Assembly (NCBI RefSeq): GCF_024502345.1 | Contig: NZ_JALDNN010000001.1 | Strand: one strand, 5' to 3' | From: Escherichia coli | GTDB taxonomy: Bacteria > Pseudomonadota > Gammaproteobacteria > Enterobacterales > Enterobacteriaceae | DNA length: 64,000 bases | Shown: piece by piece, positions 1-64,000 of the stretch | Layout of the letters: each line of letters begins with the position of its first letter | How positions within the stretch are numbered: the first letter of the stretch is position 1 | Program-made: the position numbers and the translations under genes | Notes under the pieces: generated by a model | The model's database searches: none | The model's input: only the letters and a program-made list of their open reading frames with translations | What the model was told of the DNA's origin: nothing

Positions 1-210
<210 letters not shown>

Positions 211-294
211 TCACTTCCTGCTGAATTGATTCAGGTCAGGCCAAATGGCGGTATTTTATACACAAAATGCGGGTCTGGCTCTCTTTTATACTGA

Positions 295-1197
295 TTATGA
301 AAGCATAGACCGTTTACCCTCCCTGGGTACGACGGAACAGGGGTCCTGATGGATAATCACATCCGATCCCGGAAAACGCCGTAAAATAGCCTGCTCTACC
401 TGATCCGCCACCATATGTGCCTGAACCAAAGGCAGAGAGTCTTCCATTTCCAAATGAATCTGAATAAAGCGGGTCGGCCCTGACTGCCGCGTGCGAAGAT
501 CGTGAGCGCCGCTAACACCCGGCCAGGAAGTCACGATATCAATAATTTCTTGCCGTTCCTCATCAGGCAATGCGCGATCCAGTAATGACTGTACCGCCTC
601 ATATCCCATGCGTAACGCGCTATATAAAATATAGATGCCGATTCCCAATGCAAACAGAGCATCGGCGCGATGCCAGCCGTACCAGGACAACCCCAGCGCC
701 AGCAGAATTGCGCCGTTCATCATAACATCAGACTGGTAATGTAGCATATCAGCCCGCACCGCCTGGCTTTGCGTCCGGCGCACCACCCAACGCTGAAACG
801 AGACAAGGATAATCGTACAAATTAGCGCCACAATTGTCACGATAACCCCGACGCCTGGATCTGTCATCGGTGTTGGAGATACCAGATGTTGAATACCCGT
901 CAAAAACAGGAATAGTGCCGAACCGGAGATAAACATACTTTGCGCCAGCGCCGCGAGGGACTCAGCTTTACCGTGACCAAACGAGTGATTATCGTCGGCA
1001 GGTTGCAGGGAATATCGCACCACCAGTAAATTCGTCAACGACGCGCCGATATCCACCAGCGAATCCACCAGCGCGGCGAGAATACTCACCGACCCGGTAT
1101 ACCACCATGCAAAAATTTTAATCAGCAATAGCAGCGAAGCCATCGCCGTCGCAGCAATCGCCGCCCGACTGACCAGCCGTCCATAAGATTGATTCAT
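295..1197 (-). CDS. fieF: Cation diffusion facilitator (Fe/Zn efflux), 300 aa
   Basis: ORF 295..1215; recognised FieF/YiiP sequence begins at internal Met [15 protein letters not shown] (start 1197). Confidence 0.9.
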
Positions 1198-1278
1198 AAA
1201 TACTCCCGCTATCAACTGACGCTAGTATAACGGAAGCAAATCATCTGCAATGCATTAAGCAGCAGGCAAATTGAGGAT

Positions 1279-1340
1279 AAAAAAAACCCCCACATCATGT
1301 GGGGGAAGACAGGGATGGTGTCTATGGCAAGGAAAACAGG
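1279..1340 (-). ncRNA. cpxQ: cpxP 3'UTR with rho-independent terminator; expected position of 3'UTR-derived sRNA CpxQ
   Basis: GC hairpin ccccacatcatgtggggg flanked by A-run/T-run at 1279-1306 directly downstream of cpxP stop; CpxQ is known to be processed from the cpxP 3' end. Ends not determinable from sequence. Confidence 0.4.
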
Positions 1341-1345
1341 GTTTA

Positions 1346-1846
1346 CTACTGGGAACGTGAGTTGCTACTACTCAATAGCTTCAACGATGAACTTTTTTGC
1401 CATTGCGTCACGTCACGCAACTGCTCCATTCGTTGTTGATGTTTCTCGTTTAAAACCGCTTGCTGCTCCGGCGTTAACAGGCGATACATTTGGTTGCGGA
1501 CTTTTGCCATCTCAACCTGACGAGCAATTTGCTCATTCGCCATTTTTTCTGCCTGTGCGCGCACAGCGTTTTCATCAAAATTTTCTGCGGTGACAAGGCG
1601 ATGCATTGTCTCCAGTTCGCTAACATTAACAGGAGGCTGTTCGTGCCGGGCCTGTTGCATAAGATCTCGCATCTGCTGACGCTGATGTTCGGTTAAACTT
1701 ATGCCGTCGAACATATGGCTCTGCGTACTGCGCTGCGTAAGTTCTTCACCCGGATGCCAGTTATCGCCTGAACCGACTTCAGCAGCGTGGCTTAATGAAC
1801 TGACTGCCAGCGTTGAGGCCATGACGGCAGCGGTAACTATGCGCAT
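1346..1846 (-). CDS. cpxP: Periplasmic Cpx-pathway inhibitor/adaptor CpxP, 166 aa
   Basis: ORF 1346..1849 ([18 protein letters not shown]...); recognised CpxP starts at second Met. Divergent from cpxR. Confidence 0.9.
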
Positions 1847-1925
1847 CATTTGCTCCCAAAATCTTTCTGTCGCGATTCAACGATAGAGAGTTTACGATTC
1901 AGGCTGCAAACATGCGTCAGGGGGT

Positions 1926-1940
1926 GTAAAACAACGTAAA
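1926..1940. promoter_or_regulatory. CpxR box (GTAAA-N5-GTAAA) in cpxP/cpxR divergent promoter region
   Basis: Sequence gtaaaacaacgtaaa at 1926-1940 matches the CpxR-P consensus tandem GTAAA repeat. Confidence 0.6.
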
Positions 1941-1995
1941 GTCATGGATTAGCGACGTCTGATGACGTAATTTCTGCCTCGGAGGTATTTAAACA

Positions 1996-2694
1996 ATGAA
2001 TAAAATCCTGTTAGTTGATGATGACCGAGAGCTGACTTCCCTATTAAAGGAGCTGCTCGAGATGGAAGGCTTCAACGTGATTGTTGCCCACGATGGGGAA
2101 CAGGCGCTTGATCTTCTGGACGACAGCATTGATTTACTTTTGCTTGACGTAATGATGCCGAAGAAAAATGGTATCGACACATTAAAAGCACTTCGCCAGA
2201 CACACCAGACGCCTGTCATTATGTTGACGGCGCGCGGCAGTGAACTTGATCGCGTTCTCGGCCTTGAGCTGGGCGCAGATGACTATCTCCCGAAACCGTT
2301 TAATGATCGTGAGCTGGTGGCACGTATTCGCGCGATCCTGCGCCGTTCGCACTGGAGCGAGCAACAGCAAAACAACGACAACGGTTCACCGACACTGGAA
2401 GTTGATGCCTTAGTGCTGAATCCAGGCCGTCAGGAAGCCAGCTTCGACGGGCAAACGCTGGAGTTAACCGGTACTGAGTTTACCCTGCTCTATTTGCTGG
2501 CACAGCATCTGGGTCAGGTGGTTTCCCGTGAACATTTAAGCCAGGAAGTGCTGGGCAAACGCCTGACGCCTTTCGACCGCGCTATTGATATGCACATTTC
2601 CAACCTGCGTCGTAAACTGCCGGATCGTAAAGATGGTCACCCGTGGTTTAAAACCTTGCGTGGTCGCGGCTATCTGATGGTTTCTGCTTCATGA
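1996..2694 (+). CDS. cpxR: Response regulator CpxR, 232 aa
   Basis: ORF MNKILLVDDDRELTSLLKELLEMEGF..., OmpR-family receiver + winged helix; overlaps cpxA start by 4 bp. Confidence 0.95.
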   Translation: MNKILLVDDDRELTSLLKELLEMEGFNVIVAHDGEQALDLLDDSIDLLLLDVMMPKKNGIDTLKALRQTHQTPVIMLTARGSELDRVLGLELGADDYLPKPFNDRELVARIRAILRRSHWSEQQQNNDNGSPTLEVDALVLNPGRQEASFDGQTLELTGTEFTLLYLLAQHLGQVVSREHLSQEVLGKRLTPFDRAIDMHISNLRRKLPDRKDGHPWFKTLRGRGYLMVSAS

Positions 2695-4064
2695 TAGGCA
2701 GCTTAACCGCGCGCATCTTCGCCATCTTCTGGCTGACGCTGGCGCTGGTGTTGATGTTGGTTTTGATGTTACCCAAGCTCGATTCACGCCAGATGACCGA
2801 GCTTCTGGATAGCGAACAGCGTCAGGGGCTGATGATTGAGCAGCATGTCGAAGCGGAGCTGGCGAACGATCCGCCCAACGATTTAATGTGGTGGCGGCGT
2901 CTGTTCCGGGCGATTGATAAGTGGGCACCGCCAGGACAGCGTTTGTTATTGGTGACCACCGAAGGCCGCGTGATCGGCGCTGAACGCAGCGAAATGCAGA
3001 TCATTCGTAACTTTATTGGTCAGGCCGATAACGCCGATCATCCGCAGAAGAAAAAGTATGGCCGCGTGGAACTGGTCGGTCCGTTCTCCGTGCGTGATGG
3101 CGAAGATAATTACCAACTTTATCTGATTCGTCCGGCCAGCAGTTCTCAATCCGATTTCATTAACTTACTGTTTGACCGCCCGCTATTACTGCTGATTGTC
3201 ACCATGCTGGTCAGTACGCCGCTGCTGTTGTGGTTGGCCTGGAGTCTGGCAAAACCGGCGCGTAAGCTGAAAAATGCTGCCGATGAAGTTGCCCAGGGAA
3301 ACTTACGCCAGCACCCGGAACTGGAAGCGGGGCCACAGGAATTCCTTGCCGCAGGTGCCAGTTTTAACCAGATGGTCACCGCGCTGGAGCGCATGATGAC
3401 CTCTCAGCAGCGTCTGCTTTCTGATATCTCTCACGAGCTGCGCACCCCGCTGACGCGTCTGCAACTGGGTACGGCGTTACTGCGCCGTCGTAGCGGTGAA
3501 AGCAAGGAACTGGAGCGTATTGAAACCGAAGCGCAACGTCTGGACAGCATGATCAACGATCTGTTGGTGATGTCACGTAATCAGCAAAAAAACGCGCTGG
3601 TAAGCGAGACCATCAAAGCCAACCAGTTGTGGGGCGAAGTGCTGGATAACGCGGCGTTCGAAGCCGAGCAAATGGGCAAGTCGTTGACGGTTAACTTCCC
3701 GCCTGGGCCGTGGCCGCTGTACGGCAATCCGAACGCCCTGGAAAGTGCGCTGGAAAACATTGTTCGTAATGCTCTGCGTTATTCCCATACGAAGATTGAA
3801 GTGGGCTTTGCGGTAGATAAAGACGGTATCACCATTACGGTGGACGACGATGGTCCTGGCGTTAGCCCGGAAGATCGCGAACAGATTTTCCGTCCGTTCT
3901 ATCGGACCGATGAAGCACGCGATCGTGAATCTGGCGGTACAGGATTGGGGCTGGCGATTGTTGAAACCGCCATTCAGCAGCATCGTGGCTGGGTTAAAGC
4001 AGAAGACAGCCCGCTGGGCGGTTTACGGCTGGTGATTTGGTTGCCGCTGTATAAGCGGAGTTAA
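2691..4064 (+). CDS. cpxA: Sensor histidine kinase CpxA, 457 aa
   Basis: ORF with TM segments, HAMP, H-box SHELRTPLTRL and ATPase motifs. Confidence 0.95.
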   Translation: MIGSLTARIFAIFWLTLALVLMLVLMLPKLDSRQMTELLDSEQRQGLMIEQHVEAELANDPPNDLMWWRRLFRAIDKWAPPGQRLLLVTTEGRVIGAERSEMQIIRNFIGQADNADHPQKKKYGRVELVGPFSVRDGEDNYQLYLIRPASSSQSDFINLLFDRPLLLLIVTMLVSTPLLLWLAWSLAKPARKLKNAADEVAQGNLRQHPELEAGPQEFLAAGASFNQMVTALERMMTSQQRLLSDISHELRTPLTRLQLGTALLRRRSGESKELERIETEAQRLDSMINDLLVMSRNQQKNALVSETIKANQLWGEVLDNAAFEAEQMGKSLTVNFPPGPWPLYGNPNALESALENIVRNALRYSHTKIEVGFAVDKDGITITVDDDGPGVSPEDREQIFRPFYRTDEARDRESGGTGLGLAIVETAIQQHRGWVKAEDSPLGGLRLVIWLPLYKRS

Positions 4065-4074
4065 ACTCCGCATT

Positions 4075-4156
4075 TGTAGGCAGGATAAGGCGTTTACGCC
4101 GCATCCGGCATTTGAGCAGGATGCCTGATGCGACGCTGATAGCGTCTTATCAGGCC
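4075..4156. repeat. REP/BIME palindromic element
   Basis: Paired inverted REP-like units (ggataaggcgtttacgccgcatccggca / gcctgatgcgacgc...cttatcaggcctac) between cpxA and yiiM. Confidence 0.7.
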
Positions 4157-4169
4157 TACACTCCGGGGG

Positions 4170-4844
4170 TTATTTTCCCCACAACCGGCGGGAAAAATCT
4201 TCGATCTTGCCGCTCAGTCGGCGCTTTTGCATCGTCCGCGTCCAGCTTTTCGATAACCCGGCGGCGGAGAGTAAACGGTGATATTGATCGTCATCAAACG
4301 GCATATGCCATGCGATGGCGGCAGCCTCCTGCACGGTCACATCGCTGACACGGGAAACCAACTCCAGCGGCGCGTCCGCAGACACTTTCCCTGGCGCTAT
4401 CACGCTATACAACCACCCCACTTTACCCGTGTTTTGCATCAACTGCGCTATATCGCTGATATCAAAATGGTAATTGAGTTTATAGCAAGGCGAGCGCGGC
4501 TGGCTGACCTGAATTAATGCCTCTCCCCAGCGGAAAATATCGCCAATATAAACATTACTTTCCGTGAGACCGTCGGTTGAGAGATTTTCGCCAAACGCAG
4601 GCGCAACAAACAACTCCGCCTGTTCCGGAAATTCCCGCGCCCAGTAGAGATAATGCTCACGAGGATAATGACACAGCGCTCTGTCTGGCCCGCCGTGAAC
4701 CTTTTTCTCCGCCTGCTCGTCACCTTCCAGCCCCAGCTCCGTCAGCATCAACTCACCATCAACCTGGATTTTAGCAATTGCGCTGGGTTTGCCTTCGGGA
4801 TAAGCCTGAATCTTGCCTGTGTATACATCAACCGGATATCGCAT
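4170..4844 (-). CDS. yiiM: MOSC-domain protein YiiM, 224 aa
   Basis: ORF 4170..4874; recognised protein begins MRYPVDVYTGKIQAYPEG (internal Met at 4844). Confidence 0.85.
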   Translation of the reverse strand: MRYPVDVYTGKIQAYPEGKPSAIAKIQVDGELMLTELGLEGDEQAEKKVHGGPDRALCHYPREHYLYWAREFPEQAELFVAPAFGENLSTDGLTESNVYIGDIFRWGEALIQVSQPRSPCYKLNYHFDISDIAQLMQNTGKVGWLYSVIAPGKVSADAPLELVSRVSDVTVQEAAAIAWHMPFDDDQYHRLLSAAGLSKSWTRTMQKRRLSGKIEDFSRRLWGK

Positions 4845-4992
4845 CTGTTCCCTCTCCACGAGAAATTTCCCCATTAGACCATATTTATTTTATGTCAGGC
4901 GTGCTGTTTTCGCGGTAAGTATCCAGGCAGGACCTCAATAGCAAACCGGACGAACGTTAGTTCATCCGGCGGTGGGGATTAAGGAAGCAGGT

Positions 4993-5976
4993 TTATTTCA
5001 CCGTACCTAAAATTTCGATTTTCGCCGCTCTGGCTTTGACTTTACGTGACCAGATAGAGGTAAGAATTGGCACCAGAATCGAAGTCACAATGACTGCCGT
5101 CGCTACCAGCGAAGTTGCTGCCGGAGCCATCGGTTTAAACGCAGGCACCATTTCTGCAATCAGCACAGGTGTCGCTACCGCGGCCCCTGCGGAACTGGAA
5201 GCGGCAATTCCGGCAGTGCCATCGCCACCGCCAATCAATTTATCGGCGATAATCAACGGAATACCGGTCACGATAATTACTGCCACACCCAACAGGATCC
5301 CCAGCAAACCTGTCTGGGCAATTACAGTCAAATCAATGGTATTGCCCAGTGCGAAGGCAAAGAATGGAATCAGCGTCTGCACCGCTTTGCTGAAAAATTC
5401 TCGTAATTCAGGGTCAAGGTTCCCCAGGGCAAAGCCCACCAGGAACGGTAATACTGCGCCGACGAAAACATGCGGTTCAAACGAGGCAATCCCGGCAGTG
5501 CCCAGAATAATCATCGTCATGAGCGGCCCGGACTCCAACGACATCAACACAAATGCCCCAGCTTCTTCTTTTGTGCCGTACTGCTGCATGATGGAAGCGT
5601 AAAGTCCGCCGTTGGTCATATCCATCGCCGCCACCAGCGCCAGCGTTGAAAGTCCGGCAAAGAATCCAACTTCAACACCATGTTCCGGAATAATGCGCGA
5701 GGCAATTGCCGCAACCACCCACGCGACGGCAATTTTAGTTACCACCAGCGTACCGGATTTACGCAGTACCGTTCCCGTCGCGCTTAATTTTATTGACGCC
5801 CCCATGCAAAAAAACCACACCGCCAGAATGGGCACCGTACCGGTAATCATCCCGTTGGTGAATGATCCAAAATATTTCCCCGCCCCCGGCGAGAAGGTGT
5901 GGCACAGTGCGCCAAGGAATAGCGGGACGAGCATCATCCCCCCCGGGATTTTCTCAATCGAGTGTTTTATCTGCAT
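4993..5976 (-). CDS. kdgT: 2-keto-3-deoxygluconate permease, 327 aa
   Basis: ORF 4993..5985; recognised KdgT begins [20 protein letters not shown]; polytopic membrane protein. Confidence 0.9.
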
Positions 5977-6151
5977 TTCCATCACCTGTCGGCATATTTT
6001 TAAGGGCTGATGCGTAATTCCTCAATGGAGCATCAGTGTTGATGGAAACGAAGATAGACATTCATTTAATCAATAAAAGTGATCAAAACCACATCAATTG
6101 AAACGCTGTTTTATTTTTATCGGATCATTGTTTTTATTTTGAAATTGATCA

Positions 6152-6190
6152 CAAAAAAACCACCGCCATTGGCGATGGTTCATTTTTTAA
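6152..6190 (-). terminator. Rho-independent terminator downstream of sodA
   Basis: Hairpin accaccgcc-att-ggcgatggt with flanking A-run and T-run, 46 bp past sodA stop. Confidence 0.5.
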
Positions 6191-6235
6191 GCTGATATGC
6201 GGCGTAAACGCCTCATTGCAGCAGACGGCAAATGA

Positions 6236-6856
6236 TTATTTTTTCGCCGCGAAACGTGCCGCTGCTTCGTCCCAGTTCACCACGTTCCAGAACTCTTTGA
6301 TGTAGTCCGGACGGCGGTTCTGGAATTTCAGGTAGTAAGCATGTTCCCACACATCCAGGCCCAGAATCGGGAAGCCGGAAGCGCCAGAAATAGCTTCACC
6401 CATCAGCGGGGAGTCCTGGTTAGCAGTAGAAACCACCGCCAGTTTATCGCCTTTCAGCACCAGCCATGCCCAGCCGGAACCAAAGCGGGAAGCTGCCGCT
6501 TTCTCAAATTCTGCTTTGAAGTTATCTACGGAACCGAAATCACGTTCGATAGCCGCTTTCAGGTCACCCTGCAGGGTGGTGCCTTTTTTCAGACCTTTCC
6601 AGAACAGGCTGTGGTTAGCGTGACCGCCAGCGTTGTTGCGCAGTACGGTTTTCTTGTCTGCTGGCAGCTGGTCCAGTTTGGTGATCAGCTCTTCAACCGG
6701 CAGGTTGGCAAATTCTGGCAGGCTTTCCAACGCCGCGTTGGCGTTGTTGACGTAGGTCTGATGGTGTTTGGTGTGGTGGATTTCCATGGTCTGCTTATCG
6801 AAGTGCGGTTCCAGGGCATCGTAAGCATACGGCAGGGATGGCAGGGTATAGCTCAT
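6236..6856 (-). CDS. sodA: Manganese superoxide dismutase, 206 aa
   Basis: ORF 6236..6862; [38 protein letters not shown] matches SodA. Confidence 0.95.
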
Positions 6857-6913
6857 ATTCATCTCCAGTATTGTCGGGCGGCCGATTGTTAATGCCGCGT
6901 AAGCAGTTGGTTC

Positions 6914-6949
6914 ATTATAGTTAATTAAATGATATTGAAAATGATTATC
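6914..6949 (-). promoter_or_regulatory. sodA promoter -10 (tataat) overlapping an AT-rich Fur-box-like operator
   Basis: Minus-strand reading gataatcattttcaatatcatttaattaactataat, iron-box-like hexamer repeats overlapping the -10. Confidence 0.5.
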
Positions 6950-7140
6950 AATGCCGCACTTTTCGTAAGGGTATGGTTTTGCAGGAAAATGCCCGAGATG
7001 TGAAGCAAATCACCCACTTAATGCCGTGATTGCCAGTAAATCGACAACGGCGGCAACAGGCGAAAGGTTAATCGACAGCACGATTTTTACACTCATCTCG
7101 TCGGAGATGTGACGCGACGAAAAATGATGAGGATAAGAAG

Positions 7141-8175
7141 ATGAGTAACGCGATTACGATGGGGATATTTTGGCATTTGATCGGCGCGGCCAGTGCAGCC
7201 TGTTTTTACGCTCCGTTCAAAAAAGTAAAAAAATGGTCATGGGAAACCATGTGGTCAGTCGGTGGGATTGTTTCGTGGATTATTCTGCCGTGGGCCATCA
7301 GCGCCCTGTTACTACCGAATTTCTGGGCGTATTACAGCTCGTTTAGTCTCTCTACGCTGCTGCCTGTTTTTCTGTTCGGCGCTATGTGGGGGATCGGTAA
7401 TATCAACTACGGCCTGACCATGCGTTATCTCGGCATGTCGATGGGAATTGGCATCGCCATTGGCATTACGTTGATTGTCGGTACGCTGATGACGCCAATT
7501 ATCAACGGCAATTTCGATGTGTTGATTAGCACCGAAGGCGGACGCATGACGTTGCTCGGCGTTCTGGTGGCGCTGATTGGCGTAGGGATTGTAACTCGAG
7601 CCGGGCAGTTGAAAGAGCGCAAGATGGGCATTAAAGCCGAAGAGTTCAATCTGAAAAAAGGACTGGTGCTGGCGGTGATGTGCGGCATTTTCTCTGCCGG
7701 GATGTCCTTTGCGATGAACGCCGCAAAACCGATGCATGAAGCCGCTGCCGCACTAGGCGTCGATCCACTGTATGTCGCTCTGCCAAGCTATGTTGTCATC
7801 ATGGGCGGCGGCGCGATCATTAACCTCGGTTTCTGTTTTATTCGTCTGGCAAAAGTGAAGGATTTGTCGCTAAAAGCCGACTTCTCGCTGGCAAAACCGC
7901 TGATCATTCACAATGTGTTACTCTCGGCACTGGGCGGGTTGATGTGGTATCTGCAATTCTTTTTCTATGCCTGGGGCCACGCCCGCATTCCGGCGCAGTA
8001 TGACTACATCAGTTGGATGCTGCATATGAGTTTCTATGTATTGTGCGGCGGTATCGTCGGGCTGGTGCTGAAAGAGTGGAACAATGCAGGACGCCGTCCG
8101 GTAACGGTGTTGAGCCTCGGTTGTGTGGTGATTATTGTCGCCGCTAACATCGTCGGCATCGGCATGGCGAATTAA
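7141..8175 (+). CDS. rhaT: L-rhamnose:H+ symporter, 344 aa
   Basis: [32 protein letters not shown]..., 10-TM permease; convergent with rhaR. Confidence 0.95.
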
Positions 8176-9020
8176 TCTTTCTGCGAATTGAGATGGCGCC
8201 ACTGGCTGGGCGTCATCCCGGTTTCCCGGGTAAACACCACCGAAAAATAGTTACTATCTTCAAAGCCACATTCGGTCGAAATATCACTGATTAACAGGCG
8301 GCTATGCTGGAGAAGATATTGCGCATGACACACTCTGACCTGCCGCAGATATTGATTGATGGTCATTCCAGTCTGCTGGCGAAATTGCTGACGCAAAACG
8401 CGCTCACTGCACGATGCCTCATCACAAAATTTATCCAGCGCAAAGGGACTTTTCAGGCTAGCCGCCAACCGGGTAATCAGCTTATCCAGCAACGTTTCGC
8501 TGGATGTTGGCGGCAACGAATCACTGGTGTAACGATGGCGATTCAGCAACATCACCAACTGCCCGAACAGCAACTCTGCCATTTCGTTAGCAAACGGCAC
8601 ATGCTGACTACTTTCATGCTCAAGCTGACCGATAACCTGCCGCGCCTGTGCCATCCCCATGCTACCTAAGCGCCAGTGTGGTTGCCCTGCGCTGACGCTA
8701 AATCCCGGAATCGCCCCCTGCCAGTCAAGATTCAGCTTCAGCCGCTCCGGGCAATAAATAATATTCTGCAAAACCAGATCGTTAACGGAAGCGTAGGAGT
8801 GTTTATCGTCAGCATGAATGTAAAAGAGATCGCCACGGGTAATGCGATAAGGGCGATCGTTGAGTACATGCAGACCATTACCGCGCCAGACAATCACCAG
8901 CTCACAAAAATCATGTGTATGTTCAGCAAAGACATCTTGCGGATAACGGTCAGCCACAGCGACTGCCTGCTGGTCGCTGGCAAAAAAATCATCTTTGAGA
9001 AGTTTTAACTGATGCGCCAC
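8172..9020 (-). CDS. rhaR: AraC-family activator RhaR, 282 aa from GTG start (a 312-aa form from ATG at 9110 is also possible)
   Basis: ORF track extends to 9194; the GTG at 9018-9020 gives [17 protein letters not shown]..., the RhaR N-terminus as I recall it, and sits 74 nt downstream of the rhaS stop. Confidence 0.85.
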
Positions 9021-9093
9021 CGTGGCTACCTCGGCCAGAGAACGAAGTTGATTATTCGCAATATGGCGTACAAATACGTTGAGAAGATTCGCG

Positions 9094-9930
9094 TTATTGC
9101 AGAAAACCATCCCGTCCCTGACGAATATCACGCGGTGACCAGTTAAACTCTCGGCGAAAAAGCGTCGAAAAGTGGTTACTGTCGCTGAATCCACAGCGAT
9201 AGGCGATGTCAGTAACGCTGGCCTCGCTGTGGCGTAGCAGATGTCGGGCTTTCATCAGTCGCAGGCGATTCAGGTATCGCTGAGGCGTCAGTCCCGTTTG
9301 CTGCTTAAGCTGCCGATGTAGCGTACGCAGTGAAAGAGAAAATTGATCCGCCACGGCATCCCAATTCACCTCATCGGCAAAATGGTCCTCCAGCCAGGCC
9401 AGAAGCAAGTTGAGACGTGATGCGCTGTTTTCCAGGTTCTCCTGCAAACTGCTTTTACGCAGCAAGAGCAGTAATTGCATAAACAAGATCTCGCGACTGG
9501 CGGTCGAGGGTAAATCATTTACCCCTTCCTGCTGTTCCATCTGTGCAACCAGCTGTCGCACCTGCTGCAATACGCTGTGGTTAACGCGCCAGTGGGAAGG
9601 ATACTGTCCGTCCTGCTCTTGTGGCAGCAACTGATTCAGCCCGGCGAGAAACTGAAATCGATCCGGCGAGCGATACAGCACATTAGTCAGACACAGATTA
9701 TCGGTATGTTCATACAGATGCCGATCATGGTCGCGCACAAAACAGACCGTGCCACCGGTGATGGTATAGGGCTGCCCATTAAACACATGAATACCCGTGC
9801 CATGTTCGACAATCACAATTTCATGAAAATCATGATGATGTTCAGGAAAATCCGCCTGCGGGAGCCGGGGTTCTATCGCCACGGACGCGTTACCAGACGG
9901 AAAAAAATCCACACTATGTAATACGGTCAT
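9094..9930 (-). CDS. rhaS: AraC-family activator RhaS, 278 aa
   Basis: [44 protein letters not shown]..., cupin + HTH. Confidence 0.95.
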
Positions 9931-12943
<3,013 letters not shown>

Positions 12944-12947
12944 ACAC

Positions 12948-13190
12948 TGCCGGATGCGGCACAAGTGCCTTATCCGGCCTACAGGTCGGCAACAGTTTTA
13001 GGCCTGATAAGACGCGACATCGCATCAGGCATTGATTGCCGGATGCGGCACAAGTGCCTTATCCGGCCTACAGGTCGGCAATAGTTGTAGGCCTGATAAG
13101 ACGCGACAGCGTCGCATCAGGCATTGATTGCCGGATGCGGCACGAGCGCCTTATCCGGCCTACGGGTCGTGCATCCGACAACACCGAATT
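12948..13190. repeat. REP/BIME cluster, roughly 100-bp unit present in about 2.5 tandem copies
   Basis: Unit ccggatgcggcacaagtgccttatccggcctacaggtcggcaa...gtaggcctgataagacgcgac...gcatcaggcattgatt repeated between rhaA and rhaD. Confidence 0.75.
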
Positions 13191-13206
13191 TACAGGAACA
13201 CAGAAC

Positions 13207-14031
13207 ATGCAAAATATTACCCAGTCCTGGTTTGTCCAGGGAATGATTAAAGCCACCTCCGACGCCTGGCTGAAAGGCTGGGACGAGCGCAACGGCGGCA
13301 ACCTGACGCTACGCCTGGATGACGCCGATATCGCACCATATCACGACAATTTCCACCAACAACCGCGCTATATCCCGCTCAGCCAGCCCATGCCTTTACT
13401 GGCAAATACACCGTTTATTGTCACCGGCTCGGGCAAATTCTTCCGTAACGTCCAGCTTGATCCTGCGGCTAACTTAGGCATCGTAAAAGTCGACAGCGAC
13501 GGCGCGGGCTACCACATTCTTTGGGGGTTAACCAACGAAGCCGTTCCCACTTCTGAACTTCCGGCTCACTTCCTTTCCCACTGCGAGCGCATTAAAGCCA
13601 CCAACAGTAAAGATCGGGTGATCATGCACTGCCACGCCACCAACCTGATCGCCCTCACCTATGTACTTGAAAACGACACCGCGGTCTTCACTCGCCAACT
13701 GTGGGAAGGCAGCACCGAGTGTCTGGTGGTATTCCCGGATGGCGTTGGCATTCTGCCGTGGATGGTACCCGGCACGGACGAAATCGGCCAGGCAACTGCC
13801 CAAGAGATGCAAAAACATTCGCTGGTGTTGTGGCCCTTCCACGGTGTGTTCGGTTCCGGACCGACGCTGGATGAAACCTTTGGTTTGATAGATACCGCAG
13901 AGAAATCAGCGGAAGTATTAGTGAAGGTTTATTCGATGGGCGGCATGAAACAGACTATCAGCCGTGAAGAGTTGATAGCGCTCGGCCAGCGTTTCGGCGT
14001 TACACCACTCGCCAGTGCGCTGGCGCTGTAA
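13207..14031 (+). CDS. rhaD: Rhamnulose-1-phosphate aldolase, 274 aa
   Basis: Internal Met [24 protein letters not shown] at 13207; the upstream part of ORF 13036..14031 reads through REP repeats and is not coding. Confidence 0.95.
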
Positions 14032-14040
14032 GGAGCAAAC

Positions 14041-14355
14041 ATGATCCGCAAAGCCTTTGTCATGCAGGTAAACCCCGACGCCCACGAAGAGTATCAGCGT
14101 CGGCATAACCCCATCTGGCCGGAACTGGAAGCAGTGCTGAAATCTCACGGTGCGCATAACTACGCCATCTATCTCGACAAAGCGCGTAATCTGCTGTTTG
14201 CCATGGTAGAGATTGAATCTGAAGAACGCTGGAATGCGGTTGCCAGTACTGATGTTTGCCAACGTTGGTGGAAATATATGACCGATGTTATGCCCGCTAA
14301 CCCGGATAACAGCCCGGTGAGTAGCGAGCTGCAAGAAGTGTTTTACCTGCCTTAA
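14041..14355 (+). CDS. rhaM: L-rhamnose mutarotase, 104 aa
   Basis: [49 protein letters not shown]... Confidence 0.9.
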
Positions 14356-14361
14356 TGAGTT

Positions 14362-14390
14362 GCGGTGCCGGAAAATATCCAGCACCGCGC
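14362..14390. terminator. Bidirectional hairpin between convergent rhaM and porin gene
   Basis: gcggtgc-cggaaaatatcca-gcaccgc inverted repeat in the 40-bp gap between the two stops. Confidence 0.45.
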
Positions 14391-14395
14391 CTTCA

Positions 14396-15811
14396 TCAGA
14401 AGAAGTATTTAAAGCGAACGCGTGCGCCGTAACGGTCATCAGTATCATCACCGTGTTTTTTATCACCGTCGCTATCCAGAATGGAGTAATACGTCCCGAG
14501 GTAAATATTAAAGTTCTCCATATCCATCACATTAGCGAACTGATAAGACGCATGAATGGTGTGAATGGAGTACGTCCCTTCATCATCAATCCAGCAGTCG
14601 TTATCACAAACTACACCGCTGAATTCATCAATCTTATTGTGCGCGTAGATATAACCGAGCTCGAAACGTTTCCACAGCGCGTTAATCCCGGCAGTGAAAT
14701 CTTTCTCATTATTAGCATCTAAATAGGCGGTATTAAGATTAACCACAATGCCATTGTCCGGATCCGTTTTCAGGCCGTTCCAGGTCATGCTCATCCCATA
14801 GCCGGTACGATCGGACTGATCGACAAAATTACCCTTGCTATCGGTATAACCATAAGCATTATTTACCACGTTCGCTTCCATCGCTGCGGAAACGGTGAAT
14901 TCTTCCGTCGGCGACCAGGCAATTACTGGGCGCAGATAAGCAACATTTTTCTGCTGCTCCATATCGCGTCCATGATAATTACCGTCATTATATAAAGATG
15001 TTCCGTCTTCAAGTAACGTGTTTAATTCAAAATACCAGTTATCGAGTTGTTTGCTGACGAGGAAATTACCGCCAGCGTTAGAGCGCCCGCGGCCCTCTTT
15101 CATCATATAGATATAACCGCTGCCATCGTCATAAAGATCGTTCGCAGTATTACCGGAATGTTCAACAAAGGTATCCTGATTCAGCGGGAACATATCGTAG
15201 GCTTCAAAACGGCCTACTTTGACCTTCCAGTCGTTTTCTTTGCCAAAGAAGAATACCGCATCATCGATATTTACTGAACCGTGCATATCACCCAGCGGTT
15301 GTGCGGAGAACCCGGAGAAATAACCGTTGTCCATCTTTCGCATACCGTCAAAACCTAACAGAATACGACCATTGAGATTCCACTGTTCATTAGTGGGATC
15401 GCTATTCACATCAGCGTTGGTCATTGCCAGCAGGCCATGATTACTTTCCGCATCCATATTAAATTCTACGTCGCCGTAGATTTTTAAATCGCCATAACCT
15501 GAAAGCAAAAGATTAGGTGAGGTGGCATTTTTCTTTGCAGATTCCGCCGTTGCCTGTCCATTTACCGGCGTATTGCCCTGAGCGGCCTTAATTTCGCGGA
15601 TCTCAGCGGCTTGTTGTGTCTGCAGCTGTTTAACCTGGCTCTCTGCTTTTGCCGCCCGCATTTCTGCCGCTTCCAGGCGTTCTTCCAGCAATGCCATGCG
15701 TTGTTCCAGCAATGCCATGCGTTGTTCCAGCGTTAAATGCTGTGTTTTTGCCATACCGGTACTACATGCCAATAATAAACCGATGGCTAAAGATAATGTC
15801 GATTTTTTCAT
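14396..15811 (-). CDS. Putative outer-membrane sugar porin (ScrY/OprB-like beta-barrel) with signal peptide and N-terminal coiled-coil extension, 471 aa
   Basis: N-terminus MKKSTLSLAIGLLLACSTGMA (signal peptide), then heptad-rich LEQRMALLEQRMALLEERLEAAEMRAAKAESQVKQLQ, then Y/G/N/D-rich alternating segments and C-terminal ...RVRFKYFF typical of OM beta-barrels; SD aggga 9 nt upstream of ATG. Family assignment is from sequence features only. Confidence 0.7.
   Translation of the reverse strand: MKKSTLSLAIGLLLACSTGMAKTQHLTLEQRMALLEQRMALLEERLEAAEMRAAKAESQVKQLQTQQAAEIREIKAAQGNTPVNGQATAESAKKNATSPNLLLSGYGDLKIYGDVEFNMDAESNHGLLAMTNADVNSDPTNEQWNLNGRILLGFDGMRKMDNGYFSGFSAQPLGDMHGSVNIDDAVFFFGKENDWKVKVGRFEAYDMFPLNQDTFVEHSGNTANDLYDDGSGYIYMMKEGRGRSNAGGNFLVSKQLDNWYFELNTLLEDGTSLYNDGNYHGRDMEQQKNVAYLRPVIAWSPTEEFTVSAAMEANVVNNAYGYTDSKGNFVDQSDRTGYGMSMTWNGLKTDPDNGIVVNLNTAYLDANNEKDFTAGINALWKRFELGYIYAHNKIDEFSGVVCDNDCWIDDEGTYSIHTIHASYQFANVMDMENFNIYLGTYYSILDSDGDKKHGDDTDDRYGARVRFKYFF
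15685..15726 (-). repeat. Perfect 21-bp tandem duplication inside the porin coiled-coil region (encodes LEQRMAL twice)
   Basis: ccagcaatgccatgcgttgtt occurs twice consecutively (15685-15705 and 15706-15726), in frame. Confidence 0.9.
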
Positions 15812-16288
15812 TATTTACGTTCCCTGAAATAAAGGAGACCCTACGCTTTCCAAAAGGAATACGTATATAGAGAAATATAAGGTGTGCACTTTCGAATTTT
15901 TAATCCAACTTCAGCAGGCCGATGGATAGTATCCCGCCGCATAATATGAGTAAATCCGCTGATTTCCTGGAACGTGAGGAATATAACAATAGTGCCGTTT
16001 TTAACTAAATATCGTAAAAAATATTAGATATGATTCACGCTGACTCATAAGCCACAAATATAAATAACGTTTAGACAAATTATCTGAGACATTTAAACAT
16101 TCACAAAATCATTAAATAATAACTCTTTATTCACAAGATTTATTTTACCTACTAATATGTGCCTTACGCCGCAAAATTTATCCTTCACTCTGCTTTATAT
16201 TGTCACGACTTCACGACATATCCGCGCTCATCACAAACCCGCCCCGCTATTACAATTAACTGAAATATTTTTTCATGGAGTCCGATTA

Positions 16289-16735
16289 ATGGCAGCTCTT
16301 ACTGCAAGCTGTATTGACCTGAATATTCAGGGCAATGGCGCTTATTCCGTTCTGAAGCAGTTGGCGACAATGGCGTTACAAAACGGTTTTATCACCGACT
16401 CACACCAGTTCCTGCAAACCCTGCTGCTGCGCGAAAAAATGCACTCCACCGGTTTTGGTTCTGGTGTCGCCGTGCCGCACGGTAAAAGCGCCTGCGTTAA
16501 ACAACCGTTCGTGTTATTCGCCCGCAAAGCGCAGGCTATTGACTGGAAAGCCAGCGACGGCGAAGACGTCAATTGCTGGATCTGCCTCGGCGTACCGCAA
16601 AGTGGCGAAGAGGATCAGGTCAAAATCATCGGCACACTGTGTCGCAAAATTATTCACCAGGAATTTATTCATCAACTGCAACAGGGCGATACCGACCAGG
16701 TGCTTGCCTTGTTAAATCAAACCCTCAGCTCATAA
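16289..16735 (+). CDS. frvA: PTS fructose-like EIIA component, 148 aa
   Basis: Internal Met MAALTASCIDLNIQGNGAYSVLKQLA... of ORF 16157..16735; EIIA(Fru/Ntr) fold with HGKSACV. Confidence 0.85.
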   Translation: MAALTASCIDLNIQGNGAYSVLKQLATMALQNGFITDSHQFLQTLLLREKMHSTGFGSGVAVPHGKSACVKQPFVLFARKAQAIDWKASDGEDVNCWICLGVPQSGEEDQVKIIGTLCRKIIHQEFIHQLQQGDTDQVLALLNQTLSS

Positions 16736-16745
16736 GGAAGTGGCG

Positions 16746-18197
16746 ATGGAGTCATCCTTACGTATTGTCGCGATCACCAACTGCCCCGCCGGGATCGCTC
16801 ACACCTACATGGTGGCGGAAGCCCTGGAACAGAAAGCCCGTTCTCTCGGCCATACCATTAAAGTGGAAACTCAAGGATCGAGCGGCGTCGAAAACCGCTT
16901 ATCCAGCGAAGAGATTGCCGCCGCCGATTACGTCATTCTCGCTACCGGGCGTGGCCTGAGCGGTGATGATCGCGCGCGGTTTGCCGGGAAGAAAGTTTAT
17001 GAGATTGCCATCTCCCAGGCGTTGAAAAATATCGACCAGATTTTCAGCGAATTACCGACAAACTCGCAGCTTTTTGCCGCAGATAGCGGCGTGAAGCTTG
17101 GCAAACAGGAAGTGCAAAGCGGCAGCGTGATGAGCCACCTGATGGCGGGCGTCTCTGCGGCGCTGCCGTTTGTCATCGGCGGTGGTATCCTGGTGGCGCT
17201 TGCCAACATGCTGGTGCAGTTCGGTTTGCCGTATACCGATATGTCGAAAGGCGCGCCGTCGTTTACCTGGGTAGTTGAATCCATCGGTTACCTTGGCTTC
17301 ACCTTTATGATCCCCATCATGGGCGCTTATATTGCCTCGTCGATTGCCGATAAACCGGCTTTCGCTCCGGCGTTTCTGGTTTGCTATCTGGCGAACGACA
17401 AAGCGCTGCTCGGCACCCAGTCGGGTGCGGGATTCCTCGGCGCGGTGGTGCTGGGGCTGGCGATTGGCTATTTCGTCTTCTGGTTCCGCAAAGTGCGCCT
17501 TGGCAAAGCATTACAACCGCTGCTCGGTTCAATGCTGATCCCGTTCGTTACTCTGCTGGTTTTCGGCGTGCTCACTTACTACGTTATCGGGCCGGTGATG
17601 TCCGACCTCATGGGCGGGCTGCTCCACTTCCTGAATACCATTCCTCCATCAATGAAGTTTGCGGCAGCGTTTCTGGTCGGTGCGATGCTGGCGTTCGATA
17701 TGGGCGGCCCCATCAATAAAACCGCCTGGTTCTTCTGCTTCTCACTGCTGGAAAAACACATTTATGACTGGTACGCCATCGTCGGCGTTGTCGCGCTGAT
17801 GCCGCCCGTTGCGGCGGGTCTTGCGACGTTCATTGCGCCCAAACTGTTTACCCGACAGGAAAAAGAGGCTGCCAGTAGTGCCATTGTGGTAGGTGCCACA
17901 GTCGCAACCGAACCGGCTATACCTTACGCTCTGGCAGCTCCGTTGCCGATGATTACCGCCAATACGCTGGCGGGTGGCATTACCGGCGTGCTGGTGATCG
18001 CTTTCGGAATCAAACGTCTGGCACCTGGTTTGGGTATCTTTGACCCGCTGATCGGCCTGATGTCGCCGGTGGGTTCGTTTTATCTGGTGCTGGCGATTGG
18101 CCTCGCGCTGAACATTTCATTCATTATCGTCCTGAAAGGATTGTGGTTACGCCGCAAAGCGAAAGCCGCGCAACAGGAGCTTGTCCATGAACATTGA
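16746..18197 (+). CDS. frvB: PTS fructose-like EIIBC component, 483 aa
   Basis: ORF 16740..18197, MESSLRIVAITNCPAGIAHTYMVAEALE... (EIIB CPAG motif) followed by polytopic EIIC. Confidence 0.85.
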   Translation: MESSLRIVAITNCPAGIAHTYMVAEALEQKARSLGHTIKVETQGSSGVENRLSSEEIAAADYVILATGRGLSGDDRARFAGKKVYEIAISQALKNIDQIFSELPTNSQLFAADSGVKLGKQEVQSGSVMSHLMAGVSAALPFVIGGGILVALANMLVQFGLPYTDMSKGAPSFTWVVESIGYLGFTFMIPIMGAYIASSIADKPAFAPAFLVCYLANDKALLGTQSGAGFLGAVVLGLAIGYFVFWFRKVRLGKALQPLLGSMLIPFVTLLVFGVLTYYVIGPVMSDLMGGLLHFLNTIPPSMKFAAAFLVGAMLAFDMGGPINKTAWFFCFSLLEKHIYDWYAIVGVVALMPPVAAGLATFIAPKLFTRQEKEAASSAIVVGATVATEPAIPYALAAPLPMITANTLAGGITGVLVIAFGIKRLAPGLGIFDPLIGLMSPVGSFYLVLAIGLALNISFIIVLKGLWLRRKAKAAQQELVHEH

Positions 18198-19257
18198 GTT
18201 ACTGCAACAGTTGTGCGAAGCCAGCGCCGTCAGCGGCGATGAACAGGAAGTTCGCGACATTCTGATAAACACGCTGGAACCTTGCGTTAATGAGATCACC
18301 TTTGATGGTCTGGGCAGCTTTGTTGCCCGTAAGGGGAATAAAGGTCCAAAAGTTGCCGTTGTCGGGCATATGGATGAAGTCGGCTTTATGGTCACCCACA
18401 TCGACGAGAGCGGTTTTCTGCGTTTCACCACCATTGGTGGCTGGTGGAATCAGTCAATGCTCAACCACCGGGTAACCATACGCACACACAAGGGATTTAA
18501 AATCCCTGGTGTGATTGGTTCCGTCGCACCTCATGCGTTAACGGAAAAGCAAAAGCAACAGCCGCTGTCATTTGATGAGATGTTCATTGATATTGGCGCG
18601 AACAGTCGCGATGAGGTGGAAAAACGCGGTGTGGCGATGGGCGATTTTATTAGCCCGGAAGCCAATTTTGCCTGCTGGGGCGAAGATAAAGTGGTCGGCA
18701 AGGCGCTGGATAACCGCATCGGCTGCGCAATGATGGCTGAACTATTGCAGACGGTGAATAATCCCGAAATTACGCTGTATGGCGTCGGCAGCGTGGAAGA
18801 AGAAGTTGGGCTACGCGGGGCACAAACCTCGGCGGAACACATTAAACCGGATGTGGTGATTGTGCTGGATACCGCTGTCGCAGGTGATGTTCCGGGCATT
18901 GATAACATTAAATACCCGCTGAAACTGGGCCAGGGGCCGGGGCTGATGCTGTTTGACAAGCGCTACTTCCCCAACCAGAAACTGGTAGCAGCGTTTAAAA
19001 ACTGTGCCACGCAGAATGATTTACCGCTGCAATTTTCCACCATGAAAACCGGAGCGACGGATGGCGGGCGCTACAACGTGATGGGCGGCGGGCGTCCGGT
19101 TGTCGCGCTGTGTCTGCCAACTCGTTATCTGCACGCCAACAGCGGTATGATTTCAAAAGCCGATTACGATGCTCTGCTCACGCTGATACGGGGTTTTCTG
19201 ACCACCTTAACTGCGGAGAAAGTCAACGCGTTTAGCCAGTTCCGTCAGGTGGATTAA
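18187..19257 (+). CDS. frvX: M42-family aminopeptidase/endoglucanase-like FrvX, about 356 aa
   Basis: ORF 18181..19257 MSMNIELLQQLCEASAVSGDEQEVRDIL...; exact start among the first three codons uncertain. Confidence 0.8.
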   Translation: MNIELLQQLCEASAVSGDEQEVRDILINTLEPCVNEITFDGLGSFVARKGNKGPKVAVVGHMDEVGFMVTHIDESGFLRFTTIGGWWNQSMLNHRVTIRTHKGFKIPGVIGSVAPHALTEKQKQQPLSFDEMFIDIGANSRDEVEKRGVAMGDFISPEANFACWGEDKVVGKALDNRIGCAMMAELLQTVNNPEITLYGVGSVEEEVGLRGAQTSAEHIKPDVVIVLDTAVAGDVPGIDNIKYPLKLGQGPGLMLFDKRYFPNQKLVAAFKNCATQNDLPLQFSTMKTGATDGGRYNVMGGGRPVVALCLPTRYLHANSGMISKADYDALLTLIRGFLTTLTAEKVNAFSQFRQVD

Positions 19258-21005
19258 TGCTAAACGAACGCCAGTTAAAGATTGTCGATCTGCTGGAGCA
19301 ACAGCCGCGCACGCCTGGCGAGCTGGCGCAACAGACTGGCGTTTCAGGCAGGACCATCCTGCGTGATATTGACTATCTCAACTTTACCCTTAACGGCAAA
19401 GCCCGCATTTTCGCCAGTGGCAGTGCGGGCTATCAGCTGGAAATCTTCGAGCGCCGCAGCTTTTTTCAGTTGCTGCAAAAGCACGATAACGACGATCGGC
19501 TGCTGGCGCTGTTATTACTGAATACCTTTACTCCCCGTGCGCAACTCGCCTCGGCGCTTAATTTGCCAGAAACGTGGGTCGCAGAGCGTCTGCCCCGGTT
19601 AAAACAGCGTTATGAACACGCTTGTTGCCTGGCCAGCCGCCCCGGTTTGGGCCATTTCATTGATGAGACAGAAGAGAAGCGCGTTATCTTGCTGGCGAAC
19701 TTGCTGCGCAAAGATCCGTTTTTAATTCCGCTGGCGGGCATAACACGAGACAACCTTCAGCATTTATCCACGGCCTGCGACAACCAACACCGCTGGCCGC
19801 TCATGCAGGGTGATTATCTCTCCAGCCTGATTCTGGCGATTTACGCCCTGCGTAATCAACTGACCGATGAGTGGCCGCAATATCCCGGTGACGAGATAAA
19901 ACAAATCGTTGAACATAGCGGTCTGTTTCTTGGTGATAACGCTGTAAGAACCCTGACGGGTTTGATAGAGAAACAGCATCAGCAAGCGCAGGTAATTTCA
20001 GCCGATCATGTGCTGGGGTTGCTGCAAAGGGTGCCAGGCATCGCGTCATTGAATATTATTGATACGCAGTTGGTTGAGAACATTACCGGGCATTTATTAC
20101 GTTGCCTTGCCGCACCGGTGTGGATTGCTGAGCACCGCCAAAGCAGCATGAATAACCTGAAAGCAGCCTGGCCTGCGGCCTTTGATATGAGTCTGCACTT
20201 TATTACGCTACTGCGTGAACAGCTCGATATTCCCCTTTTCGACAGCGATCTGATCGGTTTGTATTTTGCCTGTGCGCTGGAACGGCATCAAAACGAACGC
20301 CAGCCGATCATTTTGCTCTCGGACCAGAACGCGATTGCCACTATTAATCAGCTCGCCATTGAGCGCGATGTTTTACATTGTCGGGTGATTATTGCCCGTA
20401 GCTTAAGCGAACTTGTTGCCATTCGCGAAGAGATTGAGCCGTTATTGATCATTAACAACAGCCATTATTTACTGGATGACGCGGTAAATAATTACATCAC
20501 CGTAAAAAATATCATTACGGCTGCCGGTATCGAACAAATAAAACATTTTCTGGCGACGGCATTTATTCGCCAACAGCCGGAGCGTTTTTTCTCTGCCCCC
20601 GGAAGTTTTCATTATTCGAATGTACGCGGTGAAAGCTGGCAACATATTACCCGGCAAATTTGTGCGCAATTAGTGGCACAACACCATATTACCGCCGATG
20701 AAGCGCAACGGATCATCGCCCGCGAAGGCGAAGGTGAAAACCTGATTGTTAATCGCCTCGCCATCCCACATTGCTGGAGCGAACAGGAGCGACGTTTTCG
20801 TGGATTTTTTATTACCCTCGCCCAACCAGTTGAGGTGAATAACGAAGTCATTAACCATGTCTTGATCGCCTGCGCCGCCGCCGATGCGCGTCATGAGCTA
20901 AAAATATTTAGCTATCTGGCAAGCATATTGTGTCAGCATCCGGCGGAGGTTATTGCCGGGTTAACAGGATATGAGGCATTTATGGAGTTACTTCACAAGG
21001 GGTGA
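19257..21005 (+). CDS. frvR: Transcriptional regulator FrvR (HTH + PRD/EIIA-like domains), 582 aa
   Basis: ORF MLNERQLKIVDLLEQQPRTPGELAQQTGVSGRTILRDIDYLN... Confidence 0.85.
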   Translation: MLNERQLKIVDLLEQQPRTPGELAQQTGVSGRTILRDIDYLNFTLNGKARIFASGSAGYQLEIFERRSFFQLLQKHDNDDRLLALLLLNTFTPRAQLASALNLPETWVAERLPRLKQRYEHACCLASRPGLGHFIDETEEKRVILLANLLRKDPFLIPLAGITRDNLQHLSTACDNQHRWPLMQGDYLSSLILAIYALRNQLTDEWPQYPGDEIKQIVEHSGLFLGDNAVRTLTGLIEKQHQQAQVISADHVLGLLQRVPGIASLNIIDTQLVENITGHLLRCLAAPVWIAEHRQSSMNNLKAAWPAAFDMSLHFITLLREQLDIPLFDSDLIGLYFACALERHQNERQPIILLSDQNAIATINQLAIERDVLHCRVIIARSLSELVAIREEIEPLLIINNSHYLLDDAVNNYITVKNIITAAGIEQIKHFLATAFIRQQPERFFSAPGSFHYSNVRGESWQHITRQICAQLVAQHHITADEAQRIIAREGEGENLIVNRLAIPHCWSEQERRFRGFFITLAQPVEVNNEVINHVLIACAAADARHELKIFSYLASILCQHPAEVIAGLTGYEAFMELLHKG

Positions 21006-21008
21006 ACT

Positions 21009-21033
21009 GTGTCGGATGCGCCGCATCCGACAC
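21009..21033. terminator. Perfect 12-bp-stem hairpin between convergent frvR and yiiG
   Basis: gtgtcggatgcg-c-cgcatccgacac immediately after the frvR stop; no clear U-run, so may be structural rather than a true terminator. Confidence 0.4.
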
Positions 21034-21054
21034 TGCATTTATCATCAAAAACGT

Positions 21055-22110
21055 TTAACGCAGGCTATTATAGTCATCAACCATTTCGTTGTACTCGCGT
21101 AATGCTCTCGGGAAAGAGTCTTCGACCATCCAGCTTGAGTTTGCGTCCTGAAGTTGCTCTTTATCCCAGTCAGAGTACGGGACTTTATCTCTGATGCGGC
21201 GAACGTATTTTTTAGCCTCGAGTTGATACTGGCCTGCCGAATTAATAAACGAGAAATTCATGCCGCCTTTATCCGCTTCTTTGGCCTGCGCCACTAGCGT
21301 TTCCAGTTCAGACACTTTCTTCATTGCCGCATCAACATCAAACTTCTCTTGCGATATCAGGTTATTAATTTGTTTCGCTGAAATCATGACTGCCAGAGAA
21401 TAGTAGTGAAATGTTTTCCCTTCTCTTTCTTCAATATTTTTCAGTTCCGCAAGCTGGCGCTTATCGTTAATTTCCTGAATCGCCGCATGATAAGATTCTG
21501 CTACAGGTTCAAAGGTTTCCAGATTTTTTAAGAATGTCTGGTGCAGCGTTTTCCCTTTCGCAAACGCATCGTCTTTATAATTTTCCTGGGTGTAATATTT
21601 ATCCATTTCGTTAATGGTATTACCCAACGCCACGGCAGCATCGATATAACTCACCGCCACGCCATCAATTGGTTGCAGCGCAGGCGTTAACGCCACAGCA
21701 CTTTTTACGCCTTTTTCACACTCAGCGAGGTTGGATTCACTAATGCCGTAGATGCCATAAACAGTACGCTCTTCACCGGTAGGCCCCTGTTTAAAATCTT
21801 TCAGCCAGTCAACATAACGCGCCAGACTGCGCTGTACAGGGATCTGTAACTTGTTATAGCACTTGATATAGACATCCATTTTTTCGTCGAAAACCGCTTG
21901 TTCATCGACCACCGGTTGCGCAGGTGTTTCAGGTTTAGCTTCTGCTTTTGCAACGGGAGCTTCAGTAGGTTTCGCTTCAGGAGCTGGTGCGGCAGGTTGA
22001 CTATTGGCAGGCGGGGGCGTTTCTGTTTCGGCTTTTTTATCATCACAACCCGTCAGACCGAGGGCCATGATGGCGACTATAATAGCGGAAGATAATAAAT
22101 TCCTTTTCAT
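21055..22110 (-). CDS. yiiG: Lipoprotein YiiG, 351 aa
   Basis: ORF MKRNLLSSAIIVAIMALGLTGCDDKK... with lipobox LTGC and Pro/Ala/Glu-rich linker. Confidence 0.85.
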   Translation of the reverse strand: MKRNLLSSAIIVAIMALGLTGCDDKKAETETPPPANSQPAAPAPEAKPTEAPVAKAEAKPETPAQPVVDEQAVFDEKMDVYIKCYNKLQIPVQRSLARYVDWLKDFKQGPTGEERTVYGIYGISESNLAECEKGVKSAVALTPALQPIDGVAVSYIDAAVALGNTINEMDKYYTQENYKDDAFAKGKTLHQTFLKNLETFEPVAESYHAAIQEINDKRQLAELKNIEEREGKTFHYYSLAVMISAKQINNLISQEKFDVDAAMKKVSELETLVAQAKEADKGGMNFSFINSAGQYQLEAKKYVRRIRDKVPYSDWDKEQLQDANSSWMVEDSFPRALREYNEMVDDYNSLR

Positions 22111-22262
22111 TTAATTGCCTTATAAATATATAGATAAGAGAGTGAACATAATAAATGAAAAAAGAAAACGCCACTACACGCGTTTTATTTATAAATAAAA
22201 TAATAAAATTCACGAAATGAATAAGTCCTGCAATTTAATATATATCGCAGGACTTATTTTAA

Positions 22263-23096
22263 TTAATTGCTCAAACGCTGCGGATGGGTATAAACCGTTG
22301 CCCGACCCGGTTTACAAAAACCTACCAGTGTCAGATTACAGCGCTCAGCCACTTCTACAGCAAGCGTGGTCGCGGCAGACACCGCAAACAAAATCTCTAC
22401 GCCGCACATCGCCGACTTTTGCACCATTTCATAACTGGCACGACTGGAAACCAGTACCGCACCTTGCTGCCAGCTTTCCCCTTCTTGTGACCGGCGGCCT
22501 AACAGTTTGTCCAGCGCCACATGGCGACCCACGTCTTCATGCCCGCCGACCAATTCGCCAGATGGCAACATCCAGGCAGCGGCGTGAGTACAACCAGTCA
22601 GTTGCCCCACTGGCTGAAAATCGTTGAGATGACGTAATGCATCATCCAGTTTGTTGAGATCAAACGTCTGGGTGAACGGTAGCGGCTGCACCGGTTTTCC
22701 GATGTCATTAAGTTGCTCCACGCCGCATACACCACAGCCCGTACGTCCCGCCAGCGCCCGGCGACGCTCCTTCAACCCCATAAAGCGGCGGCTGGAAAGC
22801 TCAATTTGTACTTCAAGACCATTACAGGAAGGAACGACATCCATGCCGAAGATATCGCGCGGACTTTCGATAATCCCCTCTGAAAGCGAAAAACCGAGTG
22901 CAAAGTACTCAAGGTCTTTGGGTGACGCCATCATCACCACATGCGAAATGCCGTTGTAGACCAGCGCAACGGGAACTTCTTCCGCGACCTCATCTAACCG
23001 TGGGTGTTGTAAATCATCACGCCGCCATAACTCAATTTGACGAACACCTGTGATATTTGTCACATTTTTGATTTCTTTTTGCTGTGTTTTTTTCAC
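22263..23096 (-). CDS. fdhD: Formate dehydrogenase accessory sulfurtransferase FdhD, 277 aa
   Basis: [59 protein letters not shown]... Confidence 0.9.
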
Positions 23097-23289
23097 TTTC
23101 TCTTAACCAGATAAGAACACACACACCAACATTATGGTATTCTGTTACAAACCCTTCCTGGATGGAGGGAAATTGAGCCAATTCTGGACCTTTGCGGCCC
23201 CTTCCGCAAAGAAAAATAACTCCCACTCCCTGCACACGCAGCAAGCGAATGTAAATGGGACGTGACAATGTCGAAACAAGGAGCAATCC

Positions 23290-26200
23290 ATGCAGGTCAG
23301 CAGAAGGCAGTTCTTTAAGATCTGCGCTGGCGGTATGGCAGGCACCACGGCAGCGGCACTGGGTTTTGCACCCAGCGTAGCACTCGCGGAAACTCGGCAG
23401 TATAAACTGCTGCGCACCCGCGAAACCCGTAATACCTGCACCTATTGTTCCGTAGGCTGTGGGCTGTTGATGTACAGCCTCGGTGACGGAGCAAAAAACG
23501 CCAAAGCATCTATCTTCCATATCGAAGGCGATCCGGATCACCCGGTCAACCGCGGTGCACTTTGTCCGAAAGGCGCTGGCCTGGTGGATTTCATCCACTC
23601 CGAAAGCCGTCTGAAGTTTCCGGAATACCGTGCGCCAGGTTCTGATAAATGGCAGCAAATCAGTTGGGAAGAGGCGTTTGATCGCATCGCCAAACTGATG
23701 AAAGAAGACCGCGATGCTAACTACATTGCGCAAAACGCCGAAGGCGTGACTGTTAACCGCTGGCTCTCCACCGGGATGCTGTGTGCTTCCGCGTCGAGTA
23801 ACGAAACCGGCTATTTAACGCAAAAATTCTCCCGCGCGCTGGGTATGCTCGCGGTCGACAACCAGGCGCGTGTCTGACACGGACCAACGGTAGCAAGTCT
23901 TGCTCCAACATTTGGTCGCGGTGCGATGACCAACCACTGGGTCGACATCAAGAACGCCAACCTCGTCGTGGTGATGGGCGGTAACGCCGCTGAAGCTCAC
24001 CCGGTCGGGTTCCGCTGGGCGATGGAAGCCAAAATTCACAACGGCGCGAAGCTGATTGTGATCGATCCTCGCTTTACGCGTACGGCGGCGGTAGCTGACT
24101 ACTATGCCCCTATTCGTTCCGGTACTGACATTGCTTTCCTGTCAGGCGTATTGCTGTACCTGCTGAACAATGAAAAATTCAACCGCGAATACACCGAAGC
24201 CTATACCAACGCCAGCCTGATAGTGCGTGAGGATTACGGCTTTGAAGATGGCCTGTTCACCGGCTACGACGCGGAAAAACGCAAGTACGATAAATCCTCC
24301 TGGACTTATGAACTGGACGAAAACGGCTTCGCCAAACGCGATACCACGCTGCAACATCCGCGCTGCGTGTGGAACTTGCTGAAACAGCACGTTTCCCGCT
24401 ACACGCCAGATGTGGTTGAAAACATCTGTGGTACGCCAAAAGACGCGTTCCTGAAAGTCTGCGAATACATCGCAGAAACCAGTGCTCACGATAAAACTGC
24501 CTCGTTCCTGTATGCCCTCGGCTGGACGCAACACTCCGTTGGTGCGCAAAACATTCGTACGATGGCGATGATCCAGCTGCTGCTCGGCAATATGGGGATG
24601 GCCGGCGGCGGCGTTAACGCCCTGCGCGGTCACTCCAATATTCAGGGGCTGACGGACCTGGGGCTACTGTCGCAGAGTCTGCCAGGTTACATGACGCTGC
24701 CAAGCGAGAAGCAGACCGATCTGCAAACCTACCTTACCGCCAACACGCCAAAACCGCTGCTGGAAGGCCAGGTAAACTACTGGGGCAACTACCCGAAATT
24801 CTTCGTCTCTATGATGAAGGCCTTCTTTGGTGATAAAGCGACGGCGGAAAATAGCTGGGGCTTTGACTGGTTGCCGAAGTGGGATAAAGGCTACGACGTC
24901 CTGCAATACTTCGAGATGATGAAAGAAGGCAAGGTCAATGGCTATATCTGCCAGGGCTTTAACCCTGTTGCCTCATTCCCGAACAAAAACAAAGTGATCG
25001 GTTGTCTGTCGAAACTGAAGTTCCTCGTCACCATCGACCCGCTGAACACTGAAACCTCTAACTTCTGGCAGAACCACGGTGAGCTGAACGAAGTTGACTC
25101 GTCGAAGATCCAGACCGAAGTGTTCCGTCTGCCATCGACCTGCTTCGCAGAAGAGAACGGTTCAATCGTTAACTCAGGTCGCTGGTTGCAGTGGCACTGG
25201 AAAGGTGCGGACGCCCCGGGGATTGCGCTGACTGACGGTGAGATCCTCTCCGGTATCTTCCTGCGCTTGCGCAAGATGTATGCCGAACAGGGTGGCGCGA
25301 ACCCGGATCAGGTGCTGAACATGACCTGGAACTACGCCATTCCGCATGAGCCGAAGTCGGAAGAAGTAGCGATGGAGAGCAACGGTAAGGCGCTGGCCGA
25401 TATTACCGATCCGGCAACCGGTGCGGTTATCGTCAAGAAAGGCCAACAACTTAGCTCGTTCGCCCAATTGCGCGATGACGGTACAACCTCCTGTGGCTGC
25501 TGGATTTTCGCCGGTAGCTGGACGCCGGAAGGCAACCAGATGGCGCGTCGTGATAACGCCGATCCGTCTGGCCTCGGTAACACGCTGGGCTGGGCATGGG
25601 CATGGCCGCTTAACCGCCGCATTCTGTATAACCGCGCCTCCGCAGATCCGCAGGGTAACCCGTGGGATCCGAAGCGTCAGTTGCTGAAATGGGACGGCAC
25701 TAAGTGGACCGGCTGGGATATTCCGGACTACAGCGCAGCGCCTCCGGATAGCGGCGTCGGGCCGTTTATCATGCAGCAGGAAGGCATGGGGCGTCTGTTT
25801 GCCCTCGATAAGATGGCGGAAGGTCCGTTCCCGGAACACTACGAGCCGTTTGAAACGCCGCTGGGAACTAACCCGCTGCATCCAAACGTTATCTCGAACC
25901 CGGCTGCACGTATCTTTAAAGACGACGCCGAAGCATTGGGTAAAGCCGATAAGTTCCCGTATGTCGGAACCACCTATCGTCTGACCGAGCACTTCCACTA
26001 CTGGACCAAACACGCGCTGTTGAACGCGATTTTGCAACCAGAGCAGTTTGTGGAAATCGGGGAGTCGCTGGCGAATAAACTTGGCATTGCCCAGGGCGAT
26101 ACCGTGAAAGTCTCCTCCAACCGTGGCTATATCAAAGCCAAAGCGGTGGTGACCAAACGTATTCGCACGCTGAAAGCGAACGGCAAAGATATCGATACCA

Positions 26201-26340
26201 TCGGTATTCCGATTCACTGGGGCTATGAAGGCGTAGCTAAAAAAGGCTTTATTGCCAATACGTTAACGCCATTCGTTGGTGATGCGAACACGCAGACGCC
26301 GGAGTTTAAGTCCTTCCTTGTGAATGTGGAAAAGGTGTAA
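23290..26340 (+). CDS. fdoG: Formate dehydrogenase-O alpha subunit, selenoprotein, 1016 aa with in-frame TGA (Sec) at 23878-23880
   Basis: ORFs 23290..23877 and 23926..26340 are in the same frame, separated only by TGA; Tat signal RRQFFK, Mo-bisPGD domains; combined length 1016 aa. Confidence 0.95.
23878..23925 (+). promoter_or_regulatory. Selenocysteine UGA codon plus downstream SECIS-like hairpin
   Basis: Immediately 3' of the TGA: ggaccaa...(loop)...tttggtc inverted repeat, positioned as expected for a bacterial SECIS. Confidence 0.6.
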
Positions 26341-26352
26341 CGGAGACGACAT

Positions 26353-27255
26353 ATGGCTTATCAATCTCAAGATATCATTCGTCGTTCCGCGACTAACGGT
26401 CTGACCCCCGCGCCTCAGGCGCGGGACTTCCAGGAAGAAGTGGCGAAACTCATCGACGTCACCACCTGTATCGGCTGTAAAGCCTGTCAGGTGGCGTGTT
26501 CAGAGTGGAACGACATTCGCGATACCGTCGGCAATAACATTGGGGTGTACGACAACCCCAATGATTTAAGCGCCAAATCGTGGACGGTAATGCGCTTCTC
26601 GGAAGTGGAGCAGAACGACAAACTGGAATGGCTGATCCGCAAAGACGGCTGTATGCACTGTTCCGATCCAGGCTGCCTGAAAGCGTGCCCGGCGGAAGGT
26701 GCAATTATTCAGTATGCCAACGGTATCGTCGACTTCCAGTCCGAGCAGTGCATTGGCTGCGGTTATTGCATTGCGGGCTGTCCGTTCGACATTCCGCGCC
26801 TCAACCCGGAAGACAACCGCGTCTACAAATGTACGCTGTGCGTTGACCGCGTGGTGGTTGGGCAAGAACCAGCCTGCGTGAAGACCTGCCCAACGGGCGC
26901 GATTCACTTCGGTACGAAAGAGTCGATGAAAACGCTGGCGAGCGAGCGCGTTGCTGAGCTGAAAACCCGCGGTTACGACAATGCGGGTCTGTACGATCCG
27001 GCAGGCGTCGGTGGTACACACGTCATGTACGTGCTGCACCATGCTGACAAGCCAAATCTGTATCATGGCTTGCCGGAGAACCCGGAAATCAGCGAAACCG
27101 TGAAATTCTGGAAAGGCATCTGGAAACCGCTCGCGGCTGTTGGCTTTGCGGCTACCTTTGCGGCCAGTATCTTCCACTACGTGGGTGTCGGTCCGAACCG
27201 TGCGGATGAGGAAGAGAATAATCTGCACGAAGAGAAAGACGAGGAGCGCAAATGA
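26353..27255 (+). CDS. fdoH: Formate dehydrogenase-O iron-sulfur subunit, 300 aa
   Basis: ORF with four Cys-x2-Cys-x2-Cys-x3-Cys ferredoxin clusters and C-terminal TM anchor. Confidence 0.95.
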
Positions 27256-27887
27256 AACGACGTGACACCATCGTGCGCTACACCGCGCCGGAACGTATCA
27301 ACCACTGGATCACCGCCTTCTGCTTCATCCTGGCGGCGGTGAGCGGGCTGGGCTTTTTGTTCCCGTCCTTCAACTGGTTGATGCAAATCATGGGCACACC
27401 GCAGCTGGCGCGAATTCTGCACCCGTTTGTCGGCGTGGTTATGTTTGCCTCGTTCATCATCATGTTTTTCCGTTACTGGCATCACAACCTAATCAATCGG
27501 GATGATATCTTTTGGGCGAAGAATATTCGTAAGATCGTCGTCAACGAGGAAGTAGGTGACACCGGGCGTTATAACTTCGGTCAGAAATGCGTTTTCTGGG
27601 CGGCGATTATTTTCCTGGTTCTGCTGCTGGTGAGCGGCGTGATTATCTGGCGTCCTTATTTTGCGCCTGCTTTCTCAATCCCGGTGATCCGATTCGCGTT
27701 AATGCTGCATTCATTTGCCGCAGTGGCGTTAATTGTGGTTATCATGGTGCATATCTACGCCGCCCTTTGGGTGAAAGGCACGATTACCGCCATGGTGGAA
27801 GGATGGGTTACCAGCGCCTGGGCGAAGAAACATCACCCGCGCTGGTACCGTGAGGTCCGCAAGATAACGGAAAAGAAAGCTGAATGA
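27252..27887 (+). CDS. fdoI: Formate dehydrogenase-O cytochrome b556 subunit, 211 aa
   Basis: [38 protein letters not shown]..., 4-TM b-type cytochrome. Confidence 0.95.
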
Positions 27888-28813
27888 GTATTCGCATAAT
27901 CCCGCAAGATGAGCTGGGTTCGAGCGAGAAACGTACGGCGGATATGATTCCGCCGTTATTGTTCCCTCGGCTCAAGAATTTATACAACCGCCGCGCCGAG
28001 CGTCTGCGCGAGCTGGCAGAAAATAATCCGCTGGGTGATTACCTGCGCTTTGCTGCGCTTATCGCCCACGCCCAGGAAGTGGTGCTGTACGACCATCCGC
28101 TGGAGATGGATCTGACCGCGCGCATTAAAGAAGCCAGCGCACAGGGCAAGCCCCCGCTGGATATTCACGTTCTGCCGCGTGATAAGCACTGGCAAAAGCT
28201 GCTGATGGCGCTGATTGCTGAGCTGAAACCTGAAATGAGCGGCCCGGCGCTGGCAGTGATTGAGAATCTGGAGAAGGCATCGACTCAGGAGCTGGAAGAT
28301 ATGGCCAGCGCACTGTTTGCCTCTGATTTCTCATCCGTCAGCAGCGATAAAGCGCCGTTTATCTGGGCTGCACTGTCGCTCTACTGGGCGCAGATGGCCA
28401 ATCTGATCCCCGGCAAAGCCCGCGCTGAATACGGCGAGCAACGTCAATATTGCCCGGTTTGTGGTTCTATGCCGGTGTCCAGCATGGTGCAAATTGGCAC
28501 CACTCAGGGTCTGCGTTACCTGCACTGCAACCTGTGTGAAACCGAATGGCACGTAGTGCGCGTAAAATGCAGCAACTGTGAACAGAGCGGCAAACTGCAT
28601 TACTGGTCGCTGGATGACGAACAGGCCGCGATTAAAGCCGAAAGCTGCGATGACTGCGGCACTTACCTGAAGATTCTTTATCAGGAAAAAGAACCGAAAG
28701 TTGAAGCCGTGGCAGATGACCTCGCTTCTCTGGTACTGGACGCGCGAATGGAGCAAGAAGGCTATGCCCGCAGTTCCATCAACCCGTTCCTGTTTCCGGG
28801 TGAAGGGGAGTAA
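27884..28813 (+). CDS. fdhE: Formate dehydrogenase maturation protein FdhE, 309 aa
   Basis: ORF with paired CxxC motifs (CPVCGS, CNLCE, CSNCE, CDDCG). Confidence 0.95.
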
Positions 28814-28984
28814 TCTCTGACGTTTTCCGGGTGGCGCTGGTCGCCCGGATTACAGCTCATAGGGTGTGACGACACCATCTCTCGTATTCCGCGTTACCAC
28901 CTCAAGCTATGCCGCCAGTGCCGGTTTGGCCTCAATTTACCCACCACCACATCAATAAGGTTATGGGCATGAGACTGATGACAA

Positions 28985-29095
28985 GCGTAAGATTGCCTGA
29001 TGCGCTGCGCTTATCAGGCCTACCAATAAACTTCAATATATTGAATTTGCATGACTTTGTAGGCCTGATAAGGCGTTCACGCCGCATCCGGCATG
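28985..29095. repeat. REP/BIME palindromic element
   Basis: gcctgatgcgctgcgcttatcaggcctac ... gtaggcctgataaggcgttcacgccgcatccggca between fdhE and yiiF. Confidence 0.7.
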
Positions 29096-29142
29096 AACAA
29101 CGCGCACGTTGTCAGCAATCTGATTGACATCATTTTTTCCCA

Positions 29143-29361
29143 TTACCATTCCTCGCGCAGCTTACGCTGATATTCGACACCATCTTCCTCACACCCTTGC
29201 CAGATGCCAGGAACACTGGTTCTTGCTGTTTGCGATTGATTTATCAGGTATTGATCTACCGCTTCCCTTAATAGGTCCGCACGAGGAAGATTACGCTGCA
29301 CCTCGAGATCATCAAGTTGCTTAATCACCTCATTCGATAAATCGAGTAAAATTCTGCCCAT
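29143..29361 (-). CDS. yiiF: Ribbon-helix-helix (CopG-like) small DNA-binding protein, 72 aa
   Basis: ORF 29143..29385; recognised protein starts [39 protein letters not shown] (RHH fold signature). Confidence 0.75.
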
Positions 29362-29477
29362 ATCTATACCTACCAGAGAGTTCATAAATATCTCGCCAAT
29401 ATCATTTTTGAATCTATGGAGAGAAAAGTACCCTTGTCGAATCTTTAAAGAAAGCTCATTTACGAATCATTTTTTAT

Positions 29478-29499
29478 TTTTGCGAGGCGTTTTCCAGAT
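29478..29499. repeat. Copy A of a conserved ~22-bp element (tttttgcgaggcgttttccaga), about 115 bp upstream of yiiF
   Basis: Identical 22-mer also at 29927-29948; near-identical at 31151-31171. Copies A and B additionally share gttgcagtt 13 bp further on. Confidence 0.85.
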
Positions 29500-29604
29500 A
29501 TGATGTAACAGTTGCAGTTATTATAAGTTCAAGTAAAACAACCTTGTATTAATACCAGAATAAGGGCATCTGGTTTTTTATATTCAAGAATAAAAAAATT
29601 TTTG

Positions 29605-29823
29605 TCATTCCTTATGATCCTTACACTGATCATAAACACCTACTGTCTCACCCCTTTGCCTGCCTCTCTTTGCTTTACGCACCGGAAATTGCTGCCGCTC
29701 CAGATATTGCTCAACCGCTTCGCGTAAAATTGCAGATCGTGAAACCTTACGCCAGCCCCGAAGCTTGTTCAGCCGTTTAATTGCCTCTTCTGATAAATGA
29801 AGAAAAACCGTATTCATCGCCAT
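29605..29823 (-). CDS. yiiE: Ribbon-helix-helix (CopG-like) small DNA-binding protein, paralog of YiiF, 72 aa
   Basis: ORF 29605..29850; recognised protein starts MAMNTVFLHLSEEAIKRLNKLRGWRKVSRSAILREAVEQYL. Confidence 0.75.
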   Translation of the reverse strand: MAMNTVFLHLSEEAIKRLNKLRGWRKVSRSAILREAVEQYLERQQFPVRKAKRGRQRGETVGVYDQCKDHKE

Positions 29824-29926
29824 TACCACCACCTTACATATATTACTCATTAATGTATGTGCGAAAATTACGCCGGAAAATCATTTAAAAAAAGCGGATT
29901 TTTGCATGTCGTTTTGTTTTTGCGAG

Positions 29927-29948
29927 GCGTTTTCCAGAAATAATAAGA
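29927..29948. repeat. Copy B of the conserved 22-bp element, about 105 bp upstream of yiiE
   Basis: Exact 22/22 match to copy A. Confidence 0.85.
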
Positions 29949-30252
29949 GCGTTGCAGTTGTTTCATTTATTACTCAAAAATGGTTTAGTTATCGCCCAGG
30001 ATGAGTTATGGATGCTATGAATATATTATATTCAGGGATGTTTATTTTTTGATTGGATCTTTATTTGCATAATCTGAATGGTGTACCCGAAAAATGTCAG
30101 CATCCTAACAGCACCCGGATTTAAGGTGAAATTAATCATCCATCACAGACCGGTCAGTACTGCCACCAACCGGTCTTTACTTGTTCATCGTTATAATTTT
30201 GTTGGTAACAGTTCGGGAAACAAGGAATTCCTTCCGGAACCCCCCGGTATCA

Positions 30253-30342
30253 TCCGATAGCATTGACGTCAATCATCAGCGCGACGATGAGTTTTTTTAA
30301 TCGCATCATAGGGTGGCGACGTTCAGCACGATTACGGGTCAT
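30253..30342 (-). CDS. Candidate small ORF, 29 aa (MTRNRAERRHPMMRLKKLIVALMIDVNAIG), unknown function
   Basis: ATG preceded by AGGAG at 8-nt spacing (plus-strand ctcct 30351-30355); the ORF itself is below the ORF-track length cut-off. No homology recognised; may be spurious. Confidence 0.2.
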
Positions 30343-30427
30343 AGCAAAACTCCTGGGCAGGCGACCACTATGCCGCTTTCACAGGAGTTCTGAATGCTAG
30401 TGCTTTCTGTATGGCATAACCATGCCT

Positions 30428-30718
30428 CTAACGGTTAAGTGCTTGCAGCACATGTTGCGGATCATTGGCAATCGCTCGCAGCAAAGCCTTTGCAGGCCCG
30501 GTCGGTGAACGTCGCCCCTGCTCCCAGTTACGCAACGTGTCTACGCTTACAGAAATAAGATCGGCAAATTTAGATTGTGACAACCCTGAAGCGCGGCGTA
30601 TTTCTTTGATTTTCATAGCATCAACTTCAAAAGTCCGCGAAGGCTGTCGCGTTCCTTCAATAATTTCATTCATCTGGGCCATGCTGTGAGTCAACCGCTC
30701 AAAAAGTGCCTTATCCAT
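30428..30718 (-). CDS. XRE-family helix-turn-helix antitoxin (HigA/NadS-like), 96 aa
   Basis: ORF MDKALFERLTHSMAQMNEIIEGTRQPSRTFEVDAMKIKEIRRASGLSQSKFADLISVSVDTLRNWEQGRR...; HTH motif; ATG immediately abuts the stop of the upstream toxin-like ORF. Confidence 0.75.
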   Translation of the reverse strand: MDKALFERLTHSMAQMNEIIEGTRQPSRTFEVDAMKIKEIRRASGLSQSKFADLISVSVDTLRNWEQGRRSPTGPAKALLRAIANDPQHVLQALNR

Positions 30719-31030
30719 TTACCACCTCGTATTTAACAACCGGAGCATTGCTTTTCCCAGGGGAGACAGATCATCTTTAATACCCTTACGATAAATAAGC
30801 AGTAATCTGATCTCATAATGTTTAACCTGATGAAAGTAAATAACCCTGACACCAGCACGTTTCCCCTTTCCTCCTGACACCCATCGAACCTTTCTTAACC
30901 CACCAGTTTCAGGTATTACCTCACCATAGTCAGGATTCAAGGCTAGGAAAAACTGAAAACGACGGAATTCATCGTCGTTCAGCAGTTTTTGAACATCTTC
31001 AGTAAAAATTTCCGTTTCGATGAAGGGTAT
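30719..31030 (-). CDS. RelE/HigB-superfamily toxin-like gene (DUF1044 addiction-module killer type) lacking a canonical start codon; possibly inactive
   Basis: Frame open from stop at 31073-31075 down to 30719: ...IVIPFIETEIFTEDVQKLLNDDEFRRFQFFLALNPDYGEVIPETGGLRKVRWVSGGKGKRAGVRVIYFHQVKHYEIRLLLIYRKGIKDDLSPLGKAMLRLLNTRW. No ATG/GTG upstream of the TTG at 30940; the position where a start is expected from the family's typical N-terminus (M-x-FIET) is ATA (31028-31030). Confidence 0.55.
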   Translation of the reverse strand: MPFIETEIFTEDVQKLLNDDEFRRFQFFLALNPDYGEVIPETGGLRKVRWVSGGKGKRAGVRVIYFHQVKHYEIRLLLIYRKGIKDDLSPLGKAMLRLLNTRW

Positions 31031-31150
31031 AACTATACGCCATTGGCTTAGAGTAACAATCCTTTTTGTACGTCATTGACGTACCCTTGAAACCACTAGC
31101 TTACTGATAGTGCTCCAGCAAAACCCCGTCTCTGCCGGGTTTGTCTTTAC

Positions 31151-31171
31151 TTTTGCGAGGCGCTTTCCAGA
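31151..31171. repeat. Copy C of the conserved element (ttttgcgaggcgctttccaga), between the toxin-like gene and the esterase gene
   Basis: 20/21 match to copies A/B; lies about 80-120 bp upstream of the toxin-like reading frame on the minus strand and 12 bp upstream of a GTG on the plus strand. Confidence 0.8.
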
Positions 31172-31246
31172 TTTTCCACATCCGTGAATTTCCCTGTATC
31201 CATCCAGCAGAAACGAGTGTATAAAACTGTACATTCATACAGCAAG

Positions 31247-32167
31247 ATGAGTTCTACTATGGCACTGGAAAAAGGAATTGCAGAGTTAGTCGAAGAGTTT
31301 ATCGCTGCGGGTCGCCCCTCATCGCGTCAACAAAGTATTGCACAGCGCAGGGAGGGCTATATCGCCAGCGCTGTCCTTGCGGGTGAGACAGAAACGCGGG
31401 TAGATATTCAGACTATCGAACTTGAAGGGATGACCTTACGAATAGTGTCACCGCTGAATGCCCCGACATTACTCCCGACGATAATTTATTACTACGGTGG
31501 CTGTTTTGTTAGCGGCGGGTTCGCAACTCACGACAACCAGCTGCGCCAGTTAGCCTATTACGGGCAATGTCGTGTTATTGCCGTCCAGTATCGGCTGGCA
31601 CCGGAACATACTTTCCCCGCCGCCCATGATGATGCGCAACGAGGTGCAGAATTAGTCTTGCAACACGCCGAACGACTTGGCGTTGATAAACAGCGGATAA
31701 CTCTTGCCGGTGACAGTGCGGGCGGACATCTGGCGCTGGTAACTGCTTTGCGATTAAAGCGTGCTGGCGAGTGGCAACCTGCACAACTCATATTAATTTA
31801 TCCCATGCTTGATGCGACTGCGCATTTCGAAAGCTATATCCGCAATGGTCACGATTACATCATCACACGCGATACTCTACTGAGCGGCTTTGAGATGTAC
31901 CTACCAGATATTGATCGCAAGCATCCTGAAGCCAGTCCTCTATGGCGAGATGATTTTAATGGCTTGCCGCCTGTACATATCATTACCGCTGAATACGACC
32001 CACTTTGCGATGAAGGTGAAGCGTTGTATCACCGCATGACCGAGCAAGGAGTGCAATGTACCTGCCAACGCTACCCTGGCGTTATCCACGGATTTTTTCA
32101 GTTAGGTGGTATCAGCGAGGCCGCGCGATCGGCACTACGGGATGTTGCCTGGAGAGCGGGAAGGTAA
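31247..32167 (+). CDS. Alpha/beta-hydrolase, family IV (HSL/Aes-like) esterase, about 307 aa
   Basis: ORF 31184..32167; oxyanion-hole region YYYGGCF, nucleophile elbow GDSAGG, DPLCDEG and C-terminal HGFF catalytic-His motif. Start chosen at first ATG (31247); GTG at 31184 also possible. Confidence 0.75.
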   Translation: MSSTMALEKGIAELVEEFIAAGRPSSRQQSIAQRREGYIASAVLAGETETRVDIQTIELEGMTLRIVSPLNAPTLLPTIIYYYGGCFVSGGFATHDNQLRQLAYYGQCRVIAVQYRLAPEHTFPAAHDDAQRGAELVLQHAERLGVDKQRITLAGDSAGGHLALVTALRLKRAGEWQPAQLILIYPMLDATAHFESYIRNGHDYIITRDTLLSGFEMYLPDIDRKHPEASPLWRDDFNGLPPVHIITAEYDPLCDEGEALYHRMTEQGVQCTCQRYPGVIHGFFQLGGISEAARSALRDVAWRAGR

Positions 32168-32182
32168 CTTCGGACCTGGGCC

Positions 32183-32215
32183 CTGAAAAGGTTTTCAGAT
32201 TGAAAACCTTTTCAG
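32183..32215. terminator. Perfect 14-bp-stem hairpin between convergent esterase gene and yiiD
   Basis: ctgaaaaggttttc-agatt-gaaaaccttttcag, exact inverted repeat, U-rich on both strands. Confidence 0.6.
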
Positions 32216-32230
32216 TCAAGTAAAACGCCC

Positions 32231-33220
32231 CTACTCTTCTTCGTTCCCGCCCTCTTCATACGGGCCAAATGGCTTCGCGGGCAGAACGATATACGTGCCT
32301 TCAAACACTGCACCCGGCGTCTCGTCGCCAAAGATTTCAACTTGCATCTGCACCCGTGCTTTTCGTCCGCGCGCCAGACGGTCGAGATCGCCGCTTAAGG
32401 CACCAAGGTCGGCTACCGCATGGGGTTTACCGCTAATCGGTTTGCTGTAGCGGATATGCGCATCCGCCAGAATAATCGTTCCGCCGAGGTGGCGTTCACG
32501 CAGCATCAGCCAGATAAGCCCCCAACCGGTGAGCGTCGCCAGCGAGAATAAACTCCCGGCAAACAGCGTATGGTGCGGATTCTGATTGCCGGTTTCCGGC
32601 ATGGTGGTGATAAATTTTTGCCCGGTATATTGTTGAATACGCACGCCCATTTTTTCACTAAGCGGGATATGTTCGTACCACGCCTGTTGCAGCTGCGCGC
32701 ACCAGTCGCCGCGATGCAAAATATCATCCAGAGTGGCGACGGGCTTAATCATCAAAAAATGGCGAATCGGCGTGGTGGTTGGCGTGGTGATTTCTCCCTG
32801 ATTAACAAACCCCAGCTTGGCGAAAAACTCCACCGCGTCTTCACGGGCGCTACAGGTCACGCGCTTAACGCCTTCCTGACGCGCCACCGACTCTAGGGTC
32901 ATCGCCATCAGCGTTCCTAACCCTTTGTCCTGCACGTCCGGGTGAACGGCCATAAAGCGAATGGACGCTTCATTGTCGGCATTAATATACAGTCGGCCTA
33001 CCGCCACCAGATTACCCTGCTCGTCGACGACCATCTGGTGATGCGCCATCGCATCCCACGCGTCGCGTTCCGAACCTTTTGGTTGATGCAGGGGCTTACG
33101 CAACATTTCCCAGCGAAACTGATAGTAACGCTCTAATTCTTCTTCTGTTTGTGGAACCCGAAGGTGATACATAGCGATACTCTCTCTTGTTTCCCGTGAC
33201 AACCCTGGAAGCTGGCTCAT
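32231..33220 (-). CDS. yiiD: GNAT acetyltransferase / thioesterase fusion protein YiiD (FabY), 329 aa
   Basis: [49 protein letters not shown]... Confidence 0.9.
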
Positions 33221-33654
33221 ACCTGCAACCAGAATGTCACGGGGCCATCATTGACCAGCGATACCTGCATATCCGCAGCGAAGCGTCCTGTTTGCGTGTT
33301 CATCTCTTGCTGACGGCAGCGTTCGACGAAATAGTCATATAACGCCTCTGCGCGATCCGGTGATGCACCTTTGGAGAAACTTGGGCGCATCCCCCGTTCG
33401 GTATCTGCGGCGAGGGTAAACTGGGAAACCACCAGCACACTGCCGCCCGCCTGTTGCACGTTGAGATTCATCTTGCCTTCGGCATCGCTAAAGATGCGGT
33501 AGCCGAGCACACGCTCGCACAGACGGTTTGCTTTCTGTTCGTCGTCATCCTTTTCGACACCCAATAACACCAAAAGTCCCGCGCCAATTTCGCCCGTCAC
33601 TTCTCCCTCCACGGTGACGCTGGCACGGGTTACGCGTTGAATTAATGCAATCAT
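33217..33654 (-). CDS. dtd: D-aminoacyl-tRNA deacylase, 145 aa
   Basis: [48 protein letters not shown]...; 4-bp overlap with yiiD and yihY. Confidence 0.95.
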
Positions 33655-34523
33655 GGTTCGTCGTCTTCTTCTTGTTCAGCTGCTTGTTTTAGTTTGCGGT
33701 ATTCCCCGAGAGTGACAGTAATTTCCGCGCCAAGCAAGACGATACACCATGTCCAGTAGACCCAAACAAAGAGAATGGGGATCACCGCCAGCACACCGTA
33801 AATGAGCTGATATGAGGGGAACATGGTGATATAAAGCGCGAAACCTTTCTTTCCTGCTTCGAACAGGAGTGCAGCAACAAACGCGCCGACAATCGCGTCG
33901 CGGTTAGGTACGCGGATGGTTGGAACAATGCTGTACAGCAACCAGAAGGAGATCCACGACAACAGCAGCGGAAAAATACGCAGCACGTTGTCGATGACAG
34001 TATTGAGATCGCTCGCCCAGCGCAGGGAGAGCAAATAGGAACTGATCGCCAGACTGGCCCCTGCCAGCAGCGGCCCCAGCGTTAAAATCATCCAGTACAC
34101 GGCGAACGAGTAAATTTTTGGTCGAGCTCGTTTACTGCGCCAGATGGTATTCAACGCGCTATCGATGGAGTACATCAACAATAACGCGGTGACGATCAGC
34201 CCGCACGCCCCAACGGCGGTCATCTTGTTGGAATTGGCAACAAATTGTTCGATATACCGCTGAATAACATCGCCAGTAGCAGGCAGAAAGTTGGCAAAAA
34301 TAAAGTGACGCAACTGAATGCTGACGTCGGAAAACATGGGAAAAGCGGCGAAAAGCGCAAAAACAACGGCAACCAGCGGCACTAATGAGAGCAACGACAC
34401 ATAGGCAAGGTTACCTGCCAGGGTTGTCATGTTGTCCTCATCAATGCGTTGCCAGAGTAGTTTCAGCCAGGCCCATAGCGGACGGGTACGGTGCCTGGCT
34501 TTGTCCTGAATGGTTTTTAGCAT
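33651..34523 (-). CDS. yihY: Inner-membrane protein YihY (formerly called rbn), 290 aa
   Basis: [53 protein letters not shown]..., polytopic. Confidence 0.9.
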
Positions 34524-35116
34524 AACACCTTCGCGAAATAGTCCGGGATGGTGGTTTTATCTTTCACCAGAATACTGGTAATGCCCAGCTGATTAGCTCC
34601 TTCTATATTATCGGCGTTATCGTCGAAAAAGGCCGTATCGCTGGGTGAAAAACCTTCCGCCTGCAAAACATGCTGGTAAATTCGAGCTTCAGGTTTGCGC
34701 ATCCCCAGATCTTGCGACAGATAGATATGGTCAGCAGCATCACGAATTTCCGGGTATTCTTCCGGCCAGAAGGTGGTATGCAGGCGGTTGGTATTGGAAA
34801 GCACCACCACGCGATGCTCCTGCTCACGCAGTTTATGCATGATGGCGATCACTTCCGGGCGCAGCGCAACAAACACCGCCTGCCAGCCGTGAGAGAACTG
34901 CTCGTAGCTTAGCGGTAGAGCCATCTCATGACACAGCGCCTCTGCGAACGCTTCGTCGCTAATTTCCCCGCGCTCATGCTGATGAAACGCCTCCCCCATA
35001 TGAAAACTCTTCTTAAGCGATGCCAGCGGAATACGCGTTAAATCGCTCCAGGCTCCCAGCACACGGTTAAAGTCGATATCGACAATCACATTACCTAAAT
35101 CAAAGATATAGAGCAT
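34517..35116 (-). CDS. yihX: HAD-family alpha-D-glucose-1-phosphate phosphatase, 199 aa
   Basis: ORF 34517..35137; recognised start [19 protein letters not shown] (HAD motif I DxGxV). Confidence 0.85.
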
Positions 35117-35226
35117 TTTTGCCTCCTTTCGCGCCACAAGAAATTAACTGTAGCGGGAAAGGATGGGTTTGGCTATGTGGCAAGGTATGAAGCCAGGTCA
35201 ACGGTCACAAAAATCTACGCGTCTTC

Positions 35227-36000
35227 CTAGGGAAGAATGATTTCAATTTGGCTGTCTTGTAAGCGTGATTTTAGCGCAGCGGGCGGCAGCTCGTCGGTGA
35301 AGAGCGCGGTGACCTGTGCCACGTTACCAATTTCAACCGCCGCCGAAGCATGATACTTAGTGTGATCGGCGACCAGCAGGATATTTCTCGCGTGCGCCAT
35401 CATCGTTTTCACCACGTTAGCTTCGTTTACATCAAACTCCATCAACGCGCCATCGCTCTCGATTGCGCCTACGCTTGTTACCAGATAATCAGCACGAAAA
35501 TCGGCCACAAAGGACGCCGCTGAAGGGCCAATGATCCCGCTATTATGAGAGCGCAACGTACCGCCGGGCACCATCACTTCAAAGCGCGGGTTGTGGTAAA
35601 GAATATGCGCCACACGCAGGCTGTTGGTGATTATCCGCAAATGATTATGGTTAAGTAACGCCCGGGCGACATGCTCAACGGTCGTACCAATGGTGATAAA
35701 TATTGTTGAACCATCAGGAATATAGTCTGCCACCGCTTCGGCAATCGCTTTTTTTTCCTCGGTTTGCGAAACCTCACGCTGCTCGAACGCCGTATTAACG
35801 ACGCTGGAAGCCCGACCCGCGCCACCGTGATGGCGCGTAATCAGGCCTTGCTCGCTTAATTTACGAATATCCCGGCGCACCGTCTGCGTGGAGACATCCA
35901 GCAGATTTGCCAGCTCATCAATATTCATATACCCACGCTCGGCGATCAGCATGAGGAGTTGGTCGTGCCGCGGGTTACCGGTTAGTTCGGTAAGGCTCAT
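35227..36000 (-). CDS. yihW: DeoR-family repressor of the sulfoquinovose cluster (CsqR/YihW), about 257 aa
   Basis: ORF 35227..36024; start placed at internal Met MSLTELTGNPRHDQLLMLIAERGYMNIDELANLL by recollection of the K-12 protein. Confidence 0.8.
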   Translation of the reverse strand: MSLTELTGNPRHDQLLMLIAERGYMNIDELANLLDVSTQTVRRDIRKLSEQGLITRHHGGAGRASSVVNTAFEQREVSQTEEKKAIAEAVADYIPDGSTIFITIGTTVEHVARALLNHNHLRIITNSLRVAHILYHNPRFEVMVPGGTLRSHNSGIIGPSAASFVADFRADYLVTSVGAIESDGALMEFDVNEANVVKTMMAHARNILLVADHTKYHASAAVEIGNVAQVTALFTDELPPAALKSRLQDSQIEIILP

Positions 36001-36033
36001 GAAAATTCCTCGAAAAACCATCACCCTGGCATT

Positions 36034-36930
36034 TTATACAAAAAGTGACAAAAAAGATCGGGTTTGATCACAGTCAGGGATCCCGGCTCGTCCACCGGGA
36101 CGCGTGCATTTCAACGCCGCTACACCGCTGGCGAAGCGGACTGACTCCGCTAAATCCCCACCTGTTGCCAGCGCCACCGCCAATGCGCCGTGAAAAACAT
36201 CACCCGCACCTGTGGTATCTACCACATCAACTTTGAAGGCCGGTTGATGTTGACGCCCGCCATTTTCCAGCCAGTCACAGCCTGCGCTGCCCTGGGTCAC
36301 ATAGACATGACCATTTGTGAGCGTTTGTGCCTGTTTTAGCGCACTGGCCATCTCTTTCACACCCGTTAAGCGCGCCAGACCCGGTTCTGAAAAGGCCGCA
36401 TGATCGCTTAATGCCACCAGCTCGCTGATATCCTGCGGCGTAATATCACCGTCCAGAACGGTCATCACGCCCGCCTGCCGGGCCAGAGTGAAGGCTTTTT
36501 TAGCGCCGTCGTGCCAGCGTACATCTGCCAGCACAACATCCCACTGAGAGAAATCAATTTCCTCCAACCACTCTGCGTCAGGCAGCAGGTCCGGGCTGGG
36601 GTAGTTAATGATTATCCGCTCGCCTGTGGCATCCACCATGATGGCGGATTGCGATGATTTCGCCTGGTTATACCGTTTGGTGTAACGGGTGTTAACGCCC
36701 CAGGATTCCAGCTCTGCCAGCAGGCTGTTGCCCGTGTCGTCATCACCTACGCGACCCATAAAATCAACCTGCGCCCCCAGCCTTGCCGCCGCAACCGCTG
36801 CCGTCGCCGCTGGCCCGCCACCAACTTCCGTATAATTTCTCGCCACGTATTTACCGCTCTCCGTCGGTAACCCTTCCACGTAATAGATGCGATCCATCAC
36901 GGTTATACCTACACAAGCAACACGAATCAT
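36034..36930 (-). CDS. yihV: Sulfofructose kinase (PfkB family), 298 aa
   Basis: ORF 36034..36936; MIRVACVGITVMDRIYYVEGLPTESGKYVA..., ribokinase-like GAGD motif. Confidence 0.85.
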   Translation of the reverse strand: MIRVACVGITVMDRIYYVEGLPTESGKYVARNYTEVGGGPAATAAVAAARLGAQVDFMGRVGDDDTGNSLLAELESWGVNTRYTKRYNQAKSSQSAIMVDATGERIIINYPSPDLLPDAEWLEEIDFSQWDVVLADVRWHDGAKKAFTLARQAGVMTVLDGDITPQDISELVALSDHAAFSEPGLARLTGVKEMASALKQAQTLTNGHVYVTQGSAGCDWLENGGRQHQPAFKVDVVDTTGAGDVFHGALAVALATGGDLAESVRFASGVAALKCTRPGGRAGIPDCDQTRSFLSLFV

Positions 36931-37097
36931 GGTCATTCCTTAAACATTTTGGGATGCGTTCATTTTAATTTCACCAATTGTTTAAAAAGTGACGGCTGTC
37001 AATTTTTTGACTATAAATTACAAATACGATCAAAAACAGACAATCAAAGCGTGTCATAAATGACAAAAAGTGACATCGCTGTATTCAGGAGAAGGTT

Positions 37098-37994
37098 ATG
37101 GCAGCAATCGCGTTTATCGGTTTAGGACAAATGGGTTCGCCAATGGCGAGCAATTTATTGCAGCAAGGGCACCAACTTCGCGTCTTTGATGTGAATGCCG
37201 AGGCTGTGCGGCATCTGGTAGACAAAGGCGCGACTCCCGCCGCCAACCCGGCGCAGGCCGCTAAAGATGCCGAATTTATCATTACCATGTTGCCGAATGG
37301 CGATCTGGTGCGCAGCGTGTTGTTCGGTGAGAACGGCGTTTGCGAAAGCTTATCTACCGATGCGCTGGTCATTGATATGTCGACCATCCATCCGCTGCAA
37401 ACCGATAAATTGATTGCCGATATGCAAGCCAAAGGCTTCAGCATGATGGATGTTCCGGTAGGCCGTACTTCTGCAAATGCCATTACCGGTACTCTGTTAC
37501 TGCTGGCTGGCGGCACCGCTGAACAAGTTGAACGTGCCACGCCGATCCTGATGGCGATGGGCAGTGAGTTGATCAACGCTGGCGGTCCGGGCATGGGGAT
37601 CCGCGTTAAGCTCATCAACAACTATATGAGCATCGCACTCAATGCGCTTTCGGCAGAAGCTGCCGTTTTGTGCGAAGCCCTGAATCTTCCCTTCGATGTT
37701 GCCGTCAAAGTGATGAGCGGTACCGCCGCCGGTAAAGGCCACTTCACCACTTCCTGGCCAAACAAAGTCCTCAGCGGAGATCTTTCTCCCGCCTTCATGA
37801 TCGATCTTGCCCATAAGGATCTTGGCATCGCCCTTGATGTCGCCAACCAGCTGCATGTGCCAATGCCGCTGGGGGCCGCCTCACGGGAGGTTTATAGCCA
37901 GGCGCGCGCAGCGGGTCGCGGTCGCCAGGACTGGTCCGCCATTCTGGAACAGGTCCGTGTCAGTGCCGGGATGACTGCCAAAGTAAAAATGTAA
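37098..37994 (+). CDS. yihU: 3-sulfolactaldehyde reductase, 298 aa
   Basis: [40 protein letters not shown]..., NAD-binding GLGxMG. Confidence 0.9.
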
Positions 37995-38017
37995 CGACTG
38001 GATAAAGGAATAAATGA

Positions 38018-38896
38018 ATGAATAAGTACACCATCAACGACATTACGCGCGCATCGGGCGGTTTTGCCATGCTGGCGGTCGATCAGCGCGAAGCCATGCG
38101 CATGATGTTTGCCGCGGCTGGGGCACCCGCTCCGGTAGCCGATAGCGTTTTAACTGATTTCAAAGTTAACGCGGCGAAGACCCTCTCGCCTTATGCCTCG
38201 GCGATTCTGGTAGATCAACAATTCTGTTACCGCCAGGTGGTTGAGCAAAACGCGATTGCCAAAAGTTGCGCCATGATTGTCGCCGCCGATGAGTTCATTC
38301 CTGGCAACGGTATTCCGGTAGATAGCGTGGTCATTGACCGCAAAATCAATCCGCTACAGATCAAACAAGACGGTGGCAAAGCCTTAAAACTGCTGGTGCT
38401 GTGGCGTAGTGATGAAGATGCGCAGCAACGCCTGGATATGGTGAAAGAGTTTAACGAACTGTGCCACTCACACGGCCTGGTAAGCATTATTGAGCCAGTC
38501 GTCCGCCCACCACGTCGTGGCGATAAATTCGATCGCGAACAAGCGATCATCGATGCCGCCAAAGAGCTGGGCGACAGTGGCGCTGACCTCTACAAAGTTG
38601 AAATGCCGCTTTACGGTAAAGGTCCGCAACAAGAGCTTCTCAGTGCTTCACAACGTCTGAATAACCATATCAATATGCCGTGGGTGATCCTCTCTTCCGG
38701 TGTCGACGAAAAACTGTTCCCGCGTGCCGTACGCGTGGCAATGACAGCGGGTGCATCGGGCTTCCTGGCTGGTCGTGCCGTCTGGGCATCGGTCGTCGGT
38801 TTACCAGACAACGAGTTGATGCTGCGTGACGTTTGTGCACCGAAATTACAACAACTGGGCGATATCGTCGACGAAATGATGGCTAAACGCCGTTAA
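38018..38896 (+). CDS. yihT: Sulfofructose-phosphate aldolase, 292 aa
   Basis: [34 protein letters not shown]... Confidence 0.9.
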
Positions 38897-38911
38897 GATG
38901 GGGATACAAAA

Positions 38912-40153
38912 ATGAAATGGTTTAACACTTTAAGTCACAACCGTTGGCTGGAACAGGAAACCGATCGCATCTTTGATTTTGGTAAAAATTCCGTAGTACC
39001 GACCGGATTTGGCTGGTTAGGCAATAAAGGGCAAATCAAAGAAGAGATGGGCACCCATCTGTGGATCACAGCTCGTATGTTGCACGTTTATTCCGTTGCT
39101 GCGGCGATGGGTCGACCTGGCGCTTACTCGTTGGTTGATCACGGTATTAAAGCCATGAACGGCGCACTGCGCGATAAAAAATATGGCGGCTGGTATGCCT
39201 GTGTGAATGACGAGGGCGTGGTGGATGCCTCCAAACAGGGCTATCAACATTTCTTTGCTCTGCTGGGTGCTGCCAGCGCCGTCACTACCGGTCATCCGGA
39301 AGCGCGCAAGCTGCTCGATTACACCATTGAAATTATCGAGAAATACTTCTGGAGCGAAGAAGAGCAGATGTGCCTGGAGTCCTGGGACGAAGCCTTCAGC
39401 AAAACCGAAGAGTACCGCGGCGGCAATGCCAATATGCACGCAGTGGAAGCTTTCTTAATTGTTTATGACGTAACGCATGACAAAAAATGGCTGGATCGCG
39501 CGATTCGCGTGGCTTCCGTGATTATCCACGACGTCGCAAGAAATAATCATTATCGCGTTAACGAACACTTCGATACCCAGTGGAATCCGCTGCCGGATTA
39601 CAACAAAGATAACCCGGCGCACCGCTTCCGCGCGTTCGGAGGTACACCAGGCCACTGGATCGAATGGGGCCGTTTAATGCTGCACATCCACGCGGCCCTG
39701 GAAGCCCGTTGCGAACAACCGCCAGCATGGTTGCTAGAAGATGCCAAAGGTCTGTTTAACGCCACCGTGCGTGATGCCTGGGCACCCGATGGTGCGGACG
39801 GGATTGTTTATACCGTTGACTGGGAAGGAAAACCGGTGGTCCGCGAACGTGTGCGTTGGCCTATCGTCGAAGCGATAGGTACGGCCTACGCGCTCTACAC
39901 CGTCACCGGCGATCGCCAGTATGAAACCTGGTATCAGACATGGTGGGACTACTGCATTAAGTACCTGATGGACTATGAAAATGGTTCCTGGTGGCAGGAG
40001 CTGGATGCGGACAATAAAGTCACCACGAAAGTCTGGGACGGCAAACAGGATATTTATCACCTGCTGCATTGCCTGGTGATCCCGCGTATCCCGTTAGCGC
40101 CAGGCCTGGCTCCGGCAGTTGCGGCGGGTCTGCTGGATATTAACGCGAAATAA
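38912..40153 (+). CDS. yihS: Sulfoquinovose isomerase (AGE-family epimerase/isomerase), 413 aa
   Basis: [43 protein letters not shown]... Confidence 0.9.
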
Positions 40154-40333
40154 CTGACTAAAAAAAAACGACATATCAGGCTGCACGCCGGGTATGTCGT
40201 TATTCAATAAAGGTACCTCGTATGCAAATCACCAACATGCATTGCAGTGGACAGACCGTTTCACTTGCCGCGGGGGATTATCACGCGACCATTGTGACCG
40301 TCGGTGCAGGTCTGGCTGAATTAACCTTTCAGG

Positions 40334-41554
40334 TGTAGATTCAATTGGTCAACGCAACAGTTATGTGAAAACATGGGGTTGCGGAGGTTTTTTGAATGAG
40401 ACGAACATTTACAGCAGAGGAAAAAGCCTCTGTTTTTGAACTATGGAAGAACGGAACAGGCTTCAGTGAAATAGCGAATATCCTGGGTTCAAAACCCGGA
40501 ACGATCTTCACTATGTTAAGGGATACTGGCGGCATAAAACCCCATGAGCGTAAGCGGGCTGTAGCTCACCTGACACTGTCTGAGCGCGAGGAGATACGAG
40601 CTGGTTTGTCAGCCAAAATGAGCATTCGTGCGATAGCTACTGCGCTGAATCGCAGTCCTTCGACGATCTCACGTGAAGTTCAGCGTAATCGGGGCAGACG
40701 CTATTACAAAGCTGTTGATGCTAATAACCGAGCCAACAGAATGGCGAAAAGGCCAAAACCGTGCTTACTGGATCAAAATTTACCATTGCGAAAGCTTGTT
40801 CTGGAAAAGCTGGAGATGAAATGGTCTCCAGAGCAAATATCAGGATGGTTAAGGCGAACAAAACCACGTCAAAAAACGCTGCGAATATCACCTGAGACAA
40901 TTTATAAAACGCTGTACTTTCGTAGCCGTGAAGCGCTACACCACCTGAATATACAGCATCTGCGACGGTCGCATAGCCTTCGCCATGGCAGGCGTCATAC
41001 CCGCAAAGGCGAAAGAGGTACGATTAACATAGTGAACGGAACACCAATTCACGAACGTTCCCGAAATATCGATAACAGACGCTCTCTGGGGCATTGGGAG
41101 GGCGATTTAGTCTCAGGTACAAAAAACTCTCATATAGCCACACTTGTAGACCGAAAATCACGTTATACGATCATCCTTAGACTCAGGGGCAAAGATTCTG
41201 TCTCAGTAAATCAGGCTCTTACCGACAAATTCCTGAGTTTACCGTCAGAACTCAGAAAATCACTGACATGGGACAGAGGAATGGAACTGGCCAGACATCT
41301 AGAATTTACTGTCAGCACCGGCGTTAAAGTTTACTTCTGCGATCCTCAGAGTCCTTGGCAGCGGGGAACAAATGAGAACACAAATGGGCTAATTCGGCAG
41401 TACTTTCCTAAAAAGACATGTCTTGCCCAATATACTCAACATGAACTAGATCTGGTTGCTGCTCAGCTAAACAACAGACCGAGAAAGACACTGAAGTTCA
41501 AAACACCGAAAGAGATAATTGAAAGGGGTGTTGCATTGACAGATTGAATCTACA
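40334..41554 (+). mobile_element. IS30 insertion sequence, 1221 bp, with 2-bp target-site duplication GG
   Basis: Terminal inverted repeats tgtagattcaattggtcaacgcaacag (left) and gtgttgcattgacagattgaatctaca (right); GG at 40332-40333 and 41555-41556; contains 383-aa transposase ORF. Confidence 0.92.
40396..41547 (+). CDS. insI: IS30 transposase, 383 aa
   Basis: ORF MRRTFTAEEKASVFELWKNGTGFSEIANILGSKPGTIFTMLRDTGGIKPHERKRAV...; DDE motif region HWEGDLV. Confidence 0.9.
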   Translation: MRRTFTAEEKASVFELWKNGTGFSEIANILGSKPGTIFTMLRDTGGIKPHERKRAVAHLTLSEREEIRAGLSAKMSIRAIATALNRSPSTISREVQRNRGRRYYKAVDANNRANRMAKRPKPCLLDQNLPLRKLVLEKLEMKWSPEQISGWLRRTKPRQKTLRISPETIYKTLYFRSREALHHLNIQHLRRSHSLRHGRRHTRKGERGTINIVNGTPIHERSRNIDNRRSLGHWEGDLVSGTKNSHIATLVDRKSRYTIILRLRGKDSVSVNQALTDKFLSLPSELRKSLTWDRGMELARHLEFTVSTGVKVYFCDPQSPWQRGTNENTNGLIRQYFPKKTCLAQYTQHELDLVAAQLNNRPRKTLKFKTPKEIIERGVALTD

Positions 41555-42407
41555 GGGCTGTCATTTAGTTATTCCACATAAACCCGAAGAGATGCCGCTG
41601 GCACATCTGGGCAAAGTCCTTATTCCGTGGCCGAACCGGATCGCCAACGGCTGTTATCGCTATCAGGGGCAGGAATATCAGTTACCCATTAATGAACATG
41701 GTTCAAAAGCCGCTATTCATGGGCTGCTCGCCTGGCGTGACTGGCAAATCAGCGAATTAACCGCCACCAGCGTTACCCTGACAGCTTTTCTGCCACCCAG
41801 TTACGGCTATCCGTTTATGCTGGCTTCGCAGGTTGTTTATTCGCTCAATGCACGCACGGGTCTTTCCGTTGAGATCGCAAGTCAGAATATTGGTACTGTG
41901 ACCGCACCCTATGGTGTGGGTATTCATCCTTATTTAACCTGCAACTTAACATCTGTTGATGAATATCTGTTCCAGCTTCCGGCAAACCAGGTTTATGCCG
42001 TCGATGAGCACGCTAATCCGACAACGCTTCACCACGTTGATGAGCTGGATTTAAATTTCACGCAGGCGAAAAAAATAGCCGCGACAAAAATCGACCACAC
42101 CTTTAAAACCGCTAATGATCTGTGGGAAATAACCATTACCCATCCACAACAGGCGCTTTCGGTAAGCCTTTGTTCCGATCAACCCTGGGTGCAGATTTAT
42201 AGCGGCGAAAAATTACAGCGTCAGGGACTGGCAGTTGAACCTATGAGTTGCCCACCTAACGCCTTTAATTCAGGTCTCGACTTATTATTACTGGAACCAG
42301 GGAAAACGCACCGCCTGTTTTTTAATATTTACGGGCAGCACAATTAATTTTATTAAGAAAAGAACGAGATCATTGTTTAGGGTTGTATTTACACAACAGG
42401 AAATATC

Positions 42408-43283
42408 ATGGACTTTTTTACGTTATTTTCACCGGATGGGGTCATGCTGGAAACAAACGTGGTATGTATCGTTATCGCGTTAATGTTTCTTTATACCTTT
42501 GTGGGGATATGCGCGGGATTTGGCGGTGGTTTAACCACCATGCCGCTCGTCACGTTAATGCTCCCCGTAAAAATGGCAACTCCGCTCTCGGTGATTGTCG
42601 GCACCGCGACCGCCTTGTACGCCACCTGGCTGTCACGTAAAGAAACGGATTGGCGATCGGCAATGGTACTGATTATTTTCTCGTTTCTGGGAATACCCGT
42701 CGGTTTATATGCGCTGTCATATTTACCCGACCATTTTATGAAAGTGGGCTTAGGCGGATTCCTTATCCTGTACTCCTTTTACAGTATGTTTATTCCACGC
42801 CTGCCGATTTATGACCGCAACTGGATCGCCGCACCTATCGGCGCTGTGGCAGGAGCGTTAGGGGCAGCGTTTTCAACCAACGGACCGCCGATGGTTATCT
42901 ACGGTATGCTGCGTAACTTAGGCCCGGCGGCATTTCGTGGCACTCTGAACGCTTTCTTCACCGCAAACAACATCGCGGTGATCGGCGGGCTGGCGACCAG
43001 CGGAATTTTGACTGTTTCTATCTTTAAACTGGTGCTGTTTTGTATTCCCACCATGATCCTCGGTTCACTGGTTGGACAATATGTGCATAAACGCATTTCA
43101 GTCAAAGTGTTCCGTGTGATGGTCTTTTTGTTGCTGATTGCCTCCGGTTCTATGTTGATAAAAGGCGCGCTGGGAATTCCCGCTGCTGCCGCGCTTCTGC
43201 CTCCTTTTACCTTGTTAGTTATACTGCAACTGGCATTTGGTAAAAAAGTGGCGGCAATCCGCCGGGCTGAAGAAAGTAAATAA
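42408..43283 (+). CDS. TauE/SafE-family (DUF81) membrane permease, putative sulfite/sulfonate exporter, 291 aa
   Basis: ORF MDFFTLFSPDGVMLETNVVCIVIALMFLYTFVGICAGFGGGLTTMPLV...; multiple TM segments with the glycine-rich motif (AGFGGG..P) typical of TauE/SafE proteins; SD aggaaa before ATG. Confidence 0.7.
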   Translation: MDFFTLFSPDGVMLETNVVCIVIALMFLYTFVGICAGFGGGLTTMPLVTLMLPVKMATPLSVIVGTATALYATWLSRKETDWRSAMVLIIFSFLGIPVGLYALSYLPDHFMKVGLGGFLILYSFYSMFIPRLPIYDRNWIAAPIGAVAGALGAAFSTNGPPMVIYGMLRNLGPAAFRGTLNAFFTANNIAVIGGLATSGILTVSIFKLVLFCIPTMILGSLVGQYVHKRISVKVFRVMVFLLLIASGSMLIKGALGIPAAAALLPPFTLLVILQLAFGKKVAAIRRAEESK

Positions 43284-43391
43284 TCACTTATGCGGGTTTT
43301 AATTTATACCAGCACCACATTCTTTAATTAATGAAACCTGTAACAACAGGATGGCATGAAATATTAGCTTTATACTCTATGGAGATTATTT

Positions 43392-45424
43392 ATGGATACG
43401 CCACGCCCACAATTACCAGATTTTCAGTTTCATCAGAATAACGACAGTTTTACCCTACATTTTCAACAGCGTCTTATTTTAACCCATAGCAAAGATAATC
43501 CTTGTTTATGGATTGGTTCAGGTATTGCGGATATCGATATGTTCCGCGGCAATTTCAGCATTAAAGATAAACTACAGGAGAAAATTGCGCTTACCGACGC
43601 CATCGTCAGCCAGTCGCCGGATGGTTGGTTAATCCATTTCAGCCGTGGTTCTGACATTAGCGCCACGCTGAATATCTCTGCCGACGATCAGGGCCGTTTA
43701 TTGCTGGAACTACAAAACGACAACCTTAACCACAACCGTATCTGGCTGCGCCTTGCCGCTCAACCAGAGGACCATATCTACGGCTGCGGCGAACAGTTTT
43801 CCTACTTCGATCTGCGTGGCAAACCGTTCCCGCTATGGACCAGTGAACAAGGCGTTGGTCGCAATAAACAAACCTATGTCACCTGGCAGGCCGACTGCAA
43901 AGAAAATGCGGGCGGCGACTATTACTGGACTTTCTTCCCACAGCCTACGTTTGTCAGCACGCAGAAGTATTACTGCCATGTTGATAACAGTTGCTATATG
44001 AACTTCGACTTTAGTGCCCCGGAATACCATGAACTGGCGCTGTGGGAAGACAAAGCAACGCTGCGTTTTGAATGTGCTGACACATACATCTCCCTGCTGG
44101 AAAAATTAACCGCCCTGCTGGGACGCCAGCCAGAACTGCCCGACTGGATTTATGACGGAGTAACGCTCGGCATTCAGGGCGGGACGGAAGTGTGCCAGAA
44201 GAAACTGGACACCATGCGTAACGCGGGCGTGAAGGTCAACGGCATCTGGGCGCAGGACTGGTCCGGTATTCGTATGACCTCTTTTGGCAAACGCGTGATG
44301 TGGAACTGGAAGTGGAACAGCGAAAACTACCCGCAACTGGATTCGCGTATCAAGCAGTGGAACAAAGAGGGCGTGCAGTTCCTTGCCTATATCAACCCGT
44401 ATGTTGCCAGTGATAAAGATCTCTGCGAAGAGGCGGCAAAGCGCGGTTATCTGGCAAAAGATGTCGCCGGTGGCGACTATCTGGTGGAGTTTGGCGAGTT
44501 CTACGGCGGCGTTGTCGATCTCACCAATCCGGAAGCCTACGCCTGGTTCAAGGAAGTTATCAAAAAGAACATGATTGAACTCGGCTGCGGCGGCTGGATG
44601 GCTGACTTCGGCGAGTATCTGCCCACCGACACGTACCTGCATAACGGCATCAGCGCGGAAATTATGCATAACGCCTGGCCCGCGCTGTGGGCGAAATGTA
44701 ACTACGAAGCCTTGAAGAAACGGGCAAGCTCGGCGAGATCCTCTTCTTTATGCGCGCCGGTTCTACCGGTAGCCAGAAATACTCCACCATGATGTGGGCG
44801 GGTGACCAGAACGTGGACTGGAGTCTGGACGATGGCCTGGCGTCGGTTGTCCCGGCGGCGCTATCTCTGGCAATGACCGGACATGGCCTGCATCACAGCG
44901 ACATTGGCGGTTATACCACCCTGTTTGAGATGAAGCGCAGCAAAGAGCTGCTGCGCTGGTGCGATTTCAGCGCCTTCACGCCGATGATGCGCACCCACGA
45001 AGGTAACCGTCCTGGCGACAACTGGCAGTTTGACGGCGACGCGGAAACCATCGCCCATTTCGCCCGTATGACCACCGTCTTCACCACCCTGAAACCTTAC
45101 CTGAAAGAGGCCGTCGCGCTGAATGCGAAGTCCGGCCTGCCGGTTATGCGCCCGCTGTTCCTGCATTACGAAGACGACGCGCAGACCTATTCCCTGAAAT
45201 ATCAGTACCTGTTAGGTCGCGACATTCTGATTGCTCCGGTACACGAAGAAGGTCGCAGCGACTGGACGCTCTATCTGCCAGAGGATAACTGGGTCCACGC
45301 CTGGACCGGAGAAACCTTCCACGGTGGAGAAATAACTGTTGAAGCGCCCATCGGCAAGCCGCCGGTCTTTTATCGCGCCGACAGCGAATGGGCTGCACTG
45401 TTCGCCTCGTTAAAAAACATCTAA
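43392..45424 (+). pseudogene. yihQ: GH31 sulfoquinovosidase yihQ carrying a 1-bp frameshift near 44714
   Basis: ORF 43392..44792 (466 aa) and out-of-frame ORF 44750..45424 (224 aa) together cover one ~678-aa GH31 protein; reading cttgaagaaacg as cttgGaagaaacg restores a single frame (...NYEALEETGKLGEILFFMRAGSTGSQ...). Confidence 0.75.
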
Positions 45425-45469
45425 TCATGCCCGCCCGTGGGGAAACTCACGGGCAAATGGAGAATAACG

Positions 45470-46855
45470 ATGAGTCACATCACAACGGAAGATCCGGCAA
45501 CTTTGCGCCTGCCCTTTAAAGAGAAACTCTCTTACGGTATCGGCGATCTGGCCTCTAACATCCTGCTGGATATTGGTACGCTTTATCTTTTGAAGTTTTA
45601 TACCGACGTTCTGGGGCTACCTGGCACCTATGGCGGCATTATCTTTTTGATCTCGAAATTCTTTACCGCCTTTACCGATATGGGAACCGGCATCATGTTG
45701 GATTCCCGGCGTAAGATTGGCCCGAAAGGTAAGTTCCGCCCTTTCATTTTGTACGCGTCATTCCCGGTCACCTTATTGGCAATCGCTAACTTTATCGGCA
45801 CACCGTTCGATGTCACTGGTAAAACGGTGATGGCCACTATTCTATTTATGCTCTACGGGCTGTTTTTCAGCATGATGAACTGCTCCTACGGCGCAATGGT
45901 TCCCGCCATTACCAAAAACCCCAACGAACGCGCATCGCTGGCGGCATGGCGTCAGGGTGGTGCTACATTGGGCCTGCTGCTGTGTACGGTGGGATTCGTG
46001 CCGGTGATGAACCTTATCGAAGGTAATCCGCAACTGAGCTACGTTTTCGCCGCCACGCTATTTTCACTGTTCGGCCTGCTGTTTATGTGGATCTGCTACT
46101 CGGGCGTGAAAGAGCGTTATGTCGAAACCCAACCTGCTAATCAGGCGCAAAAGCCAGGCTTGCTGCAATCTTTCCGCGCAATTGCCGGTAACCGCCCACT
46201 GTTCATTCTGTGTATTGCCAACCTCTGCACCTTAGGGGCGTTTAACGTCAAGCTCGCCATTCAGGTCTATTACACCCAGTACGTGCTTAACGATCCCATC
46301 CTGTTGTCGTATATGGGATTTTTTAGCATGGGCTGTATTTTCATCGGCGTGTTCCTGATGCCTGGCGCAGTTAGACGTTTTGGTAAGAAGAAGGTCTATA
46401 TCGGCGGCCTGCTGATTTGGGTGCTTGGCGATCTGCTCAACTATTTCTTCGGCGGCGGCTCGGTCAGTTTTGTGGCGTTCTCCTGCCTGGCATTCTTTGG
46501 CTCGGCGTTTGTTAACAGCCTGAACTGGGCGCTGGTTTCCGACACCGTCGAGTACGGCGAGTGGCGCACCGGTGTCCGTTCTGAAGGGACGGTCTACACC
46601 GGCTTCACCTTCTTTCGCAAAGTGTCTCAGGCGCTGGCTGGTTTCTTCCCCGGCTGGATGCTGACGCAAATCGGCTATGTGCCGAACGTGGCGCAGGCTG
46701 ACCACACCATTGAAGGGTTGCGCCAGCTGATCTTCATCTACCCAAGCGCACTGGCGGTAGTCACCATTGTGGCGATGGGTTGCTTCTACAGTCTGAACGA
46801 GAAGATGTACGTCCGCATTGTTGAAGAAATAGAAGCCCGTAAACGCACGGCGTAA
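45470..46855 (+). CDS. yihP: GPH-family (sugar:cation symporter) transporter, 461 aa
   Basis: ORF 45437..46855; start MSHITTEDPATLRLPFKEKLSYGIGDLASN with SD aatggaga. Confidence 0.85.
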   Translation: MSHITTEDPATLRLPFKEKLSYGIGDLASNILLDIGTLYLLKFYTDVLGLPGTYGGIIFLISKFFTAFTDMGTGIMLDSRRKIGPKGKFRPFILYASFPVTLLAIANFIGTPFDVTGKTVMATILFMLYGLFFSMMNCSYGAMVPAITKNPNERASLAAWRQGGATLGLLLCTVGFVPVMNLIEGNPQLSYVFAATLFSLFGLLFMWICYSGVKERYVETQPANQAQKPGLLQSFRAIAGNRPLFILCIANLCTLGAFNVKLAIQVYYTQYVLNDPILLSYMGFFSMGCIFIGVFLMPGAVRRFGKKKVYIGGLLIWVLGDLLNYFFGGGSVSFVAFSCLAFFGSAFVNSLNWALVSDTVEYGEWRTGVRSEGTVYTGFTFFRKVSQALAGFFPGWMLTQIGYVPNVAQADHTIEGLRQLIFIYPSALAVVTIVAMGCFYSLNEKMYVRIVEEIEARKRTA

Positions 46856-46894
46856 TAATAAACGACGCCCTGCGGGGCGTTATAAGGAGTGATT

Positions 46895-48298
46895 ATGTCT
46901 GACCATAATCCACTGACATTAAAACTGAATCTGCGGGAAAAAATCGCCTATGGTATGGGCGACGTTGGTTCGAATTTAATGCTTAGCATCGGTACTCTGT
47001 ATCTCCTCAAATTTTATACCGATGAATTAGGGATGCCAGCTTACTATGGCGGGATTATCTTTCTGGTGGCGAAGTTTTTTACCGCGTTTACCGATATGCT
47101 CACCGGATTTTTACTCGACTCGCGGAAAAATATTGGGCCTAAAGGCAAATTTCGTCCCTTTATTTTATATGCAGCGGTTCCGGCGGCGTTAATTGCAACG
47201 CTCCAGTTTATCGCCACCACTTTTAGTTTGCCGGTTAAAACGACGATTGCCACGGCGCTGTTTATGATGTTTGGGCTTTCATACAGTCTGATGAACTGCT
47301 CGTATGGCGCGATGATCCCGGCAATTACCAAAAACCCGAATGAGCGCGCGCAGCTCGCTGCTTACCGCCAGGGTGGTGCAACCATAGGGCTATTGATTTG
47401 TACCGTGGCGTTTATTCCGTTGCAGTCGCTTTTTTCTGACTCAACCGTCGGTTATGCCTGTGCGGCACTTATGTTCTCCATTGGCGGCTTTATTTTTATG
47501 ATGCTGTGCTACAGAGGCGTCAAAGAGCATTATGTGGACACAGCGCCAACCGGACATAAAGCCAGTATTCTCAAATCATTTTGCGCGATATTTCGGAATC
47601 CGCCATTGCTGGTTTTATGCATTGCTAACTTGTGTACCCTGGCGGCATTTAATATCAAACTGGCGATTCAGGTCTATTACACCCAGTATGTGCTGCATGA
47701 TATTAATTTATTGTCGTGGATGGGATTCTTCAGTATGGGATGCATCCTCATCGGCGTATTACTGGTGCCATTAACTGTAAAATGTTTTGGTAAAAAACAG
47801 GTTTATTTAGCTGGCATGGTGCTATGGGCGGTTGGTGATATCCTGAATTATTTCTGGGGAAGTAACTCTTTCACTTTCGTCATGTTCTCTTGTGTCGCCT
47901 TTTTTGGCACGGCCTTTGTAAACAGCCTGAACTGGGCGCTGGTACCAGATACCGTAGATTACGGTGAATGGAAAACCGGTATTCGTGCCGAAGGTTCTGT
48001 TTATACCGGTTATACCTTCTTTCGTAAAATTTCTGCCGCACTTGCTGGCTTCTTGCCAGGCATTATGCTGACGCAAATCGGTTATGTTCCCAACATCGCG
48101 CAAAGTGATGCGACATTACAGGGTTTGCGTCAGCTCATTTTTATCTGGCCTTGTGCACTGGCAATTATTGCTGCATTGACGATGGGATTCTTTTACACAC
48201 TCAATGAAAAACGGTTTGCGTTGATTATTGAGGAAATCAACCAACGCAAAAATAAAGAAATTGAGACAGAAGAAAAAACGGCTTCCGTAACGTTATAA
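46895..48298 (+). CDS. yihO: GPH-family sulfoquinovose transporter, 467 aa (paralog of yihP)
   Basis: ORF 46889..48298; start MSDHNPLTLKLNLREKIAYGMGDVGSNLML with SD aaggag 5 nt upstream. Confidence 0.85.
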   Translation: MSDHNPLTLKLNLREKIAYGMGDVGSNLMLSIGTLYLLKFYTDELGMPAYYGGIIFLVAKFFTAFTDMLTGFLLDSRKNIGPKGKFRPFILYAAVPAALIATLQFIATTFSLPVKTTIATALFMMFGLSYSLMNCSYGAMIPAITKNPNERAQLAAYRQGGATIGLLICTVAFIPLQSLFSDSTVGYACAALMFSIGGFIFMMLCYRGVKEHYVDTAPTGHKASILKSFCAIFRNPPLLVLCIANLCTLAAFNIKLAIQVYYTQYVLHDINLLSWMGFFSMGCILIGVLLVPLTVKCFGKKQVYLAGMVLWAVGDILNYFWGSNSFTFVMFSCVAFFGTAFVNSLNWALVPDTVDYGEWKTGIRAEGSVYTGYTFFRKISAALAGFLPGIMLTQIGYVPNIAQSDATLQGLRQLIFIWPCALAIIAALTMGFFYTLNEKRFALIIEEINQRKNKEIETEEKTASVTL

Positions 48299-48364
48299 AT
48301 GTCAATAGCCGCTATTTCCATCCTGGTGGGTGGCGGCCTCCCTACGTTTAAAAATGGACTTATT

Positions 48365-49057
48365 ATGAAAAATATTAATGCAATAATTTTATTATCTTCT
48401 CTGACCTCTGCCTCAGTATTCGCTGGCGCATACGTCGAAAACAGGGAGGCATATAATCTCGCCTCCGATCAGGGCGAGGTTATGCTACGTGTGGGTTATA
48501 ACTTCGATATGGGCGCGGGTATTATGTTAACCAATACCTACACCTTTCAGCGAGAAGATGAACTAAAACATGGATATAACGAAATCGAAGGTTGGTATCC
48601 GTTATTTAAACCAACCGATAAATTAACCATCCAGCCCGGTGGCTTAATTAATGATAAGAGTATCGGTTCGGGTGGTGCAGTGTATCTGGACGTCAACTAT
48701 AAATTTGTACCATGGTTTAATCTGACAGTACGAAATCGCTATAACCATAATAACTATAGTTCAACAGATTTGAGCGGGGAACTGGATAATAATGACACCT
48801 ATGAAATTGGTACCTACTGGAATTTTAAAATCACCGATAAGTTCTCCTATACATTTGAGCCACATTATTTTATACGCGTAAATGACTTTAATAGCAGCAA
48901 TGGAAAAGATCATCACTGGGAAATCACTAACACCTTCCGTTATCGCATTAATGAACACTGGCTGCCTTATTTCGAATTACGCTGGTTAGATCGTAATGTC
49001 GAACCGTACCACCGCGAGCAAAACCAGATTCGTATCGGGACGAAGTATTTCTTCTGA
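48365..49057 (+). CDS. ompL: Outer-membrane porin OmpL, 230 aa
   Basis: Internal Met MKNINAIILLSSLTSASVFAGAY... of ORF 48299..49057; ends ...IRIGTKYFF. Confidence 0.85.
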   Translation: MKNINAIILLSSLTSASVFAGAYVENREAYNLASDQGEVMLRVGYNFDMGAGIMLTNTYTFQREDELKHGYNEIEGWYPLFKPTDKLTIQPGGLINDKSIGSGGAVYLDVNYKFVPWFNLTVRNRYNHNNYSSTDLSGELDNNDTYEIGTYWNFKITDKFSYTFEPHYFIRVNDFNSSNGKDHHWEITNTFRYRINEHWLPYFELRWLDRNVEPYHREQNQIRIGTKYFF

Positions 49058-49061
49058 TGTG

Positions 49062-49145
<84 letters not shown>

Positions 49146-49147
49146 AA

Positions 49148-50413
49148 TTAAGCTTCAGCCGCCAGCATCTCTTTCTTACGTTGGCTAATACGCTTAACCA
49201 GCATTACGGAAACCACCGCACCACAGAATGCGAAGCAGGCCATAATGCCAAACACGATTTTGTAGCCAATAATCCCCGGATTTAAATCCAGAATGTAGCC
49301 ATACAGACTGAAGCAGAACATCGCCGGGGCGTAACCAATAAAGCTACCCAACGCCATCGCCGCGCCTGTTTTATTTTCAGCAATTTTTGCTTCGCCGATA
49401 GGTGCAAAAAATACGGCTCGCTGTGTAAAGACTATCGCGCCAAAGCCCAGCGTACATGCCATCCCTAAATAGACCGGCATACTTTCGTGCGGCAGCATAA
49501 TCAACAGTACGAGCGCAGCGGTACTGATGATAAAGGTGTAGCATAGATATTTACTCGGCGATTTCAGGATCTTATCTGAAATCATGCCACCAATCGGTCC
49601 ACCAATCATTTTCAGACAGTATTGGTTAATGATGCCGTAAGCCCCCACCAGCGCAACGGGCAATAGATAGATGTTTTTCAGGAATGGAATGAAGAATGTC
49701 AGGCCACAGTAAACCGCGTAAACGAAGAAGACGTTGAAAGCGATAAGCCAGATAGTTTTGTCTTTCAGCACCGAGGTCATACTGGTGTTTTGCGATGCCC
49801 CGTCTTCTTTTTTCACCTCAACGGACGGTGCCTCTTCTTTGTCATTCAGGACAAAGAAAATAATAATGCCTACGGCAATCACAATAAGGGAATAGAACCA
49901 GATGCCTGCTTTAAAACCTAATAAGCCACTGCCAAACCAGGTAAATACTGCCAACGCAGAAAATGCCACCACGGTATCGACAATGCCACGCCCTGTTTCG
50001 AAGAAGCCAAACAACCGACCTTGTTGTTCGCTATTGCCCAATCGACTTACCGACTTGAGCAAGACCGGCCAGTTCATCATGTCGCAAGTAACGCCAAATA
50101 GCGCCCAGACAAAGAGGATGCCCCAATACCCCGGCATTGTCGTCAAATAAACACCCAGTAATCCTGTCGCAATGAGTGAGAATGACATGGTGTATCTGCG
50201 CGGTAGTTTATCGGCAAAATAAATAGACAGAAAAAAGCCCACTGTGGTGACAAATGAGTTTACCGACATAGCATTACCAATTTGACCATTGGTCAAATGG
50301 AAATATTCCTGCATCGGGATATAAAACGCATCTTTCAGCGACGGTAATTTATAAATTGTACCGCCACACAGTGTTAATAGACTAAATAACGCCCATTTCT
50401 TTTTCGTGAGCAT
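49148..50413 (-). CDS. yihN: MFS transporter YihN, 421 aa
   Basis: ORF MLTKKKWALFSLLTLCGGTIYKLPSLKDAFYIPMQEYF..., 12-TM MFS pattern. Confidence 0.85.
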   Translation of the reverse strand: MLTKKKWALFSLLTLCGGTIYKLPSLKDAFYIPMQEYFHLTNGQIGNAMSVNSFVTTVGFFLSIYFADKLPRRYTMSFSLIATGLLGVYLTTMPGYWGILFVWALFGVTCDMMNWPVLLKSVSRLGNSEQQGRLFGFFETGRGIVDTVVAFSALAVFTWFGSGLLGFKAGIWFYSLIVIAVGIIIFFVLNDKEEAPSVEVKKEDGASQNTSMTSVLKDKTIWLIAFNVFFVYAVYCGLTFFIPFLKNIYLLPVALVGAYGIINQYCLKMIGGPIGGMISDKILKSPSKYLCYTFIISTAALVLLIMLPHESMPVYLGMACTLGFGAIVFTQRAVFFAPIGEAKIAENKTGAAMALGSFIGYAPAMFCFSLYGYILDLNPGIIGYKIVFGIMACFAFCGAVVSVMLVKRISQRKKEMLAAEA

Positions 50414-50514
50414 AACATCCCCTAAGCGATTTTTAAAATCACTGTTTTAAAGGCAATAAGATACCGACCATTCATATAGAATGGTTTTATTAACTGCGTA
50501 TGAGTTAAAACTTA

Positions 50515-51495
50515 TTAGTGGTTCAGAAGATGGTTTGCCTCTTGTTTGATTTGTTGTAGTACGTTACGCACATGATTTATCTGATTAATTGCATCTTCTT
50601 TTTCTTTACGTAACCGCGCATCCAGTAAATGATTTTCTGGTAGGGGTGTTTCACTCATCTGGCGATAAGGGATCCACGGATTATCATCTTCGTCTTCAAA
50701 GCGGAACGCCGGCGCATAGTAATCAACCTCTTCTTCCAGGCCATATGCCGTCACCTGCGGCTCATCATCACCAAGGCAGATAAGGTGCGTTAATAACGCT
50801 TTGAACGGCATATCACCCTGACCTGAAATACAGGCTTTATGACCCAGGCCACCCTGTTCTTTAACGATCAAGGCATCTTTAATATGGACCTGGGTAATAT
50901 GCGGTGCCATCGTTTTTAAGGCGTCGATGGGATGCTCATTTGCATTGATCATGTTCGCAAAATCAAACAGTAAGGAAAGAGACTCCATCTCACTTTCTTT
51001 GACCAGCGACACCAACTCATGACTTTTTAAATCTTCATGCTGCTCGATCGTAAAAGTCAGGCCGCTGTCCTGATACGTTTCCCGTACATAGGCAATGTCG
51101 TTAGCGATAATCGATAATACGTCGCGCAAATTACCTTCATAACGTGGATAAAAACGTACGGACGATGCCCCAGTTTTCAACGCGATGGCGACGGCTTCGT
51201 CAATAGATGCCTTATCTGAGGCGCTGGTTTCAATATGAATATCAAGGTTCAGACGGCGGGCTTTATCCCCAAAGGCAGAGAGTTCTTTATCGTCCATATT
51301 ACCAAGAGAAAAACGCTCGCCATCCAGAACATGGATTTTGACGCCACGTAGATTATTTTCACTTGCGATATCAAGTAAATCAGCAGGCAACACTCTTTCC
51401 AGCCGCATATTTAAATGAAAGGCATAAGCATGTAAATAAAGAGGAAGAGTGTCGACACGTTGTAGAATCTTTCTTGCGTTATTTATTGTCACCAT
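50515..51495 (-). CDS. yihM: Sugar-phosphate isomerase/epimerase (TIM-barrel) family protein YihM, 326 aa
   Basis: ORF MVTINNARKILQRVDTLPLYLHAYAFHLNMRLERVLPADLLDIASENNLRGVKIH... Confidence 0.85.
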   Translation of the reverse strand: MVTINNARKILQRVDTLPLYLHAYAFHLNMRLERVLPADLLDIASENNLRGVKIHVLDGERFSLGNMDDKELSAFGDKARRLNLDIHIETSASDKASIDEAVAIALKTGASSVRFYPRYEGNLRDVLSIIANDIAYVRETYQDSGLTFTIEQHEDLKSHELVSLVKESEMESLSLLFDFANMINANEHPIDALKTMAPHITQVHIKDALIVKEQGGLGHKACISGQGDMPFKALLTHLICLGDDEPQVTAYGLEEEVDYYAPAFRFEDEDDNPWIPYRQMSETPLPENHLLDARLRKEKEDAINQINHVRNVLQQIKQEANHLLNH

Positions 51496-51502
51496 AAAAC
51501 AC

Positions 51503-52213
51503 CTACAGATTAATGATGAGGTCTACGGCCTCAAATCGCCAATATTCAATATCTATCTGGACAATATTGCCTTGCTGGTCGGCGCGATGCTTTTCAATTA
51601 AGATCGCTGGCATACCCGCAGAACCGCCAAGATACTTGCTGATATCGCCCGGCATTCTGACGGGTTTGAAAATCAATTTTTTTACTACCGTCTCTTTTTG
51701 GTAGCACTTTTCCCAGACTGCAGAAAATGAGTGGTTTTCAAGTTGTTCAATAAAACCCGGAGCAACTTCAGGATTAATATATGTTTCGTGATAGAAAACT
51801 TTATGTCCTTCCAGCGCCCCCCAGCCGGTGATGCGATAGAGTTCAGTTGATGGCGTCACTGCAATCAGTGGCGCGAGCGTCTGGGGAATGTCGCTGGTAC
51901 GGCTTTTCTCGGTAAACCCCCAGGAAGGTTCCCGCCCTTGCTCAATTGCGGCCCGCTGAAAGCTCGCCGACAGCTCCGGACTGTAATTAAATCGCGGCTG
52001 GGTCACGAACCACCCCTTACGATCCTTACGGAAGATTTTGGATTCTGCCTCGAGGTTCAACAACGCCTGGCGCAGCGTCATACGTTTAATGCCCAGCAGT
52101 TCTCCCAGCTCTCTTTCTGAAGGGAGTTTTCCACCCGGCGTGGTGATGCCATCTTTCAACCACCGATCCAGTTTCTCTTTTGCATTTTCTACGGTGGATT
52201 GATTCTCCGCCAT
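51503..52213 (-). CDS. yihL: GntR-family transcriptional regulator YihL, 236 aa
   Basis: ORF MAENQSTVENAKEKLDRWLKDGITTPGGKLPSERELGELLGIKRMTLRQALLNL... (GntR HTH). Confidence 0.85.
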   Translation of the reverse strand: MAENQSTVENAKEKLDRWLKDGITTPGGKLPSERELGELLGIKRMTLRQALLNLEAESKIFRKDRKGWFVTQPRFNYSPELSASFQRAAIEQGREPSWGFTEKSRTSDIPQTLAPLIAVTPSTELYRITGWGALEGHKVFYHETYINPEVAPGFIEQLENHSFSAVWEKCYQKETVVKKLIFKPVRMPGDISKYLGGSAGMPAILIEKHRADQQGNIVQIDIEYWRFEAVDLIINL

Positions 52214-52379
52214 TGTTTAATCCTTTTGGTTTAAACCAGATGAAGCATCTTACGCTTACGCCAAAAAAGAAAGCAATTAACGGTGTATGACTTTGCAGAT
52301 AATTGTGACAAAGCTCTCTATTGACGTAATCCCAGACTTATAAGGGAGATACTCGCATTGGTGTGCGCTCACGACAGGT

Positions 52380-52412
52380 AAAAAAAAACCTGCCAGCGAT
52401 GGCAGGTTTTTT
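52380..52412 (-). terminator. Rho-independent terminator downstream of typA
   Basis: cctgccagcgatggcagg hairpin flanked by a 9-nt A-run and 6-nt T-run. Confidence 0.6.
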
Positions 52413-52429
52413 ATAACTAAAAAACGAAA

Positions 52430-54253
52430 TTAATCGTCTTTCGGTGCGCGGTTAGCGCGACGACGATCGTTTTCCGTCAGGTGACGTTTACGAATACGGA
52501 TAGAGGTCGGAGTCACTTCTACCAGTTCGTCATCATCGATGAACTCCAGAGCTTGTTCCAGAGTCATGCGGATAGGCGGAACCAGAACAACAGCTTCGTC
52601 AGTACCGGAAGCACGCATGTTGGTCAGTTTCTTACCGGTCAGGCAGTTTACAGTCAGGTCGTTAGAGCGGCTATGAATACCGATAATCTGACCTTCGTAA
52701 ACTTCTGCACCGTGACCGAGGAACAGCTTACCGCGATCCTGCAGACCGAACAGCGCGAACGCGACCGCTTTACCCTGACCGTTAGAGATCAGTACACCGT
52801 TCTGACGCTGACCCACTTCGCCCGGACGTACGTCGTCGTAGTGGCTGAAGGTGGAGTACAGCAGACCAGTACCGGAAGTCATGGTCATGAACTCAGAACG
52901 GAAGCCAATCAGACCACGGCTTGGGATCACGTAGTCGAGACGTACGCGGCCTTTACCGTCTGGATTCATGTTTTTCAGGTCGCCTTTACGTTCGCCCAGC
53001 GCCTGCATTACAGAACCCTGATGCTGTTCTTCAACGTCCAGAGTCACGTTTTCATATGGCTCTTGTTTACGACCGTCGATTTCACGGAAGATAACTTTCG
53101 GACGGGATACCGCCAGTTCGAAACCTTCACGACGCATGTTTTCGATCAGAACAGACAGGTGTAGTTCGCCACGACCAGAAACGCGGAACGCATCAGCGTC
53201 TTCGGTTTCTTCTACGCGCAGCGCAACGTTGTGTACCAGTTCTTTGTTCAGACGATCCAGGATCTGACGAGACGTTACGAACTTACCTTCTTTACCGCAG
53301 AACGGCGAGGTGTTAACGCAGAAGAACATAGAAACGGTCGGCTCATCAACGGAGAGTGCCGGCAGCGCTTCAACGTTTTGCGTGTCGCAAACGGTGTCAG
53401 AAATGTTCAGTTCGCCAAGGCCCGTGATCGCAACGATATCGCCAGCTTCCGCCAGATCGGTTTCGATACGTTCCAGACCGAGGTGGCCCAGCACTTTACC
53501 GACTTTCGCGTTGCGGGTTTTGCCTTCGCTATCGATGATAGTAACCTGCTGGTTCGGCTTCACTTTACCGCGCTTGATGCGGCCAATGCCGATAACGCCA
53601 ACATAGCTGTTGTAATCGAGCTGAGAAATCTGCATCTGGAACGGACCGTCAAGGTCAACGTCCGGCGCAGGAACGTGGTCAACAATCGCCTGGTACAGCG
53701 GGGTCATGTCTTCCGCCATATCTTCGTGGTCCAGACCCGCGATACCGTTCAGCGCAGAAGCGTAAACGATCGGGAAGTCCAGCTGCTCGTCGGTCGCGTC
53801 GAGGTTAACGAACAGATCGAATACCTGATCCACAACCCAATCAGGACGCGCGCCAGGGCGGTCAACTTTGTTGATAACAACAATCGGCTTCAGGCCGTAA
53901 GCAAACGCTTTTTTGGTTACGAAGCGCGTTTGCGGCATCGGGCCGTCAAATGCGTCAACCACCAGCAGCACTGAGTCTACCATGGACATTACACGTTCAA
54001 CTTCACCACCGAAGTCGGCGTGCCCCGGGGTATCAACGATGTTGATACGGTAATCATTCCATTTGATAGCGGTGTTTTTCGCGAGGATGGTAATCCCACG
54101 CTCTTTCTCCAAATCGTTGGAGTCCATCACGCGCTCTTGGGTTTCGGCACGAGAGTCGAACGTACCGGATTGTTGGAGCAGCTTGTCTACCAGGGTGGTT
54201 TTACCATGGTCTACGTGCGCGATGATGGCGATATTACGCAATTTTTCGATCAC
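52430..54253 (-). CDS. typA: Ribosome-associated translational GTPase TypA/BipA, 607 aa
   Basis: [35 protein letters not shown]... (G1 motif AHVDHGKTT). Confidence 0.95.
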
Positions 54254-54399
54254 AACTTTGCCTCAGGCATTAGAAATAGCGCGTTATTGTACACGGATTA
54301 ATCGCACTACAAAACAGGATCACAAACATCCTCCGCAAACAAGTATTGCAGAGTCCCTTTGTGATCGCTTTCACGGAGCATAAAAAGGGTTATCCAAAG

Positions 54400-54545
54400 G
54401 TCATTGCACCAATATAGTGCTTAATGTTTCCATTGAAGCACTATATTGGTGCAACATTCACATCGTGGTGCAGCCCTTTTGCACGATGGTGCGCATGATA
54501 ACGCCTTTTAGGGGCAATTTAAAAGTTGGCACAGTTTTCGCTTTA
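54400..54545 (+). promoter_or_regulatory. glnA control region: NtrC enhancer sites and sigma-54 promoter glnAp2
   Basis: NtrC-type dyads tgcaccaatatagtgc, gcactatattggtgca, gtggtgcag...tgcacgatggtgcgc; sigma-54 element ttggcacagttttcgct (GG at 54528-54529, GC at 54540-54541, N10 spacing). Confidence 0.75.
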
Positions 54546-54625
54546 TCTTTTTTACGGCGACACGGCCAAAATAATTGCAGATTTCGTTACCACGACGACA
54601 ATGACCAATCCAGGAGAGTTAAAGT

Positions 54626-56035
54626 ATGTCCGCTGAACACGTACTGACGATGCTGAACGAGCACGAAGTGAAGTTTGTTGATTTGCGCTTCACCGATACC
54701 AAAGGTAAAGAACAGCACGTCACTATCCCTGCTCATCAGGTGAATGCTGAATTCTTCGAAGAAGGCAAAATGTTTGACGGCTCCTCGATTGGCGGCTGGA
54801 AAGGCATTAACGAATCCGACATGGTGCTGATGCCAGACGCATCCACCGCAGTGATTGACCCGTTCTTCGCCGACTCCACCCTGATTATCCGTTGCGACAT
54901 CCTTGAACCTGGCACCCTGCAAGGCTATGACCGTGACCCGCGCTCCATCGCGAAGCGCGCTGAAGATTACCTGCGTTCTACTGGCATTGCCGACACCGTA
55001 CTGTTCGGGCCAGAACCTGAATTCTTCCTGTTCGATGACATCCGTTTCGGATCATCTATCTCCGGTTCTCATGTTGCTATCGACGATATCGAAGGCGCAT
55101 GGAACTCCTCCACCCAATATGAAGGTGGTAACAAAGGTCACCGTCCGGCAGTGAAAGGCGGTTACTTCCCGGTTCCGCCGGTAGACTCTGCTCAGGATAT
55201 TCGTTCTGAAATGTGTCTGGTGATGGAACAGATGGGTCTGGTGGTTGAAGCCCATCACCACGAAGTAGCGACTGCTGGTCAGAACGAAGTGGCTACCCGC
55301 TTCAATACCATGACCAAAAAAGCTGACGAAATTCAGATCTACAAATATGTTGTGCACAACGTAGCGCACCGCTTCGGTAAAACCGCGACCTTTATGCCAA
55401 AACCGATGTTCGGTGATAACGGCTCCGGTATGCACTGCCACATGTCTCTGTCTAAAAACGGCGTTAACCTGTTCGCAGGCGACAAATACGCAGGTCTGTC
55501 TGAGCAGGCGCTGTACTACATTGGCGGCGTAATCAAACACGCTAAAGCGATTAACGCCCTGGCAAACCCGACCACCAACTCTTATAAGCGTCTGGTCCCG
55601 GGCTACGAAGCACCGGTAATGCTGGCTTACTCTGCACGCAACCGTTCTGCGTCTATCCGTATTCCGGTGGTTTCTTCTCCGAAAGCGCGTCGTATCGAAG
55701 TGCGTTTCCCGGACCCGGCGGCTAACCCGTACCTGTGCTTTGCTGCCCTGCTGATGGCCGGTCTTGATGGCATCAAGAACAAGATCCATCCGGGCGAAGC
55801 CATGGACAAAAACCTGTATGACCTGCCGCCAGAAGAAGCGAAAGAGATCCCACAAGTTGCAGGCTCTCTGGAAGAAGCACTGAACGAGCTGGATCTGGAC
55901 CGCGAGTTCCTGAAAGCCGGTGGCGTGTTCACGGATGAAGCGATCGATGCGTACATCGCTCTGCGTCGCGAAGAAGATGACCGCGTGCGTATGACTCCGC
56001 ATCCGGTAGAGTTTGAGCTGTACTACAGCGTCTAA
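54626..56035 (+). CDS. glnA: Glutamine synthetase, 469 aa
   Basis: [42 protein letters not shown]...; adenylylation-site region NLYDLP. Confidence 0.97.
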
Positions 56036-56038
56036 TAG

Positions 56039-56121
56039 TTGAAGTTGTACTACCCGGCGCAACAACGCCGGGATTTAGTTGCCGTGGAAACTTTCAGCCC
56101 ATCTCTGCATGGGCTTTTTTC
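56039..56121 (+). ncRNA. glnZ: glnA 3'UTR with two hairpins and rho-independent terminator; expected position of 3'UTR-derived sRNA GlnZ
   Basis: Hairpins ccggcgc-aaca-acgccgg (56054-56071) and gcccat-ctctgc-atgggc followed by tttttt (56097-56120). The sRNA assignment is from literature, not sequence. Confidence 0.4.
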
Positions 56122-56159
56122 TCCGTCAATTCTCTGATGCTTCGCGCTTTTTATCCGTA

Positions 56160-56190
56160 AAAAGCTATAATGCACTAAAATGGTGCAACC
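56160..56190 (+). promoter_or_regulatory. glnL promoter with overlapping NtrC site
   Basis: -10-like tataat followed by NtrC-type dyad gcactaaaatggtgca just upstream of glnL. Confidence 0.5.
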
Positions 56191-56208
56191 TGTTCAGGAG
56201 ACTGCTTT

Positions 56209-57258
56209 ATGGCAACAGGCACGCAGCCCGATGCTGGGCAGATCCTCAACTCGCTGATTAACAGTATTTTGTTAATCGATGACAACCTGGCGATCCATTA
56301 CGCCAACCCCGCCGCGCAACAACTGCTCGCCCAAAGCTCCCGCAAATTGTTTGGTACGCCGTTACCGGAACTGTTGAGCTACTTCTCATTAAATATTGAG
56401 CTGATGCAAGAAAGTCTGGAGGCGGGGCAAGGTTTTACCGATAACGAAGTGACGCTGGTGATCGACGGTCGCTCGCATATCCTTTCTGTGACGGCCCAGC
56501 GTATGCCGGACGGCATGATCCTGCTGGAGATGGCGCCGATGGATAACCAGCGCCGCTTAAGTCAGGAACAGCTACAGCACGCCCAGCAGGTTGCTGCCCG
56601 TGATTTAGTGCGCGGCCTGGCACATGAGATTAAAAATCCGCTTGGCGGTTTACGTGGCGCGGCGCAGCTACTCAGCAAAGCATTACCTGACCCGTCACTA
56701 CTGGAATATACCAAAGTGATTATCGAACAGGCGGACCGGCTGCGAAATCTGGTCGACCGTCTGTTGGGGCCGCAGCTGCCCGGTACGCGCGTGACCGAAA
56801 GTATTCACAAAGTAGCTGAACGCGTGGTAACGCTGGTGTCGATGGAACTGCCGGACAACGTGCGGTTGATTCGTGATTACGATCCCAGCCTGCCGGAACT
56901 GGCGCACGACCCGGATCAAATTGAACAGGTCTTGCTGAATATTGTGCGCAATGCGCTACAGGCGCTGGGGCCGGAGGGTGGTGAAATCATTCTGCGTACC
57001 CGCACCGCGTTTCAACTGACCTTACACGGCGAGCGCTACCGGCTGGCGGCGCGGATTGATGTGGAAGATAACGGGCCAGGCATTCCGCCTCATTTGCAGG
57101 ATACGCTGTTTTACCCGATGGTCAGCGGCCGCGAAGGTGGCACCGGGCTTGGCTTATCCATCGCTCGTAATTTGATTGATCAGCATTCAGGCAAAATTGA
57201 ATTTACCAGTTGGCCAGGGCATACCGAGTTCTCGGTTTACCTGCCTATCAGGAAATAA
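56209..57258 (+). CDS. glnL: Nitrogen-regulation sensor kinase NtrB, 349 aa
   Basis: [40 protein letters not shown]... (PAS + H-box HEIKNPL). Confidence 0.95.
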
Positions 57259-57269
57259 AGGTGACGTTT

Positions 57270-58679
57270 ATGCAACGAGGGATAGTCTGGGTAGTCGATG
57301 ACGATAGTTCCATCCGTTGGGTGCTTGAACGTGCGCTCGCTGGAGCGGGTTTAACCTGTACGACATTTGAGAACGGCGCGGAGGTACTGGAGGCGCTGGC
57401 GAGCAAAACGCCGGATGTGCTGCTTTCAGATATCCGTATGCCGGGAATGGACGGGCTGGCGCTGCTCAAGCAGATTAAACAGCGCCATCCGATGCTTCCG
57501 GTCATCATTATGACCGCACATTCCGATCTGGATGCTGCCGTCAGCGCCTATCAACAAGGGGCGTTCGATTATCTGCCCAAACCGTTTGATATCGACGAAG
57601 CCGTGGCGCTGGTTGAGCGCGCCATCAGTCATTACCAGGAACAGCAGCAGCCGCGTAATGTTCAGCTTAACGGCCCAACGACCGATATCATCGGCGAAGC
57701 GCCAGCCATGCAGGACGTGTTCCGTATTATCGGTCGGCTTTCGCGTTCTTCTATTAGCGTGCTGATTAACGGCGAATCCGGTACCGGTAAAGAACTGGTC
57801 GCTCATGCCCTGCATCGCCACAGTCCGCGAGCCAAAGCGCCGTTTATCGCGCTGAATATGGCAGCTATCCCAAAAGATTTGATCGAATCAGAACTGTTTG
57901 GTCACGAGAAAGGCGCGTTTACCGGCGCGAATACCATTCGTCAGGGGCGTTTTGAACAGGCTGATGGCGGTACATTATTTCTCGATGAAATTGGCGATAT
58001 GCCGCTGGATGTGCAGACGCGTTTGCTGCGCGTGCTGGCAGACGGTCAGTTTTACCGCGTTGGCGGCTATGCGCCGGTGAAAGTGGATGTGCGGATTATC
58101 GCTGCCACTCACCAGAATCTCGAACAGCGGGTGCAGGAAGGTAAGTTCCGTGAGGATCTGTTCCACCGCCTGAACGTTATCCGCGTTCATCTGCCGCCAC
58201 TGCGTGAGCGTCGGGAAGATATTCCCCGCCTGGCACGCCATTTTTTACAGGTTGCTGCGCGCGAACTGGGCGTAGAAGCGAAGTTGCTGCATCCGGAAAC
58301 CGAAGCTGCTCTGACGCGTCTGGCGTGGCCGGGTAACGTACGCCAGCTGGAAAACACCTGTCGCTGGCTAACAGTGATGGCCGCCGGGCAGGAAGTGTTG
58401 ATTCAGGATTTGCCCGGTGAACTGTTTGAATCAACGGTTGCGGAGAGTACTTCGCAAATGCAACCGGACAGTTGGGCAACGCTGTTAGCACAGTGGGCAG
58501 ATCGGGCGCTACGTTCCGGTCATCAAAATCTGCTTTCCGAAGCGCAGCCAGAGCTGGAGCGGACGTTACTGACGACCGCGTTGCGACATACGCAGGGGCA
58601 TAAACAGGAAGCGGCGCGGCTACTCGGCTGGGGCCGCAACACTCTGACGCGTAAGTTAAAAGAGTTAGGGATGGAGTGA
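57270..58679 (+). CDS. glnG: Nitrogen-regulation response regulator NtrC, 469 aa
   Basis: Internal Met [23 protein letters not shown] of ORF 57210..58679; sigma-54 AAA+ domain GESGTGKE and C-terminal HTH. Confidence 0.95.
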
Positions 58680-58790
58680 TTCACGGCTTGTGTGTAAAGA
58701 TTGATTATTGAGCGCAAATTGCTGGTATTTTGCGCTTTACTGTTCCGATAAGTTCAGTATGATCTTGCCCGGAAAACGGGGAGAGTCATT

Positions 58791-58901
58791 ATGCTGGAAT
58801 CAATAATTAATCTGGTATCGAGTGGCGCAGTTGACAGCCACACACCGCAAACTGCCGTTGCTGCCGTGCTGTGTGCCGCGATGATTGGGCTGTTTAGTTG
58901 A
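58791..58901 (+). CDS. yshB: Small membrane protein, 36 aa
   Basis: ATG at 58791 with SD ggggagag upstream; MLESIINLVSSGAVDSHTPQTAVAAVLCAAMIGLFS; I recall this as the K-12 small protein YshB. Below ORF-track cut-off. Confidence 0.55.
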   Translation: MLESIINLVSSGAVDSHTPQTAVAAVLCAAMIGLFS

Positions 58902-58924
58902 GTTTCAGATTGCTGATGAAGTGC

Positions 58925-59040
58925 TCTTTGTTCATGCCGGATGCGGCGTGAACGCCTTATCCGGTCTACAAAAGCAATATTTTCAACAGGTTTTGTAGGC
59001 CTGATAAGCGTAGCGCATCAGGCAATCTTGTTCTCAGCAC
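58925..59040. repeat. REP/BIME palindromic element
   Basis: gccggatgcggcgtgaacgccttatccggtctac ... gtaggcctgataagcgtagcgcatcaggca between yshB and hemN. Confidence 0.7.
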
Positions 59041-59090
59041 ATTGATGGCGCTTTCGTTTTCTACTTTGTAAACGAAGCGCCATTCACTAT

Positions 59091-60464
59091 TTAAATCACC
59101 CGAGAGAACTGCTGCATCCGCGCTTTCTGGCGCAGATAGGTATCAAAGCACATGCAAATGTTGCGGATCAGCAAGCGACCTTTCGCCGTCACCTGTATTC
59201 CCTTCTCATCCACATCCACCAGCCCATCTTTTGCTAACGGGGCGAGCAGCTTGAGATCTTCCGCAAAGTAATCAGCGAAGTGCAAATCCCACTGTTTCTC
59301 AATAGGGGCGTAATCCAGACGGAAGTTGCAGATGAGCGACTTAATCACATCGCGGCGAATACAATCATCACGCGTTAGCGCAATACCACGCCACAGCGCA
59401 TTGCCTTGTTCATCCACTTGCTGATAGTACTGTTTCAACTCTTTCTGGTTCTGCGCGTAGCAGTCGCCAATCATGCTGATGGCGGAAACGCCCATCCCCA
59501 GCAGATCGGTATCGCCCTGAGTGGTGTAGCCCTGGAAATTACGATGCAGCACGCCTTCACGCTGGGCCACCGCCAGCTCGTCATCCGGACGGGCAAAGTG
59601 ATCCATACCGATAAACTGATAGCCCGATTGCGTCAGGAAGGCGATGGTTTCCTGCAGGATATCGAGTTTTTGCTGCGGACTCGGCAGGTCAGCATCTTTG
59701 ATTTTGCGCTGAGCAGCAAAAATGGTCGGCAGATGCGCGTAGTTAAAGACACTCAGACGATCGGGGTTCAGCTCCGCCACACGTTTCAGGGTAAAGGCGA
59801 AACTCTCCGGCGTCTGTTTCGGCAGGCCGTAAATCAGGTCGATGTTGGTGGAGGTAAAACCAATCTCACGCGCATGGTTAAGCAGTGCAAAGATGAACTC
59901 TTCATCCTGCTCGCGGTTAACCAGACGTTGCACTTCTTTGTTGAAGTCCTGCACGCCCATGCTCAGGCGATTAAAGCCTTCGGCGCGTAAATGATCGAGT
60001 ACATCCAGTTCGATTTCCCGCGGATCGACTTCGATCGAAATCTCCGCATCGGCATTGAACTGGAAGTTTTCGTGCAGCAGCTTCATCAGGCGGCTGATTT
60101 GCGCTTTATTAAGATACGTCGGCGTTCCGCCGCCCCAGTGCAATTGGCTGACGTGACGCCCGGCGAACAGCGGTGCACGATGGACGATTTCTTGCTCCAG
60201 CGCGTCCAGATACTGATCGGCCTTGTGCTGTTGGCGAGTAACAATCTTATTGCAGCCGCAGAAGTAACAAAGCTTATGGCAGAACGGGATATGTACGTAG
60301 AGAGATAATGGACGCTCAGGATAGCGCGCCACGGCTTGTAAAAACGCCTGTTCGCCGAAGTCTTCTGAAAACTCCAGCGCGGTCGGGTACGAGGTGTATC
60401 GTGGCCCGGAATAGTTATATTTCTGGATCAGGGCCAGATCCCAGTCGATTTGCTGTACAGACAT
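59091..60464 (-). CDS. hemN: Oxygen-independent coproporphyrinogen III oxidase (radical SAM), 457 aa
   Basis: ORF 59091..60470; MSVQQIDWDLALIQKYNYSGPRYTSYPTALEF...; CxxxCxxC motif CHKLCYFCGC. Confidence 0.95.
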   Translation of the reverse strand: MSVQQIDWDLALIQKYNYSGPRYTSYPTALEFSEDFGEQAFLQAVARYPERPLSLYVHIPFCHKLCYFCGCNKIVTRQQHKADQYLDALEQEIVHRAPLFAGRHVSQLHWGGGTPTYLNKAQISRLMKLLHENFQFNADAEISIEVDPREIELDVLDHLRAEGFNRLSMGVQDFNKEVQRLVNREQDEEFIFALLNHAREIGFTSTNIDLIYGLPKQTPESFAFTLKRVAELNPDRLSVFNYAHLPTIFAAQRKIKDADLPSPQQKLDILQETIAFLTQSGYQFIGMDHFARPDDELAVAQREGVLHRNFQGYTTQGDTDLLGMGVSAISMIGDCYAQNQKELKQYYQQVDEQGNALWRGIALTRDDCIRRDVIKSLICNFRLDYAPIEKQWDLHFADYFAEDLKLLAPLAKDGLVDVDEKGIQVTAKGRLLIRNICMCFDTYLRQKARMQQFSRVI

Positions 60465-60652
60465 GCTCACTCCTTCCGATGGCGTCTCTGGCGGCTACGG
60501 CGTACCGGCGGATGCCCGTTTCGGGTCATCAGCCGGTTGCGCAGCCACTTTTGTCGCCGCGACAACCGCTGTAGTTTAACGAATAACCACACCAGATAAC
60601 ATATAACCGGAAGGGTTATCAGCAGAACGGGAAGGCCCACGGCGGCAATCCG

Positions 60653-61159
60653 TTAGTTGCCCCGCAGCAGACGCATCATGTCTTCTTGCTTCTCGTCTTC
60701 TTCCTCTTCTTCGTCATCGTCATAAGAGAGGCCGAGTTTCTGCATCAACTCATCAATACGATCCAGTTTAGCATCCACCCAGGATTGCTCTTCGGCACTC
60801 AGGGTTTCGCCTGCTTCCAGACGTTCCAGCAGCGCATCCAGACGCTCATCCGTTTCCAGTAATTCCAACTCCGCCTGCGGTGAAAGCATAGGTTTCTCAC
60901 TCTTCGGTTTGTGCTGTTTGGTGACTTTTTCAGTCACGCCCAATGGAATAGGGGTTTTACTGCCAATACGTGGATCTTTTGGTGCGTTCTGGCCTTTGCT
61001 GCCTGACGTGGTGTTACCGCCCGCTGCGCGGCTGCCCGGCGCATGACCACGACGTTTTTTCTGACGCTTGCGGTCACGTGCTTCCTGATTCAGCTCTTCG
61101 CGCGTTTTGCGACGCGCTTTTGCATGACCTTTGCTGCGTGATGGTGAAGATGGTTTCAT
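60653..61159 (-). CDS. yihI: Der GTPase-activating protein YihI, 168 aa
   Basis: Internal Met [40 protein letters not shown]... of ORF 60653..61222; basic N-terminus, acidic C-terminus. Confidence 0.85.
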
Positions 61160-61228
61160 AATGGTTCGTCTTTTAGCCGTTTTATTCAGTATAGATTTGC
61201 GGCGGAATCTAACAGAAAGCAAGCAAAG

Positions 61229-61470
61229 AAAAAAGGCGACAGATTACTCTGTCGCCTTTTTTCCTGACTCATAACCCTTAACGGGTCTTACAATCCTTGC
61301 AGGCCGCCAACACACCCTGTTTTTCCATTAGCCGGAACAATCCGTGTTGATTCCATTTCCGTTTAATTACGTCTCCGGACGTTTGTCTTCCTGACAATCC
61401 TCTGTCTTCGCCTCCTGGCGCTCCTGACCCTCATCCTGAGTCATTGTTCCTGTTAGCGTCCTCGCTCTAT
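61229..61470 (-). ncRNA. csrC: CsrA-sequestering sRNA CsrC
   Basis: Minus strand carries many GGA motifs in short hairpin contexts (caggatgagggtcaggagcgccaggaggcgaagacagaggattgtcaggaaga...) and ends in a GC hairpin plus U-run (plus-strand aaaaaaggcgacagattactctgtcgcctttttt); location between yihI and engB as in K-12. Ends approximate. Confidence 0.75.
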
Positions 61471-61740
61471 GGGTGCTACTTTACGCCTTTGCTTTAAACA
61501 AACAATCAACCGCCATCAGTATTTGCACATTTTCAGAGTTTTATATAAAAGCAATTAACTGATTTATATAGCTTATTTGACATGCATCGCAGAATTTTCT
61601 CTGCTATTTCGCATAAAGACTATCGGCAATGTCTCACAAAGCGTATGGCTTTTACTTACAACGCTCACGCCGAAAAATCCGCCTTTTATTATGGTTCAGG
61701 TATAATCGCCGCAAAGCTTTGACTGACGGAGACGACCGCT

Positions 61741-62373
61741 TTGACTAATTTGAATTATCAACAGACGCATTTTGTGATGAGTGCGCCTGATATTCGCCAC
61801 CTACCTTCCGATACCGGAATTGAAGTGGCTTTTGCAGGCCGTTCCAACGCAGGTAAATCCAGCGCGCTGAACACGCTGACTAACCAGAAAAGCCTGGCTC
61901 GTACCTCAAAAACCCCTGGACGCACCCAGCTTATCAACCTGTTTGAAGTGGCTGACGGCAAGCGTCTGGTTGACTTGCCTGGGTACGGTTATGCGGAAGT
62001 CCCGGAAGAGATGAAGCGCAAATGGCAGCGCGCGCTCGGCGAGTACCTCGAAAAACGTCAGAGCCTACAAGGTCTGGTAGTGCTAATGGATATTCGCCAT
62101 CCGCTGAAAGATTTGGATCAGCAGATGATTGAGTGGGCGGTAGACAGCAATATCGCCGTGTTGGTACTGCTGACCAAAGCGGACAAACTGGCAAGTGGCG
62201 CACGTAAAGCGCAATTGAATATGGTGCGTGAAGCGGTGCTGGCGTTTAACGGTGATGTGCAGGTTGAAACGTTTTCTTCGCTGAAGAAACAAGGCGTGGA
62301 CAAGCTGCGGCAGAAACTGGATACCTGGTTTAGCGAGATGCAGCCTGTAGAAGAAACGCAGGACGGCGAATAA
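61741..62373 (+). CDS. engB: Ribosome-biogenesis GTPase EngB (YihA), 210 aa
   Basis: [49 protein letters not shown]...; ORF track start at 61741 is a TTG. Confidence 0.9.
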
Positions 62374-62389
62374 TTTTCTTGCCTTAATG

Positions 62390-62480
62390 CTTGTGCCGGA
62401 TGTGGCGTATCCGGCCCGTAAATTCAATAGATTACAATTCTACCGTTGGCCTGATAAACATGGCGCATCAGGCATTGCGG
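62390..62480. repeat. REP/BIME palindromic element
   Basis: tgccggatgtggcgtatccggcc ... ggcctgataaacatggcgcatcaggca between engB and spf. Confidence 0.65.
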
Positions 62481-62496
62481 ATTTTTTCTTTCGCCC

Positions 62497-62607
62497 AATA
62501 AAAAACGCCCCAGTCATTACTGACTGGGGCGGCTAAAATATTCAGCCAAATCCGATTACGTGAAGTAAAAGGTCTGAAAGATAGAACATCTTACCTCTGT
62601 ACCCTAC
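62497..62607 (-). ncRNA. spf: Spot 42 sRNA
   Basis: Reverse complement reads gtagggtacagaggtaagatgttctatctttcagaccttttacttcacgtaatcggatttggctgaatattttagccgccccagtcagtaatgactggggcgttttttatt, the Spot 42 sequence with its terminator. Confidence 0.88.
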
Positions 62608-62754
62608 GCGACTAACTTTACTCTTTTTTGTTCAGTTCAGAAAGCACTTTTTGTAATTTTTTTTCAGTTGTTGCATAGGAATTTCTAATAGCCATCACAA
62701 AACGTGACAGCTTATGTTGCTTACTTACGAAAAAAGGGCATGTTCAGGCGAATC

Positions 62755-64000
62755 TTAGTGCGCCTGATCCCAGTTTTCGCCACTCCCCACTTCCACCAGC
62801 AACGGCACATCCAGACGGGTACAGTTTTCCATCAGTTGATGAATCTGCTTCGCGACGGCATCAACATCATCTTTATGAACTTCAAATACCAGTTCATCGT
62901 GTACTTGCATGATCATACGTACACGCGGTTGCTCAGCCTGTAACCACGCATCAACGGCAATCATCGCCCGTTTGATAATGTCGGCGGCGGTTCCCTGCAT
63001 TGGCGCGTTAATGGCTGCACGTTCAGCCGCTGCACGACGAGCACCATTGCTGGATTTGATATCCGGCAGATACAGACGGCGTCCGTCCAGCGTTTCAACG
63101 TAGCCCTGCTCTTTCGCCTGAGCACGGGTGCGTTCCATATACTCCAGCACGCCAGGGTAGCGTTCGAAGTAAAGGTCCATGTACTTCTGCGCTTCTTTAC
63201 GTGGAATGTTCAATTGCCGCGCCAGACCGAAAGCACTCATGCCATAAATCAGACCAAAGTTGATCGCTTTCGCGCTACGGCGTTGCTCGCTGGTGACGGT
63301 TTCCAGTGGCAAACCAAACACTTCTGCCGCCGTTGCCCGGTGGATATCTTTTCCTTCCGCGAATGCGGTCAGCAAGCCTTTGTCACGCGAAAGATGCGCC
63401 ATAATGCGCAGTTCAATCTGCGAGTAGTCCGCTGAGACAATCACATAATCCTCTGGCGCAATAAACGCCTGGCGGATACGACGACCTTCTTCGTTACGCA
63501 CCGGAATGTTTTGCAGGTTAGGATCGGTTGACGATAAACGTCCCGTTGCAGTTACTGCCTGGTGATAAGAGGTATGCACACGCCCGGTTTTCGGGTTGAT
63601 CATCAGCGGCAGCTTGTCGGTGTAGGTCGATTTCAGCTTCGCCAGACCACGATACTCCAGAATCACTTTTGGCAACGGATAGTCCAGCGCCAGTTCTTCC
63701 AGTACCTCTTCCGACGTTGACGGCGCGCCACCCGGCGTTTTCTTCAGCGGTTTAATGCCCTGTTTTTCAAAGAGAATGGTTTGTAACTGCTTGGTGGAAG
63801 AAAGGTTAAATTCCTCACCTGCAATTTCATGCGCTTTCTTTTCCAGCTCAGCCAGACGAAGGGTGAGCTCTTCAGAATGATTGTGCAGCACTTTCGGATC
63901 GATCTTCACACCGTTACGTTCAATGCGTGAAAGCACCGGCACCAGCGGCATTTCGATATTCTCGAAGACGTTCAACGGCCCTTTGTGTTTTTGCAGATCC
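62755..64000 (-). CDS. polA: DNA polymerase I, C-terminal polymerase domain only (gene continues beyond window end)
   Basis: ORF 62755..63975 reaches the window end; ...[79 protein letters not shown]. Confidence 0.95.

Follow-up and report, generated by a model that had tools for sequence, protein, structure and literature searches.

Do the 3' untranslated regions (3'UTRs) of cpxP and glnA in this E. coli contig encode the small RNAs (sRNAs) CpxQ and GlnZ, and in which form? A first-pass annotation had expected 3'UTR-derived sRNAs at both genes, and the K-12 RefSeq annotates cpxQ (b4716) and glnZ (b4836) at the homologous positions. We examined the whole 64,000-nt stretch of DNA (the window) and are confident that the two sites are these known, Hfq-dependent sRNAs, made and acting as described in the literature.

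CpxQ and GlnZ past the stops of cpxP and glnA

The genes of the window run pfkA-fieF-cpxP / cpxRA ... bipA-glnALG ... CsrC-Spot 42, with the K-12 orientation reversed. The cpxR-cpxP-fieF stretch is 99.8 per cent identical to K-12, and positions 1-30000 are 97.9-98.9 per cent identical to O157:H7. Among 5,426 complete E. coli genomes, none exceeds 98.4 per cent identity to the window over 25 kb, and the best matches over 25-30 kb stand at 98-99 per cent. The window thus belongs to an E. coli/Shigella-group lineage that has no near relative among these complete genomes. The cpxP open reading frame (ORF) agrees with cpxP as annotated in 5,425 E. coli genomes and ends in TAG (1346-1348) with an in-frame TAA directly after it. 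Matching E. coli genomes annotate glnA as such, and the glnL ORF starts at 56209, 3' of GlnZ on the glnA strand. The features on which the argument draws are as follows.

1279-1336, minus strand: CpxQ sRNA, 58 nt; 57/58 identity to ncRNA cpxQ b4716 (NC_000913.3)
1306-1336, minus strand: CpxQ nt 1-31, UUUUCCUUGCCAUAGACACCAUCCCUGUCUU, the target-pairing part; from conservation across Enterobacterales
1279-1305, minus strand: CpxQ Rho-independent terminator (Hfq-binding module); terminator scan and folding
1335-1339, minus strand: match to the RNase E consensus RN↓WUU, putative cut 1336/1335; motif scan
1346-1849, minus strand: cpxP coding sequence, 167 aa from the listed ATG; ORF list
1926-1940, no strand assigned: CpxR box GTAAA-N5-GTAAA in the cpxP-cpxR intergenic region, cpxRA adjacent; motif search
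54527-54542, plus strand: sigma-54-type element TGGCAC-N5-TCGCT (glnAp2), 5' of glnA; motif search
54626-56035, plus strand: glnA coding sequence, 469 aa, stop TAA at 56033-56035; ORF list
56036-56120, plus strand: GlnZ, O157-type / class I (= EsrF), 85 nt, the entire glnA 3'UTR; 100 per cent identity to O157:H7
56053-56072, plus strand: upstream 7-bp all-G:C hairpin of the glnA 3'UTR; terminator scan and folding
56074-56094, plus strand: 21-nt block UUUAGUUGCCGUGGAAACUUU common to K-12 GlnZ (K-12 nt 2-22); exact shared substring
56079-56090, plus strand: GlnZ seed core UUGCCGUGGAAA, inside the 21-nt block; exact match to the seed of PMC9731577
56096-56120, plus strand: GlnZ Rho-independent terminator; 25/25 identity to the K-12 glnZ 3' end

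On the minus strand, nine nucleotides (TAAACCCTG) follow the cpxP stop before CpxQ begins (UUUUCCUUGCCAUAGACACCAUCCCUGUCUUCCCCCACAUGAUGUGGGGGUUUUUUUU, read from 1336 to 1279), and the 58-nt K-12 cpxQ likewise starts 9 nt past cpxP. The two genes have in common their locus in the cpxP 3'UTR, their length, the context of the 5' end, the terminator and the U8 tail. They differ in a single base, C42A (window position 1295), inside the 3-nt terminator loop. The A found here is the commoner variant among complete E. coli genomes: an 83-nt query spanning CpxQ (1270-1352) has a 100 per cent identical match in 4,105 of 5,426, and 1,319 further genomes differ from it by about one base. Folding of the 58-mer gives two elements, a small 5-bp hairpin (nt 14-30, within the target-pairing part) and the terminator, with a free energy of -17.4 kcal/mol (z = -2.7 against shuffles). 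The terminator consists of an 8-bp G+C-rich hairpin at 1287-1305, closed by the 3-nt loop, and of U8 at 1279-1286. Our numbering of CpxQ agrees with that of the cfa-pairing tests in which C5, C6 and U7 were mutated (C5G/C6G/U7A; 10.1101/271551); further published work on CpxQ is found in PMC4817254 and PMC9438474. The first-pass annotation had given CpxQ as 1279-1340, which is the right site but extends 4 nt too far 5' and lacks the strand.

Three kinds of glnA 3'UTR have been described in E. coli, a K-12-type of 197 nt, an O157-type of 85 nt and an O111-type of 230 nt (PMC9731577), of which the K-12-type and O157-type correspond to the class III and class I architectures (10.1101/2022.04.01.486790). 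Judged by its sequence, the window carries GlnZ in the short form, O157-type / class I (EsrF), and not in that of K-12. The published 85-nt EsrF runs from the T adjoining the glnA stop to a T of the terminator T-run (PMC8092317), and the ends in the window are the same. All 85 nt are identical to O157:H7, as they are to numerous further E. coli genomes, the seed lying directly 5' of the terminator in both, whereas the host chromosome is not that of O157:H7 (98-99 per cent identity over 30 kb). With K-12 glnZ (b4836, 194 nt, class III) the window shares the parental gene, the RNase E motif at the end of glnA, the seed block and the terminator, and exact sharing within the RNA is limited to the 21-nt block and the 25-nt terminator. 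In the K-12 RNA, however, the seed sits at the 5' end and is followed by a large REP-derived stem-loop, an RNase III substrate. That architecture is absent from the window, where the RNA lacks the insertion, has a different G:C hairpin 5' of the seed, and is 85 nt long rather than 194. A global MAFFT alignment to the K-12 glnA 3'UTR misplaced the seed, as the block is at opposite ends of the two RNAs, and an exact shared-substring search fixed the placement.

The 85-nt RNA folds at -28.3 kcal/mol (z = -2.3 against shuffles), and the stretch between its two hairpins (AUUUAGUUGCCGUGGAAACUUUC) is single-stranded in the fold. The terminator comprises a 7-bp hairpin at 56096-56115 and a run of six U at 56115-56120. 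An interval of 56039-56121 had been proposed for GlnZ, which is essentially right, although its ends are off by 3 nt and 1 nt. Just past the terminator, in the glnA-glnL spacer, an NtrC-type palindrome (TGCACTAAAATGGTGCA, 56171-56187, plus strand) overlaps a TATAAT box; we take it to be the expected glnL promoter/operator.

The structured 3'UTRs and intrinsic terminators that the first-pass annotation had described are thus borne out at both genes, where terminator scan and folding find the hairpins and U-runs. Nor do the seed regions, whose divergence it had named as the evidence that would count against its proposal, diverge from the published RNAs: the one change in CpxQ falls in the loop, and the GlnZ seed is exact.

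Conservation and alleles of the two RNAs

To follow CpxQ beyond E. coli, species-representative genomes were scanned with the pattern CCTTGCCA-N6-12-TCCCTGTCT. As 17 of the 31 seed positions are fixed by it, species with diverged CpxQ seeds would be missed. The scan returned 120 loci. Sixty-nine of these lie directly past a cpxP homologue with a U-run after them, while about fifty were dropped as chance matches in unrelated taxa, without cpxP and without a U-run. The cpxP-linked loci come from the genera Citrobacter, Enterobacter, Klebsiella, Yersinia, Pantoea, Erwinia, Dickeya, Pectobacterium, Edwardsiella, Proteus, Morganella, Photorhabdus, Xenorhabdus, and Arsenophonus.

CpxQ nt 1-31 are the same as in the window in 65 of the 69 cpxP-linked Enterobacterales loci, and the fourteen positions that the pattern leaves free are 99.7 per cent identical (65 scorable loci). 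Across the same loci the identity of the CpxP protein drops to 35-45 per cent by tblastn, the measure used here because indels make the ungapped identity between the cpxP 3' coding end and the window (about 0.30) too low. The terminator shows the opposite pattern, with a hairpin of 6 bp or more and six or more U in all 35 distinct homologues, built from 33 different hairpin sequences (per-sequence folding). RNAalifold on a MAFFT alignment of the 35 homologues missed the terminator, the unequal hairpins being misaligned, and gave no covariation; per-sequence folding replaced it. Read from these sequences, the pattern is that of a sequence-selected pairing region joined to a structure-only terminator. 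It has been reported that CpxQ is conserved better than cpxP itself (PMC9438474), and our scan reproduces this.

Among E. coli genomes, the K-12-type glnA 3'UTR is found in 1,571 and the O111-type insertion in roughly 1,000-1,140. The remaining roughly 2,700-2,850 of 5,422 genomes (about half) carry the short type, and the window therefore has the commonest allele. The three architectures differ by insertions, and the seed and terminator are kept in all of them. The O111-type seed region is one C shorter (GGAAAUUUC vs GGAAACUUUC). The 145-nt O111-type insertion (E. coli 14EC029, 222-366 of the glnA 3'UTR stretch) is present in at most two copies per genome, and its best match is merely 80-90 per cent identical in 285 genomes.

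We also searched the window against RNA family models. At the gathering threshold, Rfam 15 places no family at either sRNA site anywhere in a scan of the whole window, and it holds no CpxQ or GlnZ family. A permissive scan gave one match at each site, both below the gathering score. Hrs1 (RF02628, Erwinia) aligns at 1279-1351 on the plus strand, opposite cpxP, and scores 44.5 bits where the threshold is 56.4. The name stands for 'Hfq-regulated sRNA 1' of Erwinia, and the model opens with an A-run and then a hairpin; its consensus looks like the reverse complement of CpxQ, as if it had been entered so. Ysr49 (RF02766, Yersinia sRNA 49) aligns at 56016-56120 on the plus strand with 34.1 bits against a threshold of 95, covering the end of glnA, the GlnZ seed and the terminator; it probably corresponds to GlnZ of Yersinia, named differently. 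Hrs1 and Ysr49 look like the same sRNAs as CpxQ and GlnZ. For GlnZ, the survival of seed and terminator in three architectures together with the Ysr49 alignment is evidence of conservation.

Elsewhere in the window, the ES222 model matches at 54335-54442 (minus strand, 129.9 bits), in the bipA-glnA intergenic region and antisense to the region 5' of the glnA promoter. CsrC (61217-61470, minus strand, 277.9 bits) and Spot 42 (62499-62617, minus strand, 122.8 bits) are both full length. Other matches at gathering score are a SECIS element (formate dehydrogenase gene), three of naRNA4/REP-type, STnc370 and ES036, with coordinates 23872-23930 (plus), 4079-4156 (plus), 13001-13160 (minus), 52377-52445 (minus), and 29016-29058 (minus).

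The cpxQ site in P2-like phages

WPhi-type P2-like phages have an attP core that is 100 per cent identical to window positions 1276-1322 (minus strand), a segment that covers CpxQ nt 15-58 (the 3' 44 nt) and three further nucleotides. Sixty-two P2-like phage records carry it, among them the att region of Peduovirus WPhi, and in a circular 32-kb element it adjoins the integrase gene. Strain EcPF15 has a P2-like prophage, with integrase, repressor and Cox, that begins directly past cpxP. The cpxQ-fieF junction is interrupted in about 836 of 5,426 E. coli genomes, with 674 extra partial copies, and a prophage or other interruption is present at the cpxQ site in roughly 12-15 per cent of complete E. 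coli genomes. In the window this attB is unoccupied. Since 'cpxP-fieF: Wphi1 (P2)' is listed beside the rybB and cyaR sRNA sites among P2-like integration sites (PMC3032704), the integration site was already known. No phage copy of the GlnZ region came up when one was looked for.

Proposed biogenesis and competing readings

The CpxR box between cpxP and cpxR is the expected driver of cpxP and CpxQ transcription, given the Cpx regulon. CpxQ would then be the tail of the CpxR-activated cpxP mRNA, cut by RNase E a few nucleotides past the stop and stabilised by Hfq on the terminator and U-tail. The RN↓WUU match at 1335-1339 is the only one in the cpxP 3' region outside the terminator, and it misses the annotated CpxQ 5' end by 1 nt. 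The 5' 31 nt would pair with mRNAs such as nhaB, skp and cfa, whose genes are located outside the window, and so lower envelope protein synthesis under inner-membrane stress.

GlnZ, in turn, would be the tail of the glnA mRNA induced by NtrC and sigma-54, with the NtrC dependence of glnAp2 taken from the literature. Two RN↓WUU matches lie near it, one at 56011/56012 in the coding end of glnA and one at 56073/56074, immediately 5' of the seed. RNase E would free GlnZ as an 85-nt species and probably also as a 47-nt species, which is what the putative cut at 56073/56074 would leave, with the seed at its 5' end by analogy with the K-12 GlnZ 5' end (UUUUAGUUGCC). Placed just 5' of the terminator, the seed is predicted to repress sucA, glnP and aceE under nitrogen limitation. 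The O157-type RNA is reported to be induced in O157 when nitrogen is low and to repress glnP, sucA and aceE (10.1101/2022.04.01.486790, PMC9731577), with compensatory mutants shown for glnP (10.1101/2022.04.01.486790).

The first-pass annotation held that no sequence feature proves processing, and we agree: RNase E cleavage, Hfq binding and target regulation of both RNAs are here inferred from the literature and from sequence motifs. It had expected roughly 60 nt for CpxQ, where we expect about 58 nt, and 50-200 nt for GlnZ. Because GlnZ is the class I form, RNAs of about 85 and about 47 nt are expected, and not of up to 200.

Other origins of the 85-nt RNA have to be weighed. In class I lineages it might arise both from RNase E cleavage and from a weak, NtrC-modulated internal start, and have extra targets such as flhB, and, as a separate matter, CpxQ could be altered via phage attP; we think this unlikely. 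Unlikely, too, is the EsrF account, in which the RNA is a primary sRNA with its own promoter inside the glnA coding sequence, not a processing product of the glnA mRNA, and is repressed by NtrC, induced by high ammonium, and acts on flhB in favour of motility and virulence.

The case for an internal start was made by Jia et al., who described an 85-nt RNA with exactly the ends found in the window that resists a 5'-monophosphate-dependent exonuclease and is unaffected by deletion of the glnA promoter (PMC8092317). They also mapped an NtrC footprint on CACGGATGAAGCGATCGA (PMC8092317), a sequence present in the window at 55930, 106 nt upstream of 56036. Our scan, however, found no sigma-70-like promoter 5' of 56036 on the plus strand. 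The best hexamer pair there scores 7/12, a value equalled or beaten at 31.5 per cent of random window positions. Two later studies, moreover, found the O157 RNA to be induced by nitrogen limitation, like glnA (PMC9731577, 10.1101/2022.04.01.486790), and the same two reported, for the forms of K-12 and Salmonella, a release that depends on RNase E and Hfq.

A last reading, that both 3'UTRs are terminators and mRNA-stabilising hairpins only and that any short RNAs here are non-regulatory decay intermediates, draws on the modest fold z-scores (-2.3 to -2.7, with the opposite strand similar) and on terminator-like sites that are not enriched over shuffles (2 vs 5.2 expected in the cpxP-side scan, 7 vs 4.0 in the glnA-side scan), but it is very improbable because it leaves the invariant pairing regions unexplained: CpxQ nt 1-31 hold almost constant at their free positions while CpxP diverges and the hairpin sequence varies freely, the 21-nt GlnZ block is retained through three insertion architectures, and published compensatory mutations argue against it (10.1101/271551; 10.1101/2022.04.01.486790). 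For related strains, seed point mutations that spare termination yet derepress nhaB/skp or sucA/glnP reporters have been published. As the motif counts are not above shuffles, the significance of the two sites comes from their position directly past the stops and their identity to annotated sRNA genes.

Both sRNAs are already known, and identifying them here is an ordinary but correct annotation; it opens no new question about CpxQ or GlnZ, and its value is that of the correct annotation only. E. coli genome matches list only cpxP, glnA, glnL, or no features at these places, and automated pipelines miss the two RNAs in nearly all E. coli genomes. From the short class I form of GlnZ, experimenters can tell which RNA sizes to expect, and the REP stem that RNase III processes in K-12 plays no part in it. 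If lineage-specific targets of the flhB type are real, GlnZ would link nitrogen status to motility or virulence. If integration of a WPhi-type phage swaps CpxQ nt 15-58 for those of its attP, the terminator and part of the pairing region would be supplied by the phage in roughly 12-15 per cent of E. coli, and phage variants could in principle alter a stress sRNA.

Follow-up and report, generated by a model that had tools for sequence, protein, structure and literature searches.

The rhaR start codon of Escherichia coli: comparative evidence for a GTG and a 282-residue protein

At which codon does translation of Escherichia coli rhaR begin? The question is raised by the window, the whole 64,000-nt stretch of DNA analysed here, in which the rhaR frame stays open across the spacer that precedes the gene and into the 3′ end of rhaS, its upstream neighbour. 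The ambiguity noted in the original prediction is a real one, as exact 312-aa and 282-aa translations have both been deposited in public databases. The analysis described below favors the shorter product: we place the probability that E. coli rhaR is translated from the GTG at position 9020, as a 282-residue AraC-family activator, at roughly 0.9.

The segment from 8100 to 10000 is E. coli chromosome and matches 5,423 of 5,426 complete E. coli genomes, with a top match of 99.8%. The gene context associated with the RhaR equivalog NF010025/PRK13500, in which rhaBAD is divergent from rhaS-rhaR and rhaT converges on rhaR, is present in the window. The features on which the argument depends are as follows:

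7141..8175 (+): rhaT, convergent to rhaR
8172..9020 (-): rhaR coding sequence, with GTG start at 9020-9018 and TAA stop at 8174-8172; 282 aa, 32.4 kDa
9018..9020 (-): rhaR initiation codon GTG; 77 of 80 species-level loci have GTG or ATG at the homologous position
9021..9093 (-): rhaS-rhaR spacer, 73 nt, non-coding by comparative tests and conserved in blocks
9028..9032 (-): Shine-Dalgarno (SD) sequence GAGGT, at -12 to -8 from GTG 9020; -7.2 kcal/mol with the 16S 3′ end
9094..9930 (-): rhaS, 278 aa, the upstream paralogue of rhaR in the rhaSR operon; TAA stop at 9096-9094
9108..9110 (-): upstream in-frame ATG of the 312-aa form, out of frame with rhaS and formed by the rhaS codons GAT|GGT
9111..9125 (-): small hairpin TTCGTC-AGG-GACGGG inside the rhaS 3′ end, adjoining ATG 9110 and including the SD-like AGGGA
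10218 onward: rhaB, divergent from rhaS

The stop codons of rhaR and rhaT overlap in the palindrome TTAA (8172-8175), and the annotated genes overlap by 4 nt. Two antisense ORFs lie within rhaR, at 8304-8669 (+, 121 aa) and 8676-9008 (+, 110 aa); they come from a mechanical listing and show no sign of being genes. By analogy with published work on the near-identical K-12 protein, RhaR would serve as the L-rhamnose-dependent activator of the rhaSR promoter.

Candidate start codons and their initiation signals

The longest ORF in the rhaR frame spans 8172..9194 (-) and, as given in the ORF listing, encodes 340 aa from GTG 9194. Further in-frame candidates are GTG 9131 (319 aa), ATG 9110 (312 aa) and GTG 9020 (282 aa). 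The original prediction described the frame as open for 340 codons, a figure that holds for the product beginning at the first available start; without regard to start codons, the frame comprises 359 codons, 77 of them upstream of 9020. Its estimate of an approximately 100-nt overlap between the long frame and rhaS agrees with the computed value of 101 nt, and the coordinates it assigned to ATG 9110, as the start of a 312-aa product lying inside rhaS, were borne out. This ATG is located 14 nt ahead of the rhaS stop. For GTG 9020, a 282-aa product was correctly predicted, and 73 nt (9093..9021) lie between it and the rhaS TAA.

The GAGGT upstream of GTG 9020 is the best properly spaced SD among all candidate starts. 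An SD-like AGGGA is found at -9 to -5 of ATG 9110, and when pairing with the 16S 3′ end is unrestricted the duplex energies at the two sites are similar (-7.8 kcal/mol for ATG 9110, -7.2 kcal/mol for GTG 9020). Requiring a gap of at least 5 nt between the pairing and the start codon leaves GTG 9020 at -7.2 kcal/mol, whereas ATG 9110 falls to -4.2 kcal/mol. The cost of opening the RNA is slightly lower around ATG 9110 (10.0 vs. 12.2 kcal/mol at GTG 9020), and ATG initiates better than GTG. Since both starts carry an SD-like motif, the earlier caution that sequence alone cannot decide between them was justified for the window taken by itself; it no longer applies once species are compared, as this comparison settles the conserved start.

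The hairpin at 9111-9125 (-) is terminator-like in appearance and is followed by ATGGTTTTCT. The RhaS residues Arg-Gln-Gly-Arg constrain its sequence, and it is probably no terminator but incidental to conserved RhaS codons.

Conservation of the start and spacer across species

Loci carrying rhaR were collected at one genome per species; 80 were fetched and 79 were analysable, giving 80 counted loci with the window included. All but two carry an Enterobacteriaceae genus name or family label, and RhaR identity ranges from 70 to 98%. The rhaS stop was mapped in each locus, together with the counterpart of the codon at 9020. The homologous codon is GTG in 67 of the 80 loci and ATG in 10, and the remaining three, from two Superficieibacter and one other genus, have a GTG one codon downstream. 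An SD precedes the start in 76/80 loci, as GAGG at -10 to -12 in 65 and as GGAG in 11. In 71 of the 80, the spacer between rhaS and rhaR contains an in-frame stop, which in 39 loci is situated just 3 codons upstream of the start and is often the TGA of TGAGGT. Spacer lengths vary from 71 to 155 nt and are evenly distributed over the three phases (28/27/25 loci by length modulo 3). No reading frame connects the rhaS end with the rhaR start across the loci.

Only 2 of the 80 loci, the window and Escherichia sp. MOD1-EC7003, have an ATG at -90 with an open frame behind it. A further Escherichia locus, with 93% RhaR identity, has a 72-nt spacer, one base shorter than that of the window, and an in-frame TGA at -12; several Enterobacter-group species have an ATG at the same position in rhaS, but it is followed by stops. 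As a conserved gene model, the 312-aa form finds no support in the upstream ATG or the open frame over the 80 loci, nor in codon periodicity over the 58 loci described below. Shuffling the window's own spacer yielded a stop-free 73-nt sequence in 33% of cases, and the open frame in E. coli therefore needs no special explanation. Within E. coli, nearly all of 5,417 genomes share 98-100% identity at the junction, and four records fall at 90-95%; such uniformity leaves too few changes for a population-based test of selection on the extension.

Codon-position conservation was measured in the 58 loci with spacers of 71-74 nt. Coding flanks gave values of 0.95, 0.96 and 0.69 for positions 1, 2 and 3, versus 0.73, 0.77 and 0.72 in the spacer, which lacks periodicity. 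Conservation of the spacer is instead concentrated in particular columns: 22 of 73 are at least 90% conserved, as compared with 9-10 of the 60 third-codon positions flanking it. In the 58/80 species with spacers of this length, near-invariant blocks recur across genera in the order CGCGA, TCAMCGTTTTT, GCKAATAAT and GGTTATT, followed by the SD.

What the blocks might do was approached in several ways. The spacer gave no Rfam match at E≤1 and RNAalifold predicted no pairs in it, and it was not assigned to a structured-RNA class. A 7-bp hairpin between the U-run and the A-run, named by hand, was weakly supported, with 73% of cells paired versus 69% in shuffles. A consensus scan of the spacer for an internal promoter detected none. 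A binding site for RhaR or RhaS, suggested by a motif match in the rhaSR promoter region, was rejected, as local alignment of the spacer to that promoter in nine species was no better than with shuffled sequences. That an A/U-rich translational enhancer for the GTG start accounts for the blocks would be a reasonable guess. The conserved spacer may be of interest for studies of the relative expression of RhaS and RhaR.

Several loci have altered spacers. In Citrobacter and Salmonella (L005, L006, L008-L012, L015-L018), the spacer is enlarged by repeats that, by eye, look like REP/BIME-type elements (gccggatg...). In three others (L007, L014 and L076, two of them from Citrobacter), ERIC-like ends (aagtatgacgggtat) were recognized, also by eye. 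These enlarged spacers span 88-155 nt. Most of these loci carry the insertion after the AATAAT block and ahead of the SD; the ERIC-like ends of L007 and L014 are near the 5′ end of the spacer. In E. coli NCTC9064 (NZ_LR134315.1), an IS1A adjoins the spacer approximately 50 nt upstream of rhaR, the match to the window picks up again 37 nt before the rhaR GTG (position 9057), and fdhD and fdnG are found beyond IS1. In this strain rhaS and rhaBAD appear to have been deleted, leaving a rhaR that appears promoterless yet is annotated as 282 aa.

Protein-level evidence and alternative forms of RhaR

On the 282-aa scale, conservation among RhaR orthologues sets in at residues 5-13, with L5, L7, K9, F12 and F13 invariant. 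Among database orthologues (Citrobacter, Salmonella, Enterobacter and others), a length of 282 aa prevails by far, with coverage of 88-90% of a 312-aa query. The NCBIfam RhaR equivalogs NF010025 and NF010027 both have 282 positions, and their alignment starts from residue 32 of the 312-aa form. For NF010025/PRK13500, the whole-protein score of 573.5 bits exceeds the cut-off of 525 and identifies the protein as RhaR; the match is end-to-end, with profile positions 2-281 of 282 corresponding to residues 32-311 of the 312-aa form, or 2-281 of the 282-aa form. On the 312-aa scale, the AraC_binding (cupin) domain PF02311 extends from 52 to 182 and the C-terminal double HTH, PF12833, from 229 to 305. 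In the paralogue, D8-F9-F10 of RhaS aligns with D11-F12-F13 of 282-aa RhaR. PDB entry 5U93, the RhaR N-terminal domain (residues 1-172 of the 282-aa form), begins MAHQLK and was crystallised without the extension. RefSeq K-12 b3906 (NP_418342.2) and PGAP annotation in four other E. coli genomes give 849 nt and 282 aa, and the K-12 RefSeq record was revised to version.2 with this length. The original choice of GTG 9020 is thus in agreement with RefSeq K-12, PGAP, the NCBIfam equivalogs, the PDB construct and the cross-species conservation of start, SD and upstream stops.

Other lengths remain in use. RhaR is reportedly numbered on a 312-residue scale in the first sequence publication, of 1987, and in subsequent genetic studies, which would explain why both forms circulate. 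In keeping with this numbering, RhaR D276 on the 312-residue scale aligns with RhaS D241. Public databases also carry 288-aa versions from other strains; two of these (P0126 and P0131, from Shigella dysenteriae and E. coli) begin MAEVAT/MVEVAT at a codon equivalent to CTG 9038, where strain-specific changes presumably create a start codon. We found no experimental RhaR N-terminus and no initiation-site profiling of rhaR in the accessible literature and its supplements, and rhaR is not mentioned in the supplements of the tetracycline ribosome-profiling and TRAINSPOTTER N-terminomics papers.

Could the 312-aa protein from ATG 9110 be the main or sole RhaR of E. coli, with the 282-aa annotation wrong in this species? 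Such a form would have an ATG start, an open frame and the historic annotation in its favor. We consider it extremely unlikely: the comparative evidence from start codon, SD, upstream stops and spacer argues against it, E. coli keeps the SD, the start codon and the spacing at 9020 unaltered, the 5U93 construct crystallised without the additional residues, and the K-12 RefSeq entry was itself revised to 282 aa.

A second alternative is dual initiation, in which most translation starts at GTG 9020 and some at ATG 9110, yielding a minor 312-aa (35.7 kDa) isoform in E. coli and its closest relatives. The upstream ATG would be used by ribosomes that have just translated rhaS or that load at AGGGA; its position 14 nt before the rhaS stop is a geometry compatible with termination-reinitiation, and its SD-like motif offers -4.2 kcal/mol at a usable spacing. 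The window, K-12, UTI89 and MOD1-EC7003 all have an open frame from ATG 9110, the 312-aa form is repeatedly produced by gene callers, and the reported 312-residue numbering, consistent with the D276/RhaS D241 alignment, is in line with such an isoform. Against this, the extension is conserved only in E. coli and MOD1-EC7003 and is matched by no family model; chance alone would leave the spacer open in about one third of cases; AGGGA and the ATG are both accounted for by RhaS coding constraints; and the site would be occluded by ribosomes elongating on rhaS. We regard dual initiation as quite unlikely. The species comparison leaves room for minor extra use of ATG 9110 in E. coli, which is possible but unsupported.

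A broader proposal, also unlikely in our estimation, combines several of these elements. A change in the SD-to-start spacer would have eliminated, in E. coli proper, the in-frame TGA present in most relatives and thereby created the 30-codon extension, and occasional reinitiation after rhaS would turn it into a lineage-specific 312-aa proteoform whose N-terminal arm is extended. Independently of this, the spacer blocks would constitute an undescribed translational control element of rhaR, for instance an A/U-rich enhancer or a processing site.

The reading we favor is initiation at GTG 9020. Ribosomes would load on the rhaSR mRNA at GAGGT, 7 nt upstream of the GTG and within the non-coding spacer, and initiate there independently. 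The 312/340-codon open frame would be a lineage-specific accident, in that E. coli proper lacks the in-frame stop found in most relatives, and the rhaS codons GAT-GGT happen to spell ATG. The start codon, the SD and the upstream stops are conserved, the spacer is without coding signal, and the family-model boundaries fit the 282-aa product; from these we infer that E. coli ribosomes use GTG 9020 exclusively or predominantly.

Reference annotation already uses the 282-aa start, and the ambiguity is an ordinary one that had already been resolved. What is contributed here is a clear comparative argument for that start, with little weight beyond annotation hygiene. Products of 312, 288 and 282 aa are still listed side by side for rhaR in public databases, and residue numbers shift by 30 between the 312- and 282-aa schemes, a possible source of confusion.

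Comparison with known RhaR proteins and RhaS

The closest known system is RhaR of E. coli K-12 (b3906, NP_418342.2; PDB 5U93/5U9E), to which the window protein is 99.3% identical. K-12 shares with the window the rhaS-rhaR gene order, the convergent rhaT, the 73-nt spacer, the GTG start and the GAGGT SD. Differences are minor: a few substitutions distinguish the window from the PDB sequence, for example at residues 107 (S vs. N) and 108 (V vs. A) of the 282-aa form, and two synonymous changes in rhaS near the junction distinguish it from K-12.

The historic 312-aa RhaR, still present in GenBank/ENA/IMG, is the same gene in the same frame as that in the window, and its exact translation has been deposited. 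It differs by 30 additional N-terminal residues, which are absent from orthologues and lie outside the NCBIfam models. This extension is encoded by the non-coding spacer and by 17 nt of rhaS, including the stop codon.

RhaS and RhaR are 36% identical over 266 residues, and both contain AraC_binding and HTH_18 domains. Their genes differ in initiation signals, as rhaS has an ATG start with an AGGAGG SD, while rhaR, second in the operon, has a GTG with GAGGT. If RhaR begins at GTG 9020, the N-termini of the two paralogues match within 3 residues.

Follow-up and report, generated by a model that had tools for sequence, protein, structure and literature searches.

A very probable BIME-2 array in the rhaA–rhaD gap of Escherichia coli and the variation of its unit number

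The repeat block between rhaA and rhaD in the window (the whole stretch of 64 kb of DNA analysed here) is very probably a BIME-2, that is, a non-coding series of alternating Y and Z2 REP palindromes in the transcribed rhaA–rhaD gap of the rhaBAD(M) operon. It occupies most of this 263-bp gap and is located entirely between the stop codon of rhaA and the start codon of rhaD. As rhaB overlaps with rhaA and only 9 nt separate rhaD from rhaM, the rhaA–rhaD gap is the sole real gap in the operon. Descriptions of REP and BIME elements go back to the 1980s. Both the kind of element and its presence at this locus are already known, since the orthologue in the K-12 strain W3110 is catalogued as ‘BIMEs2 3543085-3543486, 401 bp, rhaA>-rhaD>’ (Sutormin et al. 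2019, Table DS3, PMC6379681). A full-text literature search found no paper that treats the rhaA–rhaD REPs in its main text, rhaA is absent from the RepRanger supplements and the annotation of NC_000913.3 lists no REP features. What we add here is descriptive, namely a ladder of alleles with approximate frequencies, the alternative occupants of the gap and a picture of the same gap across genera.

Structure and assignment of the array

The positions of the repeats and of the surrounding rha genes are collected in Table 1. Using Tandem Repeats Finder we obtained a single array at 12948–13169 (period 89, 2.5 copies, 93% matches, score 384), and a score of 80 or more is reached by just one further array in the whole window. 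A repeat search resolved three copies spaced 89 and 92 bp apart and in register with each other, together with the inverted-repeat arms of the palindromes. By strict pattern matching the REPs span 12949–13163 in the order Y, inverted Z2, Y, inverted Z2, Y. Typing as Y or Z2 was done with strict exact patterns and a unit-by-unit display, and the consensus sequences used for it are those which we take to be the ones of Bachellier and Gilson. The sequence-only reading of this region had proposed a unit of roughly 100 bp present about 2.5 times between 12948 and 13190. Its copy number and its start agree with the present analysis, whereas the unit is in fact 89 or 92 bp long and the repeat already stops at 13163–13169, so that the end of the proposed span falls into the unique flank.

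Table 1: Positions of the rha genes, the REP palindromes and their linkers in the window.
Feature	Position	Strand	Remarks
rhaR	8172–9194	-	mechanical ORF; NCBIfam equivalog models, RhaR profile aligns from residue 60
rhaS	9094–9930	-	NCBIfam equivalog models
rhaB	10218–11687	+	NCBIfam equivalog models
rhaA (L-rhamnose isomerase)	11684–12943	+	TAA stop 12941–12943; NCBIfam TIGR01748/NF002203, 824 and 810 bits
Spacer between rhaA stop and first REP	12944–12948	+	ACACT, 5 nt; identical in all 13 alleles inspected
Y REP copy 1	12949–12982	+	GCCGGATGCGGCACAAGTGCCTTATCCGGCCTAC; CTAC foot at 3' end on + strand; exact pattern match
15-nt linker	12983–12997	+	AGGTCGGCAACAGTT; between facing CTAC and GTAG feet
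Z2 REP copy 1	12998–13030	-	inverted relative to Y; degenerate, TTAG foot for GTAG and loop shorter by 3 nt
7-nt linker	13031–13037	+	ATTGATT; holds TGA 13033–13035 and the first bases of TTG 13036–13038, with which the false rhaD ORF opens
False N-terminal extension of rhaD	13036–13206	+	57 codons, through Y copy 2, Z2 copy 2 and Y copy 3
Y REP copy 2	13038–13071	+	identical to Y copy 1
15-nt linker	13072–13086	+	AGGTCGGCAATAGTT
Z2 REP copy 2	13087–13122	-	intact; GTAGGCCTGATAAGACGCGACAGCGTCGCATCAGGC on + strand
7-nt linker	13123–13129	+	ATTGATT
Y REP copy 3	13130–13163	+	terminal half unit, loop variant ACGAGC
Unique 3' flank	13164–13206	+	rhaD ribosome-binding site AGGA at 13194–13197
rhaD (rhamnulose-1-phosphate aldolase)	13207–14031	+	274 aa; NCBIfam NF002963, 479 bits, profile 1–273 of 274
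rhaM	14041–14355	+	NCBIfam equivalog models

The five palindromes show the properties of REPs, as they are GC-rich, about 35 nt long (33–36 nt), extragenic and have dispersed copies, and the GTAG/CTAC foot is present in four of them with TTAG instead in Z2 copy 1. For the REP tail motif CTTATCMGGCCTAC we counted 12 occurrences at five loci in the window compared to 0.01 expected from shuffled sequences, and five of these 12 are part of the rhaA–rhaD array. Facing CTAC/GTAG feet are joined by the 15-nt linkers (AGGTCGGCAAYAGTT) and facing heads by the 7-nt linkers (ATTGATT). In the literature a BIME-2 is made up of y and z2 REPs that are inverted relative to each other, are repeated in tandem several times with short linkers between them and differ in copy number from strain to strain (PMC3333891; PMC1187871). 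The alternation of y and z2, the 2.5 tandem units, the short linkers and a unit number that differs between strains were all found for the rhaA–rhaD array. The array is not a BIME-1, as it lacks both a long L linker and an IHF consensus (WATCAANNNNTTR, without a match in the array or anywhere in the 64-kb window). A CRISPR-like array was rejected as well, as there are no unique spacers. The identification as a REP/BIME block, which had been made from the letters of the sequence, is therefore upheld by the alternating Y and Z2 REPs, by their 7- and 15-nt linkers and by the Rfam model for naRNA4, which matches from end to end. Beyond the last REP, an inverted-repeat search showed that GCATCCGACAA at 13171–13181 in the 3' flank is complementary to the left arm of Y and, judged from its sequence, it may be a remnant half-REP. 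The final ~20 nt of the gap before rhaD are conserved across genera.

The BIME-2 of K-12 (MG1655/W3110) shares with the array of the window its position, the 5-nt spacer, the Y/Z2 units, the linkers, the 3' flank and the ribosome-binding site of rhaD, but the K-12 allele consists of nine REPs in 4.5 units with a gap of 450 bp while there are five REPs in 2.5 units in the 263-bp gap of the window. The TTAG foot of the first Z2 in the window is present in none of the 12 alleles compared with it. REP325, the BIME-2 between yjdM and yjdN, is also composed of tandem Y and Z2 units but has six units of 77 bp with ‘U’ spacers and is located elsewhere in the genome.

The repeats also influence how rhaD is called. 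A mechanical ORF at 13036–14031 with a TTG start codes for 331 aa in frame with the 274-aa RhaD, and the sequence-only reading had regarded its N-terminal part as a false extension created by the repeats, which we can confirm. That the long ORF is genuine and the strain makes a RhaD with 57 additional N-terminal residues is hardly conceivable, even if the frame is open from TTG 13036: the alignment to the RhaD profile begins with residue 1 at ATG 13207, the AGGA ribosome-binding site is found 10 nt upstream of this ATG, PGAP places the start of rhaD at the same ATG in the 12 fetched E. coli genomes, the extension is made of REP sequence and the sequence upstream of rhaD is unrelated in other genera. 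A true coding extension was thus rejected on the basis of the profile start, the ribosome-binding site and the REP content. As the 92-bp unit is not a multiple of three, the extension would furthermore change with the copy number. ORF callers that choose the longest frame would assign to RhaD a false extension of 57 residues.

Occupants of the gap in Escherichia and other Enterobacteriaceae

With a 751-nt query across the array, the rha locus was hit in essentially every one of the 5,426 complete E. coli genomes, the matched span differing between them, and 13 alleles were fetched, aligned and dissected unit by unit. Compared across strains, the alleles differ by whole 92-bp Y+Z2 units. Gaps of 82 or 92 bp contain one REP (a single Y), the gap of 174 bp contains three (O157:H7), those of 263, 266 or 276 bp contain five (window; PapM-32-1), that of 358 bp seven, those of 450 or 460 bp nine (K-12; Nissle) and that of 542 bp eleven (O55:H7). 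The copy-number variation suspected from the window alone is thus real, the number ranging from 1–11 REPs among complete E. coli genomes to 22 or more in a cryptic-clade Escherichia. In Escherichia sp. MOD1-EC7003 at least 11 Y and at least 11 Z2 REPs extend over more than 1 kb, and the contig then ends in foreign sequence within a Z2.

All units keep the register and have a length of 92 bp except for the first unit of the window and PapM-32-1, which measures 89 bp because its Z2 loop has lost 3 nt, a deletion relative to K-12 that is common to these two alleles. Two haplotypes of the 3' flank that differ by 10 nt could be distinguished, with gaps of 82, 174, 266, 358, 450 and 542 bp on one of them and of 92, 276 and 460 bp on the other. 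As the copy number varies on both flank haplotypes, the array must have expanded and contracted repeatedly. Among the K-12-like alleles specific internal units have been lost, for example in the 266-bp allele, which corresponds to that of K-12 minus units 2 and 3. Such losses of internal units are the pattern made by unequal recombination or slippage between direct repeats. For the gain as well as the loss of units we would assume either replication slippage or unequal recombination of the direct repeats, or else the action of the REP-associated transposase TnpA(REP).

In order to estimate allele frequencies, only the unique coding flanks were used as query and an evenly spaced sample of 59 out of 5,339 genomes was evaluated. 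Gaps of 82/92 bp were present in 15 of the 59 genomes, followed by 447–460 bp (14 genomes), 262–276 bp (11), 241 bp (9) and 174 bp (8), with one genome each for 413 bp and 542 bp. Since about a quarter of the sampled E. coli have a single REP, rhamnose use does not need a multi-unit array.

The array is also not the only possible occupant of the gap in E. coli. In the 241-bp allele a single Y REP precedes a palindromic element of another kind, which measures ~160 bp and is rich in CCCTCACCC/CCCTCTCCC and GGGAGAGGG/GGGTGAGGG motifs, and this element was found in 828 of the 5,426 complete E. coli genomes (~15%). In strain IAI39 the transposase gene of IS1397 is located between rhaA and rhaD, inserted into the loop of a single Y REP with a 3-bp duplication of AGC. 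According to the references listed in PMC2817692, the loop of REPs is a recognised target preference of IS1397.

We also scanned other genera using one genome per species with RhaD, which gave 80 loci from other Enterobacteriaceae with both genes being present in 76 of them. This set took in one cryptic-clade Escherichia and no E. coli, Shigella, E. fergusonii or E. albertii. Gap lengths between rhaA and rhaD in the 76 loci range from 15 to 466 bp with a median of 115 bp. The gap folds with −15 kcal/mol or lower in 70 of the 76, z is −3 or lower against shuffled sequences in 53, and the first paired base is located at most 15 nt from the stop codon in 72. Folding weaker than −1 kcal/mol was found in four of the 76, one of them with the gap of 15 nt, which likewise shows that a multi-unit array is not needed. 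Regarding their content, 33 gaps are REP-like, 23 belong to the CCCTCTCCC/GGGTGAGGG type, three contain both and 17 contain something else, and at least three unrelated families of palindromic repeats occupy the gap across these 76 loci. It is therefore common for the gap behind rhaA to be structured and filled with repeats, with a filler that differs by lineage.

The window itself stems from a sparsely sampled Escherichia coli-like lineage, as the closest complete RefSeq E. coli shows 98.6% identity over 25 kb and the exact RhaA protein is found on one public contig only, which breaks 34 nt past the rhaA stop. The 3' part of rhaA and the 5' part of rhaD form haplotype blocks that are unusually divergent and reassort, and the breakpoint between them falls on the array.

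Possible roles of the array

The plus-strand RNA from 12930 to 13215 folds with −125 kcal/mol compared to −92.9 ± 5.0 kcal/mol for shuffled sequences (z −6.45). For the single hairpins Y1, Z2-1, Y2, Z2-2 and Y3, energies of −20, −13, −20, −21.9 and −19.5 kcal/mol were calculated with z between −3.5 and −5.7 (−4.5 for Y copy 1), and the alternative pairing of a Z2 with the next Y gives hairpins of −38 and −48.5 kcal/mol. No terminator-like site was found in 12600–13500 and an intrinsic (Rho-independent) terminator was rejected, as the hairpins are not followed by a U-tract. The array shows the anatomy of an mRNA stabiliser, being transcribed within the operon and forming stable stem-loops that lack a U-tract. 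In general, mRNA 3' ends are set and protected by REP hairpins (PMC6061677), and in analogy to this it is plausible that the array stabilises mRNA 3' ends within the rhaBAD transcript. Hairpins without a U-tract would let RNA polymerase through, and rhaD and rhaM would be expressed by read-through from PrhaBAD. The same hairpins would act as barriers to 3'-to-5' exonucleases (PNPase, RNase II), and if they do, the rhaBA segment or its decay intermediates should outlast the rhaD–rhaM segment. The REPs of malE–malF and hisJ–hisQ, classical mRNA stabilisers (Newbury et al. 1987, cited in PMC6061677), resemble the rha array in being hairpins without a U-tract in a transcribed gap between cistrons of a single sugar or transport operon, but effects on mRNA stability and protein ratio have been measured there, whereas the rha array is known from its sequence and is larger and variable in size.

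Two further effects on the RNA level might be added to the proposed stabilisation. The array may attenuate downstream transcription through Rho; Rho-dependent termination is facilitated by REPs according to Espeli 2001 as quoted in PMC2817692. The other one concerns the end of rhaA, where the first REP stem (12949) begins 5 nt past the stop codon (12943) and hence within the distance of at most 15 nt given by Liang et al. 2015 (PMC12306157). According to PMC12306157, Liang et al. 2015 reported that a REP reduces the translation of the gene preceding it if it is less than 16 nt away from the stop codon. As the first hairpin is in the range reported to impede terminating ribosomes, it may lower the output of RhaA. 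Such a ribosome-impeding mechanism at the rhaA stop had not been raised in the sequence-only reading.

Published RNA-seq data of strain LF82 call for some caution here. The RPKM values of 376 vs 39 for rhaA, 452 vs 65 for rhaB and 554 vs 303 for rhaD (PMC6379400, Table 4) come from a table with inconsistent column labels and from data whose strand specificity is not established, and because of this we take them as a caution and not as a refutation. They correspond to a 1.8-fold change of rhaD compared to a 7 to 10-fold change of rhaA and rhaB, with a high basal level of rhaD (PMC6379400). In LF82 rhaD is uncoupled from rhaBA, which is predicted neither by a simple upstream stabiliser nor by a simple downstream attenuator. 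The discrepancy could be caused by a separate source of RNA in the rhaD region, by antisense reads or by a mapping artefact.

A promoter in the array or its 3' flank that drives rhaD and rhaM independently of PrhaBAD would be one such explanation, but we consider it improbable. No convincing promoter was found in the array region, and the only sense-strand match is a weak promoter-like sequence (9 of 12 positions) at 13189–13218, which could not give a translatable rhaD mRNA because it overlaps the rhaD start codon. Fusions of lacZ to the region upstream of rhaD were also reportedly without promoter activity in the work of Moralejo and colleagues from 1993, which counts against an internal promoter. 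What speaks for it is the rhaD RPKM in the low condition of LF82, which is 5 to 8 times that of rhaA or rhaB (PMC6379400), in a data set that has the ambiguities in labels and strand mentioned above. Even more improbable is a locus that encodes naRNA4-like, nucleoid-associated and HU-binding small RNAs as REP325 does. The Rfam model RF02564 (naRNA4), which was built on Y-l-Z2 units of REP325 (PMC4550694), gives two minus-strand matches that exceed the gathering score of 59.5, at 13090–13160 (73.3 bits, corresponding to Z2 copy 2 and Y copy 3) and at 13001–13068 (64.1 bits), covering model positions 1–77 of 77, and naRNA4 itself is a Y-l-Z2 unit (PMC4550694). However, these matches are antisense to rhaBAD, the scores on the plus (mRNA-sense) strand of 50.8 and 50.1 bits are below the gathering score, and the model in effect detects any pair of Y and Z2, as a pair at 4079–4156 scores 78.6 bits. 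Evidence of a discrete RNA from the rha locus was not found. We therefore read the RF02564 matches, from their sequence, as detection of the BIME-2 unit structure and not as evidence for a small RNA gene. A dedicated naRNA4 gene was rejected, as the locus is rhaA–rhaD and not yjdM–yjdN and the match reflects the shared unit structure.

Two other readings deserve more weight than these. For the first one, in which the array acts mainly on the DNA level as a strong, transcription-independent site of gyrase binding and cleavage that adjusts local supercoiling, with RNA effects being incidental, we see an even chance. By orthology with K-12 the array is probably a gyrase site: for the rhaA–rhaD BIME-2 of K-12/W3110, cleavage sites are listed as Cfx 4, RifCfx 2, Micro 1 and Oxo 0 (PMC6379681, Table DS3), that is, cleavage under three poison conditions with two sites persisting in the presence of rifampicin, and an enrichment of cleavage sites, mostly within y REPs, is a property of the BIME-2 class. 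On the other hand only a subset of BIME-2 elements is cleaved, and the sites were mapped in the K-12/W3110 orthologue with its nine REPs. The BIME-2 elements of sucB–sucC and tldD–yhdP belong to the same class, have an intra- or inter-operon position and carry their cleavage sites mainly in y REPs, but they have more of them (6/4/0/5 for sucB–sucC against 4/2/1/0 for rha in K-12). A role as gyrase site is also compatible with roles on the RNA level. The array could as well be a neutral or selfish passenger, a non-autonomous repeat spread and amplified by TnpA(REP) or recombination in the only gap that the operon tolerates and without a measurable effect on rha, which we hold to be possible but do not favour. 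It would explain the range from 1 to 11 REPs without obvious constraint among E. coli with an intact rhamnose locus, the unrelated repeat families in the gap of other genera together with some almost gapless species, the copy decaying in the window (TTAG foot, loop deletion) and the further insertions that REPs draw, as IS1397 in IAI39. Against a mere passenger stands the structure retained in the 70 of 76 and the stop-proximal pairing in the 72 of 76 other Enterobacteriaceae, a conservation that would also be expected from selection for a hairpin. Furthermore, REPs at other loci were shown by experiment to affect mRNA decay, translation and termination (PMC6061677, and as far as reported in PMC12306157 and PMC2817692).

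Use and meaning of the allele series

For practical work two consequences follow from the alleles described here, as short-read assemblies break at the array and as the 92-bp ladder represents a simple polymorphism for strain typing that can be sized by PCR. Going beyond the proposed stabilisation of mRNA 3' ends, one may speculate that the rhaA/rhaD junction is selected for a stable RNA structure immediately behind the rhaA stop codon and that the number of BIME-2 units is an evolvable dial for the ratio of RhaB/RhaA to RhaD/RhaM, which we regard as unlikely. The natural series of 1, 3, 5, 7, 9 and 11 REPs at one position of the same operon is well suited for studying how the copy number of a BIME relates to expression ratios within an operon.

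Other occupants of the rhaA–rhaD gap

At the position orthologous to window 12944-13206, where the alternating Y and Z2 REPs of the BIME-2 array lie, E. coli strain 67-1 carries a 241-bp allele (545-785 of its rha locus, L008) made up of a single Y REP followed by a palindromic element of about 160 bp with many CCCTCACCC/CCCTCTCCC and GGGAGAGGG/GGGTGAGGG motifs. The element has a possible resemblance to 'Box C'. Of 5,426 E. coli genomes, 828 carry the 241-bp allele, and the same type of palindromic element is also what lies between rhaA and rhaD in Pseudocitrobacter, Enterobacter, Lelliottia and Kosakonia. A different occupant is found in E. coli IAI39 (1984-3500 of its locus, L094), in which IS1397, a member of the IS3 family, has inserted exactly into the loop of the gap's only Y REP, with a 3-bp AGC duplication at this loop, leaving the rhaBAD promoter and rhaD about 1.4 kb apart.

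In Escherichia sp. MOD1-EC7003 (L014:1-1078) the same BIME-2 has grown to at least 11 Y and at least 11 Z2 copies over more than 1 kb, which exceeds the range of 'two to twelve' given for BIME-2. At its start the contig has about 60 nt of foreign sequence, joined within the loop of a Z2; this stretch is not IS1397 and may be the terminus of a different insertion sequence. The gap of Superficieibacter electus measures 466 bp (L044:2035-2500) and holds about nine REP-like hairpins, which all point the same way and recur about every 49 bp; this mode of amplification differs from that of the alternating BIME-2.

Lineage, array decay and neighbourhood in the window

Among 5,426 complete RefSeq E. 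coli genomes the closest to window 1-25000 reaches only 98.6% over 25 kb and the top identity at the rha junction is 98.4%; the window DNA belongs to an under-sampled lineage. Its exact RhaA protein is encoded on one public contig only, Logan contig ERR14375843_79825, which stops 34 nt past the rhaA stop codon and within the first REP. The rhaA–rhaD array breaks short-read assemblies.

Within the window array, Z2 copy 1 (12998-13030) is decaying: its foot reads TTAG instead of GTAG, a form absent from the 12 other alleles compared, its loop lacks 3 nt, a loss shared with PapM-32-1, and its hairpin is weakened (-13 vs -21.9 kcal/mol). Cleavage by TnpA(REP) needs GTAG (PMC3333891).

Elsewhere in the window three REP pairs and one single REP were found (table below). 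The Rfam models naRNA4 and ES036 match such pairs, which shows that ordinary pairs of REPs are picked up by these 'sRNA' families. The gathering-level Rfam matches to a SECIS element, STnc370, ES222, CsrC and Spot 42 are consistent with the 4.05-4.10 Mb region of K-12 in reverse orientation. Unlike in K-12, where frvA follows rhaM and the porin gene is absent from this position, a carbohydrate porin gene lies downstream of rhaM in the window, and a tandem repeat was observed inside it.

Features of the window outside the rhaA–rhaD gap
Feature	Position	Strand	Remark
REP element	4076-4159		naRNA4 match of 78.6 bits for the pair at 4079-4156
Carbohydrate porin gene	14396-15811	minus	
21-bp tandem repeat	15673-15731	minus	2.8 copies, 94% identity
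SECIS element	23872-23930		in formate dehydrogenase alpha-subunit gene
REP element	29010-29072		pair at ~29016-29058 matched by ES036 (CssrF)
REP element	49087-49100		
STnc370	52377-52445		
ES222	54335-54442		
REP element	58956-59008		
CsrC	61217-61470		
Spot 42	62499-62617		

RNA levels and coding flanks across the BIME

RNA-seq of E. coli LF82 gave RPKM values of 376/39 for rhaA, 452/65 for rhaB and 554/303 for rhaD (PMC6379400, Table 4, whose column labels are at odds with the text of that paper). In LF82 the rhaD RNA level is uncoupled from that of rhaBA across the BIME, as read from these contradictorily labelled columns.

For the coding flanks, 300 nt on each side were compared between E. 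coli strains, and identity ranged from 89 to 100% at the rhaA 3' end (12644-12943) and from 93 to 100% at the rhaD 5' end (13207-13506). These flanks show unusual diversity and mosaicism within E. coli. Left and right haplotypes reassort, with strain 67-1 joining a K-12-like rhaA end to an IAI39-like rhaD start, and therefore the BIME coincides with a recombination breakpoint.

Follow-up and report, generated by a model that had tools for sequence, protein, structure and literature searches.

A RafY-family glycoporin gene between rhaM and frvA of Escherichia coli, carried by about half of complete genomes

The gene between rhaM and frvA in the window analysed here, a 64,000-nucleotide stretch of Escherichia coli DNA (NCBI RefSeq assembly GCF_024502345.1, contig NZ_JALDNN010000001.1), encodes a RafY-family glycoporin (PF16966 Porin_8, TC 1.B.15) and not a porin of the LamB/ScrY or OprB type. 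It is probably an orphan chromosomal RafY glycoporin that forms a wide, weakly selective channel, is transcribed from a promoter of its own and has been lost from roughly half of strains. The gene is an ordinary accessory gene, already catalogued under the right family name: the exact 471-aa protein is present in NCBI as "carbohydrate porin", on 30 contigs. The O157 copy was named rafY2 in a 2016 paper; this name in O157:H7 is the sole mention found in the literature, which yielded no experiment on the protein. The finding itself matters little, since the protein was already in databases under the right family and noted in O157:H7 as rafY2. The minor new points are an extra heptad in the 471-aa allele, a CRP-like promoter layout and a covarying leader hairpin (Table 1).

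Table 1. Features of the porin locus, with positions in the window.
Feature	Position	Strand	Basis or remark
Spacer between the rhaM and porin stop codons, 40 bp	14356..14395		GC-rich inverted repeat GCGGTGCCGG..CCAGCACCGC
Segment absent from K-12, 1744 bp	14357..16100		blastn of the K-12 locus against the window
Porin gene, 471 codons plus TGA	14396..15811	-	ORF, ATG start, ends ...RFKYFF
Predicted 16-stranded beta-barrel, residues 100-471, C-terminal aromatic signature KYFF	14399..15514	-	
Long loop between strands 5 and 6, residues 202-247, L3 position	15071..15208	-	
Low-complexity linker from helix to barrel, residues 79-99	15515..15577	-	AlphaFold, ortholog alignment
Predicted periplasmic coiled-coil region, residues 25-78, ~7.5 heptads	15578..15739	-	Heptad register, AlphaFold helix
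21-bp tandem repeat, 2.8 copies	15673..15731	-	Tandem Repeats Finder, protein alignment
Signal peptide, residues 1-21, predicted cleavage GMA/KT	15749..15811	-	Read from sequence
Shine-Dalgarno region TTTATTTCAGGGAAC	15819..15833	-	Sole block conserved across genera directly 5' of the ATG
Leader hairpin ACGTATTCC-TTTT-GGAAAGCGT, 32-53 nt 5' of the ATG	15843..15864	-	Folding, pair counts
Candidate sigma-70 promoter: -35 TTTACT (15949-15954), 17-bp spacer, -10 TACTAT (15926-15931)	15926..15954	-	
Conserved CRP-like box TGTTATATTCCTCACG	15973..15988	-	TGTGA-N6-TCACA with 2 mismatches
frvA-proximal part of the gap, common to K-12	16101..16288		74% identity, binned

A sequence-only reading of this DNA had described a 471-aa protein with a signal peptide, a heptad-repeat region and a barrel-like body ending in KYFF, and all of these features were confirmed: the open reading frame is intact, and its product has a signal peptide followed by a helix of 7.5 heptads and a beta-barrel. 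The same reading had placed the protein with the ScrY/OprB type of porins and had proposed a profile search, a structure prediction and a presence/absence survey as checks. A carbohydrate-type porin with a predicted periplasmic coiled coil stood up to these; the family turned out to be RafY. Pfam Porin_8 matched residues 111-471 over its entire length (model positions 1-372 of 372; E = 9.1e-153, 509 bits) and was matched by 44/44 aligned relatives as well. The LamB profile (PF02264) gave no match to the porin even at E <= 10 and none in the 44 relatives, the OprB profile (PF04966) matched neither the porin nor any of the relatives, and a search against NCBIfam returned only two coiled-coil noise matches, both far under cutoff. 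Read by eye, the N-terminus (MKKSTLSLAIGLLLACSTGMA/KT) has the appearance of a type I signal peptide. The A/KT junction was conserved in 10/10 aligned orthologs, and AlphaFold pLDDT was <50 over this region. A lipoprotein signal (LLAC, residues 13-16) was considered and rejected because Cys16 is not kept in the orthologs.

The AlphaFold model (pLDDT 84, pTM 0.73) consists of 16 long strands preceded by a single helix spanning residues 28-78 (pLDDT ~90). It describes one chain; trimer formation, coiled-coil assembly and pore size lie beyond its reach. Sixteen strands is also the number that TCDB lists for the RafY family, as opposed to the 18-stranded barrel that is a feature of LamB and ScrY. 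The top fold matches of the barrel were 16-stranded trimeric porins, with ScrY and LamB scoring lower. Searching PDB sequences with the single protein and with a 44-sequence profile recovered no relative, which indicates that the RafY family is without a solved structure. The loop in the L3 position was non-strand in the model and its sequence (GRFEAYDMFPLNQDTF..GYIYMMKEGRGRS) was near-identical in 10 orthologs and RafY; by analogy with OmpF-type porins it is presumed to be the constriction loop. The linker between helix and barrel lacked secondary structure (pLDDT 36-40) and was the stretch that varied most among orthologs.

A single unbroken heptad register ran through residues 25-77, with hydrophobic residues at 13/16 of the a/d positions versus 45% in the whole segment. 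The Sugarporin_N profile (PF11471) matched the porin weakly, with E = 0.28 over the full 31-position model, and matched 4/44 relatives at E <= 0.001 and 12/44 at E <= 0.1 (best E = 5.9e-7). The tandem repeat within this region encodes LEQRMAL twice, which makes the 471-aa allele one heptad longer than the common 464-aa allele; an unbroken match to the three-copy repeat stretch was found in 0/5426 complete genomes. Apparent variation in coiled-coil length among 455- and 445-aa cluster members was discarded, being merely a matter of differing start-codon calls.

We confirmed that the porin gene is convergent with rhaM (14041-14355, + strand) and divergent from frvA, which starts at 16289 across an AT-rich gap of 477 bp with 34.8% GC. 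The spacer between rhaM and the porin gene contains a strong hairpin (70-nt fold, MFE -21.9 kcal/mol) that, judged from its sequence, is probably a two-way terminator; a simple terminator scan left it uncalled because it has no T run. In K-12 MG1655, rhaM and frvA are 300 bp apart and the porin is absent, in line with the expectation of the sequence-only reading that this is an accessory gene with no K-12 copy. K-12 carries 111 unrelated bases in place of the 1744-bp segment. A derivation of this filler from the segment was rejected (best local score just 20), and the absence of convincing similarity between the two means that the loss in K-12 was not a simple internal deletion. The flanking genes were 97-100% identical to K-12 by binned identity, versus 74% in the frvA-proximal part of the gap.

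Intact, full-length copies of the porin were carried by 2556 of 5426 complete E. coli genomes (~47%), and 2827 had an empty site that kept rhaM and the frvA-side junction. The two empty-site alleles were 88% alike, and IS1 insertions and truncations of the porin gene also occurred. The gene had been described as inserted between the rhamnose and frv operons, but comparison across genera argues for the opposite direction. At least nine genera and more than 25 species have an ortholog at this rhaM-adjacent site, the genera including Citrobacter, Kluyvera, Klebsiella, Raoultella, Enterobacter and Trabulsiella, the last with an identical frvA-porin-rhaM order. No E. albertii or E. fergusonii locus was present among the best 80 loci. 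Because orthologs hold the same site across genera, we read the empty state of K-12 as derived, and on this comparison the porin is missing from K-12 by loss, not inserted elsewhere.

The location between two sugar operons invites the explanation that a sugar-specific porin of the LamB/ScrY or OprB type imports a substrate of the rhamnose or frv (fructose-like PTS) system, and an N-terminal coiled coil like that of ScrY would fit. Adjacency to rhaM is kept in those >25 species, and the porin lies beside frvA in Escherichia, Trabulsiella and some Enterobacter. The profile results above nevertheless contradict the family assignment, and orientation contradicts the partnership: being convergent with rhaM and divergent from frvA, the gene cannot be co-transcribed with either. 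K-12 and the other empty-site genomes retain rhaM and its frvA-side junction without it. Conversely, E. coli S931B has lost frvABXR yet retains the porin with its entire upstream region, and in Citrobacter and Kluyvera a gene for an HTH-cupin regulator lies upstream of the porin, with frv not adjacent. In other species GH4/PTS, MFS/beta-helix or rafRAB cassettes lie between the porin and rhaM or beside the porin. The suggested role with the rha or frv systems thus found no support, the porin having its own promoter region; it is already largely refuted and we consider it very improbable. The only sugar genes repeatedly attached to the porin were rafR-rafA-rafB, which are alpha-galactoside genes; they adjoin it in Klebsiella, Raoultella and Enterobacter (loci L010, L014, L026-L028, L032, L033 and L037). 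The E. coli porin locus contained no raf genes.

We then compared the DNA upstream of the porin with that of its orthologs. Pairing of the small RNA MicA with the ribosome-binding region (7-nt complementarity) was rejected, as the required G is A in most genera. Per-sequence folding gave a hairpin at the same position in ~28/34 orthologs, with differing stem sequences. RNAalifold predicted no structure on a MAFFT alignment of 28 leaders because the stems are too divergent for sequence alignment, and the hairpin was therefore examined by pair counts with controls in addition to per-sequence folding. Its positions were paired in 68% of cases versus 53.6% in shuffles, with 52 double-change cells versus 21.9 and a covariation of 0.324 versus 0.176 (slid controls 0.09-0.17); the observed values were reached by 0/500 shuffles. 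Rfam contained no family match for the leader, giving one spurious sub-threshold miRNA match.

Further upstream, the CRP-like box was present in 24/34 ortholog upstream regions that were otherwise unalignable. In the window it is centred at -61.5 from the candidate sigma-70 promoter (box, 18 nt, TTTACT, 17 nt, TACTAT), and TTTAC (GTTACA in two loci) stood at a constant distance from the box in 18/24 box-bearing orthologs. CRP-consensus matches of equal quality occurred in the window at chance level (26 found versus 25.7 expected), so the evidence for the box is its conservation and geometry, not its match to the consensus. A consensus promoter scan of the gap found 6 promoters versus 5.3 expected and did not call the candidate, and a terminator consensus scan of the gap was at chance level. 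The upstream region likely has a conserved CRP-like promoter layout. Class I CRP-dependent promoters have their CRP site centred near -61.5, and a box in that position would imply control by CRP and, with it, catabolite control. Silencing of the AT-rich gap by H-NS could also occur.

These data also bear on whether a chromosomal raffinose cluster has been lost down to this one gene, now a silent relic that is unexpressed, useless in E. coli and itself being lost. Its absence from about half of genomes, the IS1 insertions and truncations, the missing raf partners and an AT-rich upstream region typical of H-NS-bound DNA would all be consistent with decay. The protein, however, is under strong purifying selection: dN/dS was 0.057 at dS 0.216 between the porin and a divergent E. 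coli allele, and 0.04 between the E. coli porin and its Kluyvera ortholog. The low value between E. coli alleles indicates that selection on the protein continued after the alleles split. With the Pfam match and the 2556 intact copies, it places the gene far beyond a chance ORF. The promoter box, the leader hairpin with its compensatory changes and the ribosome-binding region are moreover conserved in genera that likewise have no adjacent raf genes. We therefore regard a relic as quite unlikely.

The polymorphism could instead suggest that sugar uptake is not the main selected role, and that the protein serves as a coiled-coil envelope tether or that its distribution is driven by use as a phage or colicin receptor. 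An old polymorphism, seen in the 74% identity of flanking intergenic DNA between haplotypes and the 88% identity of the empty alleles, fits a trade-off. The length change in the 471-aa allele falls in the coiled coil, and periplasmic extensions also occur in OmpM1 and DcaP, two of the structural neighbours. Differences between E. coli alleles were, however, mostly synonymous and not visibly clustered in predicted surface loops, a pattern unlike receptor-driven diversification, and family members are consistently found in or beside oligosaccharide-use clusters. A tether or receptor role accordingly seems a distant prospect to us.

The orphan glycoporin reading leads to the following proposed mechanism. 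Once freed of its signal peptide, the mature protein would form a 16-stranded beta-barrel in the outer membrane, probably as a trimer by analogy with its structural neighbours. The near-invariant loop that joins strands 5 and 6 would reach inward into the lumen. The 7.5-heptad helix would project into the periplasmic space, and three such helices could assemble there into a coiled coil like those of ScrY and DcaP. Since the barrel and the L3 loop are near-identical to those of plasmid RafY, the same channel behaviour is expected, namely a wide, weakly selective diffusion channel for di- and trisaccharides (raffinose, melibiose, sucrose, maltose, lactose) that would give these sugars quicker passage through the outer membrane than OmpF/OmpC do. 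The porin would be transcribed alone from the promoter in the AT-rich gap with a leader of ~108 nt (start predicted near 15919), carrying the conserved hairpin just 5' of the ribosome-binding site. In E. coli it is an orphan, alone at the site, and roughly half of strains, including K-12, have lost the gene. A more elaborate version of this proposal, an independently regulated wide-channel "scavenging" porin that is catabolite-controlled, uses its structured leader for post-transcriptional control and has its presence and absence kept by a trade-off, strikes us as unlikely. If true, oligosaccharide uptake in the gut would be balanced against entry of bile, antibiotics and phage, and the length variant of the coiled coil would reflect natural adjustment of the periplasmic domain.

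RafY-type porins may also affect antibiotic entry, and RafY-type wide channels can alter carbohydrate competition in the gut. Since ~47% of E. coli carry the porin and K-12 does not, it is a reasonable and cheap knockout candidate. Counts of "rafY" in E. coli surveys combine this orphan chromosomal gene and the genuine porin of the raffinose operon; in one paper, rafY was reported from 45 isolates and a full raf operon from just 23.

RafY itself, from the raffinose operon of plasmid pRSD2 and chromosomal raf islands, belongs to the same family and shares the architecture of signal peptide, LEQRMALLEERLEAAE coiled coil, linker, barrel, CxxxC loop and RFKYFF end. The two proteins are 77% identical over 457 residues, the reference being the porin that follows rafR-rafA-rafB-rafD in E. 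coli E92 and not the pRSD2 copy. RafY is part of the raf operon, whereas the porin described here is a solitary gene between rhaM and frvA that has a promoter region of its own, and its identity to the chromosomal orthologs of Citrobacter (85%) and Kluyvera (83%) exceeds that to RafY. [quoted passage not shown]

ScrY and LamB are likewise outer-membrane channels for oligosaccharide uptake, and ScrY has a periplasmic N-terminal coiled coil as predicted here. The best structural matches were the 16-stranded trimeric DcaP of Acinetobacter baumannii, VhChiP, OprP/OprO, OprB and OmpF/OmpC, at just 8-14% sequence identity and with no homology detectable by sequence. DcaP carries an N-terminal coiled coil.

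Linkage to raf genes, a trait of the operon and not of the protein family, is absent in E. coli and present in the Klebsiella, Raoultella and Enterobacter orthologs. In Klebsiella and Raoultella, where it belongs to rafR-rafA-rafB-porin clusters, and in the porin/rafRAB arrangement of Enterobacter, the porin is a positional ortholog at the same rhaM-distal site, with 73-76% identity; the Klebsiella porin that ends rafR-rafA-rafB is 73% identical to that of E. coli. Porins of the Klebsiella type adjoin genes for an alpha-galactosidase, a LacY-type permease and a LacI-type repressor, whereas in E. coli, Citrobacter and Kluyvera the porin gene stands without them. GlyP of K. pneumoniae, assigned to the same RafY family, acts as a broad carbohydrate channel, and its derepression led to a fitness gain in a gut microbial community (bioRxiv 10.64898/2026.03.29.715108).

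Every sequence and fold test applied put the gene between rhaM and frvA in the RafY family. Residues 111-471 of its product match the Pfam model PF16966 (Porin_8, 'porin-like glycoporin RafY') at E = 9.1e-153 with the entire model covered, and no LamB or OprB domain was found in Pfam even at E <= 10. All 44 aligned relatives matched Porin_8 and none matched LamB or OprB; NCBIfam has no model for the protein. The sequence-only reading had the kind of protein right, but likened it to ScrY/OprB-type porins, and it belongs to neither the LamB/ScrY nor the OprB family. Its description of the gene itself was confirmed throughout: a 471-codon ORF with an ATG start and an N-terminal coiled coil, convergent with rhaM and divergent from frvA across an AT-rich gap of 477 bp (34.8% GC, with frvA starting at 16289). 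The product begins with MKKSTLSLAIGLLLACSTGMA/KT and ends in RFKYFF, and a single heptad register runs across residues 25-77 with hydrophobic residues at 13 of 16 a/d positions. Folding of the spacer between rhaM and the porin predicted a strong GC-rich hairpin. Mechanical ORF calling extends frvA to an ATG at 16157 (16157-16735, 192 aa), into poorly conserved intergenic DNA; the annotated frvA has 148 aa and starts at 16289 in all genomes examined.

Features of the porin gene, its surroundings and its predicted product
Feature	Position	Strand	Basis or remark
rhaM	14041-14355	+	40 bp between rhaM end and porin stop codon
Porin gene	14396-15811	-	ORF reading
Leader hairpin	15843-15864	-	32-53 nt before porin ATG
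Proximal promoter-like site	15874-15903		
Box with -35/-10-like hexamers (box-promoter unit)	15926-15988	-	spacing and conservation
Conserved box TGTTATATTCCTCACG	15973-15988	-	kept in 24/34 orthologous regions
Helix	residues 28-78		AlphaFold2, pLDDT about 90
Disordered linker	residues 81-99		AlphaFold2
16 long strands	between residues 100 and 470		AlphaFold2
46-residue non-strand segment	residues 202-247		AlphaFold2, between strands 5 and 6

No solved structure related by sequence was detectable with either the single protein or the 44-sequence profile as query. A single-chain AlphaFold2 model built on the 44-sequence alignment (mean pLDDT 84, pTM 0.73) contained both the barrel and the N-terminal helix that had been anticipated. 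The non-strand segment takes the position of constriction loop L3 in OmpF-type porins and is almost invariant in an alignment of ten orthologs and RafY; together with the 16 modelled strands, it points to a barrel of the general-porin type. The coiled coil resembles that of ScrY, and the Sugarporin_N domain (the ScrY extension) matched the porin weakly (E = 0.28) and was significant in four of the 44 relatives (best E = 5.9e-7).

The gene was present at 80% or more of its length in 2556 of 5426 complete E. coli genomes and a K-12-type empty junction in 2827, the two states covering nearly all genomes. K-12 MG1655 has no annotated gene in the 300 bp between rhaM and frvA, and the accessory status proposed for the porin thus stands. 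The proposal that it had been inserted between the rhamnose and frv operons has the event in the wrong direction. Positional orthologs with 65-98% identity, all convergent with rhaM, occur in Escherichia sp., Citrobacter, Kluyvera, Klebsiella, Raoultella, Enterobacter, Pseudocitrobacter, Superficieibacter and Trabulsiella, and the Trabulsiella locus (L042) has the order frvB-frvA, porin, rhaM as in E. coli. The porin gene has therefore long occupied the rhaM region, and it is the empty site that is derived. The loss was not a recent clean deletion. A 1744-bp segment (14357-16100) corresponds in K-12 to 111 bases with no convincing similarity to it, and the adjoining frvA-proximal 188 bp (16101-16288) are only 74% identical to K-12, against 97-100% for the genes on both sides. 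Empty sites come as two alleles (2134 and 691 genomes) that are 88% alike. The flanking divergence and the two empty alleles thus point to an old split between haplotypes with and without the porin, or to their exchange by recombination. Porin truncations or IS1 insertions are occasional: the gene is truncated or split by IS1 in E. coli HS30-1 (L002, 4001-4790) and in strain B18271 (H25), and HS30-1 retains only 75 bp of its 3' end and has lost the frv region through to fdhD. Elsewhere in the window, REP-like repeats of about 90 bp that match each other lie between rhaA and rhaD (12948-13169), with a related copy near 4076-4160; their copy number in that spacer differs between the window, K-12 and other strains.

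The neighbours of the porin do not bear out the suggested role in uptake of a rha or frv sugar. Upstream of the porin, Citrobacter and Kluyvera have not frv but an HTH-cupin regulator and then azlCD. E. coli S931B (L016, 4396-5303), whose DNA allele is roughly 94% identical, lacks frvABXR and the start of yiiG; its porin and the complete upstream region are intact, the latter joined directly to the truncated yiiG. Together with the porin's orientation relative to rhaM and frvA, this speaks against a partnership with either system. Its recurrent neighbours are raf-like genes. Klebsiella sp. B345, K. spallanzanii, K. grimontii, Raoultella terrigena and Enterobacter sp. JUb54 share the arrangement rafR-rafA-rafB-porin, with rhaM next on the opposite strand; other Enterobacter have opposite-strand frvBA, the porin and then rafR-rafA-rafB. 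Further species have at the same spot a cassette of GH4, PTS EIIC and a GntR regulator, or one of LacI, an MFS transporter and a beta-helix protein. Distant paralogs (56-63% identity) come after LacY-like and GH32 genes or stand last in an ABC/GH13/GH130 operon. RafY-family porins are thus consistently tied to oligosaccharide use, and the E. coli copy is an orphan. The LacY-like/GH32 loci were seen in Klebsiella, Raoultella, Erwinia and Rahnella (loci L076-L079, L085, L088, L090, L091, L094 and L095), where alignment begins only at query residue 35; the Buttiauxella paralog (L011) closes an ABC-transporter/GH13/GH130/DUF1861 cluster. Up to four RafY-family members occur in Klebsiella species.

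An orphan porin might be a decaying relic, a reading against which the substitution rates argue. Comparison with the divergent E. coli allele gave dS 0.216, dN 0.012 and dN/dS 0.057, and with the Kluyvera ortholog dN/dS 0.04; the gene is therefore under strong purifying selection. Most likely, Sec-dependent export is followed by BAM-dependent assembly of the porin as a 16-stranded, presumably trimeric outer-membrane barrel, in which the conserved inward loop would narrow the pore and the N-terminal helices would reach into the periplasm. It would offer a wide, weakly selective path for di- and trisaccharides, the role reported for RafY. GlyP, a K. pneumoniae member of the family, is described as having a larger pore than OmpK35/36 and as conferring an advantage in carbohydrate competition (bioRxiv 10.64898/2026.03.29.715108).

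The porin-frvA gap is mostly unalignable across genera, and three elements stand out. The box, TGTTAT[AC]T[CT][CG]CTCAC(G), is followed after 18 nt by TTTAC[A/T/G] in 18 of the 24 regions that bear it (GTTACA in two) and, 17 nt beyond the TTTAC-type hexamer, by TAnnnT; the window has TTTACT and TACTAT. The box corresponds to TGTGA-N6-TCACA with two mismatches, and the spacing would place its centre at -61.5 relative to the candidate promoter, the class I CRP position. CRP-consensus matches of such quality occur in the window at chance level (26 found, 25.7 expected), and the case for CRP therefore lies in conservation and geometry; another regulator is possible. A hairpin recurs at the equivalent site in about 28 of 34 orthologs, with stems that differ widely in sequence. 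In the 28-sequence alignment all ten named pairs had changes on both sides, and paired cells (68% versus 53.6% in shuffles), double-change cells (52 versus 21.9) and the covariation score (0.324 versus 0.176) reached values matched by 0 of 500 shuffles, with slid controls at 0.09-0.17. RNAalifold called no structure on this alignment and Rfam has no family that matches the hairpin. It may serve mRNA stability, translation control or as an sRNA site. The third element is the conserved ribosome-binding region, TTTATTTCA(A/G)GGAA. If the candidate promoter is real, the leader would be about 108 nt long in E. coli and 140-170 nt elsewhere; leaders that long are usual in porin mRNAs under post-transcriptional control. 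Transcription from the proximal promoter-like site instead would make the hairpin the first part of the mRNA.

In the length of its coiled coil, the 471-aa allele is a rare natural variant. A tandem repeat of 21 bp (15673-15731, 2.8 copies) duplicates LEQRMAL, adding exactly one heptad in register, and the protein otherwise differs from that of O157:H7 by two substitutions. The full-length matches listed from complete genomes were all 1395 bp (464 aa), and none of the 5426 carried the three-copy stretch in one piece. Database entries of 455 and 445 aa were rejected as shorter variants, being start-codon miscalls only.

Neither the gene nor its correct annotation is new. RefSeq labels it 'carbohydrate porin' in all E. 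coli genomes examined, its exact 471-aa sequence is in NCBI, UniRef and ENA (30 contigs), and a 2016 O157:H7 comparative study listed it as 'rafY2', a homolog of rafY that occurs without rafRABD (PMC4809568). In a GWAS, 45 E. coli isolates were reported to carry rafY, only 23 of them with a complete rafABD operon (PMC12987596), a count that probably lumps the orphan chromosomal porin with that of the true raf operon. Overall, porin kind and accessory status were read correctly from the sequence, and family, event direction and functional partners were not; the additions made here are small, namely conservation of the promoter layout, covariation in the leader hairpin, the age of the two haplotypes at the locus and the allele with an inserted heptad. 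One genuine chromosomal raf cluster of E. coli comprises a LacI-type repressor, an alpha-galactosidase, an MFS permease, a GH32 hydrolase and a porin. The RafY encoded there is 77% identical to the window porin, including the coiled-coil motif LEQRMALLEERLEAAE and the C-terminus, and the window porin differs from it in context, as an orphan with a putative promoter of its own.

Follow-up and report, generated by a model that had tools for sequence, protein, structure and literature searches.

A RafY-family porin allele of Escherichia coli with one additional heptad in its predicted N-terminal coiled coil, a probable product of replication slippage

The 64,000-nucleotide stretch of Escherichia coli DNA analysed here (the window) carries a RafY-family porin allele that is one heptad longer than the common form, and this heptad was very probably gained by replication slippage at a short direct repeat in the region coding for the N-terminal helix. 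The gene, for which we use the name given to its O157:H7 homolog, rafY2 (PMC4809568), exists as a natural length series. Alleles with 0, 1, 2 and 3 perfect units, corresponding to proteins of 457, 464, 471 and 478 aa, were confirmed in DNA, with unit counts taken from DNA at 26 loci.

On the plus strand of the window ccagcaatgccatgcgttgtt is found in two adjoining copies at 15685-15726. This is the perfect in-frame 21-bp tandem duplication of the original prediction, of which both the sequence and the LEQRMAL LEQRMAL translation are correct. The uninterrupted period-21 stretch is longer and covers 49 bp (15683-15731). Read in frame on the minus strand, the two perfect units together occupy 15689-15730: unit 1 (CTGGAACAACGCATGGCATTG, 15710..15730) codes for LEQRMAL at residues 28-34, and the identical unit 2 (15689..15709, residues 35-41) constitutes the extra heptad with respect to the standard 464-aa allele. 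Both are written with the codons CTG GAA CAA CGC ATG GCA TTG. Since a degenerate third unit comes next (CTGGAAGAACGCCTGGAAGCG, coding for LEERLEA, 16/21 identical; 15668..15688, minus strand), the span reported by Tandem Repeats Finder is wider (15673-15731, period 21, 2.8 copies, 94% matches). Translation of the minus strand across the repeat reads ...HLT LEQRMAL LEQRMAL LEERLEAAE.... A 21-bp perfect tandem match is expected by chance at about 1e-8 per window (64,000 x 4^-21), and an exhaustive scan of the 64-kb window for perfect tandem duplications of period 10-39 identified no others. An ORF of 73 aa that covers the repeat on the plus strand (15649-15870) was considered spurious, the minus-strand porin ORF being the annotated and conserved gene.

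The porin gene (14396..15811, minus strand) is an ORF that codes for 471 aa in this two-unit allele. That it encodes a porin, as had been claimed from the sequence, is borne out by a match over the full Pfam profile PF16966 (Porin_8/RafY; E 7.5e-153, 509 bits versus a cut-off of 25), in which residues 111-471 align to profile positions 1-372 of 372, and by the porin-like barrel of the AF2 model. The EDL933 counterpart, annotated as 'carbohydrate porin', occupies the corresponding position (rhaD-rhaM / porin / frvABX). The hydrophobic N-terminus, with an AF2 helix at residues 4-16, points to a signal peptide of approximately residues 1-21 (MKKSTLSLAIGLLLACSTGMA; 15749..15811, minus strand) with a presumed cleavage site, and the ...G(M/F)A|K motif is kept in orthologs. 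Residues 28-77 (15581..15730, minus strand) are predicted, by AF2 and by heptad register, to form a periplasmic alpha-helix or coiled-coil stalk, of which the a/d residues, LMLMLLAAAVLQEI, give an L/M/A/V core in one unbroken register, 86% of the a/d positions being hydrophobic. The AF2 helix at 28-77 and this continuous register agree with the earlier claim that the repeat is located in a coiled coil; the AF2 model is a monomer, and we infer that the stalk assembles as a trimeric coiled coil in the periplasm. Sugarporin_N (PF11471) is the best-scoring family for the stalk segment, with a sub-threshold match (17.8-18.0 bits, E 0.004, cut-off 25.7), and some homologs have a precomputed PF11471 match. 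A profile search of PDB chains gave weak matches of the stalk to coiled coils of the GCN4/tropomyosin type; for the barrel, this search retrieved no relative of solved structure. The sole match in NCBIfam was the coiled-coil-type family FcmC, below threshold (19 bits versus a cut-off of 90).

The stalk is followed by a linker (residues 78-103; 15503..15580, minus strand) that is probably disordered, with pLDDT below 50, and that is variable in length and sequence among homologs. The remainder, residues ~104-471 (14399..15502, minus strand), would form the beta-barrel porin domain, modelled by AF2 with some 16-17 strands at residues 109-470, the exact strand number being uncertain. Mean pLDDT of the model is 69.7, with barrel blocks mostly at 80-90. 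Foldseek against PDB matched the barrel to the 16-stranded trimeric porins BpsOmp38, VhChiP, OmpF/OmpC, OprB and DcaP, at E ~1e-10 (~1e-11 to 1e-9).

This organization resembles that of RafY from plasmid pRSD2 (PF16966, TCDB 1.B.15), which is of similar length (~464 aa) and likewise places a helical segment N-terminal to the porin barrel. RafY family members are described as 16-stranded oligosaccharide or general-diffusion porins (PMC4827864), and by analogy with the plasmid RafY literature rafY2 is putatively an outer-membrane channel through which oligosaccharides or general solutes diffuse. Unlike pRSD2 rafY, however, rafY2 is chromosomal and is found between rhaM and frvA (fdhD in B2 strains) rather than beside rafRABD, and it shares 76-78% identity with the E. 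coli paralogs found on plasmids or islands. The same architecture of signal peptide, heptad helix of ~40-50 residues, flexible linker and barrel of the trimeric porin type is shared with ScrY and Acinetobacter baumannii DcaP, whose stalks are described as trimeric coiled coils involved in trimer stabilisation or substrate guidance. The rafY2 barrel is of the RafY/16-strand type whereas LamB and ScrY have 18 strands, and its Sugarporin_N match remains below the Pfam threshold. No account of natural heptad-number variation in ScrY or DcaP came up in the literature consulted.

Alignment of the window with EDL933 and C25 gave differences of +21, 0 and -21 bp at the repeat, with collinear flanks. 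All four length alleles are full-length ORFs in which the heptad register is intact, and the predicted helix core extends from ~5.0 nm with zero units to 8.1 nm with three, or ~1 nm per unit. The 471-aa protein together with the two-unit DNA is identical in isolate assemblies GCA_050023715.1, GCA_001484475.1 and GCA_001484085.1, and also in several metagenome assemblies; the exact protein is indexed in 64 collection blocks and occurs on at least 30 contigs, of up to 4.7 Mb. A metagenome scan of a separate collection for the exact duplication junction returned two loci, one of which (L010) is a genuine two-unit allele. The other was discarded, as the match lies in an unrelated gene encoding ...ALLEQRMALRRQ... 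that has 23 nt in common by chance. Synthetic variants of non-standard length were also looked up as exact sequences, and three of the seven are present in the collection: the 478-aa form of the window background, the 457-aa form of the O157 background and the 471-aa form of the B2 background. The 457-aa form of the window background, the 471-aa form of EDL933 and the 471- and 457-aa forms of the P0006 background were absent, which are weak negatives as an exact look-up misses sequences with other substitutions.

Length variants recur on divergent gene backgrounds, for which distances were computed over the 1,367 bp outside the repeat. The window clade, with 0-4 differences, comprises one, two and three units. 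The O157 background, with no differences from EDL933 and with the adjacent Met27 codon kept, comprises one and zero units, and the B2 clade, at ~70 differences from the window, comprises zero (CFT073, Nissle 1917), one and two units. Outside the repeat the two-unit locus L016 is identical to the zero-unit C25. The B2 two-unit form occurs on four or more synonymous haplotypes. Two of these, which differ from each other at nine synonymous sites, have exact one-unit twins: when one unit was removed from each in silico, the resulting sequences matched different complete genomes over their full length at 100.0%. Within the window lineage, the three-unit contig L012 shows three mismatches to the window in 5.8 kb and five in a further 1.7 kb, if the additional unit and a difference in a REP element are set aside, while the one-unit L022 shows a single mismatch in 4.75 kb. 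The two-unit form is the major one in this lineage (at least 30 contigs versus 8-13 short one-unit contigs). On the window background, the one-unit form was recovered solely from short metagenome or Logan contigs, some of which could be strain-mixture or assembler artefacts, although k-mer reasoning indicates that the 49-bp periodic stretch should resist collapse at k >= 31. Metagenome contigs with one or three units include those of ERZ27258680, ERZ28666041 and ERR2855845.

The original prediction held that stalk length changes between strains by whole heptads and that the site is a likely recombination or slippage hotspot, and it named invariance of copy number as evidence to the contrary; comparison across strains found no such invariance. 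Between zero and three units occur across three divergent backgrounds (window, O157 and B2), each of them alike outside the repeat with 0-4 differences over 1,367 bp, and the same +1 and -1 changes recur on all three as well as on B2 sub-haplotypes. By parsimony this suggests independent duplications and deletions at the repeat site, and the population data support hotspot status in the sense of recurrence.

That slippage is the molecular mechanism is suggested by sequence comparison. The common 464-aa allele contains CTGGAAcAACGC and CTGGAAgAACGC, of 12 nt each and differing at a single base (11/12), spaced exactly 21 nt, the latter forming the first 12 bases of the degenerate third unit. In the one-unit allele this microhomology would seed slippage by misalignment of the nascent strand between both sequences. 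Misalignment would either duplicate the intervening 21 nt, resulting in the two perfect units and 471 aa of the window, or delete it, leaving no perfect unit and 457 aa. With two perfect units the homology would increase to 21-28 nt, and both a further gain (three units, 478 aa) and a return to one unit would be easier. The zero-unit deletion junction, CTGGAAC/AACGCC, is identical in C25 and L019/L020. Each step would correspond to one heptad LEQRMAL (d = Leu, a = Met), and because a whole heptad is changed, both reading frame and coiled-coil register would be preserved. The phenotypic effect is expected to be small or near neutral and would bear on trimer stability or on how far the stalk reaches, not on the pore. 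A paralogous porin has the same LEQRMALLEERLE peptide written with other codons (CTTGAACAAAGA... versus CTGGAAGAACGC), by which the microhomology is 8/12. None of eight synthetic versions of this paralog with one unit more or less was present in the collection, where its main allele is on at least 1,000 contigs, albeit that these numbers are small.

Direct repeats that are tens of bases apart give rise to precise deletion or duplication of one interval, and perfect copies are less stable than imperfect copies. Bzymek & Lovett in 2001 and Lovett in 2004 reportedly described RecA-independent deletion and expansion of tandem repeats by replication slippage in engineered reporters. Compared with such reporters rafY2 is a natural coding case, read from population data.

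Other explanations were weighed against slippage. Short tandem repeats are prone to mis-assembly and the two-unit form is found in no complete RefSeq E. coli genome, hence the duplication might be a sequencing or assembly artefact that is absent from the organism. This is very unlikely, given that three isolate assemblies at NCBI contain two perfect units, as do several independent metagenome assemblies, with L010 originating from a separate collection; the absence from complete genomes reflects thin sampling of the window lineage, to which the best match is 97.7-98.5%. Alternatively, each length variant might be a single ancient event that subsequently spread as the 5' end of the gene underwent homologous recombination or gene conversion, without a hotspot. 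Recombination is frequent in E. coli, and the two-unit gene of L007 and L010 differs at three sites whereas its flanks are 1.5% diverged from the window, from which it follows that either the gene region moved or the flanks recombined. Furthermore, the zero-unit B2 allele looks clonal, being 100% identical over 189 bp in CFT073, Nissle 1917, ATCC 25922 and clone D. However, the O157 zero-unit allele has the O157-specific ATG (Met27) directly upstream of the junction and equals EDL933 over 1,367 bp, while the B2 two-unit alleles retain B2-specific SNPs from ~50 bp downstream and occur on those four or more synonymous haplotypes. Repeated conversion tracts of only tens of bases would be required, and we regard single events as improbable. 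Very short-tract gene conversion that moved length variants between backgrounds is likewise less parsimonious than independent slippage, as it would require a crossover only a few codons away from the Met27 SNP that is specific to O157.

Heptad number might be an adaptive 'ruler' that tunes the reach of the stalk toward peptidoglycan or an inner-membrane sugar transporter, with slippage-prone codons kept. All changes are whole heptads with preserved register, the zero-unit form is fixed in one successful lineage, that of CFT073, Nissle 1917 and their relatives, two units are the major form in the window lineage, and published proposals implicate stalks of the ScrY and DcaP type in stabilising the trimer or passing on substrate. 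Yet a 21-bp repeat permits only in-frame 21-bp changes, by which preservation of register requires no selection, and the rarity of the variants together with the 96-residue N-terminus of most orthologs from other genera suggests purifying rather than diversifying selection; selected tuning is an unlikely explanation. An extended form, in which the number of LEQRMAL heptads sets the reach of a trimeric stalk (~5-8 nm) and alters contact with peptidoglycan or a partner, in which the slippage-prone codons are retained in rafY2 and not in the paralog as a low-frequency evolvability device, and in which the short forms of CFT073 and Nissle 1917 and the long form of the window are adaptive, seems slightly less plausible still. 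In having a tandem repeat close to the 5' end of a gene for a surface protein, rafY2 also resembles many contingency loci that switch expression on and off, such as the 7-bp VNTR of neuO, but a unit of 21 bp, a multiple of three, cannot shift the frame, the arrays have only 0-3 units and the four alleles are all full-length ORFs, which makes phase variation of the porin hardly conceivable. In NeuO, encoded by the E. coli K1 prophage CUS-3, slipped-strand mispairing in the 5' poly-psi VNTR adds or removes RLKTQDS (PMC3046976). NeuO is comparable in that it has seven-residue units at the protein N-terminus in a natural length series. It differs in having a 7-nt unit in 2-93 copies that is highly unstable and phase-variable by frameshift, with graded enzyme activity, whereas the 21-nt unit of rafY2 occurs in 0-3 copies, always in frame, with variation being rare. 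Moreover, the NeuO heptads proved not to form a coiled coil whereas the rafY2 units are situated in a predicted one.

Among the 2,542 complete genomes that carry the gene, ~97% have one unit and ~3% have zero; none has two or three. No genome with two or three units was found among 5,426 complete RefSeq E. coli genomes, ~75 of which have zero units, and a synthetic three-unit query against this set gave neither 252- nor 231-bp matches, all top hits being of 210 bp. The zero-unit complete genomes are all of B2 type (Nissle 1917, CFT073, ATCC 25922 and clone D); the O157-type zero-unit allele is absent from complete genomes. The window lineage is poorly represented among them. Most orthologs from other genera have 96 residues from the N-terminus to the barrel motif, a constancy which suggests that stalk length may be under purifying selection. 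Given that non-standard alleles are rare and that stalk length is conserved between genera, the site is not one of high instability: the repeat is a low-copy slippage site, neither hypervariable nor phase-variable. The few plasmid-borne copies of the rafY2-type porin are all of standard length, and alignments with RafY paralogs in the plasmid search stop at the repeat.

As a mutation process this is a modest further example of a familiar kind that leaves current understanding unchanged. It is a clean natural instance in which one 11/12 microhomology would seed both duplication and deletion, with the paralog and its different codons as a built-in control. Literature searches found no description of the rafY2 heptad polymorphism. 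The role of the stalk on porins such as ScrY, DcaP and FapF is still called unclear in papers, a question on which the rafY2 series bears: a natural, register-preserving series of 0-3 heptads in one E. coli porin makes stalk length directly testable, with trimer stability, sugar uptake and envelope contacts as possible effects, and well-known strains are part of it (CFT073 and Nissle 1917 with zero units, EDL933 with one). The length polymorphism may also confuse allele calling and could possibly serve as a minor typing marker.

The original prediction had placed a perfect 21-bp tandem duplication, translated as LEQRMAL LEQRMAL, inside a porin coiled coil. The duplication is there as described, since window 15685-15726 reads ccagcaatgccatgcgttgtt twice, back to back, on the plus strand, and translation of the repeat-bearing ORF (14396-15811, minus strand, 471 aa) gives the two heptads. 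A window scan extends the perfect periodicity over 15683-15731 (49 bp). On the minus strand, the perfect units occupy 15710-15730 and 15689-15709, each CTG GAA CAA CGC ATG GCA TTG (LEQRMAL), followed at 15668-15688 by a degenerate third unit, CTGGAAGAACGCCTGGAAGCG, which encodes LEERLEA and is the extra 0.8 copy in the Tandem Repeats Finder call (15673-15731, period 21, 2.8 copies, 94% matches). No other perfect tandem duplication of period 10-39 exists in the 64-kb window, and the porin repeat is one of two tandem repeats there, the other being a REP-element array at 12948-13169. This REP/BIME-type array lies between rhaA and rhaD (period 89, 2.5 copies) and matches Rfam naRNA4 twice. L006 and L012, otherwise near-identical relatives among the fetched loci, are short of one ~92-bp REP copy, the array being a second length polymorphism at 2.5 kb from the porin repeat.

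The porin, labelled 'carbohydrate porin' in RefSeq, belongs to the RafY family and matches the whole Pfam profile Porin_8 ('porin-like glycoporin RafY') with an E-value of 7.5e-153. Its gene lies on the opposite strand between rhaBAD-rhaM and frvABXR. An O157:H7 paper uses the name rafY2 and remarks that the gene has no rafRABD cluster beside it (PMC4809568). An AlphaFold2 model (77 homologs as input, mean pLDDT 69.7) consists of an N-terminal signal-peptide helix, a single long helix (residues 28-77), a low-confidence linker (78-103) and a beta-barrel (109-470) that by Foldseek matches trimeric 16-strand porins, among them DcaP, for which a periplasmic coiled coil has been modelled (bioRxiv 10.1101/306035). 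A sequence search found no solved structure of any relative. The long helix shows a single unbroken heptad register, with L, M, L, M, L, L, A, A, A, V, L... at the a and d positions, and among Pfam families it scores best against Sugarporin_N, the N-terminal extension of the ScrY type, at 18 bits and hence below the 25.7 threshold. The likeness to ScrY and DcaP resides in the architecture, a porin with a periplasmic stalk, rather than in the Pfam score. Family match, model and heptad register together therefore provide good support for the porin coiled-coil architecture, and the stalk probably forms a trimeric coiled coil. Residues 13-16 of the signal peptide in E. coli (window 15764-15775) read L-L-A-C and resemble a lipobox, as is also seen in some E. 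coli paralogs (LLACNEC); Citrobacter and Kluyvera orthologs have no Cys at that position. Lipidation and signal peptidase I cleavage at GMA|K are the two candidate ways in which the peptide may be processed.

The two-unit allele exists as a heritable form. A 471-aa protein identical to the window's has several NCBI accessions in a large protein collection, where it is indexed in 64 blocks, and occurs on at least 30 contigs, one of 4.7 Mb. Two perfect units are present in 7/7 fetched loci, from three isolate and four metagenome assemblies. Six of the seven show at most 8 differences from the window in up to 7.4 kb, besides a 92-bp REP-element difference in L006; the flanks of the seventh, L007, are 1.5% diverged while its gene differs at just 3 synonymous sites. 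In L003, L004, L008 and L009 a single SNP versus the window at locus position 2154 (window ~16658) falls in frvA (16289-16735, plus strand), which there encodes 123 versus 148 aa, an apparent premature stop; frvA is intact in the window and in L005.

Among complete RefSeq E. coli genomes the porin gene is present in 2,542 of 5,426, about half. When the window's 231-bp repeat region was used as query, all top matches spanned 210 bp at 90.9% identity, a figure that is full identity minus a single 21-bp unit. The two-unit allele was found in 0/5,426, because the complete genomes include nothing close to the window's lineage (best match 97.7-98.5%), and a synthetic three-unit query retrieved no three-unit allele from complete genomes. 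A zero-unit form of 189 bp occurs in ~75, including CFT073, Nissle 1917, ATCC 25922 and clone D. Aligned, the three protein forms read HLT-LEQRMAL-LEQRMAL-LEERLEAAE in the window (471 aa), HLM-LEQRMAL-LEERLEAAE in the O157:H7 strain EDL933 (464 aa) and HLT-LEQ-RLEAAE in the B2-type strain C25 (457 aa). The gene itself is a presence/absence polymorphism in E. coli, and the genes on its far side depend on lineage: the window and O157 have frvABXR there, whereas B2 strains have fdhD together with a DUF3829 gene, often fragmented. Some gene-less genomes retain 33 bp of the upstream region (match H40). In GN05652 an IS1A element splits the gene (NZ_CP147614.1 4990387-4992558, match H224), the match coming in two pieces with an annotated transposase in between. 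The repeat-region query has 173 matching places on plasmids in the complete-genome set.

Recurrence was evaluated with synthetic proteins carrying one unit more or less on four allele backgrounds, by exact-sequence look-up, which overlooks variants with additional substitutions. On the window background the 464-aa one-unit and 478-aa three-unit forms are present, on the EDL933 background the 457-aa zero-unit form, and on the B2 background both the abundant standard one-unit form and a two-unit form of 471 aa; the same look-up did not find the window-background zero-unit form, the EDL933-background two-unit form, or zero- and two-unit forms of P0006, the third common background. The DNA of fetched contigs contains 0, 1, 2 or 3 units, each the identical 21-mer, and the zero-unit junction is invariably CTGGAAC joined to AACGCC. 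With backgrounds defined by distances across the 1,367 bp of gene outside the repeat, 1, 2 and 3 units occur in the window clade (0-4 differences), 1 and 0 in the O157 background (0 differences from EDL933; Met27 codon kept beside the junction), and 0 and 2 in the B2 background (~70 differences from the window). Compared with the window, the three-unit contig has 3 mismatches over 5.8 kb and another 5 over the next 1.7 kb, and a one-unit contig has 1 over 4.75 kb. All one-unit forms on the window background come from short contigs of metagenomes or Logan. B2 two-unit alleles comprise four synonymous haplotypes, 4-10 sites apart, and one of these alleles, L016, equals the zero-unit C25 allele outside the repeat. 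Two of the haplotypes, 9 sites apart, have one-unit twins at 100.0% over the full length in different complete genomes; the B2 duplication therefore probably arose separately on each. By parsimony, a conservative count gives no fewer than six independent events: in the window clade 1-to-2 (or the reverse) and 2-to-3, in O157 1-to-0, and in B2 1-to-0 plus at least two of 1-to-2. The heptad gain and loss proposed to occur between strains is thus borne out by 0-3 units on three backgrounds, and recurrence favours the proposed hotspot, but as a low-frequency, low-copy one in a stalk otherwise conserved in length. An exact-pattern scan hit an unrelated metagenome gene (L011 6538-6560, Ga0209147_100054), whose product contains ...LQALLEQRMALRRQYVDQ... 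and which agrees with the duplication junction over 23 nt; it was rejected as a repeat allele, being a chance match.

Short direct repeats are a classic substrate for slipped-strand mispairing, resulting in precise duplication or deletion of the interval. The one-unit allele has CTGGAAcAACGC and CTGGAAgAACGC at a spacing of exactly 21 nt, and their mispairing would duplicate or delete 21 nt; both products are present with the expected junctions. Duplication would create a perfect repeat from which further gain or loss should be easier, and the occurrence of a three-unit allele within the window's lineage agrees with this expectation. The variation belongs to the ordinary coding-region VNTRs, most probably produced by slippage; an elevated, RecA-independent rate of change would be expected from general work on the instability of repeats (Bzymek & Lovett 2001; Lovett 2004). 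A paralogous RafY-type porin encodes the identical LEQRMALLEERLE peptide by other codons, which lowers the microhomology to 8/12. Its main allele occurs on at least 1,000 contigs, and exact look-up found 0/8 synthetic variants with one unit more or less on four paralog backgrounds, a small number. As a natural control of that size, the paralog supports a probable DNA-driven origin of the length variation. This 464-aa paralog (L027 1270-2664, NZ_CP060974.1) has as its neighbours a GH32 glycoside hydrolase and an MFS transporter, and IS remnants lie close by.

Every unit contributes a Leu in position d and a Met in position a and leaves the register intact, with a helix core of ~5.0, 6.1, 7.1 and 8.1 nm for 0, 1, 2 and 3 units (0.148 nm per residue). 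Met1 and the conserved SGYGD barrel motif are separated by 96 residues in the majority of close homologs from other genera, such as Citrobacter, Kluyvera and Pseudocitrobacter, as well as in the E. coli paralogs, and homolog length differences fall mostly in the linker, which argues for a likely constraint on stalk length. A stalk shorter by one heptad is tolerated, as its fixation in the CFT073/Nissle group shows. Trimer stabilisation and substrate hand-over have been proposed as roles of the ScrY and DcaP stalks, both termed unclear (PMC6173795; bioRxiv 10.1101/306035).

Within E. coli the nearest parallel is the neuO poly-psi repeat. It likewise adds N-terminal seven-residue units, but its unit is 7 nt long, it varies in phase with high instability, and it does not form a coiled coil (PMC3046976). 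The porin repeat is unable to switch frame, so its interpretation as a contingency locus was rejected. No published description of the porin heptad-number polymorphism was found in the literature searched, and it is useful chiefly as a length series already available in nature, with which the role of the porin stalk can be probed. Other Rfam matches in the window (61217-61470, 62499-62617, 23872-23930 and 54335-54442: CsrC, Spot 42, a SECIS element, ES222, STnc370 and ES036) are usual E. coli features unrelated to the porin repeat.

Follow-up and report, generated by a model that had tools for sequence, protein, structure and literature searches.

Introduction

Decoding of UGA196 in the fdoG message by SelB and tRNA(Sec), by way of a hairpin downstream of the codon, has been established since the 1990s. 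The experimentally dissected prototype of such a hairpin is the SECIS of fdhF (Rfam RF01988), a gene in which Sec is encoded at codon 140, as against codon 196 in fdoG. According to a review (PMC8659212) summarising the work of Liu et al. 1998, SelB binding and UGA decoding depend on three features: an upper stem-loop set 11 nt from the UGA, a bulge at U17, and the bases G23 and U24 (hairpin nucleotides are numbered, here and throughout, from the U of UGA). The elements of fdhF and fdoG resemble each other closely: both lie directly 3' of a UGA that is followed by CAC GG, and they share an upper stem-loop that starts at nt 15, the bulged U17, the loop bases G23/U24 and equal distances from the UGA (PMC8659212). 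They differ at the apex. The fdhF hairpin has a four-nucleotide GGUC loop, whereas the upper hairpin of fdoG is 1 nt longer (nt 15-32) and ends in a GUC loop with a weak A22-U26 closing pair or, if that pair is left open, in the five-nucleotide loop AGUCU.

At the protein level, Zorn et al. (PMC3636253) reported that FdoG and FdnG both have Sec at residue 196, encoded by UGA. Mass spectrometry of E. coli MC4100 detected the peptide VU196HGPTVASLAPTFGR, cysteine was never seen at position 196, and in a selC mutant translation stops at codon 196 (PMC3636253).

Here we analyse a 64,000-nucleotide stretch of Escherichia coli DNA (the window), in which a sequence-only reading had noted that fdoG is split by an in-frame TGA, with a hairpin following at the distance expected for a SECIS element.

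Results

The fdo locus and its interrupted reading frame

Read in one frame on the + strand, positions 23290-26340 comprise 1016 codons with a terminal TAA; the sole internal stop is a TGA at codon 196. Direct reading of the sequence places a Shine-Dalgarno-like AAGGAG at 23278-23283, ahead of the ATG at 23290. A mechanical list of open reading frames gives two pieces on this strand, one of 195 aa ending in the TGA (23290..23877) and one of 804 aa (23926..26340). The two are in phase (23926 - 23290 = 636 = 3 x 212), which, together with the single internal stop, bears out the claim that the list divides one continuous frame. The interval 23878-23925, given in the sequence-only reading, corresponds to the space left between these two frames, and the TGA (23875-23877) lies just 5' of it.

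The protein is 99.8% identical (1014/1016 aa) to FdoG of strain K-12 (b3894), 76.9% identical (781/1015 aa) to K-12 FdnG (b1474) and 35.5% identical to K-12 FdhF. The NCBIfam model TIGR01553 matches with 1572 bits (cut-off 814), and the Pfam domains are Fe4S4 (PF04879), Molybdopterin (PF00384) and the dinucleotide-binding Molydop_binding (PF01568). The N-terminus, MQVSRRQFFK, is a twin-arginine (Tat) signal with the RRQFFK motif at residues 5-10, and FdnG of PDB entry 1kqf aligns with the window protein from end to end. Of 5426 complete E. coli genomes, 5425 have a match to the 3.3-kb segment, with identities reaching 99.9%. The genes of the locus are as follows.

22263..23096, - strand: fdhD, accessory sulfurtransferase, 277 aa, divergent from fdoG (TIGR00129, 340 bits; same context in K-12)
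23290..26340, + strand: fdoG, catalytic alpha subunit of formate dehydrogenase-O (translation, K-12 identity, TIGR01553, Pfam, 1kqf)
26353..27255, + strand: fdoH, beta subunit, 300 aa (TIGR01582, 478.7 bits; RefSeq annotation of the syntenic locus)
27252..27887, + strand: fdoI, cytochrome b556 gamma subunit, 211 aa (NF007924, 450.9 bits, above cut-off)
27884..28813, + strand: fdhE, accessory protein, 309 aa (NF002925, 604 bits)

The gene order fdhD / fdoG-fdoH-fdoI-fdhE matches that of K-12. FdnG of formate dehydrogenase-N, on the other hand, is encoded in the operon fdnGHI (K-12 b1474-b1476), without adjoining fdhD or fdhE. The gamma subunit points the same way as the gene order: the FdnI model NF007558 scores 242.4 bits on it, below its cut-off of 339, while the FdoI model NF007924 passes. 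Judged by near-identity to FdoG, operon context and oxidoreductase architecture, the gene is fdoG and not fdnG.

The TGA falls on the selenocysteine position

23875..23877, + strand: TGA, selenocysteine codon 196 (only in-frame internal stop; faces X196 of 1kqf)

In alignment with FdnG of 1kqf the TGA column faces X196, the selenocysteine position, within the motif ARV-X-HGPTVASLAPTFGRGAMTN. FdnG has the same domain order as the window FdoG, and Sec196 of both stands within the common motif ARVUHGPTVASLAPTFGRGAMTN; the top matches of the PDB search were to 'selenocysteine-containing' formate dehydrogenases. In K-12 the TGA is found at codon 196 in both fdoG and fdnG, and at codon 140 in fdhF, where the related motif is ARV-U-HGPSVA. 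Furthermore, all 121 pattern-selected sites of FdnG/FdoG type (see below) have the TGA, followed in the FdnG-like frame by HGPTVA(S/G)LAP, and the window encodes exactly the Sec-containing peptide that was detected in the published mass spectrometry. Alignment to FdoG and FdnG thus puts Sec at the equivalent position, as the sequence-only reading had anticipated; displacement of the TGA from the conserved position was looked for, and the TGA sits on Sec196.

A SECIS hairpin follows the TGA

Searched over the whole 64-kb window, the Rfam model SECIS_3 (RF01989) gives a full-length match that begins 3 nt before the TGA and scores 84.3 bits, where the gathering score is 63 (E = 1.4e-18). It is the sole SECIS hit in the window: the Rfam search found no other such element. 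Apart from the register of the lower stem (see below), the window element does not differ materially from this family. The fdhF-type family SECIS_2 (RF01988) was also considered for this element and was rejected, at 28.1 bits against a cut-off of 70. The parts of the element are listed below.

23872..23930, + strand: full match to Rfam SECIS_3 (RF01989), model positions 1-59 of 59, 84.3 bits
23877..23887, + strand: lower stem, 5' arm, nt 3-13 (MFE structure; 10/10 pairs in this register for E. coli-type sequences)
23889..23906, + strand: upper stem-loop, nt 15-32, the putative SelB-binding part (MFE, Rfam, covariation, fdhF register)
23891, + strand: bulged U17 (left single-stranded by both the MFE fold and the Rfam consensus)
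23897..23899, + strand: apical loop G23 U24 C25 (MFE, Rfam)
23912..23922, + strand: lower stem, 3' arm, nt 38-48, with G44 bulged (MFE)

The MFE structure of 23875-23925 (-14.6 kcal/mol) pairs nt 3-13 with nt 38-48, leaving G44 bulged. Above this lower stem, nt 26-32 are the partners of nt 15-16 and 18-22, which leaves U17 as a bulge and G23-U24-C25 as the loop. In the MFE and Rfam structures alike the upper stem-loop begins 11 nt after the UGA, so that the hairpin claimed for this position is present, at the SECIS distance and with the U17 bulge and the G23/U24 loop. Its folding energy is not significant (z = -0.76; 41 of 200 shuffled sequences fold as well or better). Because the energy cannot be separated from that of shuffles, energy alone is no proof of a hairpin. 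GC-rich coding sequence folds about equally well when shuffled. The covariance model and covariation served as tests in place of energy, and the model match is decisive. Considered jointly, sequence, structure and position match far better than chance would allow.

The window element is identical to the SECIS of K-12 fdoG and matches that of K-12 fdnG exactly over 23872-23942, a tract that starts 3 nt ahead of the TGA and runs past the end of the hairpin. This run of 71 nt, which spans the SECIS, is the longest exact match between fdoG and fdnG of E. coli – genes with 74.9% nucleotide identity – and the second longest is 36 nt. The identity extends to synonymous sites: where the two genes encode the same amino acid by a degenerate codon, 21 of 22 codons are identical between codons 193 and 217, compared with 58% gene-wide (binomial P = 1e-4). 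Among 5433 E. coli records, 5321 have a copy of the 76-nt element with 99% identity or more.

Covariation in the upper helix

To compare the element across species, the genomes of a one-per-species set were scanned with a sequence pattern; this yielded 120 stretches, 84 of them listed, and with the window's own site there were 121 usable sites. The search pattern fixed several stem bases, and invariance at these is partly by construction; it put no constraint on the loop, on the columns that covary, or on any of the 3' arm beyond its own end. Covariation was assessed in 68 distinct 59-mers from diverse Proteobacteria. The 66-mer of the window (6 nt ahead of the TGA, then 60 nt counted from it) turns up in 14 of the collected sites, with Yersinia aldovae first among them, and a one-base variant of it in 10 further sites, beginning with Enterobacter sp. 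Bisph1.

Across the 68 sequences every cell of the upper helix is paired (100%), and two of the seven pairs in this helix show compensatory changes. In alignment columns, pair 21-33 is GC in 49 sequences, AU in 15 and GU in 4, and pair 24-30 is AU in 50, CG in 15 and GC in 3; pair 25-29 alternates between AU (42) and GU (26). The upper-helix columns that vary are the wobble positions of Val, Ala, Leu and Ala codons. Cells in which both partners have changed total 33 where 7.6 are expected, a value that none of 500 shuffles reached, and pairing, 92% in register, falls to 26-49% when the partners are slid by 1-3 columns. An independent RNAalifold prediction contains the same upper helix.

The bases implicated in SelB binding are also constant. 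The U17 column is invariant in the 68 sequences, but the pattern itself prescribed this base, which is also position 2 of a Val codon. G23 and U24 were free in the pattern and are nonetheless invariant in 68/68 sequences, being supplied by AGU or GGU codons for Ser or Gly. The comparative evidence argues strongly that selection acts on the RNA element and not on the peptide alone.

The register of the lower stem

Across the sample the lower helix shows one-sided changes only, together with an ambiguity of register. Imposed on the E. coli lower stem, the Rfam register includes two non-canonical pairs (A.C and A.G) and gives -3.3 kcal/mol, whereas moving the register by one base and bulging out G44 makes 10/10 pairs and gives -14.6 kcal/mol. 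The Rfam consensus register was for this reason rejected for E. coli in favor of the shifted one. Preference follows sequence type. Sequences with A9 – enterobacterial, and mostly with U42 and C45 – favor the shifted register (mean -14.6 vs -6.0 kcal/mol); those with C or U at position 9 – of Pseudomonas/Burkholderia type, with C42 and mostly U45 – favor the Rfam register (about -16.8 vs -8.0 kcal/mol).

It may be that the lower stem of FdnG/FdoG-type SECIS elements exists in two registers, each co-adapted to its sequence type; we advance this small refinement tentatively, with somewhat less than even confidence, and the pattern is confounded by phylogeny. If true, the curated consensus would misdescribe the lower stem of E. 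coli, and the lower stem might tune the efficiency of Sec insertion differently in the two lineages. The lower stem is reported to add only modestly to read-through (PMC8659212).

Discussion

We regard it as virtually certain that the TGA at 23875-23877 is the Sec196 codon of E. coli fdoG, and that the hairpin in the mRNA downstream is a bacterial SECIS bound by SelB. On this reading UGA196 is decoded as selenocysteine, the active-site residue that coordinates the molybdenum cofactor in formate dehydrogenase-O. The mRNA from about 23877 to 23922 folds into the SECIS hairpin, the apical stem-loop of which would be bound by SelB – a specialised elongation factor – loaded with Sec-tRNA(Sec), the selC product. 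Bound SelB would tether the charged tRNA at the ribosomal A site as the UGA arrives, and insertion of Sec would then outcompete release factor 2. By analogy, SelB probably contacts the fdoG hairpin in the same manner as the hairpin of fdhF. No tRNA genes were found in the window, which places selC elsewhere. Of 5426 complete E. coli genomes, 5425 contain DNA corresponding to selA-selB of K-12 and 5424 contain selC; since the sel genes are near-universal in the species, it is very likely, at the species level, that this strain carries the machinery and is equipped for Sec decoding.

Were the TGA a genuine stop, fdoG would be a pseudogene or a pair of genes and the hairpin incidental. The mechanical list of reading frames does split the gene, and the folding energy of the hairpin is by itself not significant. 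Against this, however, the TGA and its flanks are kept in 5425/5426 E. coli genomes and in 121/121 pattern-selected sites of other species, the 804 aa past the TGA keep the frame and, throughout their length, 77% identity to FdnG, RefSeq has a single CDS, and the Sec-containing peptide has been seen by mass spectrometry (PMC3636253): the notion of a genuine stop is in practice refuted. A subtler alternative accepts read-through but dispenses with SECIS and SelB, the UGA being read by, for example, a near-cognate Trp or Cys tRNA, and the conservation reflecting coding constraint on HGPTVASLAPTFGRGAMTN. The peptide that follows Sec is indeed strongly conserved, and constraint on it would fix codon positions 1 and 2, including U17 and most of the stem G/C. 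It would not account for conservation at synonymous sites (21/22 codons against 58% gene-wide, and the 71-nt exact run), for wobble changes that come in helix-keeping pairs (33 against 7.6 expected, 0/500 shuffles), or for the use of AGU or GGU for Ser or Gly – the source of G23/U24 – in 68/68 sequences at pattern-free positions. That cysteine is never found at 196 and that selC mutants terminate there (PMC3636253) also speak against SelB-free decoding, which we consider extremely improbable.

The 71-nt identity between fdoG and fdnG invites a narrower objection, namely that it records recent gene conversion between the paralogues and not selection on RNA. Both genes reside in one genome, with 75% nucleotide identity between them, and the tract is twice the length of any other. 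Yet the 66-mer occurs in 14 sites across more than one enterobacterial genus, with the one-base variant in 10, a distribution that conversion in a single genome cannot explain, and the changes seen in distant lineages are compensatory, not random. Conversion is unlikely, at a probability that is small although larger than that of either alternative above, and it touches one line of evidence only: the identity of the element as the SECIS of fdoG is unaffected.

The Sec196 codon and SECIS of fdoG are textbook matter, as the sequence-only reading had recognised: UGA196 and SECIS_3 are already in Rfam, RefSeq and the literature, and only minor side notes are new. The same reading had expected an automated caller to split the gene in two, which holds for a naive finder of open reading frames but not for RefSeq/PGAP, where the locus is annotated as one intact CDS of 3051 nt. 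The one flaw of that annotation is the name: in almost every record the PGAP label reads 'fdnG: formate dehydrogenase-N subunit alpha', likely because both paralogues fall under a single NCBIfam equivalog, TIGR01553, which is so named.

The finding is relevant to annotation only and opens no new question. Callers that treat TGA as a stop cut an essential catalytic subunit into fragments of 195 aa and 804 aa; where the Sec codon and its SECIS are recognised, a single selenoprotein of 1016 aa is restored.

Identity of the gene and comparison with K-12

RefSeq/PGAP labels the gene at 23290-26340 'fdnG: formate dehydrogenase-N subunit alpha', as in essentially all E. coli records. Its true identity, however, is fdoG: the product shares 99.8% identity with K-12 b3894, and the genes downstream are fdoH, fdoI and fdhE. 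The label is likely to stem from a single NCBIfam equivalog (TIGR01553), which carries Fdh-N in its name and spans both paralogues.

The window's fdoG differs from that of K-12 at 25 nucleotides, five of which are grouped inside 7 nt (window 25353-25359; gene nt 2064-2070) and change residue 689 from Ser in K-12 FdoG to Lys. The one other amino-acid difference is Asp820 (Gly in K-12). Gene conversion from fdnG is ruled out as the source of the cluster, since the FdnG residue aligned with 689 is Gln.

In the closest of the genomes listed (NZ_CP027544.1; locus L001) the annotation treats fdhD (3165-3997 of L001) as a pseudogene with a frameshift, whereas the window holds an intact fdhD ORF of 277 aa (22263-23096, -). 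That genome also has an IS621-family transposase downstream of fdhE (10114-11094 of L001); unlike there, no ORF of such a size follows fdhE in the window's ORF list.

Small RNAs and repeats

Five known enterobacterial small RNAs match Rfam families at gathering level, and their presence is to be expected in this region of the E. coli chromosome. Three Rfam matches, two of them adjoining, are to naRNA4 (RF02564), a family based on REP-type repeats.

Rfam matches in the window
4079-4156, +, naRNA4
13001-13068, -, naRNA4
13090-13160, -, naRNA4
29016-29058, -, ES036
52377-52445, -, STnc370
54335-54442, -, ES222
61217-61470, -, CsrC
62499-62617, -, Spot 42

Conservation and pairing of the SECIS element

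The longest exact nucleotide run shared with K-12 fdnG (L003) is 71 nt (23872-23942) and falls on the selenocysteine codon and SECIS; the second longest is 36 nt. Such identity could reflect gene conversion or purifying selection, and the latter is favoured, since further genera of enterobacteria carry this sequence too.

In enterobacterial elements (A9/U42/C45, counting from the U of UGA) the lower stem (23877-23887 with 23912-23922 in the window) pairs best when moved by one position relative to the Rfam SECIS_3 consensus, which leaves G44 as a bulge. Elements of the Pseudomonas/Burkholderia type (either pyrimidine at nt 9, with C42 and U45) hold the consensus register. Across FdnG/FdoG-type loci of other species (L005-L119), FdnG-type SECIS elements thus seem to use two lower-stem registers.
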